Assembly (NCBI GenBank): GCA_026391555.1
Contig: JAPLEB010000093.1
Coordinates: 16,821-80,820, forward strand
Source: Bacteroidia bacterium
Lineage (GTDB): Bacteria; Bacteroidota; Bacteroidia; Bacteroidales; VadinHA17
DNA: 64,000 bases
Direction: 5' to 3'
Position 1 is the stretch's first letter, and each line of letters begins with the position of its first letter. Shown here piece by piece: positions 1 through 64,000 of this stretch. The position numbers and the translations under genes were made by a program. The notes under the pieces are model-generated. The model saw only the letters and a program-made list of their open reading frames with translations, did no database searches and was not told where the DNA came from.

Positions 1-1728
1 GCAGGAGATATCTACAGCTGGTTTTATTTCAGCATTTATGCCCTGGCTCTTTTTGGAGGGATTATTGCTGACGCTACCCGGAAGTATAAGACTGTTATCC
101 TATTCGGGATAATCGTAATGTTTGCCGGATATCTTCTTATAGCAGTACCCGGAATGCCTCTCACATTTACAATTATAGCTTTATTCACGATTGCTTTTGG
201 AAACGGACTGTTCAAAGGGAACCTTCAGGCTGTTGTCGGGCAGATGTATGATGATCCAAAGTATTCCAAACTAAGGGACTCTGCTTTCATGATTTTTTAT
301 ATGGGTATAAATGTAGGAGCATTTTTCGCACCATTCGCTGCAACAGCAATGAGGAACTGGTGGCTGAAGGTAAATGGCTTCGCACAAGATGGCTCCCTCC
401 CATCTCTTTGTCACCAGTTTATAAACGGTACACTTAAAGATACCACGCAGTTTCAGCAGCTTGCCGATGGAGCCAATCTATCTGGTCATGTTACAGATCT
501 GACTCTTTTTGCCAATAAATATCTTGAGGTATTTTCAAAAGGTTATAACTATGCATTTGGAATTGCTGCAGGAGCAATGGTAATTTCTCTTTTGGTTTAT
601 CTTATCTTTAAAAACCATCTTCCTAATAAAGAAAAGGCTGTAAAGGATGGTGCCTCCGCTATTCCGTTCAAGGCAACTCCTTTTATTACAGCTCTTTCAG
701 CTCTCGTTATTACTGGTATTATCTTTAGTTTCATTCTGAGTGCTGCAACAGGAAGCCCATTTGCCAAAGTGGTTGCAAACGGGATGGCATTCGGTCTGTT
801 TGCCGGATTTGTGACATGGATGCTGATGAGTGCAAAAAAGGAGGAATTTCCCCAGGTTTCTTCATTAATTCTGGTTTTTGTGGTTGTTATCTTCTTCTGG
901 ATGTCATTTCACCAGAACGGACTGACACTTACACTTTATGCACGGGATTATACCACAAAACAGGTTGGTGCGTTTACAAATATCTTTTTTACCCTTCCAT
1001 CGCTGTTGGCTTTGGTAGGATCAATTACCGGTCTTGTGTTGTTAATAAGGAGCAAATTGAAAGGAAATACCAGAATTTCCGGTGGAATTCTATTGGTAAT
1101 TTCATTCTTTTTTTCAACCTACCTTTTAAGCGGATATGATCCGACCGGATTATTTAAGCTGATGAAATTCATAAGTCCATTTAATGAACGAAATGCCATT
1201 TCACCTGAGATCTTCCAGGTGTACAATCCGCTTTTTATTGTCGCTCTTACATTCCCTGTTATGGGAGTATTTGCCTGGCTTAACAAGAAAAACATCGAAC
1301 CTTCCACTCCAAAAAAGATTGGAATTGGGATGGTTATTGCAGCCATTGGTTTTACCCTTGTACTTTTATCATCCATAAAATTGCCTTCACCAATAACACT
1401 TCATGGAGCTTCGGCATCTGATCTTGACAGGATTAGTCCCTACTGGTTAATAAGCACCTATTTAATTCTGACGATAGCAGAACTTTTCCTTAGTCCCATG
1501 GGTCTGTCTTTTGTTTCAAAAGTGGCTCCCTCCCGTTTCCAGGGACTAATGCAGGGAGGATGGCTTCTTGCAACAGCTGTCGGAAATAAGCTTCTGTTTG
1601 TTGGCACATTACTTTGGGACAGAGTTGAATTGTGGCAGCTCTGGCTCGTGTTTATTGTATGTTGCATGATCTCGGCTACCTTTATTTTTTCGATTCTCAA
1701 AAGGCTTGAGAAAGTCGGTAAAAGTTAA
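1..1728 (+). CDS. POT/PTR2 family proton-dependent oligopeptide MFS transporter (5' end outside window)
   Basis: Frame is open from base 1 (AGDIYSWFY...GGIIAD); PTR motifs GNGLFKGN, FYMGINVGAFFAP, ELFLSPMGLS; many TM helices. Confidence 0.9.
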   Translation, partial: AGDIYSWFYFSIYALALFGGIIADATRKYKTVILFGIIVMFAGYLLIAVPGMPLTFTIIALFTIAFGNGLFKGNLQAVVGQMYDDPKYSKLRDSAFMIFYMGINVGAFFAPFAATAMRNWWLKVNGFAQDGSLPSLCHQFINGTLKDTTQFQQLADGANLSGHVTDLTLFANKYLEVFSKGYNYAFGIAAGAMVISLLVYLIFKNHLPNKEKAVKDGASAIPFKATPFITALSALVITGIIFSFILSAATGSPFAKVVANGMAFGLFAGFVTWMLMSAKKEEFPQVSSLILVFVVVIFFWMSFHQNGLTLTLYARDYTTKQVGAFTNIFFTLPSLLALVGSITGLVLLIRSKLKGNTRISGGILLVISFFFSTYLLSGYDPTGLFKLMKFISPFNERNAISPEIFQVYNPLFIVALTFPVMGVFAWLNKKNIEPSTPKKIGIGMVIAAIGFTLVLLSSIKLPSPITLHGASASDLDRISPYWLISTYLILTIAELFLSPMGLSFVSKVAPSRFQGLMQGGWLLATAVGNKLLFVGTLLWDRVELWQLWLVFIVCCMISATFIFSILKRLEKVGKS

Positions 1729-1731
1729 ACT

Positions 1732-4161
1732 ATGAAAGTCCTGAAGTTTGGCGGTACATCTGTGGGGTCTCCTGAACGCGTCAGGGGCGTAAAAAAGATC
1801 ATTGAATCCCAAAGCTCACATTGTGTGATAGTTGTATCGGCCTTTCAGGGGATTACAGATGACCTGAAGCATATTTGTGAACTTGCATCAACAAGGAATG
1901 ATGAGTACAAGGTAGTTCTTGATAAAATAATTCATAAACATGCAGAATTTATAAAACAATTATTAGTTAAAGATAAACAGGATTTTGTTCTTAAAGCCAT
2001 AGAAAATATCTTCAGCGATCTCCGGGAAACCCTTAATGGGATTTACCTGCTCCGTGAACTAAGCAATCATTCTCTTGACCAGGCACTGTGCATAGGAGAA
2101 ATGCTATCCTCTTTGATAATAAGTAACTTCATTGATGATAGTTTGCATATTGATTCCAGGATATTTATCAAGACAGATAGTAATTTCGGATTTGCTAACG
2201 TTGATTTCGCCCTGACAAATAGTCTTATCAGAAAGAGTATTACTGAAACCAGGAAGCATATTATTGTTCCGGGCTTCATTGCCAGCAATCTTCGTAACGA
2301 AACAACCACACTTGGAAGAGGGGGGTCGGATTATACTGCAGCAATAATTGCAGCTGCTCTCGATGCTGAGGTTCTGGAAATATGGACTGATGTTGATGGT
2401 TTTATGACTGCCGATCCCAGGAAAGTTGAAAAAGCCTACGCGATTGAAAATCTTACGTATTCGGAAGCTATCGAATTATCGCATTTTGGTGCAAAAGTAA
2501 TCTATACTCCTACTCTTCGACCTGTTTACAAGAAGAACATCCCAATATTGGTTCTCAATACATTCAATCCCGGGTCAAAAGGAACTGTTATCAGCCATAA
2601 ATCATCTGATGATAACAGAAGTCCAATCAAAGGAATTTCATCAATTGATCATATCGATCTGATCACATTGCAGGGGACAGGCATGGTTGGTGTTACAGGA
2701 ACATCGATGCGGTTGTTTGGGGCATTGGCCAGGCAGGAGATCAACATAATTCTGATAACCCAGGCTTCCTCAGAATATTCAATAACTTTTGCTGTAAACC
2801 CTTCCGACTCATCAAAGGCAACTGATTCAATACAGGAGGAATTCAAAAATGAGATAATCCTTAATAAGGAATTAAAAATCCTGACCGAAAAGAATCTTTC
2901 CATAATCGCTATTGTAGGCGAAAGAATGAAAAACACACCCGGGATATCAGCAACACTTTTCAGGTCGCTTGGCAGGAATGGAATAAATGTAATCGCTACT
3001 GCACAGGGTTCATCTGAATTAAATATTTCGGTCGTTATAAAGAATGAGAGCCTGAAAAAAGCGCTTAACGTTATTCATGATGGCTTTTTCCTTTCCCGTT
3101 ACAAGGAAATGTACCTTTTTATTGCTGGTACCGGTTTGGTGGGTTCAAGCCTTCTGAAGCAGATTCAAAAACAACATTCAACTCTTATCAGCGAGCATAG
3201 CCTTAAAGTAAATCTGATGGGTGTAATTAATTCAAGGAAAATGTACATCGATAAGAAAGGTATTTCGCTGGATAATTACAGGGAAACTCTTAAAACATCG
3301 GGCGAAAAAGGAGATATATCCGGTTTCATTCAACAGATGACAAGACTTAATCTCAGGAATTCAGTATTCATCGATTGCACAGCCGATGAAAATGTTGCAT
3401 CCCGATATGTTGATATTCTTTCAAATTATGTTTCAATTGTAACTGCAAATAAAATTGCCTGTTCCTCAGAATATAGTTATTATCAGCAACTTAGGACCAT
3501 TGCAAATGAACAGGGAGTGAGGTTCATGTATGAGACCACGGTAGGCGCCGGATTGCCAATTATCAAAACTATCAGTGATCTTGTTGTCAGTGGCGACAAG
3601 ATCCTAAAGATTGAGGCTGTATTATCCGGAACTATGAATTTTATATTTAATGAGCTCAGTCCGGAAATGCCTTTAAGCGCTGCCATCAGGAAGGCAAGGG
3701 AAAAAGGTTATTCAGAACCTGATCCACGTGTGGATCTCAGTGGAACAGATGTTGTCAGAAAAATCCTCATACTGGCTCGTGAAGCCGGTTATCCGATTGA
3801 AAAGAATGATGTTCTTGTTAATAAATTCCTGCCCGATGAATGTTTTGAAGGCGATCTTAATGATTTTTTTGAAAAAGTTAAAGAACTTGATGCTGAATTC
3901 GAACAAAAAAGGAAGGAACTTTCAAGGCAGAACAAAAAGTGGAGATTTTTTGCCACTCTCGATCATGGCAAGGCAAAGGTTGAACTTCTGACTATTGGTG
4001 CAGATCATCCTTCTTTTAACCTTGATGGAAGCAATAATATTATTATGCTTACAACCAACAGGTACCATGAATTGCCAATGGTGATCAAAGGATATGGTGC
4101 AGGATCAGAAGTTACTGCTGCCGGAGTGTTTGCTGATTTAATGAGGGTGGTAAATGTCTGA
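1732..4161 (+). CDS. thrA: Bifunctional aspartokinase / homoserine dehydrogenase I
   Basis: MKVLKFGGTSV, LGRGGSDYTA, ACT domains, GTGLVG Rossmann motif, YETTVGAGLP, GYGAGSEVTAAGVFAD. Confidence 0.97.
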   Translation: MKVLKFGGTSVGSPERVRGVKKIIESQSSHCVIVVSAFQGITDDLKHICELASTRNDEYKVVLDKIIHKHAEFIKQLLVKDKQDFVLKAIENIFSDLRETLNGIYLLRELSNHSLDQALCIGEMLSSLIISNFIDDSLHIDSRIFIKTDSNFGFANVDFALTNSLIRKSITETRKHIIVPGFIASNLRNETTTLGRGGSDYTAAIIAAALDAEVLEIWTDVDGFMTADPRKVEKAYAIENLTYSEAIELSHFGAKVIYTPTLRPVYKKNIPILVLNTFNPGSKGTVISHKSSDDNRSPIKGISSIDHIDLITLQGTGMVGVTGTSMRLFGALARQEINIILITQASSEYSITFAVNPSDSSKATDSIQEEFKNEIILNKELKILTEKNLSIIAIVGERMKNTPGISATLFRSLGRNGINVIATAQGSSELNISVVIKNESLKKALNVIHDGFFLSRYKEMYLFIAGTGLVGSSLLKQIQKQHSTLISEHSLKVNLMGVINSRKMYIDKKGISLDNYRETLKTSGEKGDISGFIQQMTRLNLRNSVFIDCTADENVASRYVDILSNYVSIVTANKIACSSEYSYYQQLRTIANEQGVRFMYETTVGAGLPIIKTISDLVVSGDKILKIEAVLSGTMNFIFNELSPEMPLSAAIRKAREKGYSEPDPRVDLSGTDVVRKILILAREAGYPIEKNDVLVNKFLPDECFEGDLNDFFEKVKELDAEFEQKRKELSRQNKKWRFFATLDHGKAKVELLTIGADHPSFNLDGSNNIIMLTTNRYHELPMVIKGYGAGSEVTAAGVFADLMRVVNV

Positions 4162-4201
4162 ATAGTTGAAATGTTGAACACGCTAACAAACGAATAAAGA
4201 A

Positions 4202-5572
4202 TTGAAAAGTGAAACCCTGAAATATTATTCGACAAACCTAAAGTCACCTGAAGTAACTTTTCAGGAGGCACTCCTCAGAGGCCTGGCTCCTGATGGCGGA
4301 TTGTATATGCCTGTTTCATTTCCATTAATAACTTTTGAAGAACTTGAAAGTTTTTCTGACAAAAACTACTATGAAATAGCTTTTATTGTTCTTAATAAAA
4401 TCATTGGTAAAGAGATTAATAAACAAGATCTTTTAAACCTGTGTCTCGATGCGTACAACTTTGACGTGCCTCTTGAAAAAGTGTGCTACCGTAAATATAT
4501 TATGCGTCTGGATCAGGGTCCCACAGCCTCATTCAAGGATTTTGCAGCTCGGATGATGAGCAGGCTAATGCAATATTACCTGGCTCTTAATAATCAACAT
4601 CTTACAATACTTACTGCAACATCAGGCGATACAGGAAGCGCAGTAGCAAATGCTTTCTATGGACTCAAAAACATCAATGTAATTATCTTATTTCCTGACA
4701 ATGAGGTTACCTTTATGCAACGCAAACAGATGACCACCCTTCAAAACAATATTAAGGTCATAGCTATAGATGGTAAGTTCGACGATTGCCAGAGGCTGGT
4801 AAAGAAGGCTTTTTTGGATCCATCACTTTCACATATTAATCTTTCCTCTGCTAATTCAATTAATATCGGAAGATTACTCCCTCAATCGGTATACTATTTT
4901 TATGCATGGTCGAGACTCTCGGAGAGAGTTGATGACAAAGCGGTCTTCAGTGTGCCATCAGGCAATTTCGGGAACCTGATGGGTGGACTTATTGCCCGTA
5001 AAATGGGCCTTCCAGTTAAGCAATTTATTATTTCAACAAATGAAAATGATGAGGTTCCTGAATTTTTACGAACCGGGAACTACAAATCAATCAGTCCATC
5101 AAAGAATTGCATTTCAAGTGCAATGAATGTTGGCCACCCAAGCAACCTGGCAAGAGTTGTGGCCCTTTACGGAGGAATGATGGATGAAACAGGAATCATT
5201 ATCAAAGCGCCTGACCTGAATAGAATGCATGAAGATCTCTTTGCAGTAAGTGTAACCGATGAAAAGACAAGGTTGACAATTGCAGAAATTTACAAACAAT
5301 ATAACATCCTGATCGAACCACACGGAGCTATTGCATGGCAGGGAATAAACGAATATTTCAGGTTTTATAAAAACTACAATTCTGAAAAGCAACTTTGCAT
5401 TTCTCTTGAAACAGCTCATCCTGCAAAATTCCCTGAGGAGATCCGGCAAATTATTAATGTAGACCCCATCCTTCCGCCATCTCTTATTGGCCTGGCTGAG
5501 AAAACCGAAAGTTATTTTTCGCTGGAAAATGATTATGAAAGGTTTAAGGCCCTCATTCTAAAATATTATTAA
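4202..5572 (+). CDS. thrC: Threonine synthase
   Basis: GLAPDGGLY, GPTASFKDF (PLP lysine), ATSGDTG, SANSINIGR, VPSGNFGN, ETAHPAKF. Confidence 0.96.
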   Translation: MKSETLKYYSTNLKSPEVTFQEALLRGLAPDGGLYMPVSFPLITFEELESFSDKNYYEIAFIVLNKIIGKEINKQDLLNLCLDAYNFDVPLEKVCYRKYIMRLDQGPTASFKDFAARMMSRLMQYYLALNNQHLTILTATSGDTGSAVANAFYGLKNINVIILFPDNEVTFMQRKQMTTLQNNIKVIAIDGKFDDCQRLVKKAFLDPSLSHINLSSANSINIGRLLPQSVYYFYAWSRLSERVDDKAVFSVPSGNFGNLMGGLIARKMGLPVKQFIISTNENDEVPEFLRTGNYKSISPSKNCISSAMNVGHPSNLARVVALYGGMMDETGIIIKAPDLNRMHEDLFAVSVTDEKTRLTIAEIYKQYNILIEPHGAIAWQGINEYFRFYKNYNSEKQLCISLETAHPAKFPEEIRQIINVDPILPPSLIGLAEKTESYFSLENDYERFKALILKYY

Positions 5573-5591
5573 CAAGAATAACCATCTAAAT

Positions 5592-6221
5592 ATGTATATA
5601 GTATGTTCTGATCTTGAAGGTGTATTTGTGCCGGAAATATGGATAAATGTTTCTAAACAGACAGGAATTGATGAGCTTAAACTGACCACACGTGATGTAA
5701 GTGACTATAATGTCCTCATGAAAGGGAGATTAGAATTATTACGTAAACATGGTCTTACGTTACTTGATATCCAGAAGGTTATCTCGCGTCTTAAACCACT
5801 TCCCGGTGCATTGGAATTCGTTGACTGGCTCCGTACACTTTCCCAACTTATAGTTGTTTCTGACACATTTATCGAATTTGCTGATCCTCTTCTTAAACAG
5901 TTGGGAAGACCGACTCTTTTGTGCCATCATCTGACCACAGACACAGCAGGTAACATAATAAATTATAACCTAAGGCAGAAAGATGCAAAAAGAATGGTGG
6001 TTGAAGCACTTCAAAGCCTTAATTACAAGGTAATTGCTATTGGCGATTCCTACAATGACATTTCAATGCTCAGAAAAGCAGAGTTTGGAATATTATATAA
6101 CCCTCCACAGAATGTGATTGACGAAAACAACGATCTGATGGTTGTTAAATCCTATTATGATCTGAAGGAGATCATTTCGCAACTTATTGCCAAGGAACGG
6201 TTACCAGACACAGTCTCTTAA
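5592..6221 (+). CDS. thrH: Phosphoserine phosphatase / homoserine phosphotransferase (HAD family)
   Basis: DLEGVFVPEIW motif I, VVSDTF, AIGDSYNDISML; directly after thrC. Confidence 0.92.
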   Translation: MYIVCSDLEGVFVPEIWINVSKQTGIDELKLTTRDVSDYNVLMKGRLELLRKHGLTLLDIQKVISRLKPLPGALEFVDWLRTLSQLIVVSDTFIEFADPLLKQLGRPTLLCHHLTTDTAGNIINYNLRQKDAKRMVVEALQSLNYKVIAIGDSYNDISMLRKAEFGILYNPPQNVIDENNDLMVVKSYYDLKEIISQLIAKERLPDTVS

Positions 6222-6280
6222 GAATTGTTCTGAATGCCACAAATACCTTTATTAATCACCTGAATTATTTTCCTGAAATA

Positions 6281-7126
6281 CTATTGTAAAATTTCTGATG
6301 TATATCGATCTGCAACATCACTCTGATCTTTCGACAAGCCAGAAATAATTACGATTATATTATCCTTCCATGCCAGAAAAATAGTTCCGTTATATCCGTC
6401 TTTTAACATATATCTGCCACTTCCCGCACCGACTGCATCCATCCCGGTTGCTGCAAGATAAGTTTCTATCGATTTCATTGCCTCCGCGGGGGAATTGTTT
6501 TCCATTATAAAGATGGAAAAGTTATCGCTCCCTGCTTCATAAATTGCTTTATATGCTTTGTTCAGAAACTTATGTCCAAGAACACTTTCATTAATGTAAG
6601 TTTCTTCATTTATCTTTTTTCCAATTTCGGGGAACTGTGAAAGCATTGCAGGCATTTCGGAATCTCCCCTAAGCATGCTGGCAACTTTAAGAGCCAGTGA
6701 TTCAGCCGATTGCAATACTTTTTCACTAATTGAATAGGTCCTGATCTTGACATAATAATTTTCTTTAAAGAAATTAATTGCACCATCAGCAATATATCCC
6801 TGAGCTCCAATATTCATGAACCTGAAGGAAGGAGAGCGTTCAGTTGAATATATGCCGAAAGCCAGTGTTTTATCGCTGTGCCGGTATATCTCGAGCTTAA
6901 TGACATTCTTACCCTTCTTATATTCTGCAACATGCAGATCAATGAACCCGTAGGCGAGATATGTATCAGCTGCCCCGTCAATAAAATCCCAGAGGTTATC
7001 AGGAACAAAGACGGGATAGTCGGTGGTCTTTTTAAAACCTGCAAGTTCCGGAAAGGTAAAGTCCTGAGCTAATGCTAATCCGGAAAACACAATCAGTACA
7101 AATCCGATAAAAATAAATTTTCTCAT
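6281..7126 (-). CDS. Secreted hypothetical protein, DUF6599-like
   Basis: Sec signal peptide; NLWDFIDGAADTYLAYGF and AFGIYS motifs; co-oriented downstream of the Fe-S aldo/keto reductase. Confidence 0.6.
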   Translation of the reverse strand: MRKFIFIGFVLIVFSGLALAQDFTFPELAGFKKTTDYPVFVPDNLWDFIDGAADTYLAYGFIDLHVAEYKKGKNVIKLEIYRHSDKTLAFGIYSTERSPSFRFMNIGAQGYIADGAINFFKENYYVKIRTYSISEKVLQSAESLALKVASMLRGDSEMPAMLSQFPEIGKKINEETYINESVLGHKFLNKAYKAIYEAGSDNFSIFIMENNSPAEAMKSIETYLAATGMDAVGAGSGRYMLKDGYNGTIFLAWKDNIIVIISGLSKDQSDVADRYTSEILQ

Positions 7127-7179
7127 TTCTGATAAATTAAATTAAATTAAGAATCCCTAATGGATTCGTAAAAACTTTT

Positions 7180-8373
7180 TTAAGTCAGAAAATCTGCAGG
7201 AACATTTACCAACCGGGATATATCTGCTATTTTCTCTCTGATATTGAAATTTTTAGTACATTCTACTTTACAGATGTTACACCCATTACACGGATTATCA
7301 TTCGTACCCAGCTCTCCAAGCAGAGAGTAAGCCATTGCCGGGTCTGAATAACCATAAGCATACATATATGCTCTCATCAGATCAGGAACCGGAAGGTTCA
7401 TAGGACAAGCCGGAATACATTTGCTGCATCCTGTGCAGTAGAGACCGGTTTCAGCACTTGCAATAATAATGTCATTCTTTTCCTCTTCTGTAATCGAAAT
7501 GTCAGTAAGCAGCTTAACATTAAGATCGAGCTGATCAAAGTTAGTCATACCAGGTACTGTTGTATGAATATCCGTATTTGATAAAACCCATTTCAAAGCA
7601 GCCGTGGAATTAACCGGCCTGGTTTTTTCCTTGTCAAGGAATCCACCTGCCAATGTCTTCATCGCGACAATACCTATTCCTGCTTCATTAGCTTTTTTAA
7701 TCGCAGAATTTAATTCGTTGATATAGGCGTGTTTAAAATTGTAGGCCGTCAGTATTACATCCCAGTTATCTGTTGCAACAGCAGCATTAATAACATCTGG
7801 TTCATTACGGTGTGTCGAGAACCCCATAAACCTTATTTTTCCATCTTTTTTTAATTTCTTAACTGCATTAATAATTGGCTTATATTCAAGAAGTTCCGGA
7901 TTATTAACAGCATGAACGTATAGAATGTCAACATAGTCCATCTTTAGTCTGGAAAGGCTGGTATTGAATTTCGTAAGAAAATCTTCAGCAGTAGTTTTGC
8001 TGGTAGGTTTACCCTCCTTGTCCAAACCCACAGCTCCTACTTTTGTAGCAATAAAAAATGAGTTTCTGGGGTAATCAATTAAAAGATTTCCAAGCATTGT
8101 TTCGTTATTGCCATTCTGGTACCCGTTAGCAGTGTCAAAAAATTTAATACCTTTTTCATAGGCAGCCTTGCAAAGGTTTGGATTATCAGCCTTCATTACG
8201 CCAAAACTGATTACAGGAACCTTCATTCCGGTTTTTCCCAAGGTTCTATAGATTATATTTTCCGCCTGATCTGATGATACTGCCGATACTAATGAGGGTG
8301 AGAATGCAACGATTCCGGCAGCGCCTGTTATTCCTGTTCTGAGGAAACCTCTTCTGTTTATACTTTTCATCAT
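7180..8373 (-). CDS. Tat-exported aldo/keto reductase with C-terminal 4Fe-4S dicluster domain
   Basis: RRGFL Tat motif; YRTLGKTG, FDTANGY, IATK, LYVH catalytic tetrad; CTGCSKCIPACP and CNGCNICKVEC. Confidence 0.88.
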   Translation of the reverse strand: MMKSINRRGFLRTGITGAAGIVAFSPSLVSAVSSDQAENIIYRTLGKTGMKVPVISFGVMKADNPNLCKAAYEKGIKFFDTANGYQNGNNETMLGNLLIDYPRNSFFIATKVGAVGLDKEGKPTSKTTAEDFLTKFNTSLSRLKMDYVDILYVHAVNNPELLEYKPIINAVKKLKKDGKIRFMGFSTHRNEPDVINAAVATDNWDVILTAYNFKHAYINELNSAIKKANEAGIGIVAMKTLAGGFLDKEKTRPVNSTAALKWVLSNTDIHTTVPGMTNFDQLDLNVKLLTDISITEEEKNDIIIASAETGLYCTGCSKCIPACPMNLPVPDLMRAYMYAYGYSDPAMAYSLLGELGTNDNPCNGCNICKVECTKNFNIREKIADISRLVNVPADFLT

Positions 8374-8409
8374 AATATAATTTTGATTTTAAAGGTATGA
8401 TATGATCTA

Positions 8410-9192
8410 TTATTTTAAGTTTCTGATACGTACGGTAATATCGGTATCCTTTAAAAGTTTTACTATTTCATCCGTGTTAGTGTCTCCAAAATGGTAGGGG
8501 TATAAAATTTTAGGCTTAAATGCCCTTGCCGCATCAGCAACCATTTCAGGAGTCATCGTATATGGAAGGTTCATTGGAAGAAAAGCGACATCAATATTTT
8601 TCAGCGCTTTCATTTCAGGGGTGTTTTCAGTATCTCCTGCAATATAAAACCTTTTACCCCCGATAGTGAGAATATATCCGACCCCTGCTCCTTTCGGGTG
8701 AAAAGGCTGACCAGGTGCGCGTTCATTAACAATATTATAAGCGGGTACGGCTTCAATAATAATGTTATTGATTTCCTGCCTGTCGTCCGCCCTCATAGCC
8801 ATAGCCCATGAAACTTTTGCAGTAGAGTTTTCATTGCTGAATAACAGGGTTCCCTGCTTCTTCAGGTTATTAATCAGGTTAACATCAAGATGATCACTAT
8901 GCTCATGGGTAACCAGGATAATGTCGGCTTTTGGAAGAAAATCGTAACTTCCTGAACTCCGTACCGGGTCGATGTAAATAACAAAACCGTTCACTTTATA
9001 CATGAGTGATCCATGTCCGAGGAAGTGCATTTCAACTGTTCCTGCAGAGGTATTTATTTTGTCAAAAGCAGGAAGGTCCTGAGAATAAGCCGAAATGGTC
9101 ATTGAAATAATTATTATGGTTAGAAAAAATTTTAAAGCTCTGTTTAAATAGTAGTTTGCCATAAAATGAAAATTAGAATCTACAATGTTCAA
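8410..9192 (-). CDS. MBL-fold metallo-hydrolase (true start probably a downstream ATG)
   Basis: THEHSDH metal motif, IAGDT, YPYHF; signal-peptide-like N-terminus. Confidence 0.85.
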   Translation of the reverse strand: MNIVDSNFHFMANYYLNRALKFFLTIIIISMTISAYSQDLPAFDKINTSAGTVEMHFLGHGSLMYKVNGFVIYIDPVRSSGSYDFLPKADIILVTHEHSDHLDVNLINNLKKQGTLLFSNENSTAKVSWAMAMRADDRQEINNIIIEAVPAYNIVNERAPGQPFHPKGAGVGYILTIGGKRFYIAGDTENTPEMKALKNIDVAFLPMNLPYTMTPEMVADAARAFKPKILYPYHFGDTNTDEIVKLLKDTDITVRIRNLK

Positions 9193-9313
9193 ATTCAGTT
9201 GTAAAAATACGAATTTTATGTTTTAATCAAATTTAATCCGGTTACAATCATTATATGTTGAATTTTTAATAACTTGCCTCCAGAATTTAGGTTATAGTGT
9301 TAATTAATTAACA

Positions 9314-12300
9314 TTGATGCGTTTAGGGAAAGATAAACAGGCTATTTTATTAGCAGTTTTTCTGCTTTTATCAGCATCAGCCGGCGGACAGGCAGGAAAA
9401 AGTTTCAAATACCAGTTTGATGGTAATTTGCAGAAGAGTGATGCCATTACCGAAAATCAATCTCTAATCATAAATTATTCAATATCAGAACTTAACGTTG
9501 AATGTGTTACAAATGATAATGGTTCTTTTTACCGAGTCTCAATCGCGGGCCACACTCCTACCGCCACTCCGGGTAAACCTGAGCTTCCGGTATTTAGCCG
9601 TTTGATCTCAATTCCTGATGGATCTGAATATAATGTGAAGATTTCTGAAGTCCGATCATCCAAAATCAATCCTTCGGGGGAAAAACTTGAAGGTGTTCTT
9701 TTCCCGGTACAGGAGGGTGAAACAAAGGAAGTTCAGCAAAGAAAACCTGATTTTAAAATTGACAAAACGGTGTACGCGGCAAGGGGATTAATCTCCTCTG
9801 ACACAGTAAGAATTGAATCGTTAGGTATAGTAAGAAATAATAAACTGGCTAACCTGTATGTTTTCCCGGTAAGATATAATCCACATTCGAACGTGCTCGA
9901 GGTTATTACTTCCATGAAGATTGAGATAACTTTTTCATATCCCGACAATATTGTGTCAAAATCTCTATTACCTGAATCGGCACTTTTTAATGAATCACTT
10001 GGTAAAGGAGTACTTAACTACAATCCCCGGGATGTAATTCCTGGTTACTCCGACCAGCCCGTGAAGATGGTAATCATCACCGACTCTGCTTTCAGAAAGC
10101 AGCTTGAGCCATTTTTAAAATGGAAAACCCAGAAAGGTTTTAAACTTAAGGTCCTGTACAAAGGAGCCGGTCTGGCAGGTAATACCTATACTCAATTAAA
10201 GGATACTCTGACAAATATTTACAAAGCCTCATCCGAAACCGACCCTCCGCCTGAATATCTGCTGATCATCGGAGACGTGAACAGAGTGCCTTATTTAAAT
10301 ACCGGATATCCTTACTATAATATCACCGACATGTATTACGGTGAATTTGATGGTAATGGCGATTATATTCCTGAAATGTATATCGGAAGGCTTCCCGTTG
10401 CCGACACAACTGAATTAAAATCTGTGGTTAATAAAATAATTCAGTACGAGAAGTTTCAATTTGCCGATACTAATAAATTCTATTCACGGGCATTAGCTGC
10501 TGCAGGTAAAGATGCCTATTATGCAAATTACATGAACGGACAGGTGAAATATGCAATATCAAACTATCTGACAAAAATCAATAAAATAAATGAATATCAC
10601 TTTTATAATCAATCAGCCAGCAATGACTCAATAAAAAAGCTGATTAATTTTGGAGTTTCATTCATAAATTACACGGGCCATGGCAGTTCTGACGGCTGGT
10701 TATACTCTAAAGATCCACCTTACTCTTATTATTTAAAGACTTTGGATGTAGGAGGGCTGGTTAATAAAAATATGTATCCATTTGTAATCAGTAATGCCTG
10801 CCAAACGGCCATGTTTAATATTGCTTCTTCATTCGGAAATAAAATGGTTCTTTCCGGAGAAAAGGGGGCAATTGGGTTTATTGGATGCTCAGCCAACTCT
10901 TACTGGGATGAGGATTATTACTGGGCCGTAGGACCCCGATCACCTTCTGCAGATTCCACCTATCAGGGAACAGGGCTCGGGGCTTATGACCGGCTATTTC
11001 ATACACACGGGGAACCTGCTTCAGACTGGTATTTCACCATGGGACAGGTTAATTATGCAGGTAATCTTGCTGTGAGCGCAAGTACATCCTCATGGAAGAA
11101 GTATTATTGGGAGACCTATAACCTTATGGGAGATCCAAGTGTTATTCCCATCCTGGGGAAACCTGATACTTTCAACATCTCATTACCTGATACACTTCCA
11201 AATGGTATTAAATCTCTTTCGCTGAATATTGAACCGTTTGCATATTTGTCTGTATCGCATTTTGATACTCTATGGGATGCTTCATTTGCAAGTCCTTCAG
11301 GATCAGTTACACTTGATATGCCCGGGTTATCTTATGATTCATGCATGATTGTAATTACAGGCCAGAACAAATTACCTCTGATTAAGACAATATATTTTTC
11401 CGATGTCAATAAGGAATTCATTAATCTGACCTCCACCGGCATAAATGATAGTCAGGGAGATGGCAATGGCCAGGCTGACTTTGGAGAAACATTTTACCTG
11501 AACCTTAAAGTCAGTAATCTTGGTTTAACAGATGCCAGCGGCCTTTATGCAAAAATATCGTCATCCTCCGACTGGATAACAATTAACAACGATTCAGTAT
11601 TAATTGGAAATCTTCCGGCCAAATCAGATACTGTTCTTTCAAATAACCTGGGTATTGCTATTTCCGATAATGTCCCTGATAAAGGATTAGTTACGATTAA
11701 GCTGATGCTGAAAGATCAGAAATCAGAGAAACATTATACTATTGATATTTGTATTCATGCATCCGAACTCCAGATACTGAATTGCATAATAGATGATAAG
11801 ACATTAGGAAATGGCGACCAGATTGCCGATCCGGGAGAAATTTTTAACCTTGTTTTTAAGGTTCGGAACCAGGGAAGCAGTGATATATCAGGACAATTTA
11901 CTATTGTCAGTCCCAATGAAAAAATCGAAATCTTAGACCTATATGGCAAATCAGGAATAATGAAATTTGGGGAGATTACTGATATTCCGATAAAAGTAAA
12001 ATTACCAGAGACAATCTCATCCGGTAGTTTCATTTTAGTTTCGGCAACACTCAATTGCAGTCCGTTCCTGATAAATAAGGACTTCTCTTTCAGGGTTGGC
12101 AGGATTAGAGAGAGTTTTGAATCATTATCATTTAATGTCTTCCCATGGATCAATAACAGTAAAATACCATGGTCAATAGCCGGAACTAGTTCATATGACG
12201 GTAGTATTTCAGCCAGGTCGGGCGCTATCAATGATAATGGATCCACTTCATTAATAATAAGGACCATTTATGCAACCGCCGATTCTGTTAAATTCTTTTA

Positions 12301-13114
12301 CAAAGTTTCATCTGAAACTAACTATGATTTCCTTTCTTTCAGGCTTAATGGCACCGAGGTTTTCAAAAAATCGGGAGAAACAGGATGGACAAAGAAAGCA
12401 ATTCCTGTAACAGCCGGGCTAAATAAAATGGAATGGATTTACTATAAAGACGGCACCAAACTTGAGGGTTCAGATTGTGCATGGATCGACATGATTGATT
12501 TTGCAGGATCAGGTACTGTCAAATACATTCAAAAAGACATCCAGGTTGCAAGAATAGTAACACCGGTTCAAAAGGACCAAAATGGACAAGGAACTGTAAC
12601 GGTAAAAGTTATGAACATTGGTAAGGACACTCTAAATGGCTTCAATCTGGCCTACGAGGTCAATGATCATTTACCCCCAGTAACACAATATTTCGAAAAC
12701 CCGGTTATTCCTTACGGTGATTCGTGTACAGTTTCATTCAAGACAAAAACTGATATGTCGAAATCAGGCATTTATAAAATCACTGCTTACGTTGTTGACA
12801 ATAACGATGATTACATTTTTAATGACACATTACGAGTCAGTTTTGAGAACAAAAAAATCGATGAGATATTTGTATTTCCGAATCCATTTACAGATCAGTT
12901 TACAATACTTATCAATTCCCAGGCTGCTGATAAACTTCAGATATCCATTACCAATATTTCAGGAGTTAAATTGTATAACGTTGAAAAAGAGATCATCAGC
13001 GGAAAGAATGCAATAATTATTTCTGATGTCAGATTATTACCTTCCCTTTATTATCTAAATATCCGCGGAGCTACAGTCAATAAAACCATATTCGTTCTAA
13101 AAATAAATAAGTAG
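9314..13114 (+). CDS. C25 (gingipain-family) cysteine peptidase with propeptide, Ig-like/adhesin-like domains and T9SS C-terminal domain
   Basis: PGKPELPV propeptide, YLLIIGD, IGRLP, catalytic YTGHG and SNAC, YNLMGDP; CTD VFPNPF...YYLNI...VLK. Confidence 0.88.
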   Translation: MMRLGKDKQAILLAVFLLLSASAGGQAGKSFKYQFDGNLQKSDAITENQSLIINYSISELNVECVTNDNGSFYRVSIAGHTPTATPGKPELPVFSRLISIPDGSEYNVKISEVRSSKINPSGEKLEGVLFPVQEGETKEVQQRKPDFKIDKTVYAARGLISSDTVRIESLGIVRNNKLANLYVFPVRYNPHSNVLEVITSMKIEITFSYPDNIVSKSLLPESALFNESLGKGVLNYNPRDVIPGYSDQPVKMVIITDSAFRKQLEPFLKWKTQKGFKLKVLYKGAGLAGNTYTQLKDTLTNIYKASSETDPPPEYLLIIGDVNRVPYLNTGYPYYNITDMYYGEFDGNGDYIPEMYIGRLPVADTTELKSVVNKIIQYEKFQFADTNKFYSRALAAAGKDAYYANYMNGQVKYAISNYLTKINKINEYHFYNQSASNDSIKKLINFGVSFINYTGHGSSDGWLYSKDPPYSYYLKTLDVGGLVNKNMYPFVISNACQTAMFNIASSFGNKMVLSGEKGAIGFIGCSANSYWDEDYYWAVGPRSPSADSTYQGTGLGAYDRLFHTHGEPASDWYFTMGQVNYAGNLAVSASTSSWKKYYWETYNLMGDPSVIPILGKPDTFNISLPDTLPNGIKSLSLNIEPFAYLSVSHFDTLWDASFASPSGSVTLDMPGLSYDSCMIVITGQNKLPLIKTIYFSDVNKEFINLTSTGINDSQGDGNGQADFGETFYLNLKVSNLGLTDASGLYAKISSSSDWITINNDSVLIGNLPAKSDTVLSNNLGIAISDNVPDKGLVTIKLMLKDQKSEKHYTIDICIHASELQILNCIIDDKTLGNGDQIADPGEIFNLVFKVRNQGSSDISGQFTIVSPNEKIEILDLYGKSGIMKFGEITDIPIKVKLPETISSGSFILVSATLNCSPFLINKDFSFRVGRIRESFESLSFNVFPWINNSKIPWSIAGTSSYDGSISARSGAINDNGSTSLIIRTIYATADSVKFFYKVSSETNYDFLSFRLNGTEVFKKSGETGWTKKAIPVTAGLNKMEWIYYKDGTKLEGSDCAWIDMIDFAGSGTVKYIQKDIQVARIVTPVQKDQNGQGTVTVKVMNIGKDTLNGFNLAYEVNDHLPPVTQYFENPVIPYGDSCTVSFKTKTDMSKSGIYKITAYVVDNNDDYIFNDTLRVSFENKKIDEIFVFPNPFTDQFTILINSQAADKLQISITNISGVKLYNVEKEIISGKNAIIISDVRLLPSLYYLNIRGATVNKTIFVLKINK

Positions 13115-13168
13115 TGCATTTCTGACACTATATTAATATGTCAACCAGCCCATGATATGGCTTTGAAC

Positions 13169-13201
13169 AAAAAAAAGGCTGACGGAAGAACCGTCAGCCT
13201 T
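13169..13201 (-). terminator. Intrinsic terminator between convergent genes
   Basis: Perfect 11-bp stem AAGGCTGACGG/CCGTCAGCCTT, 5-nt loop; A-run on the left reads as a U-tail on the minus strand. Confidence 0.85.
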
Positions 13202-13267
13202 AAATTAACTATACGAAAATTTTTATTAAATTTCTTTAATATTAATATTTCTTAACCAAACATCTGA

Positions 13268-14755
13268 TTACACCGGCATATCTGGTAATGTATAACCTTT
13301 GCTGTAATTATGTTTAACCATCTCAGCAGCAAACTGTTTTGCGTTCATCGGATCAGTCCATTTTTTGTTAAATTTTGGATCGCCATCTGTGATGGTGAAA
13401 TTATCTGAAATACAAATTTTCAAACTTTCAGTATCGCTGATATTAGTGAATTCCATCTTTTCACCATTCCATTCAAGTTCTTTGTTAAGACCCTGGAGTC
13501 GTACAGCAAGAACACCCATAACAACCATTTCGTTAAATGGACCTGCTTGTGAAAAATCAGATTTAGAAAGAACTCTGCTTTCCGGGCTCTCTTTACAAGC
13601 TCTTACCCAGTCCATCTCGTGTTTTCCATCTTCAACCCTGCGTTCTGTTTTAGGAACATTTGGAACACGACCAGACAACAGCCATGGGTCGACGCCATAA
13701 CAACCGCAAATAAGGGTATCTTTTGAACCATGGAAGATAACACCGCCACCACGATTATTCATATTTTTTCCTTCCGGCCAGCCTTTTGGTTTTGGAGGTT
13801 GCAGACCACCATCATACCAGGTAACTACAACCTCAGGGTATTTAATTTTTGAGCCTTTTGGTGCAATTCTTTCGGGATATGTTAATGTAACCATCTGTGC
13901 ATTAGGTGCGCAGTCAGATAAAAGAAGTGTTGAACTGCCCTGAGCTTTGATCGGGTATTGCAATTTCAGACCTTTGAATACCGGGTGAAGAATATGGCAA
14001 GCCATGTCGCCAAGTGCTCCTGTTCCGAAATCCCACCAGCCTCTCCAGTTCCATGGAGTGTATATGCTATTATATGGACGCATCCGGGCCGGGCCTATAA
14101 AAAGATCCCAGTTAAGTGTTTCAGGAACCCATTCACCTTTTGGGACATTTAGTCCTTGTGGCCAGATAGGACGATCAGTAAATGCTTCAACTCTTCTAAT
14201 TTCACCAATCTCACCATTCTGTATCCATTCTGTTGTAAGATTAACTCCTTCTCCAGAAGAACCCTGGTTACCCATTTGAGTTGCAACCTTATATTTTGCA
14301 GCCAGTTTGGTTAATAACCTTGATTCATAGACCGAGTGTGTCAGAGGTTTTTGAACATAGGCATGTTTGCCCATGGTGATAGCATTTGATGCTGCGACGC
14401 AATGCGAATGGTCAGCAGTTGCAACAATAACTGCATCGATAGATTTACCCATTTCATCATACATCTTTCGCCAATCCCAATAAGCTTTTGCATCCGGGTT
14501 TGCAGTAAATACCTTTTTTGCATATCCCCAGTCAACATCGCACAGAGCGATAATATTTTCAGTTGGGGCAACAGCTTTTAAATTTGAATTACCCATACCA
14601 CCAATACCAATAACAGCGATATTCAGCTTGTCGCTGGGGGCCTTGTGGCCAAAGCCACTCATAACTGAGCCAGGAAGTATCGTCAGACCTGCTGCAACAG
14701 TACCGGTTCTTTCAATAAATGACCGTCGTGTAATGTTTTTCGAATTTTCTTTCAT
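13268..14755 (-). CDS. Tat-exported Gfo/Idh/MocA oxidoreductase, probable glycoside 3-dehydrogenase
   Basis: RRSFI Tat motif, IGIGGMG, QKPLTH, WRGWWDFGTGALGDMACH; resembles B. thetaiotaomicron BT2158 from memory; adjacent to DUF1080. Confidence 0.88.
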   Translation of the reverse strand: MKENSKNITRRSFIERTGTVAAGLTILPGSVMSGFGHKAPSDKLNIAVIGIGGMGNSNLKAVAPTENIIALCDVDWGYAKKVFTANPDAKAYWDWRKMYDEMGKSIDAVIVATADHSHCVAASNAITMGKHAYVQKPLTHSVYESRLLTKLAAKYKVATQMGNQGSSGEGVNLTTEWIQNGEIGEIRRVEAFTDRPIWPQGLNVPKGEWVPETLNWDLFIGPARMRPYNSIYTPWNWRGWWDFGTGALGDMACHILHPVFKGLKLQYPIKAQGSSTLLLSDCAPNAQMVTLTYPERIAPKGSKIKYPEVVVTWYDGGLQPPKPKGWPEGKNMNNRGGGVIFHGSKDTLICGCYGVDPWLLSGRVPNVPKTERRVEDGKHEMDWVRACKESPESRVLSKSDFSQAGPFNEMVVMGVLAVRLQGLNKELEWNGEKMEFTNISDTESLKICISDNFTITDGDPKFNKKWTDPMNAKQFAAEMVKHNYSKGYTLPDMPV

Positions 14756-14936
14756 TGTCAGATAGATTAAAATTTAATATTGATCGTTAAAAATAATAAT
14801 TATTATATTAAGTCAGCAATTTCAAGCGCCATATTTACTATAAGATTACAAAACAGTCAGAAGACCGAAGTCAGAAGTCAGGAGTTTCAAATACATTTAA
14901 TAATGATCAGTAATAAAAATAAGTAAATAAAAAAAA

Positions 14937-15728
14937 CTATAATTCTCTGATCCAGATATTTCTATAGGCAACCGGATTCCCATGATCCTGAAGGACGAGA
15001 CTTGCCGGCCCATGTTTTTTAATGAAATATTCAGGAATTCCGATATATTCAGTTGGCCCTCTCAAACTTACATTATTCTGAATCAATACTCCATTATGAA
15101 GAACAGTAACCCTTGGAGGTGTGAAATATGTAGTAGTATCGTTATTAAAAGTCGGAGCTGTGTAAATAATATCATAAGCCTGCCATTCGCCAGGTTTCCG
15201 GGAAACGTTTACCAGAGGAGCATATTGCTTATACAGGCTGCCTGCCTGACCATGACGATAGGTGCGGTTATTGTAACTATCAAGTACCTGGACTTCATAA
15301 AGTTCCTGTAAAAACACACCACTGTTTCCCCTGCGCTGGCTTTCACCGGTAACTTCAGATGGTGTCCTCCATTCAATATGTAACTGAAAATTCGAAAATT
15401 TACGTTTTGTTTTTATCACACCTGATCCCTTTACACAAATAAGTGCACCATCCTGAACGATCCACTTTGAAGGATTTTCCCGGCTATCTTCCCATTCCGA
15501 GTCGATATCTATTCCATTAAATAAAACGATCGCATCGGAAGGAGCATCACTGTCTTTTGCACCAGGTTGTACGATTTTTACTTCAGGATCCCAAATCTCT
15601 GTCATCCCCGGGGTCATTTTGTTGGGATCAACAGGCTTCGTTGATGGAGGTTTAGTAGTTTGTTGTGCCTGTATTGAGCCATAAGCATAAGCGAACAACA
15701 TTAAACTGATAATTAATAGTTTTTTCAT
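14937..15728 (-). CDS. DUF1080 (3-keto-glycoside hydrolase/lyase family) protein
   Basis: Signal peptide; APSDAIVLFNG, QLHIEWR, GNSGVFLQ, YEVQVLDS, LQDHGNPVAYRNIWIREL. Confidence 0.9.
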   Translation of the reverse strand: MKKLLIISLMLFAYAYGSIQAQQTTKPPSTKPVDPNKMTPGMTEIWDPEVKIVQPGAKDSDAPSDAIVLFNGIDIDSEWEDSRENPSKWIVQDGALICVKGSGVIKTKRKFSNFQLHIEWRTPSEVTGESQRRGNSGVFLQELYEVQVLDSYNNRTYRHGQAGSLYKQYAPLVNVSRKPGEWQAYDIIYTAPTFNNDTTTYFTPPRVTVLHNGVLIQNNVSLRGPTEYIGIPEYFIKKHGPASLVLQDHGNPVAYRNIWIREL

Positions 15729-15955
15729 AATTTTTTTAATTAATAGAGTTTTATTTTTTTTATATATGTCGTAATCAAATAATTAAGCCTACTAAACAGG
15801 AGAAGTTTGTAATGACAGTATTTAATGTAGACCATCTTAAGCTAATAAGCTCATAAAAATATATATTTTCCCTATTGCCTGGTACATTATTCAGAAATAA
15901 TCCTGACTATTGCCAGTATTCAGAAAAAAAGATAAATTGCCGGAAATAATTATTA

Positions 15956-16429
15956 ATGGAAATAAAATATTTTTCTCTTGGTATAAGTGAAAACAACAAA
16001 TTTGTAAAAATATTCAAGATAGTATTCGGTGTTGTGTGCTTTGCAGTTGCAATCTTTTGGATGATTTTCAATATCAAATCATTAAAGCCTGATGGAACAG
16101 CCTGGATAACAATTATATTCCTTTCAGGGTTTGGATTTTACCAGATATTATCAGGGTTAGGCCGTGCTACCAGGTTTATCGAAATAGGCAACGATTGTAT
16201 TCGCCTTAAGAAGAATCCTGTTCTTCCACCTGTTGTAATGAGTGAAAAAGATATAGAGAAAATAGAACTGTATCCCATGAATCTCATTTTCTTCCTGAAA
16301 ACAAAAAAAAGAATTCTTCTGCGGTTTGGATCTACGTTTTACGAAACGAATGAACTGATAAAAGATGAGATTCTTGGGTTTGCCGAATCGAATAAAATCC
16401 CACTCGAAATAATACAGGAAGAGTTATAA
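15956..16429 (+). CDS. Hypothetical membrane protein (2 TM plus small soluble domain)
   Basis: 157-aa ORF with two hydrophobic segments, fills the gap between neighbouring genes. Confidence 0.65.
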   Translation: MEIKYFSLGISENNKFVKIFKIVFGVVCFAVAIFWMIFNIKSLKPDGTAWITIIFLSGFGFYQILSGLGRATRFIEIGNDCIRLKKNPVLPPVVMSEKDIEKIELYPMNLIFFLKTKKRILLRFGSTFYETNELIKDEILGFAESNKIPLEIIQEEL

Positions 16430-16446
16430 GAAGCAAAATCAGTTTA

Positions 16447-19400
16447 TTATTTCAAAACAACATCTGCGAAATCCATAAACCAGTTCCAGTCTTTCAATAG
16501 CATATTATGAACTCCGTCTCGTATATGATAAGCTACTTTGCCACTCATTACCTGTTTATTAAGAGGCGGTATAGCTTCCGGAATATCAGAGGCTGTTCCT
16601 AATAACTTAAAAACAGGTATCGCATTATAAAGCGACAGATATGATCCACGCGGATCACCCCAGAGGTCGTCGCTTGCACAATCAACATAAAGAGCCCTTG
16701 GTGCAATCAGGGCTAAAAGCATATGCATATCGACAGGAAGAGCATCTTCATTATTATTGTACTTTTTATAGTTAGAACAGAACCAGTGTGGAAATGATGT
16801 GTTGATCCTTCCAACCGTTTCTCCAAAGCGGCGCCTGGCTAAAGCAGCTCCTCCGCAACCTGATTCATTTGATACCACCATTGCAAAACGGGAATCCTCA
16901 GCCCCTGCCCATAACGCGGTTTTACCACCGCGTGAATGACCAACCACAGCGACCTTATCACCGGCAATATCTTTATCAGTTACAAGATAATCCATACAAC
17001 GGCTTGCACCCCAGGCCCATGCAGCAATGGTTCCCCATGCATCATCAGGGCGCGAATCTTTGTCAAGAAGTGAGTGTATCCCATTCTTAAAATCATCAAA
17101 ATTATCAGGATCTACATCTGCATTGCAAAAAACTGCCATCCCGTATCCTCTTGCAATGGCCTCTTCTACTGGCCAGAACTCATTTTTTACCTTCCTGTAT
17201 GGATCTATATTCGCCGGCCCACGGTTATCGATCAAAAGAAATACAGGAACAGGTTTCTTTGCATTATTTGGTGTAAAAAGTGTGAGATGGATATCCAGAG
17301 TTTTACTAATTGATGCGATTGTGATATCGACCAGCTTAAGTGTCGCAGCTCCATCCAATGCATTATTGTCCAGATTTACTACCTTAAAACTTTTCTGATA
17401 AGGAGTTTCAGGTATCCTTCCATAAACATTTTCCCGGAAAAGTTCCAGTATCTCATTCCTGCGAACATCCGTCCACATCCGGGGTGTTGTGACTTTTTTT
17501 CCATCGGCAGTTGTCAGCGCATCCGGTAATGAATATGCAGGCACTTTTTCTTCATAATAGTTAAACTCCGGTCTGTTTTTAGAGAGCTTTTCGACAGTTT
17601 GTACTGATGCACGCCAACCGTTGTCCGATTTTATTTTTGTAAAAGTAACTGTCTGTTCACCTTTAAGCGAAGGATCGAGAAACTCCAGAACTACCCGCGT
17701 TACCCCTTTTTGCCAATAACGTTTTAAAGAAGCATCAAAAACTTCGATCTGCTCAATTTTTGGCTTCACCACTTTTTGATTATAGGCCATATTCAGACTG
17801 AACCCATCACCATCAAATCTTAGTAAGCCTGGAGAAACCACTGTTACCTTGCAATAAGTGATCAGGTTAGATGATGTGGGAGCCTCTCCCCTGCCGGATA
17901 ACTGAAACTTGTCGTTAATAACAAAATTCTTCCCCCGGTTAAGGGTATAACTGCGAACCCAGCTTTTTACCAAAGCATCTTTGGTATAAGCACCGGCAAT
18001 ATCTGTTGAAAACGTGGCAGACTTCTCATTTGCAGTGAATGATGAATTCTTTGCTTTGAAACCGGCACCCTCCTTCTGATCATTTCCATTGATTACAGGA
18101 AGGTTATGATATCCCGACTGCATTGTCCATATCTCATAACGTTTGGAACTGAAAGTTTTAGCAGTATAACCTTCACGGCCCAAATCAATAAGACAAGGCT
18201 TTCCATCGTAGTACATCACACAAGAACCTATGTCGTTGTGATTGTGACTTTCAGCATTAAACCCACCTTTGGCACCAAAGAAGAAACCTGCAAAACTTCC
18301 TTCCTTATCGCGGGCTCCGGCAACCTCGGTATCAGGAAGCCAGAAATCGGCCATAAGCGCCTCTTTGGCATCAGCTTTTATGATTTCAGGCAACAGAACC
18401 AGGTTTTTGATCTGTTCACATATCTTGCCTGAGAAGGCATTTTCGCCCCATTTATTCAGATTTGCCAGGTATGCGCCAAACTGTTGCATCTGAAGATCAT
18501 TAATTGCTTTCCCATAAAGATAAACTGATGCCGGACTTCCCCCTATTGTTGCGTCAGCATCGGCAAAATTTATAAAATATGGAGCGTGAATATTGACTTT
18601 ATAGAAATATTTCCCGATATTCTGAACCAGAGGATTATCGTACACATCAAATTTTCCATTAGTTGCACTTTTAAGGACAGCAAGACTCTCGTACAACAAT
18701 GCCCCGGCGACTCCCCAATAGGATGGACCTTCATCGCAACCGCCATCATCTGAATAACCATTCAGAAATTTGTCAAGAGAGTTGATAGTCTTCTGAACTT
18801 CAGCCTGCTTTTTAACAGGATCATCCCCGAGCAGGAGAAAACAGTTCAGCATGTTATAATTGACCCATGGATTCCAGTTATTCGGACGTCCGCCTATAAA
18901 ACCCATATAACCAAAATCAGACCGTTCAAAATAGGGCTTAACAGCTTTATTAATGATCTCCTGCTTCAGTCGTTGAGATATTAAAGGATGTACCTTATCA
19001 AACTCATCTTTAAACAGATACCATGTCCAGGAAAGATCACTTGCTATTTCACCTACACCAAGATCAACAGTTGGTTCATTCACATCTGGTAATCCACGGG
19101 GAGCTTTCTGGAAATGGAGATGAGCTGACCATCCCCACCATGTCTGTTCGCTGTAATACCACACTGCATTTATGATCTGATCGATAAAACGACCTTTGCC
19201 CTCAATAAGCTCTCCGGTAACAAGTGAATTGAGAGCTCTGCCGGGTGCGGCATAAGCGCCCTGGCGGCGATCGCCTGATCGTATAAACTCAAGATAATCA
19301 GTCGCCCTGACAACCGGCCAGTTATAATCGAGATAACCCTCAGCTCTTGAAATATACTCTTTCCTGAGATTTGAAGGGACGCTCTCCCAGAACTGACGGT

Positions 19401-19614
19401 TTTTATAATCAGGCAACTTATTCCATGAGTTATCGGTAATAAGAGATTTTGCAAGGTCGATCTCCCTTGCTTTATTGGCCAGGATATTCCTCTCTTTTGT
19501 CTGGACAGATGCTGTTAAAGGGTAAATTGATGATAAGACAAGCATGGCGCAACAGCCCGAAAGAAAGAGCTTCAGATTATGGTTAAATTTTATCATCTCT
19601 GTTTTTATTATCAA
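16447..19614 (-). CDS. Fusion of a heparinase II/III-like lyase domain (N-term) and a CE15 glucuronoyl esterase-like domain (C-term)
   Basis: NNWNPWV, DGGCDEGPSYW, INFADA, HNHNDIGS (heparinase II/III-like); WGTIAAWAWG, GHSRGGKTALWAGA, ESGCGG, DLWGDPRG (CE15). Confidence 0.82.
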   Translation of the reverse strand: MIIKTEMIKFNHNLKLFLSGCCAMLVLSSIYPLTASVQTKERNILANKAREIDLAKSLITDNSWNKLPDYKNRQFWESVPSNLRKEYISRAEGYLDYNWPVVRATDYLEFIRSGDRRQGAYAAPGRALNSLVTGELIEGKGRFIDQIINAVWYYSEQTWWGWSAHLHFQKAPRGLPDVNEPTVDLGVGEIASDLSWTWYLFKDEFDKVHPLISQRLKQEIINKAVKPYFERSDFGYMGFIGGRPNNWNPWVNYNMLNCFLLLGDDPVKKQAEVQKTINSLDKFLNGYSDDGGCDEGPSYWGVAGALLYESLAVLKSATNGKFDVYDNPLVQNIGKYFYKVNIHAPYFINFADADATIGGSPASVYLYGKAINDLQMQQFGAYLANLNKWGENAFSGKICEQIKNLVLLPEIIKADAKEALMADFWLPDTEVAGARDKEGSFAGFFFGAKGGFNAESHNHNDIGSCVMYYDGKPCLIDLGREGYTAKTFSSKRYEIWTMQSGYHNLPVINGNDQKEGAGFKAKNSSFTANEKSATFSTDIAGAYTKDALVKSWVRSYTLNRGKNFVINDKFQLSGRGEAPTSSNLITYCKVTVVSPGLLRFDGDGFSLNMAYNQKVVKPKIEQIEVFDASLKRYWQKGVTRVVLEFLDPSLKGEQTVTFTKIKSDNGWRASVQTVEKLSKNRPEFNYYEEKVPAYSLPDALTTADGKKVTTPRMWTDVRRNEILELFRENVYGRIPETPYQKSFKVVNLDNNALDGAATLKLVDITIASISKTLDIHLTLFTPNNAKKPVPVFLLIDNRGPANIDPYRKVKNEFWPVEEAIARGYGMAVFCNADVDPDNFDDFKNGIHSLLDKDSRPDDAWGTIAAWAWGASRCMDYLVTDKDIAGDKVAVVGHSRGGKTALWAGAEDSRFAMVVSNESGCGGAALARRRFGETVGRINTSFPHWFCSNYKKYNNNEDALPVDMHMLLALIAPRALYVDCASDDLWGDPRGSYLSLYNAIPVFKLLGTASDIPEAIPPLNKQVMSGKVAYHIRDGVHNMLLKDWNWFMDFADVVLK

Positions 19615-19620
19615 AATATT

Positions 19621-19662
19621 AATAAAAAGCCATCATGCCGACCGTTATCAGTCATAATGGCT
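19621..19662 (-). terminator. Probable intrinsic terminator downstream of the sugar-phosphate isomerase gene
   Basis: Minus strand AGCCATTATGACTGA-loop-TCGGCATGATGGCT (G.U wobbles, one bulge) followed by TTTTTATT. Confidence 0.55.
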
Positions 19663-19705
19663 CATAAATAATGTTTACCATTTGAGATATTTACCAAAAA
19701 ATATT

Positions 19706-20548
19706 TTACATATTCTTCAGTAAATAATCACGGCTTATTCTTGCGCTCTCAAGAGGTGTATGGGTTTTACAGTTATCCTGCTCAACGAAGAAATACTTCA
19801 TCCCGGCCTTTTTAGTTAATGCAAAAATCGGTTTAAAATCAATTGTACCTTCGCCCATTGTTGCGTCCTTTTTATCAGATGACATATCTTTCATATGCAG
19901 AAGTGTGTACCTGCCCGGATATTTGTTAATATATTCAACAGCACTTTGATCACCGGCGGTTATCCAGCAAAGATCAAGTTCAAATATAACCAGCTTTGAA
20001 TCTGTCCTTGTAACGAGTAAATCGTAAGGGATCTGGTCGTCTATTTTTTTAAATTCAATCGAGTGATTATGGAAACCAAATTTCATCCCGGCATTTTTGC
20101 ACTTCTCCCCTGCCAGGTTAAAGAAATCAGCTGCCTGCTTGAAACCATCGAGTGATTTTCCCCAGTCACCCGGGAGAGAAGGCAGTACAACATATTTCAA
20201 GCCGGCTTCGGAGCAATCAGCCACAACTTTATCAATATTTGAAGTATTTAATCCTCCGTTATGGCTGCTGAGTAATTGCATTCCAAAACTTTCAACCTTT
20301 TTACGGAAATCGGCCGGTTTAAGATTATAGAAAAGACCGTTGGAATAATTTGCTGCTTCAACCCAGTTATATCCCATATCTGCAACTGCTTTCAGGGTAC
20401 CATCCGTATCACTAATCATCTCATTACGGACTGTGTAAAGAATCAATCCGGTTTTAATACCGGCAGGTTTAAAATCCAAAGAAGGTAAAAATGCTGTTGC
20501 CGCTGCAGCAATTCCGGCTTTTTTCAGGAAATCTCTTCGTGTTACCAT
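19706..20548 (-). CDS. Tat-exported sugar phosphate isomerase/epimerase (xylose-isomerase-like TIM barrel)
   Basis: RRDFL Tat motif; FHNHSIEF, FELDLCW, LLHMKD, FFVEQD metal ligands. Confidence 0.88.
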   Translation of the reverse strand: MVTRRDFLKKAGIAAAATAFLPSLDFKPAGIKTGLILYTVRNEMISDTDGTLKAVADMGYNWVEAANYSNGLFYNLKPADFRKKVESFGMQLLSSHNGGLNTSNIDKVVADCSEAGLKYVVLPSLPGDWGKSLDGFKQAADFFNLAGEKCKNAGMKFGFHNHSIEFKKIDDQIPYDLLVTRTDSKLVIFELDLCWITAGDQSAVEYINKYPGRYTLLHMKDMSSDKKDATMGEGTIDFKPIFALTKKAGMKYFFVEQDNCKTHTPLESARISRDYLLKNM

Positions 20549-20816
20549 ATTTTAGGAATTAAATGAATATTAATTTATTAAAATACTTTGAAATCTGATT
20601 ACAAATTTATTAATAAATGTGATAGTAAGTAATTTTTACTTATAATCATTTCAGACATTAGTATTGAGTGATATAAGGACAGCAGGCAGCAGGCTTTAGG
20701 CGGAGCAAAGACAGAACGGGATAACAGTGAAATGGTACAACGGCAAAAGGTTACAGGAGTAAATTTTTTCAAAAAGGTTATTTATTAATGTACTTTTGAT
20801 ATCAGATAAAAATGGT

Positions 20817-21833
20817 ATGATACCCCTTTTTAAAATAAACGATAAGAACCTTGAATGCCTGTTATGTCCTCATTATTGTAAGCTTAAGTCAGGAAAGACA
20901 GGCATTTGCGGCGTGAGGAAAAACACAGGAGATAAAATTGAGTTGCTTACATACGGCGTCCTCTCAGGATTTTCGCTTGACCCGGTAGAAAAAAAACCAC
21001 TTTATCATTTTTTCCCAGGATATAATATTTTGTCTGTAGGATCATACGGCTGTAATATGAGATGTGATTTTTGCCAGAATTACAATATATCTCAGAAAAT
21101 CCCTGAAGGCATGATCCCGGAAACAACTCCTGAAAAAATTGTTAAGGCAGCTCTTTCTGCTGAAAAGAATATTGGCCTGGCATTTACTTACAATGAGCCG
21201 GTTATCTGGTTTGAGTTTATGAGAGATACAGCAACAGTTGCTCAAAATGAAGGGTTATTTACGGTTATGGTCAGCAACGGGTATGTCAACAGTGAACCTA
21301 TGAATGAAATAATTCAATTCATTAATGCTTTTAATATTGACCTTAAAGCCTTTAATAACAAATTTTACAGAAAACTTACCGGCTCAGACATTGAACCTGT
21401 TCAGAATAGTCTGAAGCAGATTGCAAAGTCGGGGAAACATCTGGAAATTACTACTCTTATTATACCGGGGCAGAATGATGATGAGAGGGAAATGGCTTTA
21501 CAGGCGGAATGGATCGCATGTGAACTGGGGAAAGATGTTCCTCTTCATCTCAGCAGGTACTTCCCCATGTACAAGAGGGACGATCCGGCAACATCACAGG
21601 AAACTCTGAACAAACTTTTTGAGATCGCCTCCGGGAAACTGGATCATGTCTATATGGGAAATTCAATCTCAGAATCAGGACAAAACACTTTATGTCCGAA
21701 ATGCGGTACTATCGTTACAATACGATCAGGATATAAAACCCGGCTGTTAAACCTGGACAGAGGAGGAAAATGTACCGGTTGCGGAACATTGGTTTACAAA
21801 CACTTTACTTTTTCTTCTCCGTTAAAGCGCTGA
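20817..21833 (+). CDS. amrS: AmmeMemoRadiSam system radical SAM enzyme
   Basis: CLLCPHYC...CGVR N-terminus, DPVEKKPLYHF, CNMRCDFCQN SAM cluster motif, C-terminal CPKC/CTGC; ATG 20817 preferred because -7 box TACTTTTG lies at 20791-20798. Confidence 0.9.
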   Translation: MIPLFKINDKNLECLLCPHYCKLKSGKTGICGVRKNTGDKIELLTYGVLSGFSLDPVEKKPLYHFFPGYNILSVGSYGCNMRCDFCQNYNISQKIPEGMIPETTPEKIVKAALSAEKNIGLAFTYNEPVIWFEFMRDTATVAQNEGLFTVMVSNGYVNSEPMNEIIQFINAFNIDLKAFNNKFYRKLTGSDIEPVQNSLKQIAKSGKHLEITTLIIPGQNDDEREMALQAEWIACELGKDVPLHLSRYFPMYKRDDPATSQETLNKLFEIASGKLDHVYMGNSISESGQNTLCPKCGTIVTIRSGYKTRLLNLDRGGKCTGCGTLVYKHFTFSSPLKR

Positions 21834-22098
21834 GCCTGATAAAAAGCTTATCGACGCCTGTCATGAGATCTTTTTCAACCGTCTTATAATAAGCCTTCAC
21901 AATTTTAGGATTATCCTTGCCGTCAGGGTTATTAACCCGTGCTATAAGATCATTTCTGAAATTAACGGCATCAGACATTATGGTTGATAATTCATCAGAT
22001 TTATTTTCAGGATGAACTCCTGAATAAACAAAACAATCAGAAATCACTTCAAAAATCAGGTAATCAATATCTTTTTTCAGTTCTCTTACACTTGCCAT
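21805..22098 (-). CDS. Conserved hypothetical helical protein (Bacteroidota-type)
   Basis: MASVRELKKDIDY...RVN; own -7 box (CAAATATA on plus strand, 22127-22134). Confidence 0.75.
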   Translation of the reverse strand: MASVRELKKDIDYLIFEVISDCFVYSGVHPENKSDELSTIMSDAVNFRNDLIARVNNPDGKDNPKIVKAYYKTVEKDLMTGVDKLFIRLSALTEKKK

Positions 22099-22168
22099 AC
22101 GATACAGGTTTGAATTAATAAGGGTTCAAATATAATAAATATCCTTCAGACTGTTCAACGGGCTACCA

Positions 22169-22996
22169 TTATTCAGGTCTGAAAAGCCGCGTACTCTCAT
22201 CAACTTTTACCAGATACAGCTGCCTTAACCTCTCCATAAGCGGCAGTCTGACATTGAAAAATTTATCGCCAATACAATAAAAAGGGAGAACCATTGGGGA
22301 AGTCCCGGTCATAAAAACCGCATCATATTTCAAAATATCTTCAGATTTCACGCAGGATAATTCCACTTTAATCTTGTTTTCTCTGCATATTTCAAGAATA
22401 TGTTTACGTGTAATTCCATTAAGAATAATGTTATCAGGCGCTGTTACCAGAGTCTCTCCTTTTATAAAAAATATATTGGAACGGCTCCCTTCAGTAATTA
22501 ATTTATTATCGTTCACGAGAAGAACTTCGTAACCACCTTCCTGAATGAGTTTATGATAGATTGATGACCTCAGTTTATGGTCGATTACTTTTGATTCAGG
22601 GTCCTTCCGTTCAGCAAAAAAGAGAATACCTTTCACTCCTTTTTTATACTGTTCACCAGATGGATAAATTGGCTCAATAAAGTAGACCAGGTAATTATCT
22701 GAGCCCTTATTATAGTTAAAGACGATTTTGATGTTTATCTCCTTTTTCCTGTCTGATCTGGTAAGCGAGATGATTGCCTTTCTTAAAGCAGGAACATCAG
22801 CCAGGTGTTTTTTTCGCTGAAGTTTTACACTCGAGGCCAGCCGTTCCATGTGGTCATGAAAAAAGACGGGACACCCCTTTACCATCCTGATCACTTCATA
22901 AATTGAATCACCCTCATAAACCATTGAATTATCGAACAATTCTGCCGGTTGAAGATCTCCGTTAAGTATGAATTTTTTTCCATAACATTCATTCAT
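22169..22996 (-). CDS. Aminotransferase class IV (IlvE/PabC-like, PLP)
   Basis: IYEVIR, HMERL, ITEGSRSNIF, ILNGITR, FMTGTS; start revised from 23050 because a -7 box lies at 23017-23024. Confidence 0.85.
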   Translation of the reverse strand: MNECYGKKFILNGDLQPAELFDNSMVYEGDSIYEVIRMVKGCPVFFHDHMERLASSVKLQRKKHLADVPALRKAIISLTRSDRKKEINIKIVFNYNKGSDNYLVYFIEPIYPSGEQYKKGVKGILFFAERKDPESKVIDHKLRSSIYHKLIQEGGYEVLLVNDNKLITEGSRSNIFFIKGETLVTAPDNIILNGITRKHILEICRENKIKVELSCVKSEDILKYDAVFMTGTSPMVLPFYCIGDKFFNVRLPLMERLRQLYLVKVDESTRLFRPE

Positions 22997-23095
22997 GATA
23001 AACATTTTTTGACAGACAAAAATACAAACTATCAGCCAATCTGCCCGCAATTCTGATTATATTCGTAGCCGCCATTTCAAAGGAGATTTCAACAG

Positions 23096-23803
23096 ATGTA
23101 TGCGATTATTGAAAACATAAGACAAGAACTGATCCGGGATGCTGATGAAAAGACAAAGCAGTCAGGAGAGAGATTCTTTAAGGAAGAAGTTAAACTGTAC
23201 GGTGTCAAATCAGCTGTAGTCCACCAGATCGGAAAGGAACATTTTAAAGTTATACCTGATAAAAATAAATCACATATTTTCTCTCTATGCGAAGAACTAT
23301 GGAAATCGGGTATTATGGAGGAATCATTTATTGCTTGTAACTGGTCATATAATGTCCATAAACAATACGAGCCGGCTGATTTTGAGGTCTTTGAAAGATG
23401 GGTTAACAACTATGTAAGTAACTGGGCATCGTGCGATACATTTTGCAATCATACAGTGGGAACACTTGTTGAAAAGTACCCATCCCTGCTTTCCGGATTG
23501 AAGAGATGGGCAAAATCGCAGAACCGGTGGGTTAAGCGTGCTTCTGCAGTATCGCTTATTGTACCTGCAAGGAATGGCAAATTCTTAGAAGACATTTTCG
23601 AAATAGCTGATATTCTTCATTCTGACAGTGATGATATGGTGCAAAAAGGATATGGATGGATGCTTAAAGCTGCAAGCCAGGCTCACCAGAATGAGGTGTT
23701 CGATTATGTTTTCAGCAAAAAGGCAACTATGCCAAGAACTTCACTAAGATATGCAATAGAAAAAATGACGAAGGAATTAAAAGCAAAGGCAATGGCAAAA
23801 TAG
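23096..23803 (+). CDS. DNA alkylation repair protein (AlkD-like HEAT-repeat)
   Basis: NWASCDTFC, WVKRAS, DDMVQKGYGWMLK, RTSLRYAIEK. Confidence 0.85.
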   Translation: MYAIIENIRQELIRDADEKTKQSGERFFKEEVKLYGVKSAVVHQIGKEHFKVIPDKNKSHIFSLCEELWKSGIMEESFIACNWSYNVHKQYEPADFEVFERWVNNYVSNWASCDTFCNHTVGTLVEKYPSLLSGLKRWAKSQNRWVKRASAVSLIVPARNGKFLEDIFEIADILHSDSDDMVQKGYGWMLKAASQAHQNEVFDYVFSKKATMPRTSLRYAIEKMTKELKAKAMAK

Positions 23804-23817
23804 TTTATCCTGTTTCT

Positions 23818-23825
23818 TACCTTTG
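23818..23825 (+). promoter_or_regulatory. Bacteroidota housekeeping -7 promoter box for ggt
   Basis: TACCTTTG (consensus TAnnTTTG) 20 nt upstream of the ATG. Confidence 0.6.
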
Positions 23826-23845
23826 CATTATTATATAAACTCGAA

Positions 23846-25534
23846 ATGAGAAGAATCCTTTCAATAATTTTTGCTCTTTTAATACCTGCTATTACATTTT
23901 CACAGGACAGGATCACAGGGCGGGATTTCGCAACACGCTCAGAAGTTATTGCCCGCAACGGTATGGCAGCAACAAGTCAGCCGCTTGCCACACAGGTAGC
24001 CCTCGATATACTAAAAAAGGGCGGCAATGCCATTGATGCGGCAATTGCCGCTAATGCAGTACTGGGAGTTGTTGAACCGACGGGCGCCGGGATCGGTGGA
24101 GATCTGTTTGCAATAATCTGGAGTGCAGATAAGGGGAAGTTATACGGACTTAATGCCAGCGGAAGATCGCCCCGTTCGCTTAAGCTTGAATATTTCAAGG
24201 AAAACGGGTATGAGTTCATTCCTTCGTATGGTCCTCTGCCTGTTTCAGTTCCGGGATGTGTTGACGGCTGGTTTGAAATGCATGATATGTTCGGCCGACT
24301 GCCAATGAAGGAAATCCTTCAACCTGCAATAAGCTACGCCAGGGATGGCTTTCCGGTAACAGAAGTAATTGCATATTATCTCGACAAAGGGACAGCAATT
24401 TTGAAAGAATATCCGAATATTAAAGAGGTTTATATGCCAGGAGGGAAGGCTCCTTCCAAAGGTGAAATTTTTAAAAACCCTTTACTGGCCAATACTCTTG
24501 AAAAAATAATAAAAGGGGGGCGAAATGAGTTTTACAGGGGTACCATAGCCAGAAATATTGATGCATTTATGAAAAAGCAGGGTGGTTTCCTCACTTTTGA
24601 TGATATGTCGCGACATCATTCTGAATGGGTAGAGCCGGTAAGTACAACCTACCGGGGTTATGAGGTTTGGGAACTGCCACCAAACGCACAGGGAATTGCT
24701 GCGCTACAGATGCTGAACATCCTCGAAGGCTTTGATATTGCCTCTATGGGCTTTGGATCATCCGAATATATTCATGTTTTTACCGAGGCTAAAAAACTTG
24801 CTTTTGAAGATCGTGCAAAGTATTATGCCGATCCTGTTTTCAACACAACACCTGTTGCACAACTGATCTCAAAAAAATATGCTGCAGAAAGACGAAAACT
24901 GATCGATCGCGAAAAGGCTGCAAAGATATTCGATGCAGGTAAGGTTGAAGCCGGAAATACAATATATCTCGCCGTGGCAGATAAATATGGCAACATGGTT
25001 TCACTTATCCAGAGTAATTACCGTGGAATGGGATCAGGCATGTGTCCTACCGGTCTTGGTTTTGTCCTGCAGGACAGGGGTGAAATGTTCAGCCTGGCAG
25101 AAGGGCATAACAATATTTACGCACCGGGAAAAAGACCATTTCATACAATAATTCCTGCCTTTATTACTAAAAACAATAAACCATGGATAAGCTTTGGTGT
25201 TATGGGTGGTGATATGCAACCGCAGGGGCAGGTGCAGATTGTTATCAATCTTATCGATTTTAAAATGAATCTGCAGGAGGCTGGCGATGCTCCAAGGATG
25301 CATCATATTGGATCATCCGAACCGACAGGCCAACAGATGACCGATGGAGGAATTCTGCTTCTTGAAAACGGATTTCGTGTGGAAGTCATTCAAAAGCTAA
25401 TGTCAATGGGACATACAATACAATGGGATCTTGGCGGTTATGGTGGTTACCAGGCGATCATGTGGGATGCGAAGAATAAAGTATGGTTCGGAGCCTCCGA
25501 ATCGAGAAAGGACGGGCAGGCAGCGGGGTATTGA
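23846..25534 (+). CDS. ggt: Gamma-glutamyltransferase
   Basis: GGNAIDAAIA, GIGGDLF, VSVPG, autoprocessing NTIY, PGKRPFHTIIP, GASESRKDG. Confidence 0.93.
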   Translation: MRRILSIIFALLIPAITFSQDRITGRDFATRSEVIARNGMAATSQPLATQVALDILKKGGNAIDAAIAANAVLGVVEPTGAGIGGDLFAIIWSADKGKLYGLNASGRSPRSLKLEYFKENGYEFIPSYGPLPVSVPGCVDGWFEMHDMFGRLPMKEILQPAISYARDGFPVTEVIAYYLDKGTAILKEYPNIKEVYMPGGKAPSKGEIFKNPLLANTLEKIIKGGRNEFYRGTIARNIDAFMKKQGGFLTFDDMSRHHSEWVEPVSTTYRGYEVWELPPNAQGIAALQMLNILEGFDIASMGFGSSEYIHVFTEAKKLAFEDRAKYYADPVFNTTPVAQLISKKYAAERRKLIDREKAAKIFDAGKVEAGNTIYLAVADKYGNMVSLIQSNYRGMGSGMCPTGLGFVLQDRGEMFSLAEGHNNIYAPGKRPFHTIIPAFITKNNKPWISFGVMGGDMQPQGQVQIVINLIDFKMNLQEAGDAPRMHHIGSSEPTGQQMTDGGILLLENGFRVEVIQKLMSMGHTIQWDLGGYGGYQAIMWDAKNKVWFGASESRKDGQAAGY

Positions 25535-25557
25535 CAAGACAAAAGATAAAAGTATAA

Positions 25558-25594
25558 AGTCGAAGCGCAGCGAAGATCCCGCTTAGGCGGGGAC
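25558..25594. repeat. REP-like GC-rich hairpin element
   Basis: GTCGAAGCGCAGCGAAGAT-CCCGC-TTAG-GCGGG-GAC; the hairpin core recurs at 36226-36241. Confidence 0.5.
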
Positions 25595-25683
25595 AAAAGT
25601 ATATACGTACTGAAGCTCATAAAATAATAAAACAGTAAAGACACAATATATTGCATCTCATAATAATAAATATCATTTACTAT

Positions 25684-27033
25684 ATGAAAAAGAACCTCCT
25701 TACTCTATCCCTCATCAGCACACTGATAATCAGCATGATATCGTGTAAGCAAAAACCCACACCCCTCACCGACTACACAAAAGAATCAAAAGATAGTTAT
25801 GAGGCACGTATGAAATGGTGGAACGACGCCCGCTTCGGTATGTTTATCCACTGGGGTGTTTATTCTGTTCCTGCAGGAATATATAACGGAAATGAAGTAA
25901 AAGGTGGCGGTGAATGGATAATGAACCGTGCCAAAATTCCAATTCCTGAATATGAAAAATTTGGAAAAGAATTCAATCCGGTTAAATTCGATGCAGCCGA
26001 ATGGGTAAGGATAGCTAAGGATGCCGGAATGAAATATATTGTTATCACCTCAAAGCATCATGATGGCTTTGGTCTGTGGAACTCAAAGGTTTCAAAATAT
26101 GATATTGTGGATTTTTCCCCTTATAGAAAAGATGTTCTTAAAATGCTTTCTGACGAGTGTGCTAAGCAGGGAATTACTCTTTGTTTCTATCACTCTATCA
26201 TGGACTGGCACCATCCCGATGCAAATGCAGAAAACTGGGCAAAATACCGTGAGAACTATCTTAAGCCCCAGCTCAAAGAACTGCTAACCGGTTATGGCAA
26301 GCCTGGTGTTCTGTGGTTTGATGGGGAGTGGATAAAAGAATGGACTGAAGACCAGGGAAAAGATATTTACAATTACTTAAGGAATATTCAGCCCGATCTG
26401 ATAATCAATAACCGCGTCGGGAAAGGACGCAAGGGAATGCAGGGAATGAATAAGGACACCAGCTTTGTCGGCGATTTCGGAACCCCTGAACAGGAAATAC
26501 TTTCAACATCTTCTTCTATGGCATGGGAATCGTGCATGACAATGAATAACACGTGGGGATTTAAAACCAATGATACAAACTGGAAATCATCGGAAAACCT
26601 TATAAAAAACCTTGTTGACATTGTATCAAAAGGTGGTAATTTTCTCCTGAATGTTGGTCCGACATCGGAAGGGCTCATCCCGGCTGCCAGTGTTGAAAGA
26701 TTAAAAGAGATGGGAAAATGGATCAAAGTGAACGGAGAGGCAATTTATGGTGTCAGACAACTGAAAAGTTATAAGGAGGGTGATGATCTGAGGTTCACTA
26801 TTTCAGCAGATGGTAAATTGATCAACGCCTTCATAATGAACTGGCCAGGCAAACAATTGAATATTAAACAGATAAAGCCTAATGATGGGTCAAAGATCCG
26901 AATGACCGGATATGATATCGATCTGAAATGGAATTATGATGTAGAAAAAGGATTGACAATTGAACTACCGGATCAGGCCAATCTGCCATGCAAATTTGTC
27001 TGGGTTTTAAAGATTGAAGGCGCAGAAATTTAA
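25684..27033 (+). CDS. Alpha-L-fucosidase (GH29), lipoprotein
   Basis: ISC lipobox; RFGMFIHWG, TSKHHDGF, LWFDGEW, WESCMT, GGNFLLNVGP. Confidence 0.92.
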   Translation: MKKNLLTLSLISTLIISMISCKQKPTPLTDYTKESKDSYEARMKWWNDARFGMFIHWGVYSVPAGIYNGNEVKGGGEWIMNRAKIPIPEYEKFGKEFNPVKFDAAEWVRIAKDAGMKYIVITSKHHDGFGLWNSKVSKYDIVDFSPYRKDVLKMLSDECAKQGITLCFYHSIMDWHHPDANAENWAKYRENYLKPQLKELLTGYGKPGVLWFDGEWIKEWTEDQGKDIYNYLRNIQPDLIINNRVGKGRKGMQGMNKDTSFVGDFGTPEQEILSTSSSMAWESCMTMNNTWGFKTNDTNWKSSENLIKNLVDIVSKGGNFLLNVGPTSEGLIPAASVERLKEMGKWIKVNGEAIYGVRQLKSYKEGDDLRFTISADGKLINAFIMNWPGKQLNIKQIKPNDGSKIRMTGYDIDLKWNYDVEKGLTIELPDQANLPCKFVWVLKIEGAEI

Positions 27034-27059
27034 CCCAATTATTTTAATATATTGGATTT

Positions 27060-27087
27060 GTAGGGACGCATCACGATGCGTCCTTAC
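27060..27087. repeat. 28-bp GTAG-type REP-like palindrome between convergent genes
   Basis: GTAGGGACGCAT-CACG-ATGCGTCCTTAC. Confidence 0.7.
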
Positions 27088-27842
27088 TATTTTATCCCTA
27101 ACAGATCCATCACACCATTAATAAATGTCAGTGGATGAACCGGATTACCCGGGACATAAAGATCAATATTATTCTCTTCAATAAATCTTCTGTCAAGAGC
27201 CGGACTTCCTTCAAAAATACCACCGCTGATAGCATCTGTCCCTGCAAGGATTATAATTCTTGGTTCAGGAATTGATTCATAGCATATCTTTAATGCTTCT
27301 GACATATTTTCGCTCACCGGACCTGTAATAACTATTCCATCAGCATGGCGTGGTGAAGCAACAAACTCAATTCCGTAGCGGCCTGAGTCAAAATTCACAT
27401 TGCCTGTAGCAGCAAGTTCCATTTCACAAGAATTATCTCCCCCGGCAGATACCTGGCGCAGCTTCAATGCACTTTTAAAAAGCCTTCTTATCTCTTTTCT
27501 TACCCTGTTTTCATCAAGTTGTACCGGAGTTTCAGAACCCGGTTTGATTATAAGTGCTTCCCTCACATTGGATGATATCCTGTAATCATTTGTGAACCTG
27601 ATCTTTTCGGGGAGCAGGAACGAACATTCTTTACAGTAAACACATCTGCCCATATCTATAGATCTTGATTTACCATCAATGGCCATTACCGGGCAGACGG
27701 CAGAGACAGTTTTGATTTCATCTTTTGTTATATCACCTGAAATGACCGGCCTCCCTCTGAACAACGCTGAAACAGGCTGGGTACGAAGGTTTTTGACATA
27801 TTGTCTGCCGTGACTCTTCAGAACTTTTATCTCTTTAAACAT
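27087..27842 (-). CDS. hyfI: Ehr / hydrogenase-4-like small subunit (NuoB/HyfI-like) fused to an N-terminal degenerate ferredoxin domain
   Basis: FVASPRHADGIVITGP; AGGDNSCEME; N-terminal VCP...CVYCKEC. Confidence 0.8.
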   Translation of the reverse strand: MFKEIKVLKSHGRQYVKNLRTQPVSALFRGRPVISGDITKDEIKTVSAVCPVMAIDGKSRSIDMGRCVYCKECSFLLPEKIRFTNDYRISSNVREALIIKPGSETPVQLDENRVRKEIRRLFKSALKLRQVSAGGDNSCEMELAATGNVNFDSGRYGIEFVASPRHADGIVITGPVSENMSEALKICYESIPEPRIIILAGTDAISGGIFEGSPALDRRFIEENNIDLYVPGNPVHPLTFINGVMDLLGIK

Positions 27843-27865
27843 AGTAGTTCACTTACTGTATAAGA

Positions 27866-29386
27866 TTATAAATCGTTTCCGCAATACGACAGGTTAAAGC
27901 TCTTATTACACACCGGGAAATCCGATATTTCCTGATTGCGCACTGCCAAAGCTAAAGCCAACCAATTATGCATTGAAGGATCTTTGACTTTGTAATGTGC
28001 AATATTTCCATTATTATCAGTGATAGCGATGTGACAAATTTCACCTCTCCATCCTTCGACCATCGAGATTGCAAAGCTGTTTGGCTTTAACTTATATTCA
28101 TAAACAGGCTTCTTGATGTCTTTAATTTTTTGTCGCCATATCTCAATAAGTTCATGAATAATTTTCACCGATTCACGTGCTTCAAGATTACGCTCCATAC
28201 CGCGTGCAAGAACATCGCCTGTCTCAAGAATTACCGGTCGAACCGGATAGTTTTTATAGTATTGAAAAGGATGTGTTTTTCGAATATCACGTAAAATCCC
28301 GCAGGTACGGGCAGCCATTCCAACGGCACCCAGGCTTAAAGCTTGTTGTCTGGTAAGTATCCCTATATCATCAAAACGGCCAAGAACACTTGGTAGGGAA
28401 TAAATAAGATCAGTTACTTCAGAATATCGTCTATCTGTATCATCAAGTACTCTGAGCATTTCGTCCATAATATTATTACTCATGGGATAATTACTGCCTC
28501 CGGGGCGAACTAATCCCTTCCCAAAGCGATTTCCGCACCAAAATTGAGTAGTATTTATTATTGTAGTTCTGAGCGCTTCACACACAACTTGTCCAAGCTG
28601 GTAAGCAACATCGCCGCATAAAGCAGCAGTGTCGCCAATGTGATTGGCAAGCCTTTCCATTTCCAAAGCGATGCACCTTTCGATCTGTAGCGCTTCGCTG
28701 ACCTGAATACCAGCTAATGACTCAATAAGCTGCGAGTGAGCCAGTGCATGTCCAACTGAAGTATCTCCGGCAATGCTTTCTGAAAGAACACATCTTTGTA
28801 ATGCATCGTTTTTTTCTATAAATAATTTTTCAATACCACGGTGCTGATACCCAAGTTGAATTTCGAGGTGTAAAACCTTTTCCCCGTTGCAGATAAACCT
28901 AAAGTGACCTGGTTCAATTATACCCGCATGTATCGGACCTACTCCCACCTCGTGCAACTCTTCGCTCTCAATCTCATAGAAAGGATAATTATCCATAATC
29001 TGTGACTTATCTGAACGTTCATGCGAATATCTAACCGGCTTTAACCATGGGTGCCCTTCGAATTTCACTCCAAAATTTTCATGAATCTCACGCTCAAAAA
29101 TATGAAGCTGGGAGCAAACCGGAGTTAATGATTTCAATACAGGTTTATCCTTATTAATCACGTGAGCAAACACTTTAATACTATTATTATTGTCATCAGC
29201 AATACAACAATAAAGTTTCAGTTTACCCGCTGATTCTACACCGTAATAGGCAACGCAGTGTTTTACTTCATCTTTTAAAAAAGCCATAATCTGATCAAAA
29301 AAAATATCATATTTTAATATCGGTATTTCGTTAAGGTCAGTCGGTAATGAATTGTTTATTATTTCTATATATAGTTTTTGATCCAT
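27866..29386 (-). CDS. hyfG: Ehr / hydrogenase-4-like large subunit (NuoCD/HyfG-like) lacking Ni-binding cysteines
   Basis: FEREIHE...GHPW, VGPIHAGIIEPGHFRF, GYQHRGIEK, VEGWRGE, KDPS; C-terminus KSFNLSYCGNDL. Confidence 0.85.
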   Translation of the reverse strand: MDQKLYIEIINNSLPTDLNEIPILKYDIFFDQIMAFLKDEVKHCVAYYGVESAGKLKLYCCIADDNNNSIKVFAHVINKDKPVLKSLTPVCSQLHIFEREIHENFGVKFEGHPWLKPVRYSHERSDKSQIMDNYPFYEIESEELHEVGVGPIHAGIIEPGHFRFICNGEKVLHLEIQLGYQHRGIEKLFIEKNDALQRCVLSESIAGDTSVGHALAHSQLIESLAGIQVSEALQIERCIALEMERLANHIGDTAALCGDVAYQLGQVVCEALRTTIINTTQFWCGNRFGKGLVRPGGSNYPMSNNIMDEMLRVLDDTDRRYSEVTDLIYSLPSVLGRFDDIGILTRQQALSLGAVGMAARTCGILRDIRKTHPFQYYKNYPVRPVILETGDVLARGMERNLEARESVKIIHELIEIWRQKIKDIKKPVYEYKLKPNSFAISMVEGWRGEICHIAITDNNGNIAHYKVKDPSMHNWLALALAVRNQEISDFPVCNKSFNLSYCGNDL

Positions 29387-29394
29387 GATAATTA

Positions 29395-30822
29395 CTATTT
29401 AAGAAAAATGGAAATGCTCTGGTTAATAAGATCAACCAAAAAGGGCGGTTGATAAAAGCACATAATAATCACTACTCCGAGAAGCACAAATTGGCTAATG
29501 GTTTCAGCAGGGTTAACTTTATCAGGTGGTCTCAGACTATCTTCATTTCTGGGGTCGGAAAAGATAATGTGCATGATCCTGGTGCTCATAGCATAGATTA
29601 CAAAGCAAAGTAGCAAAATTGTAATAATCAGGATGAACCATTGATCATTGAAAACCAACCCTTTAAATATCATAAACTCCATAATAAACAATCCCGACGG
29701 CGGAATGGCAAGAATGCAAATCATTCCTATAATAAGTACCAGGGCGCCAGCCGGGTAAAGTTTCATATATCTGCCGCTTTCATCTAATTTGAACGTATGG
29801 AGGACCCGTGACAACTGCCCCATTTGATAAAAAAGACTTGATTTTGTTAATGAATGTAACACTAACAGAAGCAGCGCAGCATAATAACCAACACCCCCGA
29901 CACCAACAGCTATGGCTACTAAGCCCATGTTTTCAAGACTTGAATATGCAAGCATACGCTTAAGATGTTTTGCTTTAAGCATATATCCTGCGGCAATTAA
30001 CAAAGACAATATTCCTGCAAGGATAAGAACATGATTCATGAAAGGCAAAATAGGTGATGAAGAAAACAAAGTATAAACACGAAAAATAGCCAGAAAACCG
30101 ACATTCATCAATGTTGTGGAAATTAAAGCGCTTATTGGAGGCGGCGCTACAGAATGTGCATCAATGGTAACAGTATGCATGGGAAAAAGTCCCATCTTCG
30201 TGCTGAAGCCAACCAGAACAAAAATAAATGCAATTTTCAGATACATGGGGTTGGCCTGATTAATAATATTGGCTAAAGATGTAAAAGAAAGATTAGCAGC
30301 ATCTTCCCGGCCATAAATAAATCCTAAAAACAAAATACCCAGGTAAGCCAGAGCTATCCCTGTTGAACAGATAAAAACATATTTCCATGTTGCTTCAAGC
30401 GCCATTTCGGTGCGGTCGTGATATATCAGGGCTGCAACAGCCAATGAGGTAGCTTCGACAAAAATCCATAAAACAGTCATTCCATTTGCCAGGTATGCAC
30501 CCGACATAAAAGTCATTAAAGCAATCAGGGCAGCATGATAAATATTATATTTTTTTACATCGTCACCGGCTGCATAAATAAATCCATGATAAACAGTTGG
30601 AATAGCTAAAAACGATAAAACTGAAAGTAATAACACCCCGGCGCTGTTATAAGTGAAATAGCTCAATTCGGTTTTATTTAAGTTAGTCCAGCAATAGAGA
30701 GTAAAAGCAATGTGCATCAATGCGAAACCGAGGGTTATAATTTTAGTAATAGTTTTACTTTTAAGTAAGACTATCGAGATACACATAAGTGATGAAATGA
30801 TAAAAAAGCATAAAAGCGTCAT
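29395..30822 (-). CDS. hyfF: Antiporter-like membrane subunit (HyfF-like)
   Basis: WIFVEATS, EATWKY, KMGLFPMH...DAHS.APPP, KRMLAYSSLENMG. Confidence 0.85.
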   Translation of the reverse strand: MTLLCFFIISSLMCISIVLLKSKTITKIITLGFALMHIAFTLYCWTNLNKTELSYFTYNSAGVLLLSVLSFLAIPTVYHGFIYAAGDDVKKYNIYHAALIALMTFMSGAYLANGMTVLWIFVEATSLAVAALIYHDRTEMALEATWKYVFICSTGIALAYLGILFLGFIYGREDAANLSFTSLANIINQANPMYLKIAFIFVLVGFSTKMGLFPMHTVTIDAHSVAPPPISALISTTLMNVGFLAIFRVYTLFSSSPILPFMNHVLILAGILSLLIAAGYMLKAKHLKRMLAYSSLENMGLVAIAVGVGGVGYYAALLLLVLHSLTKSSLFYQMGQLSRVLHTFKLDESGRYMKLYPAGALVLIIGMICILAIPPSGLFIMEFMIFKGLVFNDQWFILIITILLLCFVIYAMSTRIMHIIFSDPRNEDSLRPPDKVNPAETISQFVLLGVVIIMCFYQPPFLVDLINQSISIFLK

Positions 30823-30825
30823 CTT

Positions 30826-31440
30826 TTAATCTTTTAGCGTTGTTAATTCGTTAGTATGCGGTTTGAGTCGTAATCCAAAAAAACCAAGAATCAGAACTCC
30901 AGCAAAAATGTCAAGTAATATCCCAATATTGATCAACATAGGCATTTTATTTCCAACAGCAAGTGAAAACATAAAAATCGCGTTTTCAATAATTAAAAAA
31001 CCTATGAGATGTGAGATTATCAGTCTATGGGTTACTATCAGCAACAATCCGGTAAATAAAGTAAAGAGAGCTATTGCCATATATATTGTATTGATAAAAG
31101 GATTAATAAGAGAATTAGCCAATACAACACTTATCAATAATGCAAAAATTGATAAAATCAGCAAATAAAATCCGGGCATTGCCTGATGGTGCACTTTAGA
31201 TACGCCGGAACGATTAATGATCCTGACCAGAAGATATGGAATCAATAAAGCCTTAAAAACCAAAGACTCTGAGGCAATAAATATCAGGTTAACAGTACTG
31301 ACTTCCTTTAGCTCAATTAAAGCTATACCACAAAGTAATAATCCCTGCAATCCAATCAGCCTGGAATAAATTATTAATCGCTCAGCAGAAGCAAAATATA
31401 CCAGGGTTATAGCAAACAAAACTATCAGATAATTTACCAT
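30826..31440 (-). CDS. hyfE: Membrane subunit (HyfE-like)
   Basis: FKALLIP, GFLIIENAI, GILLDIF; ~7 TM; position in operon. Confidence 0.82.
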   Translation of the reverse strand: MVNYLIVLFAITLVYFASAERLIIYSRLIGLQGLLLCGIALIELKEVSTVNLIFIASESLVFKALLIPYLLVRIINRSGVSKVHHQAMPGFYLLILSIFALLISVVLANSLINPFINTIYMAIALFTLFTGLLLIVTHRLIISHLIGFLIIENAIFMFSLAVGNKMPMLINIGILLDIFAGVLILGFFGLRLKPHTNELTTLKD

Positions 31441-31449
31441 ATCTCGTTA

Positions 31450-32361
31450 CTATATCAATTTATTAGTCAATATTAAAATTACCACAAAAGCTATCCATGC
31501 AATTGCAGAGATGGTAAGAATGAACTTGGGATTTAAATTCATTTTATTCCGTGCCCTGAACGATTCTATCAGGCCGATGATAATTGCAAATACCACCTGA
31601 ACTGCCAGAAATAAACCAGTTTGCAAAAATATGTTCCATCCGGCAGGCACTATGACATTGTACATTAATGAACCATAAATTGCAAATTTCAGGTACGACC
31701 CTAAATGAATTATTGCTTTATCAAAACCGCTGTTATCCAATATCATCACCTCATGTATCATTGTGAGTTCGAGATGTGTTTTGGGGTCATCGACAGGGAG
31801 CCTGCTGTTTTCGATCATGGCTATCTGGACAAATAAATAAAATCCTATAATACTGTATATCAACACATAATGATCTCCTGTAAGAAAGAAGTGGCTAAAG
31901 ATATCCGAGAATGAAGTAAAACCGGTAAACATGGCAAAAGTGGCCAGCAAAATAAAAAATGCAGGTTCCACAAGCATTGAGAAAAATGCTTCGCGATTGG
32001 CTCCCATCCCCCCGAAACTGCTGCCGGTATCAAGAGCAGCAAGAATAGTAAAAAACTTTCCGAAAGCAAGCAGGTAAGAGAAGAAAATAAAATCTCCTTC
32101 AAACGAAATAAGAGCCCTCTGATTTGCAAATGGTATTACAAGTGAAGCACACAAAGTACCTGACAATGCAACAACAGGCGCTATCTGAAATATTATTCCT
32201 GAGGTCTTGCTGAAAACACTTCCTTTCCTCACCAGCACTCCAATATCTTTTATAGGCTGAAGTATTCCGGGACCTTTGCGTCCTGAAGTAATGCTTTTTG
32301 TTCGTAATATTATGCCGGGAAAAAAGAAAGCTGCAATTAAAATCAAAACAAATCCTATCAT
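31450..32361 (-). CDS. hyfC: NuoH/HyfC-like membrane subunit
   Basis: GRKGPGILQP, ALDTGSSFGGMGANRE, ENSRLPVDDPKTHLELTMIHE. Confidence 0.87.
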   Translation of the reverse strand: MIGFVLILIAAFFFPGIILRTKSITSGRKGPGILQPIKDIGVLVRKGSVFSKTSGIIFQIAPVVALSGTLCASLVIPFANQRALISFEGDFIFFSYLLAFGKFFTILAALDTGSSFGGMGANREAFFSMLVEPAFFILLATFAMFTGFTSFSDIFSHFFLTGDHYVLIYSIIGFYLFVQIAMIENSRLPVDDPKTHLELTMIHEVMILDNSGFDKAIIHLGSYLKFAIYGSLMYNVIVPAGWNIFLQTGLFLAVQVVFAIIIGLIESFRARNKMNLNPKFILTISAIAWIAFVVILILTNKLI

Positions 32362-32363
32362 AC

Positions 32364-34355
32364 TCAGATAAGGTTAAAATAGGTTAACAAAAAGACAAGC
32401 AGCATAAATACAAACGCATATAGAATGTAATGCTGTATTTGTCCGGTCTGCATTACTGCAATTTTTTTAAGAAGAGATGAAAACCAATCTATCGGTTTGT
32501 CAATAAGAAGCTTTTTGAAAATATCATCACTATGCGACACAAAGGTTCTTTTGCCGGGAAATATTTCATCTTCCCGGATGTCAACCATTATTTTTTTTGT
32601 CTGGAGCAATGGTTTTACAAGATGATTGTAATTATAGGCATATGATGTTGCAGTATATTGTTGTTTAAAGGTGCCTGCAGTATAGCCGCAACCCCATGTT
32701 GGGCCGACATCAATTTGTTTGGTCTTGAGATGGAAATGCCTGTAAACGAGCAATATAATAATCGTAATAACAAAAATTCCACTCAGAATGCTTATTTGCG
32801 TGAGGTTATTGACAGAAGCTGCTGCTGCTATATTTGTATCGGGTATATTGAAAGCCGATGATACTATATTAAAAACAGGTTTCACAAAGAAGACTGAGGC
32901 TAATCCTATCAGCATTATAAAAGCTATGGTTATGAATTGAGGGAAAATCATCACCCGGCTTACTTCTTTAGCCATTGATGCTTTTTCTGAACGTGGTTCT
33001 CCAAGGAAGACTATTCCAAACGCTTTAGTAAAACAGAAAATTGCCAGTCCCCCGATTAGGGCAAGTCCGACAATGCTTGACAGTATTACAATAGATTGAT
33101 ATAAGTTGGCTGCTGACAGGCTTTTAAACATGCCAACGTAAATAAGATATTCTGAAATAAAACCGTTGAAGGGAGGCAGACCGCAGATAGCTAAAGAACC
33201 TATTAAAAAGAGAATTGCTGTATATGGCATTTTCTTCATTAAACCGCCAAGATGTTCAATGTTTCGTGTATGTGTGGCCGTGTACACCGAGCCTGCATTA
33301 AAAAAGAGAAGAGATTTGAATAAAGAATGATTCAACACATGTAGTAAGCCCCCGCTGAAACCGAGCAGGCTTAATGCGATATTTTTTGTAGCAAGGCCTA
33401 TCACCCCCAATCCAATTCCGATACCTATAATACCAATATTCTCAATGCTATGGTATGCCAGCAATCGCTTAAGATCATGCTGAACGATAGCCATCATTAC
33501 GCCAAGCACACCTGATATTAGAGAAACTGACAGAATGATGAGGCCAATCAAAAGCAGATCATTCTGAACCGACATAAGAACCCTTAAAATACCATAAATG
33601 CCCATTTTTATCATTACCCCCGACATTACACCCGATACATGCGATGGAGCTGCAGGGTGAGCTTCGGGGAGCCATGTATGCAAGGGAATAAAACCGGCCT
33701 TTATTCCAAACCCGATAAAAAACAGGATAAAAAGCAGAAAATTAGAATGGCTTGAGAAATATAGCCTGAGAGCATCAAAGCTCATTTGCCCGGTTGCTTT
33801 ATCAACAATTAAAAAGCTGATTAAGATAAAAAACATGCCTACATGCATCTGTATCAGGTAACTGATACCTGTTTTCATTATAGTGCGGTCTTCTGCATCA
33901 AAAATCACCAGGAGGAACGAAGACAGAGCCATTAATTCCCAGACAATTAGAAACGACAAGCCATCGCGGATCATAACTACCATTATCATCGAAAGGTAGA
34001 GCCACAGGTACGAGAAGTAATGTATTGAAAAATGTAACGCGTTTTTGCTTTGATAATACGACTGGAGGTATCCCCTGGCATAAAGGAACCCTATAAAAAC
34101 AGTTATATTAACCACGATGATAAAGAATGCAGAAAGCTTGTCAATTATAAAGACAAGACCGTTTTGCAGGAAAGGTAATTTTAGCTGTATTTCAAGTATT
34201 TGTTTATCATTTGAAACCAATTCAAAGCACCACATTGAGCTTAATATGATCCCACTTGTAAGCAAAAACAGTGTATAGAAATACTTTAGAGATTTGGGAA
34301 TAAAAAAAACAGCGAATGACAGAAGTAAGATAATAAAAAATAATAATGTATTCAT
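32364..34355 (-). CDS. hyfB: Antiporter-like membrane subunit (HyfB-like)
   Basis: WELMALSS, KAGFIPLHTWLPEAHPAAPSHVS, KRLLAYHSIENIG, GLPPFNGFISE, TWGCGY. Confidence 0.87.
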   Translation of the reverse strand: MNTLLFFIILLLSFAVFFIPKSLKYFYTLFLLTSGIILSSMWCFELVSNDKQILEIQLKLPFLQNGLVFIIDKLSAFFIIVVNITVFIGFLYARGYLQSYYQSKNALHFSIHYFSYLWLYLSMIMVVMIRDGLSFLIVWELMALSSFLLVIFDAEDRTIMKTGISYLIQMHVGMFFILISFLIVDKATGQMSFDALRLYFSSHSNFLLFILFFIGFGIKAGFIPLHTWLPEAHPAAPSHVSGVMSGVMIKMGIYGILRVLMSVQNDLLLIGLIILSVSLISGVLGVMMAIVQHDLKRLLAYHSIENIGIIGIGIGLGVIGLATKNIALSLLGFSGGLLHVLNHSLFKSLLFFNAGSVYTATHTRNIEHLGGLMKKMPYTAILFLIGSLAICGLPPFNGFISEYLIYVGMFKSLSAANLYQSIVILSSIVGLALIGGLAIFCFTKAFGIVFLGEPRSEKASMAKEVSRVMIFPQFITIAFIMLIGLASVFFVKPVFNIVSSAFNIPDTNIAAAASVNNLTQISILSGIFVITIIILLVYRHFHLKTKQIDVGPTWGCGYTAGTFKQQYTATSYAYNYNHLVKPLLQTKKIMVDIREDEIFPGKRTFVSHSDDIFKKLLIDKPIDWFSSLLKKIAVMQTGQIQHYILYAFVFMLLVFLLTYFNLI

Positions 34356-34510
34356 TATTTACAGAAATCTTTTCGAACTGAACAGCAAATTTGTGGCCGC
34401 GAAGGTAAAAAATAATCTCCCTTAATTTTACTTTTTACAGCAAATTCAGCGTAAAAATCTGAGTAATCTGTGTTAATCTGCGAGATCACCGCGCACCGCA
34501 CACCGAACCA

Positions 34511-36001
34511 CTATTTCACATTCAGCTGCATCTTCGCTTCTGCCTCTTTCAGTTCCAGAACTTTGGTTGTGCCTCCGGTTTCGAGATTTATCCCGTGAGG
34601 TTTATTGGTTTTCCATGAGCCTCCGGTAAAGTCAGGTATATCAATTGATTGCGATCTGTTTGCTACGGACCATTCACTTAGTGGTGCGATTGAGCTCCAG
34701 AGAGCACCGTCGTAGACATTCTCATCAAGAGGCAGGCCATTTCGCAAACAGTCAATCAACCGCCAGTCCATAATGAAGTCCATGCCGCCATGTCCACCGA
34801 CTTTCTTTGCCATTTCCCCTACCCTCTTCACAATTTCAGGAGTATATTTATCCTGTACCTCTTTCATCTCATCATCCTTTAACCAGCTATGCCCCAAGGC
34901 TATACGCTCCTCGGGATACTTCATTGCACCACCGGCAGTACCACTAACAACATGCAGCCTTGAATAGGGCCGAACCGATGAAACATCGTGCTGTATCATT
35001 ATTGTCCTGCCGTTACTGGTTTTTACCAGGGAAGTATTCATATTACCACGGAAGTTTTTATTTGCGTAGGGAGCAAAGAAAGAGTCACCTGCGGCAAGCA
35101 GATTTGCATGTTTCCCCATAGTAAAATCTATTGTCGACATGGAAGTAAGATAATCCATCTTATCGCCACGGTTTATATTCATTATCTGGCAAATAGGCCC
35201 CAGTCCATGTGTCGGATAGAGGTTACCGTTCCGGGTAGCATTCTCTTTCAGACGCCACATATCGGTATAAGCACCATCGGATTGTTTATCATCAAGCGGT
35301 TTCTTGAAGTTATATCCCATAAGGTTGTGAATATAAGCGCCTTCACCATGAACAAGATCACCAAACAAGCCCTGGCGGGCCATATTAAGAGTAAGGAGTT
35401 CGAAGAAATCATAACAGCAGTTTTCAAGCATCATGCAATGCTTTTTGGTTCTTTCCGAAGTCTCCACAAGTTGCCATGCATCATCAATAGTGCGTGCAAT
35501 TGGTACTTCGCAGGCAACATGTTTTCCGTTCTCCATTGCATAAACCGAGATAGGTGTGTGCAATATCCATGGGGTACATGTATAGATAAGATCAAGGTCA
35601 GGAAGCTCCACTAGATTTTTCCAGCTGTTTTCATCGCCAAAAAACTCCCGGGCAGCAGGTCTTCCGATACTTGTGAGGTACTTCTGTGAACCTTCCACTG
35701 CTACCTTTCGGAGATCGCCCAAAGCTGTTATCTCAACACCCTCAATATAGGATAACCGTTTAACGGCTCCGCTTCCCCTGTCGCCCAGACCGATAACACC
35801 AACTCTTACTAAAGGAAGAGCAGGCGCTGCATAACCGCACATATTAAAACGCTGTGAATGAGATTTTTTAACTGATTCCAGAATACCTGCCATATTTGAT
35901 TCGGGTTGTTTTGAAATACAACCGGGTATTAAACCACCAGTCATGGCTCCTGCACCGGCGAATGTTGCTGTCTTTAAAAAATTACGGCGATTACTTGTCA
36001 T
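34511..36001 (-). CDS. Tat-exported NAD-dependent GH109 glycosidase (alpha-N-acetylgalactosaminidase-like, Gfo/Idh/MocA fold)
   Basis: RRNFL Tat motif; GLGDRG, MMLENCCY, YPTHGLGP, GGHGGMD. Confidence 0.88.
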   Translation of the reverse strand: MTSNRRNFLKTATFAGAGAMTGGLIPGCISKQPESNMAGILESVKKSHSQRFNMCGYAAPALPLVRVGVIGLGDRGSGAVKRLSYIEGVEITALGDLRKVAVEGSQKYLTSIGRPAAREFFGDENSWKNLVELPDLDLIYTCTPWILHTPISVYAMENGKHVACEVPIARTIDDAWQLVETSERTKKHCMMLENCCYDFFELLTLNMARQGLFGDLVHGEGAYIHNLMGYNFKKPLDDKQSDGAYTDMWRLKENATRNGNLYPTHGLGPICQIMNINRGDKMDYLTSMSTIDFTMGKHANLLAAGDSFFAPYANKNFRGNMNTSLVKTSNGRTIMIQHDVSSVRPYSRLHVVSGTAGGAMKYPEERIALGHSWLKDDEMKEVQDKYTPEIVKRVGEMAKKVGGHGGMDFIMDWRLIDCLRNGLPLDENVYDGALWSSIAPLSEWSVANRSQSIDIPDFTGGSWKTNKPHGINLETGGTTKVLELKEAEAKMQLNVK

Positions 36002-36024
36002 GATGAAAGTATTTTCAGGTTAGA

Positions 36025-36162
36025 TCAAAAAATTAATCCACCGCAAATTAATACTTTATTATAAAATTCTATGACCTTTGAAGATTCATTTTCCCAATTT
36101 ACAGATTCTGAAGCGAAAATAGAATTTTTATTTAAATCGGAAAGGAAGTTTCGGTTATCTCT
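36025..36162 (-). pseudogene. Displaced/duplicated 3' fragment of the GT4 glycosyltransferase gene
   Basis: Translates as RDNRNFLSDLNKNSIFASESVNWENESSKVIEFYNKV..., versus RDDRCLLSELKKNSIIASESVNWENESSKVVEFYNKV in 38836..39981. Confidence 0.85.
36056..36129. repeat. Direct repeat copy A (74 bp, 2 mismatches to 38858-38931)
   Basis: TTATTATAAAATTCTA(T/C)GACCTTTGAAGATTCATTTTCCCAATTTACAGATTCTGAAGCGA(A/T)AATAGAATTTTT; offset 2802 bp. Confidence 0.95.
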
Positions 36163-36203
36163 GGGGCTCCGGTTCAGGGGGCATAAGGCGGTTAGTCTTC
36201 TTG

Positions 36204-36315
36204 GTTCCCCTCCTGGGAGAGCCTGCCCCGCTTCGGCGGGGGGCACAAGGGGTGGGTTTTATCGGGTAAAGGATAAGCAATCTGCAACCTGCCTACGATA
36301 AAGCTTCGGCAGCCA
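36204..36315. repeat. Cluster of REP-like GC-rich hairpins
   Basis: CCCCTCCTGGGAG...AGGGGTGGG enclosing CCCCGC-TTCG-GCGGGG, followed by CCTGCCTACGATAAAGCTTCGGCAG. Confidence 0.55.
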
Positions 36316-36350
36316 ATGCCTGCAACATTTTATATGAATTTCATGTTTAA

Positions 36351-36407
36351 AATATACTATAATCGATTCTTTTAAATATATTTGTAAAGAATAGACTATA
36401 ATCGATT
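36351..36407 (+). promoter_or_regulatory. Promoter of the ATPase gene flanked by an 18-bp direct repeat (putative operator)
   Basis: AATA(T/G)ACTATAATCGATT at 36351-36368 and 36390-36407; -7 box TATATTTG at 36377-36384. Confidence 0.65.
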
Positions 36408-37616
36408 ATGATAAATAGAGAAAAATACTTAGACAGAATCAGGCCTTTCATTAATAAGCCAGTTATTAAAGTAATTACAGGTATAAGAAGGTGTGGGAAA
36501 AGCACTTTTCTTAAAATCCTCATGAATGACCTGTTTGCCAATATAGTTGACCAGAAGAACATCGTTTTCATAAACAAGGATTCTCTGGAATTTGACAGCA
36601 TTATTACATACAATGACCTTAATGTTTTTGTTCTCGAAAAATTTAAAGGGATAAAAGGTGGCAGGTATCTCTTTATTGACGAGGTACAAATGATTAAAAA
36701 TTGGGAGAAAGCAATTGCCGGGTTTTTCGCAGATAATATTGCAGATATTTATGTTACCGGCTCCAATGCAGGATTACTTTCATCTGAATTGGCAACACTA
36801 CTGACAGGCCGATACATTGAATTTAAGATCAACACTCTTGTATTCTCCGAATTTTTGAAATTCAGAAGCAAAACAAATGAAGAAAAGGAGGAGGAATTCG
36901 GTTTATTTCTGAAATATGGCGGATTTCCAGGTATCCATCAGATGGAATTCAGCGATGAAGTAATCAGTCAATATATAAGTTCCATCTATAGCACAATTCT
37001 TCTTAAGGATGTTGTTGCAAAAAATCAGGTTCGCGATGTAGCCCTGCTTGAAAGAATTGTCAGGTACATTGCTGATAATTGTGGAAACATTACTACAGCA
37101 AAAGGAATAAGTAAATATATTAAATCGCAACACTTAAACTGTTCTATTGATACTATCCATAACTATATTGTCTGGCTTACTGATGCTTATGTTGCATTTA
37201 AAGCTATGCGTTACGATATAAAGGGGAAACGTCAACTTGAACTTTATGAAAAATATTTTCTCGGTGATATCGGTTTTATCTTTAGCATACAGGGTAACAA
37301 AACATCCGACATATCAGGTAAACTTGAAAATATTGTATACCTTGAATTACTGTCACGTGGATATTCAGTAAATATTGGAAAACTATATAACCGGGAAGTG
37401 GATTTTATTGCAGTAAAAAATGATCATAAAATGTATATTCAGGTGACTTACCTCCTGTACGATGAAAAAGTTATTGAAAGAGAATTTGGAGTATTGTCGT
37501 CATTAAAAGATAATTATACTAAAATAGTTCTATCTCTTGATAAATATTTTGGTGCCGAGAGAAATGGCATAAGATGGTACAATCTTATTGATTTTTTATT
37601 GATGGAGGACATTTAG
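36408..37616 (+). CDS. AAA+ ATPase (AAA_14 + DUF4143, COG1373-type)
   Basis: GIRRCGKS Walker A, LFIDEVQ Walker B, VTGSNA, LTGR, YGGFP, LENIVYLEL, EVDFIA...YIQV nuclease-like tail. Confidence 0.9.
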   Translation: MINREKYLDRIRPFINKPVIKVITGIRRCGKSTFLKILMNDLFANIVDQKNIVFINKDSLEFDSIITYNDLNVFVLEKFKGIKGGRYLFIDEVQMIKNWEKAIAGFFADNIADIYVTGSNAGLLSSELATLLTGRYIEFKINTLVFSEFLKFRSKTNEEKEEEFGLFLKYGGFPGIHQMEFSDEVISQYISSIYSTILLKDVVAKNQVRDVALLERIVRYIADNCGNITTAKGISKYIKSQHLNCSIDTIHNYIVWLTDAYVAFKAMRYDIKGKRQLELYEKYFLGDIGFIFSIQGNKTSDISGKLENIVYLELLSRGYSVNIGKLYNREVDFIAVKNDHKMYIQVTYLLYDEKVIEREFGVLSSLKDNYTKIVLSLDKYFGAERNGIRWYNLIDFLLMEDI

Positions 37617-37683
37617 CAGTCTGAGGTTGAAGTTGAGGTCAACTACCAAGCTGCATGGCTTTTTACTTTCTGCTTTCTACTTC

Positions 37684-37875
37684 TTACTTTATTCTCTGAA
37701 TCGCCCTGTAACCACAATAATTAGTACACAAACCACATTCAGTACACTTATCTTCATCTATTTCAGGTGCACTGAAGGGGGTTTTTTGTGAAATTGCTCC
37801 CGCAGGGCAAATTCTGATTACCGGACAAACATGATTTTGCGGACATTTCGATGCTTCTATTCCAATTGAATTCAT
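37684..37875 (-). CDS. Small 4Fe-4S ferredoxin (CPQNHxCP type)
   Basis: CPQNHVCPVIRICP and CTECGLCTNYC. Confidence 0.85.
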   Translation of the reverse strand: MNSIGIEASKCPQNHVCPVIRICPAGAISQKTPFSAPEIDEDKCTECGLCTNYCGYRAIQRIK

Positions 37876-37882
37876 TTTGTTT

Positions 37883-38134
37883 CTATTTTTCGTTAATATG
37901 AATATCTCTATTAATTTTTTTCTTACCCTTAATTTTCAACAGGAGATCTTTGACTATACTTCCTGCAAGGTACCCAAATGCCAGACCCCATAAAGTACTT
38001 AAATACCAGACCGATTTAATCGGGCAGGTACCCGACTGGCAACCGACAAATTTCCAGTATAGAAATCCGCCAAGTGCTCCTGCAACTGAAAATACTATTA
38101 CTAAAAGATGTTTTTTGATAAATTCTGTCATAAC
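37883..38134 (-). CDS. DUF6132-like small membrane protein (start uncertain)
   Basis: GALGGFLYWKFVGCQSGTCPIKS between two TM helices. Confidence 0.75.
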   Translation of the reverse strand, partial: VMTEFIKKHLLVIVFSVAGALGGFLYWKFVGCQSGTCPIKSVWYLSTLWGLAFGYLAGSIVKDLLLKIKGKKKINRDIHINEK

Positions 38135-38175
38135 CATATTTTGATGCAAAAGTCGCTACATCACAAAATATGGTC

Positions 38176-38191
38176 AGTGACTAAAGTCACA
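38176..38191. promoter_or_regulatory. CRP/FNR-type palindromic binding site
   Basis: AGTGA-CTAAAG-TCACA (GTGAC-N4-GTCAC) between the Crp/Fnr gene and its downstream genes. Confidence 0.65.
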
Positions 38192-38198
38192 GAAGAGA

Positions 38199-38843
38199 CT
38201 ATTTTCGTACGAGACGAGTGTAATCAACTGAATTTCTTTCAGTTATAACAAGATATTTTCTTTCAAGGTTTCTGAGAAGTCTTGAAACAACCTCCCGTGA
38301 GGTATTAAGCTGCAATGCTATTTCCTGGTGGGTTCCCGGGAAAACTGTTTGCCCGGTTGATCTGAACCTCTCCTCAAAAAAACGGATCAGCCGTTCATCG
38401 AGCTTCATAAATGCAATGGAATCTATGGTATCGAGAAGCTCATCAAAACGTTTCCTGTATGAATACATCATCAGTTCTTTCCACGATTTATACTCCGACA
38501 TCCATTTTTCCGGTTTATCTACAGGAATAGTAATAATAACTGAATCTTCTTCTGCAATCATTTTAATATTGCTTTTCTGAAGAACCATGCAACAGGTGAG
38601 CGACATGCTGCAAATCTCACCCCGGTTCAGATAGTACAATAACAATTCGTTTCCCTCCTCTGAAAGACGTACAACCCTCAGACAACCATCAAGAACCATA
38701 GGGAAGAATTTAATGTAGTCCCCCTCTCCAAGTATGCTTTGGTCTATCCTAAGGTTGTGAAGAGTAGAAATAATATTTATTTCGGAAATTAATTCCTTTT
38801 CTAAAAATGGAAATGTTTTCCTTATTAACTCCTGCTTATCCAT
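38199..38843 (-). CDS. Crp/Fnr family transcriptional regulator
   Basis: GNELLLYYL..GEICSMS cNMP-like domain; THQEIALQLNTSREVVSRLL HTH. Confidence 0.92.
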   Translation of the reverse strand: MDKQELIRKTFPFLEKELISEINIISTLHNLRIDQSILGEGDYIKFFPMVLDGCLRVVRLSEEGNELLLYYLNRGEICSMSLTCCMVLQKSNIKMIAEEDSVIITIPVDKPEKWMSEYKSWKELMMYSYRKRFDELLDTIDSIAFMKLDERLIRFFEERFRSTGQTVFPGTHQEIALQLNTSREVVSRLLRNLERKYLVITERNSVDYTRLVRK

Positions 38844-39981
38844 TATAGTAAATAACCTTATTATAAAATTCTACGACCTTTGAAGATTCATTTTCCCAAT
38901 TTACAGATTCTGAAGCGATAATAGAATTTTTCTTCAATTCTGAGAGCAAGCATCGGTCATCTCTTAATTCAATCAGGGCCTTAGATATCTCTTCCGGGGT
39001 CACTTCCGGAATAATCATCCCACATCTGTTTTCCAGAATGATATTTTTTACCTCTGTAAGATCACTTGCAATTACAGGAATTCCGGCACTTATATAATCA
39101 AACAATTTATTTGGAAGACTAAATTTGTAATTCAGGTTAGTATTCTTATCGAGACTAATTCCTGCATCAGCTGATTTAGTATATCTGATAAGTTCTTTCC
39201 ATTGAAGTTTAGGAATAAACTTCACCCTTTCCGCAATATCCATTTCCTTCACCATAGTTTTTAATGCTTCAAGATTATCTCCTGCACCTACAACAAGTAA
39301 TGAAACATTACCAGTCTTATGAACTGCTTCAATTAGTTCTTCCACTCCCCTGTCTATATTAATACCCGTACCCTGGTAAATCAGCAGAAGATGATCTTTG
39401 CTTATTCCCAATTCATAACGTGAGTAACCGATTATATCAGTAGTTGATCTTGAGCAATTCCTGATTATCGCAAGTCTGATACCATATTCATTTTCGTACA
39501 AACTTGCAATTGAATCATTTACAGTCATAACATGTTTCAACCTTGGAAAAATCATCTTCTCAATACTCTTCCAGACCCATTTTACTAACGGTCTGTTCTG
39601 AATCTCCGGTACACCGGTAAAATATTCATGCGAATCATAAACAAGGGTCAGCTTCTTTAGTCTTGAAACAATAAAATTCGGTAATAATGTATCGAGGTCG
39701 TTTGATACAAGAATGTCGTATTTATGAAAAAGAAGATAAAAAAATAACCTGATATTATAAAATTTATAGAAGAGGAATCCTCTTTTGAAGAGCATTTTGA
39801 ATCTTCTAGTCCTGAAGGGAACAGAATCATAATCGCAGCAACCACCTGATTTTCGACCTATTATAGTGATCTCACAACCCAAGCAACTGACAGTCTCTGC
39901 AATCTTCAGCACACGCTGGTCGTGGCAGATGCAGTTGGTAACAGAGAATGCTACTTTGGTTTTATGTGAGCGAGAAGGCAT
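38836..39981 (-). CDS. Glycosyltransferase family 4
   Basis: DQRVLK, VYDSHEYF, SLPNKLFDYISAGIPVIASD. Confidence 0.9.
   Translation of the reverse strand: MPSRSHKTKVAFSVTNCICHDQRVLKIAETVSCLGCEITIIGRKSGGCCDYDSVPFRTRRFKMLFKRGFLFYKFYNIRLFFYLLFHKYDILVSNDLDTLLPNFIVSRLKKLTLVYDSHEYFTGVPEIQNRPLVKWVWKSIEKMIFPRLKHVMTVNDSIASLYENEYGIRLAIIRNCSRSTTDIIGYSRYELGISKDHLLLIYQGTGINIDRGVEELIEAVHKTGNVSLLVVGAGDNLEALKTMVKEMDIAERVKFIPKLQWKELIRYTKSADAGISLDKNTNLNYKFSLPNKLFDYISAGIPVIASDLTEVKNIILENRCGMIIPEVTPEEISKALIELRDDRCLLSELKKNSIIASESVNWENESSKVVEFYNKVIYYNG
38858..38931. repeat. Direct repeat copy B (within the GT4 3' end)
   Basis: Matches 36056-36129 at 72/74 positions. Confidence 0.95.
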
Positions 39982-40071
39982 GGGGTAAAATTACTAAAAT
40001 CCGGGGAATAGGGAAAGGGGTGATGGGGAGAATGGAGGAAATTTGTACTTTTACATCAAATTGAGACATTT

Positions 40072-41088
40072 ATGATCTATAAAAATATCTCACTGAAAAA
40101 ATTTAATACCTTCGGTCTTGATTGCATGGCTGATTGCATGATCCGTATCAGGAATGAGAAGGAAGCAATATCACTTTTCAGGGGAGAAATTTCCTGGAAA
40201 AAACCTTTTCTTATCATTGGAGGTGGAAGTAATATACTGTTTACCAGCGATTTTAAAGGTACAATTCTCTATCCTGAAATAGGCGGAATTAAAGTTGAAG
40301 TAAAAGACCAGGAATATGTCATTATCTCGGCCGGTGCCGGTGTAAATTGGGACAAACTGGTTGAATGGACAGTTAATAAAGGATATGGTGGTTTGGAGAA
40401 CCTCTCATTGATTCCGGGTCTGGTCGGGGCTACTCCTGTTCAGAACATCGGCGCTTATGGGGTTGAAGTGAAAGATACAATAGAAAAAGTCATAGCTGTT
40501 TCTATTGACGATGGGGCCATAACAGAATTCAGTAAAAATGACTGCCGGTTTGGTTACAGAAACAGCACTTTTAAGAGCGAAAATAAAGGTAAATACCTGG
40601 TAATCAGAGTTTATTTTAAATTGACCATTAGCCCATTGCTTAATCTGAATTATGGTTCTCTGAAAGAAGAGGTGACTAAACTGGGAAGTGTAACATTGAA
40701 AAATGCCAGACAAGCTGTAATAAATATAAGGAGAAGCAAATTACCTGACCCTGAAATCATTGGTAATGCAGGAAGCTTCTTCAAGAATCCGGTTGTGAGC
40801 AGTTCTGCTGCAGAGAGTCTCAATAATAGGTATCCTCAGATGCCATCGTATAAAGACCAGTCAGGAGGTACCAAACTGGCAGCCGGATGGCTGATTGATC
40901 AGTGCGGCTGGAAAGGCAAAAGGGTCGGAGATGCAGGCGTGCACGATAAACAGGCTTTAGTCCTGGTAAACTATGGAAAAGCGACCGGAAAAGAAATCTA
41001 CAACCTTTCTGAAAAAATTATAAAATCTGTTCAGGAAAAATTCGGCATTGATTTGGAACGGGAAGTTGAAGTCGTTGGAACTATTTAA
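40072..41088 (+). CDS. murB: UDP-N-acetylenolpyruvoylglucosamine reductase
   Basis: GGGSNILF, GLENLSLIPG, QNIGAYG, GNAGSFFKNP, LEREV. Confidence 0.96.
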   Translation: MIYKNISLKKFNTFGLDCMADCMIRIRNEKEAISLFRGEISWKKPFLIIGGGSNILFTSDFKGTILYPEIGGIKVEVKDQEYVIISAGAGVNWDKLVEWTVNKGYGGLENLSLIPGLVGATPVQNIGAYGVEVKDTIEKVIAVSIDDGAITEFSKNDCRFGYRNSTFKSENKGKYLVIRVYFKLTISPLLNLNYGSLKEEVTKLGSVTLKNARQAVINIRRSKLPDPEIIGNAGSFFKNPVVSSSAAESLNNRYPQMPSYKDQSGGTKLAAGWLIDQCGWKGKRVGDAGVHDKQALVLVNYGKATGKEIYNLSEKIIKSVQEKFGIDLEREVEVVGTI

Positions 41089-42112
41089 ATATCTTCCTCT
41101 TATTAAGCTCTTTTTGATAAAGTGCTGCGTAATGGTTATGCTCGGTAAGTGTTTTGGAAAAGTTATGATACCCTGAAAAATCAGGTTTTGCAGCAAAATA
41201 TATATAATCGTGCTGTTCAGCATTTAGAACCGCGTCAATTCCTTCAATAGAAGGGCAACTAATGGGCCCGGGCGGAAAACCACGGTGCTTGTAAGTATTA
41301 TAAGGTGAGTCGGTATGCAGGTGCTTATGTAGAACTCTTGTAATTGTAAAATCATTTAACGCAAATTTTATTGTCGGACAAGCCTGCAGGGGAATACCTC
41401 TTTTTAATCTGTTCAGGTAGACACCGGCAATACGGGGCTTCTCATCAGGATTTACAACTTCATCATCAATAATAGAAGCAAGAATGGCGACCTCTTTTTG
41501 ATCGAGTCCCTTTTCTTGTGATTTTGCCAGTCGCTGATCATTCCAGAACAACCTGTATTCTTTCAACATCCTGTTATAAACTCCCTTAGCATCAGTATTC
41601 CAGTAAAATTCGTACGTGTTGGGGATGAACAATGCAATAATATTTTCCTTTTTAAATCCGTCAGAAAGAAAGTTAGAATCATCCGATAAAAAGCTGATTA
41701 TCTCAGAAGAGTCAGCTTCTATGTGTTTACTGATTTTCCCTGCCAGCTGGTTCAATGTCCTGATATTATGAAAGGTGATTTTGACAGGTGCCTGCCGGCC
41801 CGACCTCAGGAGATTGATTAATCCATTATAACTCAAGTCTTTGTCAATGACATATCTTCCGGGCTTAATAAGAGCCGGATAGTTTTTCTTATTCGCAACC
41901 CACTTAAGGACTTTCCGGTTTTTAATTATCAGGTTCGATTCAAGAGTATCAAGTACCTGTTCATAAGTTGAACTCGTTGGAATATAAATGACCTGATTAA
42001 TATCTTCTGCTTTGATGCTTACACCAAACAGATTCCTGTAAATCAGGATTAAAATGACCAAAACCAGAGTTCCAAGCCCTGACAAAAAATATAATATTTG
42101 CTTTTTCTTCAT
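41081..42112 (-). CDS. mltG: Endolytic transglycosylase
   Basis: N-terminal TM; LASIIDDE, IAGVYLNRL, SPYNTY, GFPPGPI, HNFSKT; -7 box at 42131-42138. Confidence 0.92.
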   Translation of the reverse strand: MKKKQILYFLSGLGTLVLVILILIYRNLFGVSIKAEDINQVIYIPTSSTYEQVLDTLESNLIIKNRKVLKWVANKKNYPALIKPGRYVIDKDLSYNGLINLLRSGRQAPVKITFHNIRTLNQLAGKISKHIEADSSEIISFLSDDSNFLSDGFKKENIIALFIPNTYEFYWNTDAKGVYNRMLKEYRLFWNDQRLAKSQEKGLDQKEVAILASIIDDEVVNPDEKPRIAGVYLNRLKRGIPLQACPTIKFALNDFTITRVLHKHLHTDSPYNTYKHRGFPPGPISCPSIEGIDAVLNAEQHDYIYFAAKPDFSGYHNFSKTLTEHNHYAALYQKELNKRKIFK

Positions 42113-42206
42113 TGTCTTTCAACCGGATTGCAAATTTACTGATATTGTTTAAAAGTACAAGTGGAACCGTCTGAATATCTATTGGTCTTGTGGTTATTCA
42201 GGTCTA

Positions 42207-42248
42207 TTTACTTTTGTCTTTTTACTTTTGTCTTTTTACTTTTGTCTT
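42207..42248. repeat. Tandem repeat, 3 x 14 bp
   Basis: (TTTACTTTTGTCTT)3 perfect, in a divergent intergenic region. Confidence 0.9.
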
Positions 42249-42339
42249 TTATCTTTTCTGACTCTCTCCCATTCTCCCCTTCGTAATTATTCCCATTATA
42301 TTTATAAATTTGTGTGATTGATTATCAAACTAATATTCG

Positions 42340-42714
42340 ATGAAAATGACAACATCAATGCTACTGATCCTTATTGGGATAGGGATACTAACCGGAGTTA
42401 TGGCAGGCATGCTGGGAATAGGAGGTGCAATAATAATGATCCCCGCTCTTGTATTTTTTATGGGATTCAGTCAACAGACTGCACAGGGAACCAGCCTTGC
42501 AGTGATGCTCCCCCCAATAGGAATTATTGCAGCTTACAATTACTATAAAGCAGGACAGGTAAATATCAAATTTGCCATTATCCTTGCGGTTTTTTTCCTG
42601 GTTGGTTCCTATTTTGGATCCAAGCTGGCATTGAATCTTCCCCAAACGTTACTTAAAAAAATATTTGGAATTCTTTTGCTTTTGGTTGCTGCAAAAATGC
42701 TTTTATCAAAATAA
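42340..42714 (+). CDS. Sulfite exporter TauE/SafE family protein (half-size)
   Basis: GMLGIGG, AQGTSLAVMLPPIG; 4 TM; -7 box TAAATTTG at 42305-42312. Confidence 0.85.
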   Translation: MKMTTSMLLILIGIGILTGVMAGMLGIGGAIIMIPALVFFMGFSQQTAQGTSLAVMLPPIGIIAAYNYYKAGQVNIKFAIILAVFFLVGSYFGSKLALNLPQTLLKKIFGILLLLVAAKMLLSK

Positions 42715-42716
42715 TT

Positions 42717-43361
42717 CTAGAACATAAGACCCACGCTAAGAAGAAATGCATTTTGTCTGTCATCCAAAGGAAACTTTGCCCCTCCGGTAAGCGCCTCAAT
42801 CTGGTTCTGGTATTTTTTAAGGCTTCCTTCATACCTTAAATCGATAATAAGTGTCTTTAATATATCAAGGCCCACACCCGCCTGATAGCCAAAGGTCATA
42901 TTGCTATACATATTTTTTAAATTCGGATCATCAATAAGCGCTTTGGGTGAATTGATCAGAAGCGAAGCTGCCGGACCGGCATTCAAACGGACAGGACCAA
43001 GTTTAAAGCCAAGCATAACAGGAATATCAAGTTTATTGAAACTCTGTTTTTGGGCCAATTTAACTGTAGGAGTCGCAAGATTGATAACGGAATATTCATT
43101 TGTTGTTGAAGAGAATAAAAACTCAGGTTGAATATATAAGCCAAACAAGCTGAGCCGGATGAAAGCGCCTCCATGGAATCCATAATTTGCGCCTTTAAGA
43201 GCCTCAACTGTATATGAAGTGGTTCCTGTAGTTACAGTTTTAAGTGTTTCCATCGATAGAGAAGTTGTACTCAATCCTGCTTTCAGACCATAATTAACCT
43301 GTGAGAAAGCCGGAATTGATAAAAGAACTATTAGAACAATTACAAATAATTTTTTCATCAT
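42717..43361 (-). CDS. Outer-membrane beta-barrel (porin family) protein
   Basis: Signal peptide, YGLKAG, IQPEFLF, LDIPVMLG, GYQAGVG, terminal Phe. Confidence 0.8.
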   Translation of the reverse strand: MMKKLFVIVLIVLLSIPAFSQVNYGLKAGLSTTSLSMETLKTVTTGTTSYTVEALKGANYGFHGGAFIRLSLFGLYIQPEFLFSSTTNEYSVINLATPTVKLAQKQSFNKLDIPVMLGFKLGPVRLNAGPAASLLINSPKALIDDPNLKNMYSNMTFGYQAGVGLDILKTLIIDLRYEGSLKKYQNQIEALTGGAKFPLDDRQNAFLLSVGLMF

Positions 43362-43653
43362 TTTAAGTTTTAAATTTTCTAAATCAAATAGTTAATAAAT
43401 AATCAGTATTGGAATAGACTATAAATATAACGTATATCAAAATAAAAAGGTTGCATTCGCTACCCACTTTTTAATCAGACCTCTTTTCAAAACGGAAGAA
43501 AAGTACATTTATTTTCAAGCCAGCGTCACAAAGATAACCTTATTCATCTGGTAAATTCCTTCCGGTTAAAGATAGACTAATAAAACAAATTGGAATAAAT
43601 AATTACCTTAGTAAAATGAACAGGGAAACAAATAATGCAAAATCCTTACTTCG

Positions 43654-45255
43654 ATGAAAAAGATTCTATTTTCAGTATTAACATTAAGTATTTTAACAAT
43701 ATCACTGAATTACGGACAGGTATCACCGGTGGAAAAAGGGCTTCAGGCAATTACTCCGGACGCAATAAAAGCTCAGTTTGGTTTTTTGGCCTCAGACTGG
43801 ACCGAAGGAAGAATGGCCGGAGAAAAAGGTGAATTTCTTTCAGCCGATTACATTGCCAGCATGCTTCAGTTATATGGCGTTAAACCAGGCGGGGATCTTC
43901 TCCAGACAAGAAGCCAGGGGAAAAATATTAACAGCAGTGAAATATCTTATTTTCAGAATTTCGTCCTGCTTAAAACTAATGCTGGTGATGAGCAGATACT
44001 TAAAGTAAAATCATCTGATGGTAAAATGGTGAAAACAACAAATTTCACCTATAATGTTGATTTTACCGTCAAACCTTCAGACCCCGGAATTGAAATTGAG
44101 GCACCCGTAGTATTTGCAGGTTATGGATTTATTAGTAGCAAACTAAAATACAACGATTTCAGCAAAATAGATGTAAAGGGAAAGTTCATATTGAGAATTT
44201 CAGGTATTCCAAAATTTATCAAGGAGACCCTCAATACAACAGAAACAGAATCCCTTGCCAGGGAAATGGAATCGACGTTAAAAGCAATGGGTGCGATAGG
44301 TATAATTGAGTTTAATCCCCAGGCAACAGTAGTTGGTAATCCTGATAGTAGAGAATTTGTGAATTTGTCTCCATCAGAGGGAACTCCGCGATCAGGAAAA
44401 CCTTATGCAAGCTTCTCAATACCAGGGAAAAAGAGTGCCGACAACCTTATCAGAATAGGGGTATCGGTAAAAACAGCTAATGAAATATTGAAGGGGACCG
44501 GGGTTAATTTTGATGATTACATTAAGAAAACCGATGCCAACGAACCATTTTTGATACCTCCTGTAACCGATAAGTCTATCTATTTTAAAACGACTATAAA
44601 AACAACTCAGGTTGCAGTAAGAAATGTTATCGGGATAATTGAAGGCACTAATCCGGAACAGGTCATTGTCCTTGGTGCCCATTACGATCATTTAGGTATC
44701 GGCAATGGATATATATGGAATGGTGCTGACGATAATGGGTCAGGAACCGTAGGGGTTATGACCCTGGCAAAGGCAATTATGGAAACCGGTAAAAAACCGG
44801 AGAAAACTATAATTTTTGCCTTATGGACAGCAGAAGAAGAGGGACTTTTAGGATCGCGTTATTGGGTTCAGAATCCTACTTGTCCATTAAAAAATATCAG
44901 GCTGAATGTAAACTTTGATATGATCTCAAGATATTTTTCTGATGATGAACCAAAGAAAGTCACGATGACATATACCAGTTCATGCCCCGGTTTTAAGGAT
45001 ATGACGATAGCTAACCTTAAAAAGTATGATATTGATCTTATAGTTGACTATCAGCCTTCAGCCGATCCCACGGGAGGGACTGATCACAGGTCTTTTGTTA
45101 ATGCAGGCATCCCGATAATGAGATTCAAACCAGGTCATCGTGAAGAGTATCATACACCTAAGGATGAACTCAATACAATTGACTGGGATATTATGGAAAA
45201 GATAATCAGGATCAATTTCTCCAATGTATGGGAACTGGCTAATACAAATTGGTAG
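43654..45255 (+). CDS. M28 family zinc aminopeptidase with PA domain
   Basis: GAHYDH, GADDNGSG, AEEEGLLGS, NFDM, TDH, YHTPKD. Confidence 0.9.
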   Translation: MKKILFSVLTLSILTISLNYGQVSPVEKGLQAITPDAIKAQFGFLASDWTEGRMAGEKGEFLSADYIASMLQLYGVKPGGDLLQTRSQGKNINSSEISYFQNFVLLKTNAGDEQILKVKSSDGKMVKTTNFTYNVDFTVKPSDPGIEIEAPVVFAGYGFISSKLKYNDFSKIDVKGKFILRISGIPKFIKETLNTTETESLAREMESTLKAMGAIGIIEFNPQATVVGNPDSREFVNLSPSEGTPRSGKPYASFSIPGKKSADNLIRIGVSVKTANEILKGTGVNFDDYIKKTDANEPFLIPPVTDKSIYFKTTIKTTQVAVRNVIGIIEGTNPEQVIVLGAHYDHLGIGNGYIWNGADDNGSGTVGVMTLAKAIMETGKKPEKTIIFALWTAEEEGLLGSRYWVQNPTCPLKNIRLNVNFDMISRYFSDDEPKKVTMTYTSSCPGFKDMTIANLKKYDIDLIVDYQPSADPTGGTDHRSFVNAGIPIMRFKPGHREEYHTPKDELNTIDWDIMEKIIRINFSNVWELANTNW

Positions 45256-45257
45256 AT

Positions 45258-45623
45258 TTATTGATACTCAATATATTGACTGTTCTGTCTTAATTCCAGA
45301 AAATCATCACCGATTTCGCGATAGCCGTATTCAAAGCAATAATGAAACTCATGGCCCTGCGATGTTTCGATATTATGGGTAAAGAAACTGAAGTTATAAC
45401 CAAGGGCAAACAGAGCATCTTTATGAATTTTTATTTTACCCTCAGCATACAGATCAGCAAGAATTCTTCTGTTCTTTCTCAACAACCCGTGAACATTTCT
45501 GACAAAATTGTTTGAATCGCGGTTCAGTCGGTTGTTGTAGTTATTCCGGCACTGGTCAGAACAGAATTTTTTATCAGTACGGCCACGTAAGGTGTCACCG
45601 CAATCGAGACATTTTTTTTCCAC
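45258..45623 (-). CDS. Hypothetical protein with N-terminal zinc finger (CxxC...KKFCSxxC), Bacteroidota-type
   Basis: CLDCGDTLRGRTDKKFCSDQCRNNYNN, LRKNRRIL, YCFEYGY; GTG start at 45623 inferred. Confidence 0.75.
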   Translation of the reverse strand: MEKKCLDCGDTLRGRTDKKFCSDQCRNNYNNRLNRDSNNFVRNVHGLLRKNRRILADLYAEGKIKIHKDALFALGYNFSFFTHNIETSQGHEFHYCFEYGYREIGDDFLELRQNSQYIEYQ

Positions 45624-45659
45624 AGCACTAATGTTTTGATAAAGATATATAAAAACGTT

Positions 45660-45720
45660 TTCAAACGGATACAAACGACTATAAATGATTACAAACCGTG
45701 TATAAATGATTAATAACCGG
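45660..45720. repeat. Degenerate ~10-bp-period direct repeat array in a divergent promoter
   Basis: TTCAAACGGA/TACAAACGAC/TATAAATGAT/TACAAACCGT(G)/TATAAATGAT/TAATAACCGG. Confidence 0.65.
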
Positions 45721-45787
45721 AACAGTATCAGAGGGTGGCTTAAGTTTGCTAAGAAATTAAACTAATGTTAAATTAAAACTTAAAGTC

Positions 45788-46159
45788 ATGAATTCATTAA
45801 AAAACAGAGTCACACTGATTGGAAATCTTGGTCAGGATCCGGAAACAAAAACCACCGAGAGTGGAAAAAAAGTTACCAATTTCACACTTGCCACCGATGA
45901 TGGTTATAAAAATTCTGATGGCCAGAAGGTAAGCGAAACTACATGGCACAATATTGTTGCCTGGAACGGGCTGGCTGAAATCGCCGGGAAGTACCTGAAA
46001 AAAGGCCGGCAGGTGGCGGTTGAAGGTAGGATCGTCTATCGCACTTATGAGGACAAGAAGGGTGTCACAAAGTACATAACTGAGATTGTTCTTAATGATC
46101 TTATTCTGCTCAGATCAGGTAAGGATGAGGGAAAAGAGGAACCGGACAAAGGTGAATAG
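45788..46159 (+). CDS. ssb: Single-stranded DNA-binding protein (short form)
   Basis: NRVTLIGNLGQDPE, FTLAT, TTWHNIVAW, KKGRQVAVEG, YITEIV; -7 box TAAGTTTG at 45741-45748. Confidence 0.95.
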   Translation: MNSLKNRVTLIGNLGQDPETKTTESGKKVTNFTLATDDGYKNSDGQKVSETTWHNIVAWNGLAEIAGKYLKKGRQVAVEGRIVYRTYEDKKGVTKYITEIVLNDLILLRSGKDEGKEEPDKGE

Positions 46160-46166
46160 TCAGGAG

Positions 46167-46231
46167 AATCGAAAATCGGTCGCTGCATTTTCGATTAATA
46201 GAGGTTGTCAATGACAGCCTCTATTTTTTTT
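46167..46231 (+). terminator. Intrinsic terminator after ssb, preceded by a second hairpin
   Basis: AATCGAAAAT/ATTTTCGATT stem (46167-46196), then AATAGAGGTTGTC-AAT-GACAGCCTCTATT plus T-run. Confidence 0.85.
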
Positions 46232-46329
46232 GTATTCTGCTAAATATCAGTGATATCAACATTACTCCTGTAATCCCCAAGATGAGGTTCAGCAAAATAT
46301 AATTAAATCGACTTATCAGGATCAGGGGT

Positions 46330-46905
46330 CTATTCCCCCGAGCAATCCCTTCCGGCTTTAAGCGCTTTCAGATTAGCTTCAACAATCGCTTCACCTTTTC
46401 TTCCAAATAACTTCCTGATCGCATTTTCGAGACTCACAAAGGACATATCAATAAACGGCGACGCAGCTCCCAGAATTACAATATTACCGGACCGTGCAGA
46501 TCCCGCTTCCTTCGCTATAGTATCTGCATCAATAATAATATGGTTTTTTATCTTTTTTATCTCTTTAATAATCTCATCTATAGGTGGATAGTCAGGTATA
46601 TTAATAAAAGGGGTTGAGTTGGTTACCAGCCAACCATTTTTTGAAAGCCATGGAAGATATCTCAATGATTCCATCGGTTCAACAGAGATTATAAGGTTGG
46701 CTCTTCCATAAGGGATCAGATCAGAATAAACCGGCTTATCTGAAAGCCTCAGATGCGACTGAACATCTCCCCCTCTCTGGCTCATCCCATGTACTTCCGA
46801 TTGTTTGAGAAAAAGGTTATTAGCAACCGCAGCCAGACCAATTGTCGCAGCAATTGAAAGGATGCCCTGTCCTCCTACTCCTGATAATATTATGTCGTTC
46901 TTCAT
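46330..46905 (-). CDS. iorB: Indolepyruvate ferredoxin oxidoreductase beta subunit
   Basis: GVGGQG, SEVHGMSQRGGDV, NIVILGA. Confidence 0.93.
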   Translation of the reverse strand: MKNDIILSGVGGQGILSIAATIGLAAVANNLFLKQSEVHGMSQRGGDVQSHLRLSDKPVYSDLIPYGRANLIISVEPMESLRYLPWLSKNGWLVTNSTPFINIPDYPPIDEIIKEIKKIKNHIIIDADTIAKEAGSARSGNIVILGAASPFIDMSFVSLENAIRKLFGRKGEAIVEANLKALKAGRDCSGE

Positions 46906-46925
46906 TGAAATTCATTTTGGTGTTA

Positions 46926-48527
46926 TTAGTTTGAAGCTTCTGATCTTTTTCTTTTAGTTGCAGTCTGAATACATTCGCGTGAAGCAATAATCACTGATAC
47001 TCCCCTATATTCAAATTCTTCTTTCATTATACGTATATTTTCCTCGTGATTCTTACGTAATGGTATAATGGTTTTCAGGTGCTCCCGTGAAACTCCGATG
47101 CCTTCACAAATCTGTTCGATCCGGCCGGTAGCCTGAGATTGCTGACCGCCTGTCATCCCTGCAGTTGAATTATCGGATATTATTATCGTTACTGATGAGT
47201 TTTTTACTACGGCATCGAGCAGGCCGGTCATACCGGAATGGGTAAAAGTTGAATCTCCTATTACGGCAACCGATGGTAACAAGCCTGCATCGGCTGCTCC
47301 AACCGCCATGGTAACAGAAGCACCCATATCGACACAAGAATTTATTGCATTATATGGAGGTAGTGCTGCCAGGGTATAACAGCCTATATCGGAAAATACA
47401 CGTCCCGGGCCATAAGATTTAACAGCTTCTATTAAAGAATTGAACATATCGGCATGTCCGCATCCCTTGCAAAAGGAGGGTGGTCTCATTTTAACCAGCG
47501 ACGGAACCTCTTCACCATAAATAACCGGTAAGCCAAGAGCCTTTGCAACAATAGCCGGGTTTAGTTCCCCATCGCGTGGAACCGTTCCATCAAGTCTGCC
47601 ATAAATTTTTATTCCATTATCAAGAATTCCTCTTAAGGCTTCTTCAACAAGAGGGGCCCCCTCTTCAAGGATAAGAACCTCATTGCACCTATCTGTAATA
47701 TCCTTAATAAGGTCTTTTGGGAAAGGGTATGCTGATATCTTCAGTACCGGAAAATCATCGATAGAGCTATCTATATTCTCCATCAGGTAGTTATAGGCTA
47801 TTCCACAGGCAATTATTCCAATATCTCTTTTTCTGCCATCTTTAAAAGAGTTATATTTCGAAATTATGTTTTCATATCTTAATGATTCATAAGATGATAG
47901 CAAAGCATTGTATTTTTTCCTTGCAATTGATGGAAGAAGAACAAACTGGAAAAGATCGGCAGGCAGTTGTAGTTTTTTTTCAGGAAGAACTTCTTTTAAC
48001 TGAACACTTGCCCTTGAATGTGCAAGACGTGTAGTTATCCTGAAAAGAACCGGCAGTTTATATTTTTCTGAAGCTTCAAAAGCATCAAAAATCATTTCAT
48101 ACGCTTCCTGCTGGTTTGATGGTTCAAAGCATGGTACCAGAGCGAATTTCCCATAGAATCTTGAATCCTGTTCATTCTGTGAAGAATGCATTGACGGGTC
48201 GTCAGCCGAGACCACTATCAGTCCACCATTTACTCCTGTCATGGCAGAATTAATAAAACCGTCGGCAGCAACATTCAGACCAACATGTTTCATGGCAACC
48301 ATAGCCCTTTTGCCGGCATAGGACATGCCAAGAGCAGCCTCAATGGCAGTCTTTTCATTTGCTGACCACCCCCTGTGAATGTTACGGTCAGAAGCATCTT
48401 TTGATGATTGAATATACTCCATTATCTCGGTTGAAGGAGTTCCGGGGTAAGCATACATGCCGCTTAAACCTGCATCTAAAGCAGCCTGAGCTATCGCTTC
48501 ATCACCTAATAACAGTAGTTTTTTCAT
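46926..48527 (-). CDS. iorA: Indolepyruvate ferredoxin oxidoreductase alpha subunit
   Basis: YPGTPSTE, NEKTA, KHVGLNVA, SSQNEQD, FCKGCGH, DIGCY, GDSTFTHSG, MTGGQ. Confidence 0.93.
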   Translation of the reverse strand: MKKLLLLGDEAIAQAALDAGLSGMYAYPGTPSTEIMEYIQSSKDASDRNIHRGWSANEKTAIEAALGMSYAGKRAMVAMKHVGLNVAADGFINSAMTGVNGGLIVVSADDPSMHSSQNEQDSRFYGKFALVPCFEPSNQQEAYEMIFDAFEASEKYKLPVLFRITTRLAHSRASVQLKEVLPEKKLQLPADLFQFVLLPSIARKKYNALLSSYESLRYENIISKYNSFKDGRKRDIGIIACGIAYNYLMENIDSSIDDFPVLKISAYPFPKDLIKDITDRCNEVLILEEGAPLVEEALRGILDNGIKIYGRLDGTVPRDGELNPAIVAKALGLPVIYGEEVPSLVKMRPPSFCKGCGHADMFNSLIEAVKSYGPGRVFSDIGCYTLAALPPYNAINSCVDMGASVTMAVGAADAGLLPSVAVIGDSTFTHSGMTGLLDAVVKNSSVTIIISDNSTAGMTGGQQSQATGRIEQICEGIGVSREHLKTIIPLRKNHEENIRIMKEEFEYRGVSVIIASRECIQTATKRKRSEASN

Positions 48528-48748
48528 ATATAGTACTAATATTTATGATGAAACAAATATTGAAATATTTTCCATATATAAAAATGACAAATGGATGAAT
48601 TAAATATAATAGGTATCAGGGAATTGATTTATTGAGAATAACAAATAATGAATGTCGTTAAAATATAGTTAAATATTTTACCGTTACACTCAATAATGTT
48701 TATTTTGCAGTCACAATTCGATTTCATCAGATATAAACACAGTTCTAA

Positions 48749-49441
48749 TTGAACAGACTCATTTATACCATCGCATTCTTCATCCTGACTTTTTTAGACG
48801 TATATGGTCAGACAAATGAAAGGGAGAGATTCGTTCAGGTAAGCGGGATTATTACTGACGAGTCATATAAAGCTGTGCCAGGGGTGGCGGTTATCTCCAA
48901 AAAACTTCGCAGGGGAACCATAAGTGAAAGAACCGGTATCTATTCCATCACAAGCACCCCTGGTGATACTATTTTTTTCAGAGCTTTAGGATTTAAAAGA
49001 TATCATACAATTATTCCGGTATCGTACGAAGAAAGGCATTGTAATGTTGATATTGCCCTGGAAATTGATACTATTCCGATTGAAGAAATAACGATTCTCC
49101 CATGGAAGAGTTATAATGATTTTATTAAAGATATAACTAAAGAAAAGCCTGTTGATCCGATTATTGAAAATATGAATGATAACATTGCTTCAATTTATAT
49201 AGCATTGGCAAATCAGACAGGGGTAAGAATTTCACCTGAAGCAGGTTACAGATATGCTATGGAGCAGAATTTCAGTGCTTTAACAACAAAAAACCAATAT
49301 CCTGTCAATAACCTACTCAACCCATTTGCCTGGGCAAAATTCATTAACGGGATTAAGAATGGATTATTTAAAAATCAGAAATTCAACAAACCTGTTAACG
49401 CCAAAGTCAGAAAAATAAAAAAGAAATCGGAAAACAAATAA
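48749..49441 (+). CDS. CarboxypepD_reg-like domain secreted protein
   Basis: Signal peptide; VSGIITD...VPGVAV...GIYSI...GDTIFF.ALGF. Confidence 0.7.
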   Translation: MNRLIYTIAFFILTFLDVYGQTNERERFVQVSGIITDESYKAVPGVAVISKKLRRGTISERTGIYSITSTPGDTIFFRALGFKRYHTIIPVSYEERHCNVDIALEIDTIPIEEITILPWKSYNDFIKDITKEKPVDPIIENMNDNIASIYIALANQTGVRISPEAGYRYAMEQNFSALTTKNQYPVNNLLNPFAWAKFINGIKNGLFKNQKFNKPVNAKVRKIKKKSENK

Positions 49442-49455
49442 TCAGCCTTTTCTGT

Positions 49456-50205
49456 ATGAAAAAGTATGAAGGGAGATTGATTGGCATTCTAGGTACTGTA
49501 ATAATTCATCTTATTGCCGGAATAATATTTATGTCATTCCAGATAAAGTCATTGCAAAGGAATTTATCGGATGAATTCGAGGTTGAATTTGCCCCTGTTG
49601 TGGGGTCTCAGATAAAGGAGAAGCTGATTGAGTTACCTGCAACAACTATTGAAAGAATTCTTAAGGGGGACGATGAGATGCTTAATATTGCAAGAAATCT
49701 CGCGAACAAGTCGGAGGAAAAGATAGATCCTGCTGATTATATTGATATGGTTAAAGAGGAACTTATAAAGAGCGGGAAGCTCGGAATTGACAATTATATC
49801 GATGAGCAGAAAAGGTTGGATGAAATGAAGGCAGACGAGAAACTTACATTTGAGAATGATACTGTCAATAAGAATGAAAGTGACAAGCCTAAAGAATCGC
49901 AGAAAATGGCTGCAAATTACAAGGGACCGACAAGGATCTATTATTATCTGGCAGACCGTAACCACACGTATCTGCCAATTCCTATATATAAATGTCAGGG
50001 ATCAGGCAAGGTTGTCCTGTCTATTGATGTTAACCAGAAAGGAGTTGTTGAAAAAGCGTTGGTAATTGCAGATGAAAGCACCACTTCCGACCCTTGTCTT
50101 GTTGAAACAGCAGTAGCCACAGCTCTGATTTCGAGATTCAACTCCGATCTCAATTCCCCAAAAATACAAACAGGGACACTTTCATATCAGTTTGTAGCCC
50201 AGTAA
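49456..50205 (+). CDS. TonB-like protein (N-terminal TM with His, C-terminal TonB-like domain)
   Basis: TVIIH TM anchor; PIYKCQGSGKVVLSIDVNQKG...QTGTLSYQF. Confidence 0.65.
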   Translation: MKKYEGRLIGILGTVIIHLIAGIIFMSFQIKSLQRNLSDEFEVEFAPVVGSQIKEKLIELPATTIERILKGDDEMLNIARNLANKSEEKIDPADYIDMVKEELIKSGKLGIDNYIDEQKRLDEMKADEKLTFENDTVNKNESDKPKESQKMAANYKGPTRIYYYLADRNHTYLPIPIYKCQGSGKVVLSIDVNQKGVVEKALVIADESTTSDPCLVETAVATALISRFNSDLNSPKIQTGTLSYQFVAQ

Positions 50206-50363
50206 GTGTGCTTTAACATGGCGCTCTGCCATTGTAGCGAAGGATTGCTTCGTTACTTTGCGCAATGACCGTAGTGAAGTGAAACGTTTGGCGATTGTTC
50301 AGTTTTGAACCATTTACCTCTTGTTACGAGTTACGGGCCATAAGCTATAAGCTACAGTATTAA

Positions 50364-50621
50364 CTATTTTTTCTTCTTGAGAAGGAAAAATCCCGCAGCT
50401 CCTGCAACAACAACAGCTCCTGCTATTATGGCTATAGTTGCGGAACTTCCTTTAGCTTCGCTTTTCTCATCCTCAACAGCATAATAGAATGTTGGTTTTG
50501 CATCAGTATCCATATTGACTGTATCTTTCTTTGGTCTGGGCTGCTCCTGTGCAATTGCCATATTCATACCACCAAGAAGAAGGAGCGATGTCATCGAAAA
50601 CACTAAAACTGATTTTTTCAT
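50364..50621 (-). CDS. Small secreted protein with C-terminal TM anchor and basic tail
   Basis: Sec signal (AIA|Q), ~35-aa acidic linker, TM IAIIAGAVVVAGAAGFFLL, KKKK; starts 18 nt after the GT-C stop. Confidence 0.7.
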   Translation of the reverse strand: MKKSVLVFSMTSLLLLGGMNMAIAQEQPRPKKDTVNMDTDAKPTFYYAVEDEKSEAKGSSATIAIIAGAVVVAGAAGFFLLKKKK

Positions 50622-50639
50622 TTTTAAACTTTTTATAAA

Positions 50640-52709
50640 TTATTGAATAGTATTTGCCAGTTCATCATATTTTTCTGCAACGTCGGGGTTTGATTTCCTG
50701 TAAGTATCAGCCAGTGCAACTATTGCAGGCTTATACCGCGGACTCATTGTCAGACACGTTCTGAGTAAAGCCCGGGCCCTCATTATATCACTGTCAATCA
50801 ATAATTCCGACAGTCCGACATATGCATCAAAGTACTTCCTGTCAGCTTCAATAAGTCTTTGGTAATACCTGATAGCCTCATCCGTTTTATTTTGCGACCC
50901 GGCTATGTTTCCAAGGTACATCAGTATCGGCTCAAAATCAGGATTTATCTCTAATCCCTTATTTAAAACCGAGTCTGCCTTCTGATACTGCCCATCGTTA
51001 TATAAAGCTGCTGCAAAATTATAATAAATCATTTCATCACCATCATCAACCAGCAATACCTTCTCAAAGTATTTTATTGCATCCTTGCTCCTGCCTTCAT
51101 TTAAAGCAATATAACCGTAAAAATCATCTTTCGATTTTCGTTCAATAACTGCACAAACCGGAATCCGGTCAGCATATATAATATGTATAGCATTTGTGGG
51201 AGGCCAGTAATTATTCTTTAATTGGTAAGGTGAGATATACCTGTTTGCTACAATGGCATAATCCCAGTCGGACTGGCTTCTTTCTTCATACCTGAAATAT
51301 GATGTTTCAATATCAGGATGAGCGCGAAACAGCCATTTTACAGAATAAGTTGCCTTAACTTTTACAGAGCCGGTAATATTCTTCTCTTTGAGATAATCAA
51401 TCAGCCATTTTGATGCTTCAGTCTGACCGACATAATAATAATCCGTTTCATAATTAGCATAAGCCCCTCGTAATCCTCCAACCAGCTGATTATAATACAA
51501 ATAATAGTATGGATGATTTACGATCATGAACTTAAGAGGATGAACCGATAGTACAGCCAGCAGTGCAACCACACCCCATTTTGAATACTTGTTTTTAACA
51601 CAATCAAAAAAGTAATGAAATCCTATCGCGGCTAATAAAACTATTGCAGGATAGATAAAAAGAAACTGCCTCCAGGAACTGTACAGATTTGATTTATCAT
51701 AAACCACAAAAACAAGGGGAAACAAAACTGTAAAAATTACAAATCCATATAGGACAGTCTTTCCATGATTGAATATAAGCTTTGACAAAAAACTGAATAA
51801 AATCAAACCTGTCAATACAATAAGAGGAATGGTGATTGACATGGATTTAGGAAGGTAGTACCATGGCATATAATCCGACCATTCAACTTTTCCTTCAAAT
51901 ATCTGACGGAAGGTATCCGGAAAATGAGCCATAACATGATAAGATTCGAGAACATTCTTAACGGGACTCTGAAGTGCATAAGGCCATAATAAAATGCTTA
52001 ATAACCAGGATACTATGGAAATCCCGGTTATCCATAAAAGCTTAGTTCTGATTTCAATAAAATCAATTATATTACCTCTCAGATATTTAACCAGGTAGAA
52101 GATAAAAAAGAAAAAGAAGAGATAACAGATCAATAGTAACCCTCCTGCCCTGATGCTGATAGAAAATGCGATACCGGCAGTTAGTAAAATTATATACCGG
52201 GTTGAAATTTTCCTTCCTGAAAACAGGAACTTAAGAGTGAAAAAAATACTTGAAATATAACCAAGCGCGAATGGAATATCCTTCAGGTTATTCTGAGTGT
52301 GACCAATAAAAGTAGGTGAAACAGCAAACAGGATCAGGACAAGAATACCGGCTCTGTAACCGGCGAGCCAAACAGCAAAAAGAGCTGTTAATAAAATAAC
52401 AAGCCACCCTGCGACAGAACTCATAAGGTGACGAAATCCGTATATATCATCAATATTAAACCAATTGATTAATATCGTGACCAGATTATCGTATGACTGG
52501 CCATAATATTTCAGATTAGTAATGGGGGTATTCAGTGCAGACTGATCATTACCATGAGTTGCAAAATAGTTATAAACTGAGACAGAATGATTGTAATGCA
52601 GAACTTCATCGCAAGTGATACCGGCATCCCTGCTTGTGAGCAGCATCAGAAAAAGAAGAATTGCGGAAGAAAAATAAAAGATATATTTTAGCCTTGCCAC
52701 TTTCATCAT
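50640..52709 (-). CDS. GT-C (PMT/ArnT-like) membrane glycosyltransferase with C-terminal TPRs
   Basis: DE motif (ITCDE) after TM1, NNLKDIPF, ~11-13 TM, ETDYY, several TPR repeats. Confidence 0.78.
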   Translation of the reverse strand: MMKVARLKYIFYFSSAILLFLMLLTSRDAGITCDEVLHYNHSVSVYNYFATHGNDQSALNTPITNLKYYGQSYDNLVTILINWFNIDDIYGFRHLMSSVAGWLVILLTALFAVWLAGYRAGILVLILFAVSPTFIGHTQNNLKDIPFALGYISSIFFTLKFLFSGRKISTRYIILLTAGIAFSISIRAGGLLLICYLFFFFFIFYLVKYLRGNIIDFIEIRTKLLWITGISIVSWLLSILLWPYALQSPVKNVLESYHVMAHFPDTFRQIFEGKVEWSDYMPWYYLPKSMSITIPLIVLTGLILFSFLSKLIFNHGKTVLYGFVIFTVLFPLVFVVYDKSNLYSSWRQFLFIYPAIVLLAAIGFHYFFDCVKNKYSKWGVVALLAVLSVHPLKFMIVNHPYYYLYYNQLVGGLRGAYANYETDYYYVGQTEASKWLIDYLKEKNITGSVKVKATYSVKWLFRAHPDIETSYFRYEERSQSDWDYAIVANRYISPYQLKNNYWPPTNAIHIIYADRIPVCAVIERKSKDDFYGYIALNEGRSKDAIKYFEKVLLVDDGDEMIYYNFAAALYNDGQYQKADSVLNKGLEINPDFEPILMYLGNIAGSQNKTDEAIRYYQRLIEADRKYFDAYVGLSELLIDSDIMRARALLRTCLTMSPRYKPAIVALADTYRKSNPDVAEKYDELANTIQ

Positions 52710-53635
52710 TTTTCCAGACCGCCGTCATAAAACTTCCTCACAAAATAGACCGGACGGTTTTGTGATTCCTTATAGCTTCTGTAAACATATTCGCCCAGGA
52801 TACCCAAAAAAACCAACTGAATGGATCCGAGAAAATAAATACTGAGAAGAGTGGATGACCACCCGATAACCGCGAAGCCATAAGCTTTTGCTATCAGAAC
52901 ATAAATTCCTGCGCTCATAAAAACAAGAGTGCCTATTATCCCAAGCATCAGACAGAAGCGAATTGGAAATCTCGAGAAGGAAAAAATGGCATCTGCAGCC
53001 AGGACAAACAACTTGCGAATGCTCATCTTAGAGACACCTTTGAAGCGGTCTTCTCTGACGAATTCGACATATCCCTGTTTGAAACCGATAAATGTTCTCA
53101 GCCCCGGCAGATACCTGACTTTTTCTTTCATTGAAAGAATTGCGTCAACGGCTTTCCGCTTCATCATCGAGTAATTTCCTGAATTCTCCATGTTTTTTAT
53201 TTCGCCAATATGCTTAAAAAGAAGATTAAACAAAATTGCATACAGGTTGCGGCCCTTATTACCTTTTCTCCCGATCTTTTTACCACTGATAATATCAAAA
53301 TCTTCTTCTTTTATCTTCCTGTACATCTCGGAAAGCAGCTCCGGAGGATCCTGAAGATCACCGTCCATCATTGCAACAAAATCTCCCTTAGCATATTCCA
53401 ATCCGGCTGTATATGCAGCCTGGTGACCAAAATTCTTCGATAATGACAGAATTTTTATCTTCCTGTTTTGTTGCTGCCATTGCAGAATCTTATTAAGACT
53501 CGTGTCAGTGCTCCCATCGTCAACGAAAATCACCTCATAATCAGGGATGAATGATTCAAGAGCTGAAATAGTCCTTTTCACCAGCTCATCAATCAGTTTC
53601 TCTTCATTAAATATAGGAATTACCAATGAAAGCAT
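52706..53635 (-). CDS. GT2 polyprenyl-phosphate glycosyltransferase (GtrB-like)
   Basis: VIPIFNEE, FVDDGSTD, NFGHQAA, MDGDLQDPPE, two C-terminal TM, GEYVYR...RPVY. Confidence 0.9.
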   Translation of the reverse strand: MLSLVIPIFNEEKLIDELVKRTISALESFIPDYEVIFVDDGSTDTSLNKILQWQQQNRKIKILSLSKNFGHQAAYTAGLEYAKGDFVAMMDGDLQDPPELLSEMYRKIKEEDFDIISGKKIGRKGNKGRNLYAILFNLLFKHIGEIKNMENSGNYSMMKRKAVDAILSMKEKVRYLPGLRTFIGFKQGYVEFVREDRFKGVSKMSIRKLFVLAADAIFSFSRFPIRFCLMLGIIGTLVFMSAGIYVLIAKAYGFAVIGWSSTLLSIYFLGSIQLVFLGILGEYVYRSYKESQNRPVYFVRKFYDGGLEK

Positions 53636-53657
53636 AACAGGATTTATAATTCCAAAA

Positions 53658-54872
53658 TTATTTTACTGGTTGAAGTCGTGCAAGTGCAAATTCGGCTTCG
53701 TCCTTTAACTCAGTATTTGATACAAGATTTTTAATAGCAGGAACAGAATAATCAGAACCCATCCAGCTTAATTCGCGGAGTAAAAGTTTCTTTGCTTCAA
53801 CTGTAGCCTCATTGCTGGTAAGAACTTTTACCATCATCTTCTCAAGATTCAATAACCCCTGTTCATCACCTGCAAGATTACGGATATGGCTCTGCACATA
53901 ACTGAAATATTTGGTGCTTTTTGCTATATCATAACTCCCAACATTTGCCATGGCCTCATCAAGTTTCATTTCCTTGAAGTCGGGACGTAGAACAACCCCT
54001 GCAGCACTTGGGAAATCCCATGGTATGGGTTGAGTTACATCGCCGGTAACAGCCCATTCTGCACCTCGCTGCAATGTTACAATAAATCCTACGCACTGCA
54101 TTGCAGGGCCACCGCCTTCATCAGCATGCCCCATGGCAGTATGGAATATCCTGCCTTTCTCATAACTGATAACCATAAGCATAGGCTCGTCTCTCCTTGT
54201 ACCTCCGCCTTTAGCAGAATCAGCAAAAGCCGTTGCCAGTATCTGCATGTTTTTAGCAGGTCCCCGAAGCTGACTGTATAACTCATCATTCCCATGCAAC
54301 CATCTTACAGGCAAACCTTTGGTTATAGGATGGTCAGTAATTCTTGCTCTGACAAGAAATTCCCTTCTTTTACCATGAGAACCACCTTTGCCAGCCGCTG
54401 TGTCTATAACCAGCTGATTATTTTTGTAATAAACATAAGGTCCGTCTTTTTCTGTGCGGTTTCCCCATCCGCCAAGTCCTATCATTTCGTTATATTCTTT
54501 CCATGCCGGAAAAGAATTATCGGCAGCATGGTAAACCACAACTCCACCGCCGTTTTTAACATATTCAAGGAATGCAGCGTTTGTTTTTTCTGACCATGAG
54601 TCGCCGTTATAATCCAGAACAATCAATTTATATTTTGAAAAATCAGGATTGAAAGTATTCATATCTCCGCCTTTTTCAGGAGTGATCAGGATATCCGCTG
54701 TAAACATTCCTGTTTCGTCAAGTATCTGTTTCAAAACCGGTGAACTTGCTTTCCAGTTATGATTATTCTGACCTGTGATTATCAATGTTTTGTAAACTGC
54801 CTCATTTTTACAGGCAGATACAAAGGTTAATAAACCTGCTACAAATAATAATAGTAAATATTGTTTTTTCAT
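53658..54872 (-). CDS. ThuA-like domain lipoprotein with C-terminal helical (HEAT-like) extension
   Basis: SAC lipobox; TGQNNHNW, GGGVVVYHAA, HPITKGLP, DELY, GRIFHTAMGH, QRGAEW. Confidence 0.82.
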   Translation of the reverse strand: MKKQYLLLLFVAGLLTFVSACKNEAVYKTLIITGQNNHNWKASSPVLKQILDETGMFTADILITPEKGGDMNTFNPDFSKYKLIVLDYNGDSWSEKTNAAFLEYVKNGGGVVVYHAADNSFPAWKEYNEMIGLGGWGNRTEKDGPYVYYKNNQLVIDTAAGKGGSHGKRREFLVRARITDHPITKGLPVRWLHGNDELYSQLRGPAKNMQILATAFADSAKGGGTRRDEPMLMVISYEKGRIFHTAMGHADEGGGPAMQCVGFIVTLQRGAEWAVTGDVTQPIPWDFPSAAGVVLRPDFKEMKLDEAMANVGSYDIAKSTKYFSYVQSHIRNLAGDEQGLLNLEKMMVKVLTSNEATVEAKKLLLRELSWMGSDYSVPAIKNLVSNTELKDEAEFALARLQPVK

Positions 54873-54884
54873 TTTTCTTACTGA

Positions 54885-56198
54885 TTAAACTGTTGGTAAT
54901 GTCCATGGTTGACGGTAAGGACGGCTCAGCATGCGGCCGGCCCTTGGATTGCCGATTATCTCTTCCTTATCCGGATCCCATTTAATTGTCTGGCCGGTTG
55001 TCATGGCAATTTCACCCAATAAGGCAACAGATATTGCCCTGTAAGCTACTTCTATGGGAGCAATTGTTGGCTTTCCAGAGCGGACACAATCGATGAAGTT
55101 CTGCCAATGGTTCTCGCTTTTATATAACTTAATCTCATTCTCACCGATAACTTCATCGAGAATTTTAGGATCAGAAGCGGAAATTTTGTTTCCCCTGTCA
55201 ACATGAACCCAGCCCAGGTCGCCATGCCATGTAGTTCCCATGCCAAGAGGAAGTCGTGATGCATTTGCTACCCGCATTTCAATGCCGTTAGCATATTTGC
55301 ATAGGAAATCATATTCAACGGGTACATTATAAATTCCTTCAACAGGGTAAACACCTGCTCCTGAAATTTCAACCGGACCAGTATGTTCAAGTCCTGCACC
55401 CCAGTTTGCGATATCAACATGGTGCCCTGCCCAATCGGTTAACTGCCCCCCTGAATAATCAAGTATCCAGCGCCAATCCCAATGCGAAACACCGCGATAA
55501 GGTACTTTTAAAGCTGGTCCAAGCCACATCTCCCAGTTCAGTTCAGCAGGAACTTCCTGAATTGGCGGAGTACCTATGCATTTATTTCCGTCAGGTAGTC
55601 CTACTTCAATATATTTTATCTTTCCAACTCTGCCATTAATAGCAAGTTCGGCTCCATGGTGAAAATTGGGTAGAGAGCGTTGCCAGCTGCCAGTCTGCCA
55701 AATAATGTTGTTCTTTTTAACTGTGTTGACAATAGTCTGACCATCTTTTATTGTCCGGCAAATAGGCTTCTCACCATATACATTAAATTTCTTGTTTGCG
55801 ACTTCCGAATAAATGATCCCGTGCCAGTGATCGGGTAATGCTAAAGAAACAGCATCCGGTTTTTCCTTTTCGAGGAATTCGCGGTAATCACCATAAGTCC
55901 GGCAATCACTGTTCTTATTTGCCTGGTTAACTGTCTCTTTGGCTTTTGCCAGATGAAGGGCGTCCACATCGCATACTGCAACAAATTGCACGGCATCTTT
56001 GAGTCTTAAAAAGTCTCTCATATTGCTCATTCCCTGCGATCCGGTACCGATAGCGCCCATTACAATACGATCGCTGGGAGCAATCCTCCCTCCCATTCCA
56101 AACGCTGACGAAGGAATGATTTGCGGAAGCACGATAGCCCCTGCTACAACTGCCGCCGATCGTTTAACAAATTCTCTTCTTGATGATTTGTTTGCCAT
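54885..56198 (-). CDS. Tat-exported Gfo/Idh/MocA oxidoreductase
   Basis: RREFV Tat motif; IGTGSQG, PDHWH, GEKP, QTGSWQRS, DYSGGQLTDWAGHH. Confidence 0.9.
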   Translation of the reverse strand: MANKSSRREFVKRSAAVVAGAIVLPQIIPSSAFGMGGRIAPSDRIVMGAIGTGSQGMSNMRDFLRLKDAVQFVAVCDVDALHLAKAKETVNQANKNSDCRTYGDYREFLEKEKPDAVSLALPDHWHGIIYSEVANKKFNVYGEKPICRTIKDGQTIVNTVKKNNIIWQTGSWQRSLPNFHHGAELAINGRVGKIKYIEVGLPDGNKCIGTPPIQEVPAELNWEMWLGPALKVPYRGVSHWDWRWILDYSGGQLTDWAGHHVDIANWGAGLEHTGPVEISGAGVYPVEGIYNVPVEYDFLCKYANGIEMRVANASRLPLGMGTTWHGDLGWVHVDRGNKISASDPKILDEVIGENEIKLYKSENHWQNFIDCVRSGKPTIAPIEVAYRAISVALLGEIAMTTGQTIKWDPDKEEIIGNPRAGRMLSRPYRQPWTLPTV

Positions 56199-56241
56199 TT
56201 TGATTTTATTTTAGTTATGCTATAATATAATAACTTATATA

Positions 56242-57576
56242 TTAAACCTTTACTGATGTTCCGGGGATAGGTGTTTCGAAAACCATATCAACAGGGCCTA
56301 ACTCAATTTTAGCCGGTCCAAGGTCCATATCAGATTTTAAAATCTCATCCCATGATATTGACAGGCCGGTATAGGCCGCGGTCCTTCCCATAATGGCTGT
56401 AAGTGTCGAAAGGGCTGTTTGTTCTGCTTCATTAACATAATTGCCAGTACGGATAGCATGAACAAGGTGCATGTGCTCCTGGACATAAGGAGGAATCTTT
56501 AAAGCGTTCATAGGATTTCCGTTTTCATCTTTAGGATATTCAAACTGCCATTTTACATTTCCCTTCAAATCCCAGATTGTGTTGGCACAATTGGTATAAC
56601 CTTCAGACCCCACAATAACTTCTCCCGTTCCGTTAGCGCAGCTATCTATCTGACGGCACATACTATGCGAGCTGACGCCATTCCCATAATCGAAGTCGAT
56701 GCTAAAAAAGTCATACTGATCACCGGTAACTCTGCGATGACGGCCGCCATAGCCGATTGCCTTTTCGGGATGCTTACCCATGAACCAGTTGATAACATCT
56801 ATATTATGTACGTGTGTGTCAAGGATATGATCACCGCTTAACCAGCAGAAATTATTCCAGTTACGGATCATGTATTCCATATCGTTCCATCCCTTTTCCC
56901 GCTCACGGAACCATACATGATCCTGGTTCCAGAATGCTTTGGCAGAGGTTATTGTGCCAATTGCACCGTTCACTACCTGTTTATATGTCTCTATATAATC
57001 TTCCTGATGACGTCTCTGAGTTCCTGTGACAACACATAATCCGATAGCTTCGGCTTTTTTCCCGGAAGTTATAACTGAACGTATTCCAACAGGATCTACT
57101 GCTACCGGTTTTTCCAGGAAGGTATGTTTGTTATTCGAAACAGCCTCAAGAAAATGCTCAGGGCGGAACTGAGGTGGAGTTGCAAGTATAACAACATCAA
57201 CATCAGGAAGAGCCATCAGCTTTTTATAAGCATCAAACCCGACAAAGCAGTTTTCGGCAGGTATTGGAAGATTGAACGAAGCAAATCTTTCGCGGCAGGC
57301 ATCAACCTTATCCTGGAAAACATCGGCAAGGGCTATAACCTCCAGGTCGGGCCCTGCACTTATAAAATTAATGGCTGCTCCGGTACCTCTTGCTCCGGCG
57401 CCAACAAGGCCGGCCCTGAGTTTCTTACCTTTTGGGGCACCATTTAAAATAGGAGGAAGACCAAGCGCTTCAATATCCGGTTTCCTCTTGCATGCTGCTA
57501 TCAATGCCCCTGCACCGGCTAATCCCATACCTGCAAGCGCTGTTTTTCCAATGAATTTTCTTCTGTCGATATTCAT
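56242..57576 (-). CDS. Tat-exported (lipo)protein Gfo/Idh/MocA oxidoreductase
   Basis: RRKFI Tat motif plus IAAC lipobox; VGAGARGTGA, TPPQFRP, EKPVAVD, GTQRRH, SGDHILDTHVHNID. Confidence 0.9.
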   Translation of the reverse strand: MNIDRRKFIGKTALAGMGLAGAGALIAACKRKPDIEALGLPPILNGAPKGKKLRAGLVGAGARGTGAAINFISAGPDLEVIALADVFQDKVDACRERFASFNLPIPAENCFVGFDAYKKLMALPDVDVVILATPPQFRPEHFLEAVSNNKHTFLEKPVAVDPVGIRSVITSGKKAEAIGLCVVTGTQRRHQEDYIETYKQVVNGAIGTITSAKAFWNQDHVWFREREKGWNDMEYMIRNWNNFCWLSGDHILDTHVHNIDVINWFMGKHPEKAIGYGGRHRRVTGDQYDFFSIDFDYGNGVSSHSMCRQIDSCANGTGEVIVGSEGYTNCANTIWDLKGNVKWQFEYPKDENGNPMNALKIPPYVQEHMHLVHAIRTGNYVNEAEQTALSTLTAIMGRTAAYTGLSISWDEILKSDMDLGPAKIELGPVDMVFETPIPGTSVKV

Positions 57577-57626
57577 ATATTCTGTTCCTTCGTTTGTCGA
57601 TTGTCGTTTTTCGTTCGCCTTTTGTC

Positions 57627-59159
57627 TTATTTAATTGTGCTGTCTGCTTCGCATACTACCCTGAATCCTACATCGATACAATCGGAATACCACCATATAC
57701 TTTTCGGCATTTGGGGATCGGTCACCAGCCATGCTTTTGTTTTTGTGAAATCGCGGGCCGCACTCCTTACATCTTTTGCATCGCTTTTGAACGACCCGCC
57801 GCGAATTACATGCTCTTGTCCGGTTACAGGTCCTTCAGGATTGACCATTTCTGATGAATCGGCTTTATAAGCATCGGGAGAATAATAATCAAAACAAAAC
57901 TCTGACACATTTCCCGACATATTCTTCAATCCAAATGGATTCTCTTTTACTGACACAGGCTCCAAAGTCCTGGAAGAACTATTCAAATTATAAACTACCA
58001 ATGAAGCGATATTTGAAGTATCCGGTCCAAATATCTTCTTTAACAAACCAGATGATGTGAACTCTTTTGGATTTCCCTCAAAGAAATAAGGAGTTTCAGT
58101 TCCACCCCTGCATGCATATTCCCATTCAGCCTCAGTAGGTAGCCGGAATTTTTTACCTGTAACCTTCGACAACCACAGGCAATAAACATTTGCTGCATGC
58201 CACGACATAGTTATTGCTGGCCTGGCGCCTTTGCCCCAGCCCTGGTCGGGAGCGCCCCATGGAGGAGTTGCTCCACTGATAGCATCCACATTCTTTTTGC
58301 TGACCACCTGGCCTTCTGTTCTTCCCTGCGAACCAGTTGCCCTGAAGAAGGCTAAGTATTCATCCCATGTAACCTCAGTTTTGGCCATCCAGAATTTCGA
58401 TACGGTCACTTTCCGGACAGGACCCTCATCGGGTTTGCGTAATGGCTCACCATCAGGACTTCCCATGTTAAATGTTCCTTCCGGGATTGCCACCATTTCA
58501 AATGACACATTTGAGCCCGGTATCATTTCATTGAAGTTTTCAAATTTTTCAACTTTGGCAGATTCAGTGAAAATAGCCTTATTTGCTGTAATCGTAACAC
58601 CAAAACTTGTGTCATGAGCATGTATGGCATTCCTGTCGTAATGCCCGACATTAAGGTGACAGTTGATGCAATTTAACGGTTCCCTGGATGTCGTATAGAA
58701 AAGGTGGGCATTGCCGCCATTGACGGATAATTTAACCGGGAAAAGGTTCTGATGGCATTCGAGACATGATTTTTCATAAACGAATCCTTTTGCGTTTTCA
58801 AGTAATTTTTTCTCCTGCCAGTTTAACTTTGCACTGTCTTTTAAGAAATACCCATAGACATCCTTGATCCCATGTTTTGCTTTTGCAAGAAGGTATCCAT
58901 GACCTTCGGGAGGCAGATGACAATCAGCACAATGGGTAATGCTTCCTGAGTGATTATTATAATGCGTTGACAATTTCCAGCTCTGATCTGCCTGTGGGTG
59001 AATATGGCACGATACACAATATTTATCGGAAGAAGTGTAAGATACAACTGATTTCCCCGATTTCAAAAAGAGGAGACCTAAAATGAAGCCCACAATAATA
59101 AACCAGACTTTTGTCCTGACCCTTATAGAAGCCCGGCTACGGAAATTCCTTAAATTCAT
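57627..59159 (-). CDS. Fusion of a membrane-anchored tetraheme NapC/NirT-type cytochrome c and an FGE/SUMF1-like domain
   Basis: N-terminal TM, then CVSCH, CADCH, CLECH, CINCH; then FEMVAIPEGTFNMGS, RLPTEAEWEYACRG, NPFGLKNMSGNVSE, RGGSF, GFRVV. Confidence 0.85.
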   Translation of the reverse strand: MNLRNFRSRASIRVRTKVWFIIVGFILGLLFLKSGKSVVSYTSSDKYCVSCHIHPQADQSWKLSTHYNNHSGSITHCADCHLPPEGHGYLLAKAKHGIKDVYGYFLKDSAKLNWQEKKLLENAKGFVYEKSCLECHQNLFPVKLSVNGGNAHLFYTTSREPLNCINCHLNVGHYDRNAIHAHDTSFGVTITANKAIFTESAKVEKFENFNEMIPGSNVSFEMVAIPEGTFNMGSPDGEPLRKPDEGPVRKVTVSKFWMAKTEVTWDEYLAFFRATGSQGRTEGQVVSKKNVDAISGATPPWGAPDQGWGKGARPAITMSWHAANVYCLWLSKVTGKKFRLPTEAEWEYACRGGTETPYFFEGNPKEFTSSGLLKKIFGPDTSNIASLVVYNLNSSSRTLEPVSVKENPFGLKNMSGNVSEFCFDYYSPDAYKADSSEMVNPEGPVTGQEHVIRGGSFKSDAKDVRSAARDFTKTKAWLVTDPQMPKSIWWYSDCIDVGFRVVCEADSTIK

Positions 59160-59253
59160 TTTCTCCGGAAAAGTTCAATTAAAACTTTCTAAAGTTAATT
59201 GTTTACCGGATTTGGTGACAAAAATTATTGTCTTTTTTAATTAAATTTAACAA

Positions 59254-60186
59254 TCAGAACCTTTTTACATAACCATGACAATATGGAACCTTACCGTTGT
59301 TGAAATAATAATCCTGGTGACAGGCTTCTGCCGGATAGAATTCTGAGGCTTTGGTCACAGTAGTTTCAATTTTATAACCTTTAGTTTTCAGAATGTTCAG
59401 ATCTTTTTCGGCAATATCCTTCTGATCATCATTCATATAGAATATTTCTGACCTGTACTGGTCGCCAATGTCCGGTCCCTGTCTGCCAACCTGGGTTGGA
59501 TCGTGTATCTCAAGGAACAATTTAAGAAGCTTTTCATAAGATATTTTATCAGGGTCATAGACTATCTTAACCGCCTCAGCATGGCCCGTGTTTCCTGTAC
59601 AGACCTCTTTATAAGTCGGATTTTTTACCTGCCCTCCTGTATAACCCGAAGTTACAGAGATTACGCCCGGGGCTTTCTGAAGAAAATATTCAACACCCCA
59701 GAAACATCCGCCGGCAAAAATCGCTGTGCCATATCTCCCTGCTTCGAGTTGAGCAGGTACAAAATCGAGTGAAACGGAATTTACACAATGCCGGATGTTC
59801 TTTTCAGTGAGTCTCTCCCCTGTGAAAACATGACCAAGATGAGCGCCACAGTTGGCACATTCGATTTCGGTTCTCAATCCATCTGCATCCGGAAACCTGT
59901 TAACAGCTCCTTTTATTTCATTATCAAAACTCGGCCATCCGCAATCTGATTCAAATTTGTCGGATGAATAATAAAGCGCCGCTCCGCACTTTTTACAGAC
60001 ATAAGTACCTTTTTCCTTAAAATTTGTAAATTTTCCTGTAAATGGAGATTCGGTACCTTTATTATTAATGACATACGATTCCACTTTTGTGAGATCGTAG
60101 TATTGTAATTTTTCCTGTGAATAAGATTCTTCGCTCATACTGCCAAAGTAAATAAATAATATTAATATAGCATATCTAATATTCAT
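59254..60186 (-). CDS. msrAB: Peptide methionine sulfoxide reductase MsrB-MsrA fusion with signal peptide
   Basis: MsrB: KGTE, CKKC, GWPSF, CANC, HLGHVF, RHCVNS; MsrA: GGCFWG, GHAE, HQDY. Confidence 0.93.
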   Translation of the reverse strand: MNIRYAILILFIYFGSMSEESYSQEKLQYYDLTKVESYVINNKGTESPFTGKFTNFKEKGTYVCKKCGAALYYSSDKFESDCGWPSFDNEIKGAVNRFPDADGLRTEIECANCGAHLGHVFTGERLTEKNIRHCVNSVSLDFVPAQLEAGRYGTAIFAGGCFWGVEYFLQKAPGVISVTSGYTGGQVKNPTYKEVCTGNTGHAEAVKIVYDPDKISYEKLLKLFLEIHDPTQVGRQGPDIGDQYRSEIFYMNDDQKDIAEKDLNILKTKGYKIETTVTKASEFYPAEACHQDYYFNNGKVPYCHGYVKRF

Positions 60187-60498
60187 AACACGCTTTTTAT
60201 GTTAATATTTATTACAAATTTGAAACCAAAAAGTTTCTTTACCAGAACTTTTTAACATATTTATTTGTTCCTAATATCAGATTATGCATAGATTAATAAT
60301 TTGCATCTGTTCAGTATCAAATATAAAGAAGCAGGAAGTCAGAAGTCGTGAGCTAATAGTAGAAAGACTTCGGTCTTCTGGCTTATTAGTTAAAATTTTT
60401 GCAATTAAACGAAATATTTGTTTAAATTTTATTTTAACACAAAGATTGTTTTTTCAATGAAAAGTTTATTTTTGTAAATAATTAATATAGTATCTGGT

Positions 60499-60624
60499 AT
60501 GAAAAAATTTGCTGTTTTACTTATTGTTGCTTTTATTACGGCATTAGTTGCAAGTTCCTGTAGCCAAAAGGAATGTCCGGCTTATTCCAAGGCCAATACG
60601 GAGCAGACAGGTCAGAATGTCTGA
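60499..60624 (+). CDS. Small lipoprotein, 41 aa (absent from the ORF track)
   Basis: MKKFAVLLIVAFITALVASSCSQKECPAYSKANTEQTGQNV*; lipobox ASSC; -7 box TATTTTTG at 60467-60474. Confidence 0.75.
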   Translation: MKKFAVLLIVAFITALVASSCSQKECPAYSKANTEQTGQNV

Positions 60625-60675
60625 TTCCCGGGTTGCTCTTTTAATTTCTCCAATTTTATAAGTTAGCAATAAAAA

Positions 60676-61473
60676 ATGAAGAAGCTGCTTATAATAGCGG
60701 TATTGTTTGCATTTAGTACAGTTTCGCTATATGCCCAGGGTGAATTAGATGAGCAGCAGAAGGTATTTTTCCGTAATGAAATATCTTTTGCAATTCTTCT
60801 TAACACTGACGGTATTGGAGTCAGCTACCGTGGTGCCAAAAGAATTGATTATCTCAATAAGCGTCTCATCGAGATTGAAGCAGGAACTCTGAAACATCCT
60901 AAAGAATATAAACTGTCCAATCCTTATAGTCAGAGTGGTTCTTTTGTGTTTGGCAAACTCAATTCCACCTTTTATCTGAGGGGAGGAATTGGTCATCAGC
61001 ATGAACTTTTCAAAAAAGCCGATCTTGGTGGAATAGCCATCAGGTATTTTTATTCAGCCGGTCCGGTAATAGCATTATACAAACCCTACTTCTATAAGGT
61101 GCTATATCCTATTTCAGCTAATGAATTTGAAATTAAAGAGGAAAGATTTGATGTCTCAATTGCTCTGCCTCAGGATATTTACGGCAGAGCTTCATTTACA
61201 AAAGGACTTGACGAAATTAAAGTACTTCCCGGGTTATTTGCAAAAGGAGGTTTTAATTTCGAGTATAGTAAAGAGGATAAGATAATTCATGCCATAGAGA
61301 TCGGAGCCCAGATTAACGCTTTTCCTAAGAAGGTGCCAATTATGGCCGGTTCCGATAACAAAACTATATTTTTTTCATTATTTATCAGTTACAGGTTTGG
61401 AATGATAATTGACCCACTTGATCCGGAATCAAATAAGCTTTCAAATATTTTCAGGAGAAAAAAGAATAATTGA
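60676..61473 (+). CDS. Secreted, probable outer-membrane beta-barrel hypothetical protein
   Basis: Signal peptide, KHPKE, FGKLN, alternating beta-strand pattern. Confidence 0.65.
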   Translation: MKKLLIIAVLFAFSTVSLYAQGELDEQQKVFFRNEISFAILLNTDGIGVSYRGAKRIDYLNKRLIEIEAGTLKHPKEYKLSNPYSQSGSFVFGKLNSTFYLRGGIGHQHELFKKADLGGIAIRYFYSAGPVIALYKPYFYKVLYPISANEFEIKEERFDVSIALPQDIYGRASFTKGLDEIKVLPGLFAKGGFNFEYSKEDKIIHAIEIGAQINAFPKKVPIMAGSDNKTIFFSLFISYRFGMIIDPLDPESNKLSNIFRRKKNN

Positions 61474-61519
61474 TCCTTTTTACATCTTGCCTTTTAGCTG
61501 GAAAATATTAATTTTGTGA

Positions 61520-62554
<1,035 letters not shown>

Positions 62555-62574
62555 TAAGCATATATAACTAAAAA

Positions 62575-62602
62575 GTAGTGACAGGTCGTGACCTGTCGCT
62601 AC
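62575..62602. repeat. 28-bp GTAG-type REP-like palindrome, probably also a bidirectional terminator
   Basis: GTAGTGACAGGT-CGTG-ACCTGTCGCTAC flanked by an A-run and a T-run, between convergent genes. Confidence 0.75.
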
Positions 62603-62605
62603 TTT

Positions 62606-62983
62606 TTAAACGATCATCTCCATCTCTAACAGAATACCTGCTGTATCGCGATAGTGTTCACCAAGTTCGAGCATTGCTTCATCGTCTTCCTCATAAAGCC
62701 ATTTCATTTTTACAAGCTTTCCTGAATGCTTGTAACTTGTCAGTCTTTTTAGTATCTCGTACAGATACTTTGAGGAGCCGCTGTTAATATATTCAAGTTG
62801 AATAATTACATCCAGCCCGCTATTCTTTGCAAAATGGAGTGTAATCCATTCTTCAAGACGCCTGAAGATCAGCTCAGGATTTTCAGGAATTGACCGTCCG
62901 ACCAGTTCAAGTTTATTTGCATCGGGGTAATAGACCATACCCGGACAATTTTTTAACTCTTCCTGAATTACATATTTTTCCAT
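62606..62983 (-). CDS. DUF1987 / SiaC-family protein
   Basis: GRSIPEN, LEYINSGSSK, WLYEEDDE.M.ELGE. Confidence 0.85.
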   Translation of the reverse strand: MEKYVIQEELKNCPGMVYYPDANKLELVGRSIPENPELIFRRLEEWITLHFAKNSGLDVIIQLEYINSGSSKYLYEILKRLTSYKHSGKLVKMKWLYEEDDEAMLELGEHYRDTAGILLEMEMIV

Positions 62984-62994
62984 ATTCTGATAAT

Positions 62995-64000
62995 TTATTC
63001 GTATCTTAAAGCTTCAATAGGATCAATATTAGCAGCTTTTACAGCCGGTGCATAACCTGAAACAACACCTACAATAAAACAGACAACTATGCCGGTCATT
63101 ACCCATACCCAGGGAATTACAAAACTTGACCTCAGCATTGAAGATACAGCATTTCCGATAAGTATTCCAAGAATAATTCCAAAAACACCCCCAAGCTGGC
63201 CTATCAGTATCGATTCAAAAAGGAATTGGTACTTAATAGTCTGCGTTTTTGCCCCTATAGCTTTTCTTATACCTATTTCGCGTGTCCGTTCTGTTACTGA
63301 GACAAGCATAATATTCATAAGTCCGACTGCAGCACCAAATAAGGTAACGATGCCAATAATTGTAGCGGCAAGTGTAACATACCTGAGGTTCTTGAGAAGC
63401 ATGTTAACAATGTTGTCGCTCTTTGAAATATTAAAATCCGATTCATCCCTTGGATTAAGATTCCGTACAATCCTGAAAAGAGCTTCCGCCTCACCTGTCA
63501 TCATATCGAGATTCACTGGGTTTATAGGCATAATAGTAAGGCTGAATGACATATTTGGGCGTGAAAAGTACTGCCGGGCAGTAGTGACAGGCATAAAGCA
63601 CACATTATCACCGTTAATGGCACTGGCGCCCTTGCTCTTAAGAACCCCGGCAACCTGAAGTTTTAATCCTGCCACAGTAATCACTTTCCCCAGAGGGTCA
63701 ACACCCGAAGGGAAAAGATCCTTCACTATATCTGCACCAATAAGTACAAGATGCCGGTTCAATTGAACCTCATCAGCAATGAAATTTCTTCCTGATTCAA
63801 TCTCATAACCAGAAACAGTAAGATGGTTTTCATCAACACCCATAAGGCTGACATTCGGATTTGTCTCCTCTGAACCATACTTCACAGTTGATAATCTTGA
63901 AGCACTGAAGGAAATGGAAACCCATGCGGCCTCAGTAAAACGACTTTTAAACTCTTCAGCTTCCCTGTAAGAGATACGCGAAAAGTTTTTTGCCCTGTAT
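62995..64000 (-). CDS. ABC transporter permease (MacB/FtsX family), 5' end outside window
   Basis: Frame open to the window edge; [40 protein letters not shown]. Confidence 0.92.

Follow-up and report, generated by a model that had tools for sequence, protein, structure and literature searches.

A NapC-type tetrahaem cytochrome fused to an FGE-like domain beside a Tat-exported Gfo/Idh/MocA protein: a candidate electron outlet for periplasmic sugar oxidation

Membrane-anchored tetrahaem cytochromes of the NapC/NrfH type normally oxidise quinol, and the related cytochrome cM552 of nitrifiers is thought to run in the quinone-reducing direction. Gfo/Idh/MocA enzymes that are exported by Tat and bind NAD(P) tightly are described for the 3-keto-glycoside pathway of Bacteroides and Alistipes (BT2156-2159, AL1-4), where a xylose-isomerase-like TIM barrel and DUF1080 accompany them, and for the glucose-fructose oxidoreductase of Zymomonas. 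In these systems the cofactor is presumably regenerated as a second sugar is reduced, making the cycle redox-neutral. What accepts the electrons when periplasmic NAD-bound Gfo enzymes are re-oxidised is an acknowledged unknown in PMC8121099 and bioRxiv 10.1101/2024.03.25.586180. The FAD glucoside 3-dehydrogenase LacABC and other three-subunit membrane-bound sugar dehydrogenases (catalytic, small Tat and cytochrome c subunits) also oxidise sugars to 3-keto sugars in the periplasm, and a flavin and a multihaem cytochrome wire the oxidation to the respiratory chain; PMC8121099 calls LacABC and ThuAB cytochrome c-dependent. ApbE-flavinylated carriers (NqrC/RnfG FMN_bind, PplA, NosR and flavinylated reductases; PMC8238504) are exported proteins with the motif D-x-x-[S/T]-G-A-[S/T], whose genes cluster with apbE and membrane cytochromes. 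Neither PMC8238504 nor bioRxiv 10.1101/2024.03.13.584918 uses the terms FGE, sulfatase, SUMF, DUF323, Gfo or NapC in its main text; three small files of the PMC8238504 supplement were covered.

The locus analysed here lies in a 64-kb window, the whole stretch of DNA under study, and is headed by a gene fusing a NapC-type cytochrome to an FGE-like domain (Table 1). A preliminary description had given the reading frame, its transmembrane helix, the four CxxCH motifs and the gene order, and these were found to be exact to the base. The gaps from the fusion gene through GfoA and GfoB to ThuA measure 50, 43 and 12 nt, in good agreement with the 12-50 nt reported there. A GT2 gene follows 22 nt after the ThuA gene, and msrAB lies 94 nt upstream of the fusion gene.

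Table 1. Features of the fusion gene cluster in window coordinates.
Feature	Coordinates	Strand	Description
NapC-FGE fusion gene	57627..59159	-	510 aa (ORF list and Pfam); N-terminal TM anchor, NapC/NirT/NrfH-type tetrahaem domain ~18-174, linker, FGE-fold ~205-505
Haem c attachment motifs CVSCH, CADCH, CLECH, CINCH	58656..59018	-	Residues 48, 77, 132, 164 (59004-59018, 58917-58931, 58752-58766, 58656-58670)
Predicted ApbE flavinylation motif	58266..58286	-	Codons D292-A-I-S-G-A-T298
GfoA, Gfo/Idh/MocA family	56242..57576	-	444 aa; Tat-exported lipoprotein; Pfam GFO_IDH_MocA
GfoB, Gfo/Idh/MocA family	54885..56198	-	437 aa; Tat-exported; Pfam GFO_IDH_MocA
ThuA-domain lipoprotein	53658..54872	-	404 aa; Pfam ThuA, residues 30-252 (85.6 bits)

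The HMM scan proposed earlier (Cytochrom_NNT plus FGE-sulfatase) confirmed both domains in one ORF. Cytochrom_NNT matches residues 18-174 (E 1.8e-27, 96.6 bits, Pfam cut-off 24.1), with a hydrophobic stretch at about residues 14-40. The N-terminal anchor and the order of the four CxxCH motifs are those of NrfH, NapC, CymA and cytochrome cM552, and like other NapC/NirT proteins the fusion would pass electrons to or from the quinone pool. All four motifs are kept in 20/20 aligned fusion proteins, as are H54, H66, H152, H173, K93 and D100, of which K93 and D100 align with NrfH K82 and D89. At haem 1 the sequence is CVSCHIH, against CTSCHIM in Desulfovibrio NrfH (2j7a_C); the fusions carry CxxCH-[IV]-H in place of the CxxCHxM of NrfH, a difference already pointed out from the sequence. 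The extra invariant His residues suggest that all haems are bis-His, with no ligand supplied by a partner. Together with the additional 300-aa FGE-fold domain, the missing reductase partner gene and the proposed direction of quinone reduction, these four His set the fusion apart from the NapC/NirT family.

FGE-sulfatase matches residues 221-471 (E 2e-44, 152.6 bits, Pfam cut-off 23.3), and in an AF2 model of the fusion this domain has a pLDDT above 90. The best Foldseek matches are FGE and PvdO (human FGE: E 3e-18, TM 0.67-0.75 normalised to the target), phmmer gives 82 bits against T. curvata FGE, and the fold (PF03781) is also that of PorK/GldK. We take the two catalytic Cys of FGE to correspond to positions 456 and 461. 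Residues 453-469 (RGGSFKSDAKDVRSAAR) contain no Cys, and none occurs at 456-461 in 53/53 aligned family members. For this reason the domain is, on sequence evidence, not a formylglycine-generating enzyme, which bears out the early doubt about a role as sulfatase activator; nor, by its sequence, is it a copper enzyme.

Within the FGE-like domain, residues 292-298 match exactly the ApbE flavinylation motif as defined in section 8 of the review PMC12052999, and FMN is predicted to attach at T298. The loop is the signature of the FGE-like family: D292, [PA]297, [TS]298 and [YWF]301 are each conserved in 53/53 members. Of the 80 loci, 71 have a relaxed form of it and only 12 the strict [ST]GA[ST]; in most members the canonical G-A is replaced by R-P or G-P, with P at 297 in 39/53. 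According to PMC12052999, the motif changes G-to-A and A-to-V halve flavinylation. A motif variant whose penultimate residue is Pro is not known as an ApbE substrate. The AF2 model gives this loop a low pLDDT. FGE and PvdO lack a flavinylation-type loop; true FGE has the same loop as DAVVPEAP, and its conservation is therefore partly fold-related. In this genome, with 2850 ORFs, the exact motif D-x-x-[S/T]-G-A-[S/T] is found 8 times where 3.7 would be expected. The two fusion paralogues account for two of these occurrences; the remaining FGE-fold paralogues are without it.

Relatives of the fusion are widespread: 7695 of 8000 scored candidates fall at E<=1e-3, and PF03781 plus PF03264 is found in 120/120 among the matches listed. 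With thousands of relatives the arrangement is not rare, but these are named in databases as FGE/SUMF1 or NrfH types. We compared neighbourhoods at 80 genome loci, the main phyla being Bacteroidota, Planctomycetota, Verrucomicrobiota and Acidobacteriota. In 60/80 loci, across all four phyla, the immediate neighbour of the FGE-like gene is a GfoA-type gene in the same orientation, and 50/51 of the adjoining GfoA homologues have an RR Tat motif. This genome has ~12 Gfo-like ORFs, and only the two of GfoA type adjoin a fusion. Conversely, 24 of the 57 metagenome loci with enough upstream sequence have a GfoA-type gene without an adjacent FGE-like gene; in two of these 24 the gene is a second copy that belongs to an FGE cluster. 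A search for fused FGE-Gfo proteins gave one long match, without an FGE domain, and such a failure to find one is weak evidence.

GfoA carries RRKF followed by the lipobox LIAAC, its Rossmann GxGxxG and EKP motifs are invariant across 50 sequences, and its best PDB match is inositol dehydrogenase (42 bits). GfoB has the signal SRREFVK (TIGR01409 Tat, 16.8 against a cut-off of 16.7). It scores 130 bits with NCBIfam BT_2158_fam, well under the cut-off of 750, and its closest PDB chains are 8tdf and 8tdh; by sequence it is a distant relative of the BT_2158/AL3-type glycoside 3-dehydrogenases, whereas GfoA belongs to another subfamily. The ThuA lipoprotein (lipobox VSAC) matches PDB 4e5v over residues 27-301 (348 bits) and has a C-terminal extension of ~100 aa. 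GfoB together with ThuA recalls the ThuAB pair. Both are present solely in the six closest loci (L001-L006) and are therefore lineage-specific additions, so that of the conserved neighbourhood first envisaged, a Gfo pair plus ThuA, GfoA alone stands as the conserved partner. Judged solely by spacing consistent with co-transcription, GfoB and ThuA may share the same electron outlet.

Pfam-confirmed apbE is in the cluster at 24/80 loci and absent from 56/80, this locus included; at L119 the order is apbE, NapC-FGE, GfoA, GfoA. A Tat AP_endonuc_2 TIM barrel (19/80) and a DUF1080 3-keto-disaccharide hydrolase (6/80) are the recurring 3-keto-sugar genes of these clusters. The FGE-like domain is joined to cytochromes c of two unrelated types: NapC-type fusions form one clade (SH-aLRT 99), and PSCyt1-type fusions (13 loci) belong to the second main clade. 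Because the domain contains the ApbE motif and apbE clusters with it, we conclude that it is very probably a redox module rather than a mere scaffold. Comparative genomics upholds the originally proposed link to periplasmic sugar oxidoreductases and electron transfer, though not the passive role given to the FGE-like domain.

The whole assembly (3.5 Mb, 96% complete) gave no match to nrfA, nap or haem-copper oxidase (COX1), and the window itself has no nap or nrfA gene, in line with the earlier remark on missing nap/nrf/nir reductases. The assembly's sole Cytochrom_C552 match is weak (30 bits, in an eight-haem 785-aa ORF). The three NapC-like genes of the genome are all of fusion-gene type; two are cut by contig ends, and for one of these no FGE domain is seen. 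The fusion gene is not part of a nap or nrf system. Cytochrome bd and CcsBA are encoded in the genome. Its single apbE, with a lipoprotein signal, lies on another contig than the fusion cluster and likely has other clients. A control search of Bacteroides thetaiotaomicron gave no FGE-sulfatase match; this species runs the BT2158 pathway, and the FGE-like module is therefore not required there.

We think it fairly probable that the FGE-like domain bears a covalent flavin and serves in electron transfer, re-oxidising the bound NAD(P)H of the exported dehydrogenase and passing electrons through the four haems to menaquinone. The fusion and GfoA genes would then encode a respiratory-type periplasmic dehydrogenase. 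GfoA would bind NAD(P) tightly while folding in the cytoplasm, before Tat export; the fusion would enter the membrane through its N-terminal helix, receive four c-type haems in the periplasm from CcsBA and one FMN on T298 from the lipoprotein ApbE. GfoA would act on a hydroxyl group of a sugar or glycoside, its oxidation probably yielding a 3-keto sugar, and the FMN would accept hydride from GfoA-bound NAD(P)H and split it into two one-electron steps. The haems would relay these electrons to the NrfH-like quinone site K93/D100, and the menaquinone reduced there would be re-oxidised by cytochrome bd or fumarate reductase. Such a one-electron/two-electron relay outside the cytoplasm would resemble the ApbE-flavinylated carriers, on an FGE/C-type-lectin-like fold rather than FMN_bind. 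LacABC, by comparison, has a GMC-type FAD catalytic subunit, whereas GfoA is a Rossmann enzyme that carries NAD(P), with the flavin predicted on a separate FGE-fold domain. We found no published account of such a NapC-FGE/GfoA arrangement.

The same complex could run in reverse, with the NapC-type domain oxidising menaquinol and haems and FMN delivering the electrons either to the cofactor of GfoA or to something that the FGE-like domain itself reduces, such as a 3-keto sugar or another periplasmic oxidant. The usual quinol dehydrogenase activity of NrfH, NapC and CymA and the conserved quinol-site residues agree with this, but we consider it unlikely. We assign the direction to menaquinone because of the standard potentials: menaquinol (~ -74 mV) is poorly suited to reduce NAD(P)+ (-320 mV). 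PSCyt1 fusions in aerobes also better fit donation to a cytochrome c chain. A published pathway does include a reductive 3-ketoglucose step, but in that report (bioRxiv 10.1101/2024.03.25.586180) the NADH comes from the same cycle, with no outside donor.

It is quite unlikely that catalysis lies with the flavinylated FGE-like domain, as an oxidase or dehydrogenase whose substrate is a small molecule or the GfoA product, with GfoA as a pathway neighbour rather than its physical electron donor. The fold does include the redox catalysts FGE and PvdO (dihydropyoverdine dehydrogenase in NCBIfam), 20/80 loci have no adjoining Gfo gene, and at four of the loci (L039, L041, L065 and L068) apbE directly adjoins an FGE-like gene with no Gfo gene. 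The presumed FGE Cys pair is missing family-wide, however, no substrate pocket residues were identified, and one specific Gfo subfamily adjoins across four phyla. The scaffold of the preliminary description, a cofactor-free domain docking the oxidoreductases or binding carbohydrate beside the cytochrome, we hold to be very unlikely. Several FGE-fold proteins, such as PorK/GldK, are structural, and electrons could in principle travel another way in the complex, but haems accept single electrons, so that hydride from NAD(P)H has to pass through a two-electron/one-electron converter, and a scaffold leaves the flavinylation-type loop and the apbE clustering unexplained. Database names ("cytochrome c nitrite reductase small subunit", "sulfatase modifying factor 1", "formylglycine-generating enzyme") and 73 bits with TIGR03153 (NrfH) suggest a chance fusion, either of a sulfatase-maturing FGE or of an NrfH/NapC subunit that serves a reductase for nitrite, nitrate or another substrate in the usual way. 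This is highly improbable and contradicted by NCBIfam scores all far below their cut-offs, by the lack of catalytic Cys and of nrfA or nap, and by the neighbourhoods, where GfoA adjoins 15/16 full-length NapC-type loci with no reductase gene in any of the 16.

In the flavo-cytochrome outlet that we favour, sugar oxidation would become respiratory, as opposed to the redox-neutral cycle of the Bacteroides, Alistipes and Zymomonas systems. In aerobic Planctomycetota, Verrucomicrobiota and Acidobacteriota, where the FGE-like module is PSCyt1-fused or standalone, it would presumably feed a soluble cytochrome c. If true, this would provide a route for electrons from extracytoplasmic sugar oxidation into the respiratory quinone pool.

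In the window, the genes for GfoA, GfoB and the ThuA lipoprotein follow the fusion gene with intergenic gaps of 50, 43 and 12 nt. Pfam profiles matched Cytochrom_NNT (PF03264) at residues 18–174 of the fusion protein (E 1.8e-27, 96.6 bits against a cut-off of 24.1) and FGE-sulfatase (PF03781) at residues 221–471 (E 2e-44, 152.6 bits), which bears out the in-frame fusion of a tetrahaem and an FGE-like domain proposed in the preliminary description. Its ORF, gene spacing and CxxCH coordinates were also reproduced exactly. Residues ~14–40 of the protein form a hydrophobic helix, and the four CxxCH motifs were placed at 48, 77, 132 and 164. Both GfoA and GfoB matched GFO_IDH_MocA (PF01408) together with C-terminal domains. 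The N-terminus of GfoA reads RRKF followed by the lipobox LIAAC; that of GfoB reads SRREFVK and barely reaches the Tat model (16.8 vs. 16.7 bits). The ThuA protein has the lipobox VSAC and its ThuA domain covers residues 30–252 of 404. Across 50 GfoA sequences the Rossmann residues G59, G61 and G64/G66 and the stretch E155-K156-P157 are invariant or nearly so. The window proteins scored far below the cut-offs of the NCBIfam equivalog models for NrfH, NapC, TorC, GldK, PvdO, EgtB and BT_2158. For the BT_2158-type glycoside 3-dehydrogenase (NF058561, cut-off 750) GfoB reached 130 bits and GfoA 28 bits, and by these scores the two proteins are relatives of that enzyme, not members of its family.

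Coordinates of the operon, of other genes in the window and of related loci (C, contigs of the same assembly; L, loci of relatives)
Feature	Coordinates	Strand	Basis
Fusion gene, 510 aa	59159-57627	-	ORF call + Pfam
GfoA, 444 aa	57576-56242	-	ORF call + Pfam
GfoB, 437 aa	56198-54885	-	ORF call + Pfam
ThuA, 404 aa	54872-53658	-	ORF call + Pfam
GT2 and multi-TM/TPR protein	50640-53635	-	
MsrB-MsrA (SelR + PMSR)	59254-60186	-	
Further Gfo/Idh/MocA gene	34511-36001	-	
Further Gfo/Idh/MocA gene	13268-14755	-	
Second NapC-FGE fusion	C113:29951-31234		
Second cluster	C113:26353-31234 (L095:4357-9235)		
Third NapC-like gene	C75:14549-15130 (L096:2550-3131)		
apbE with lipoprotein signal	C127:75975-76994		
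785-aa ORF with eight CxxCH	C148:162-2519	+	
apbE, fusion and two GfoA genes	L119:1452-7320		

No terminator-like site was found in the intergenic gaps of the operon, and the single one inside it (57173-57157) falls within gfoA. A consensus scan of 50300-60400 gave 21 promoters (27.8 in shuffled sequence) and 6 terminators (8.8 in shuffled sequence), with a consensus that excludes Bacteroidota promoters. Several neighboring features were also seen. Residues ~302–404 of ThuA form a C-terminal extension of about 100 aa past the solved ThuA-like structure 4e5v, which has no Pfam match and looks helical-repeat-like by eye. A GT2 glycosyltransferase gene lies 22 nt past thuA and overlaps a gene whose 689-aa multi-TM product ends in TPR repeats, an order kept in loci L001–L003. 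GT2 and GT39 genes are also mentioned on the Alistipes fosmid bearing AL1-5 (Nasseri et al., bioRxiv 10.1101/2024.03.25.586180). Two more Gfo/Idh/MocA genes of the window, one with a GH109 C-terminal domain and one with GFO_IDH_MocA_C2, do not adjoin an FGE-like gene. On the same strand, 94 nt upstream of the fusion, lies the gene of a fused MsrB-MsrA protein carrying a signal peptide. The idea that this protein draws electrons from the cytochrome was rejected, since the synteny recurs only in L001 and L003 of the best 80 loci, and the two genes are probably unrelated.

The anchor, the four CxxCH motifs and the profile match place the N-terminal part of the fusion in the NapC/NirT/NrfH family, outside the NrfH, NapC and TorC equivalogs (TIGR03153, 73 against a cut-off of 134; TIGR02161, 53 against 311; TIGR02162, 68 against 478). 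All 20 aligned fusions share the four CxxCH, His 54, 66, 152 and 173, K93 and D100. In a phmmer alignment to Desulfovibrio NrfH (2j7a_C), K93 and D100 pair with K82 and D89, which we take from the NrfH structure papers to be menaquinol-site residues. The preliminary description had read haem 1 as CVSCHIH rather than CxxCHxM, and comparison with 2j7a_C, which has CTSCHIM, agrees. His stands at the Met position in 20/20 fusions, and the NrfH-type, Met-ligated haem 1 was found in none of them. With its invariant extra His, K93/D100 and CVSCHIH, the haem domain looks like a quinone-reactive module of the NrfH type that is all-His ligated and would not need a ligand from a partner reductase.

The AF2 model, built from a 53-row alignment, had a mean pLDDT of 77.3, and the FGE fold was predicted confidently, with blocks mostly >90 from residue 200. 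The top Foldseek matches of the FGE-like domain model were human FGE and PvdO, and together with the Pfam score this assigns the domain to the fold of formylglycine-generating enzymes. The catalytic Cys, expected to be missing in the preliminary description, do appear to be absent. We take the two copper-binding catalytic Cys of FGE (before R-C/S-A-A-R) to correspond to positions 456 and 461 of the fusion, a column mapping made from general knowledge of the enzyme; the phmmer alignment to FGE ends at residue 458. The window protein has no Cys at residues 456–465, and under this assumed mapping the pair is lacking in 53/53 family sequences (S/G/A/T/N at 456, A/P/K/S/G at 461). A whole-library phmmer search with the fusion was dominated by multi-repeat FGE proteins and gave few diverse family members, which were added to the FGE-like alignment.

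The motif recognized by the flavin transferase ApbE is described as D-x-x-[S/T]-G-A-[S/T], with FMN joined to the last residue (PMC12052999). Residues D292-A-I-S-G-A-T298 of the FGE-like domain (DAISGAT) are an exact instance of it, with T298 as the predicted FMN site. In the 53-sequence alignment the loop takes the variant form D-A-[VI]-[ST]-x-[PA]-[TS]. Position 292 is D in 53/53, 293 is A in 45/53, 294 is V or I in 48/53 and 295 is S or T in 48/53; position 296 is G in 25 and R in 22 of the 53. Position 297 is always P (39) or A (14), so that in most members Pro replaces the Ala of the canonical motif; position 298 is always T (47) or S (6), and Y, W or F stands at 301 in 53/53. The family is best marked by this flavinylation-type loop. 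Relatives were encoded in 617 of 618 candidate stretches, of which the best 80 loci were analyzed by tblastn with the window's proteins; a relaxed form of the loop pattern was present in 71 of these 80 proteins, and the remaining nine were near variants or truncated.

Within the window's own genome the strict motif occurs in 8 of 2850 ORFs (3.7 expected from composition), and two of the eight are the fusion paralogs. The other FGE-fold paralogs of this genome, on contigs C40, C69 and C89, lack it. True FGE reads DAVVPEAP at the same position; hence the fold already supplies the loop, and what is new is the Ser/Thr pattern. The loop is also the least confident part of the modeled domain (residues 278–286 and 292–294 <50 pLDDT), as expected of a surface loop. 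The N-terminal anchor and the c-type haem domain imply periplasmic exposure, in accordance with the extracytosolic location of ApbE substrates. The genome has one apbE gene, with a lipoprotein signal, which is not adjacent to the fusion in the window. Full-text literature searches returned no description of flavinylated FGE-like proteins or of a NapC-FGE fusion. FGE, sulfatase, SUMF, DUF323, Gfo, NapC and NrfH are absent from the main texts of two ApbE-substrate surveys (PMC8238504 and bioRxiv 10.1101/2024.03.13.584918); the larger supplementary tables might list the family.

Gene neighborhoods were informative on the partners of the FGE-like protein. In 57 of the best 80 loci the gene immediately downstream, on the same strand, is of the GfoA type; among the 71 loci where the downstream sequence extends to 1.5 kb or more, the count is 53. 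Such a gene stands immediately upstream in four loci and on either side in 60/80. An RR Tat motif is present in 50/51 of the adjacent GfoA-type ORFs. Four phyla are represented among these loci, Bacteroidota, Planctomycetota, Verrucomicrobiota and Acidobacteriota, together with one bin labeled Clostridia. The conserved core is thus a two-gene pair, fusion and GfoA. Of the Gfo pair and ThuA, whose co-occurrence the preliminary description proposed to survey, GfoA proved conserved; GfoB and ThuA were seen only in L001–L006, the six closest of the best 80 loci. Tat-exported xylose-isomerase-like TIM barrels (AP_endonuc_2) occur in 19/80 loci and DUF1080 3-keto-disaccharide hydrolases in 6/80. Of the 20 loci that have no Gfo gene next to the FGE-like gene, 16 were Pfam-scanned, and their neighbors were mostly unrelated housekeeping genes.

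In a reciprocal survey, a GfoA profile searched against metagenome contigs gave 80 loci, 57 of them with at least 1 kb of upstream sequence. An FGE-like gene lies directly upstream of the GfoA-type gene in 33/57, and in two more (L119 and L155) the GfoA gene is a second copy within an FGE cluster. The remaining 22/57 have no FGE-like gene in reach; in several of these GfoA is paired with a TIM barrel or present as three tandem copies. At least a third of GfoA-type genes do not adjoin an FGE-like gene, and the pairing is strong, not obligatory in gene order. L119 has the order apbE, NapC-FGE fusion (DAVSGPT) and two tandem GfoA genes; three tandem GfoA-type genes were also seen on other contigs (L170 and L173), with an FGE-like gene out of reach. 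Such tandem genes suggest that a single flavo-cytochrome may serve several dehydrogenases.

An apbE gene is found within the cluster in 24/80 loci (seven examples were Pfam-confirmed at 212–259 bits); by a rough estimate, chance would account for fewer than one. In four loci (L039, L041, L065 and L068) apbE lies directly beside the FGE-like gene and Gfo is absent. Since the FGE-like gene and apbE can pair alone, this points to the FGE-like protein as the ApbE client. GfoA as the target was rejected for this reason and because its sole T-G-A stretch is the Rossmann motif, ending in Ala.

Fusion relatives are common, with 7695 matches among 8000 scored candidates of a word-indexed search. The 120 relatives listed are 491–513 aa long, 78–87% identical, and all match PF03781 and PF03264; their source names include 'formylglycine-generating enzyme,' 'sulfatase modifying factor 1' and 'cytochrome c nitrite reductase small subunit.' Full-length NapC-type tetrahaem fusions make up 16 of the best 80 loci. 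In another 13/80 the N-terminal part is a PSCyt1 'Planctomycete cytochrome C' domain that contains one or two CxxCH (Pfam-confirmed in the three proteins scanned, L044, L046 and L066). The other 51/80 lack haem motifs and mostly have plain signal peptides, L009, L013, L019 and L025 being 5′-truncated or ambiguous records. A quick maximum-likelihood tree computed from 78 rows of the FGE-like domain grouped the NapC-type fusions in one clade (SH-aLRT 99). All 13 PSCyt1 fusions fall in the other main clade, in which the well-supported branches require four or more state changes. Thus, two unrelated c-type cytochromes have been joined to the FGE-like domain in different lineages, which provides a Rosetta-stone argument for electron exchange between this domain and haem.

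The window's own assembly (3.5 Mb, 164 contigs, 96% complete) contains three NapC-like genes. One, on contig C113, is a second NapC-FGE fusion with DAISGAT, cut by the contig end. Its cluster also holds a Tat-lipoprotein GfoA-type gene, a Tat AP_endonuc_2 TIM barrel and a type I phosphodiesterase, and past it lie glpD- and glpK-like ORFs, named from their N-termini only. The third gene, on contig C75, matches Cytochrom_NNT at 95.5 bits and has four CxxCH; the contig ends after 194 aa with the FGE part unassembled. Given an N-terminus like that of the L010/L067-type fusions, this gene probably encodes a third fusion. About twelve Gfo-like ORFs were found by blastp, of which only two, of the GfoA type and 51% identical, adjoin a fusion. 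Neither nrfA nor nap genes were found in this genome or in the 16 full-length fusion loci, so that association with nitrite or nitrate reductases, which would have spoken against the preliminary description, was not seen. The sole NrfA-like signal was a 30-bit Cytochrom_C552 match in an ORF on contig C148. The assembly encodes cytochrome bd and a haem lyase of the CcsBA type; no COX1 match was found in it.

The preliminary description saw the locus as an electron conduit in which the FGE-like domain holds the oxidoreductases on a quinone-reactive cytochrome. Comparative genomics supports the conduit in outline. A complex prediction of the FGE-like domain (residues 195–510) with mature GfoA (31–444) gave an ipSAE of 0.00 in two runs made without controls, a result that speaks neither way on binding. 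The one match to a GfoA search of longer proteins had no FGE domain, an absence of single-chain FGE-Gfo proteins that weighs little. Given the loop, the link to apbE and the cytochrome partners, a flavinylated redox module is a better reading of the FGE-like domain than a scaffold.

From the anatomy, motifs, conservation and neighborhoods we infer the following steps for such a module. Tat would export GfoA with NAD(P) bound, and GfoA would oxidize a hydroxyl group of a sugar, probably to a 3-keto sugar, as the accompanying AP_endonuc_2 and DUF1080 genes suggest. ApbE would place FMN on T298. A hydride donor cannot reduce haems directly, a problem that the flavin would solve by accepting hydride from the bound NAD(P)H and passing single electrons to the four haems. 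The NrfH-like site would then reduce menaquinone, and cytochrome bd or fumarate reductase would re-oxidize the menaquinol. With potentials of -320 mV for NAD(P)H and about -74 mV for menaquinone, electrons would run toward menaquinone, which fits a genome without a haem-copper oxidase match or a soluble cytochrome c route. Aerobic phyla have PSCyt1 or stand-alone FGE-like forms instead.

Tat-exported Gfo/Idh/MocA proteins with permanently bound NAD(P) open a recently recognized, broad-specificity route of glycan breakdown, and two papers state that the in vivo re-oxidation of their cofactor is unknown (Liu et al., 2021, PMC8121099; Nasseri et al., bioRxiv 10.1101/2024.03.25.586180). For Tat-exported BT2158, with tightly bound NAD(P), the first proposes an 'as yet unidentified sugar' as acceptor, and it argues that B. 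thetaiotaomicron has a short electron transport chain, which 'probably precludes' dehydrogenases that depend on cytochrome c; the second found NAD bound in AL3. The fusion module, anchored straight to the quinone pool, would be a candidate for such an outlet protein. A control search found no FGE-sulfatase domain in B. thetaiotaomicron, so the module is not universal.

Taken together, we consider it an evenly balanced proposition that the FGE fold is a new class of ApbE-flavinylated carrier, which with Tat-exported, NAD(P)-bound Gfo/Idh/MocA proteins would form a widespread family of 'respiratory' periplasmic sugar dehydrogenases in Bacteroidota, Planctomycetota, Verrucomicrobiota and Acidobacteriota. 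The cofactor would be recycled by a protein-borne flavin, not by a second substrate, with menaquinone as the outlet through the NapC-type fusion in anaerobes and cytochrome c through PSCyt1 or stand-alone forms in aerobes. This would be the missing outlet of 3-keto-glycoside pathways, with NapC/NrfH acting as a quinone reductase. The locus and its relatives offer a concrete and testable answer to how the cofactor is re-oxidized, namely a flavin on an FGE fold wired to c-type haems. If true, the ApbE substrates would gain a new fold, thousands of 'formylglycine-generating enzyme,' 'SUMF1' and 'NrfH' annotations would be corrected, and a NapC/NrfH module would be dedicated to carbon metabolism rather than to nitrogen or sulfur respiration. 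Periplasmic sugar oxidation would then become respiratory and energy-yielding.
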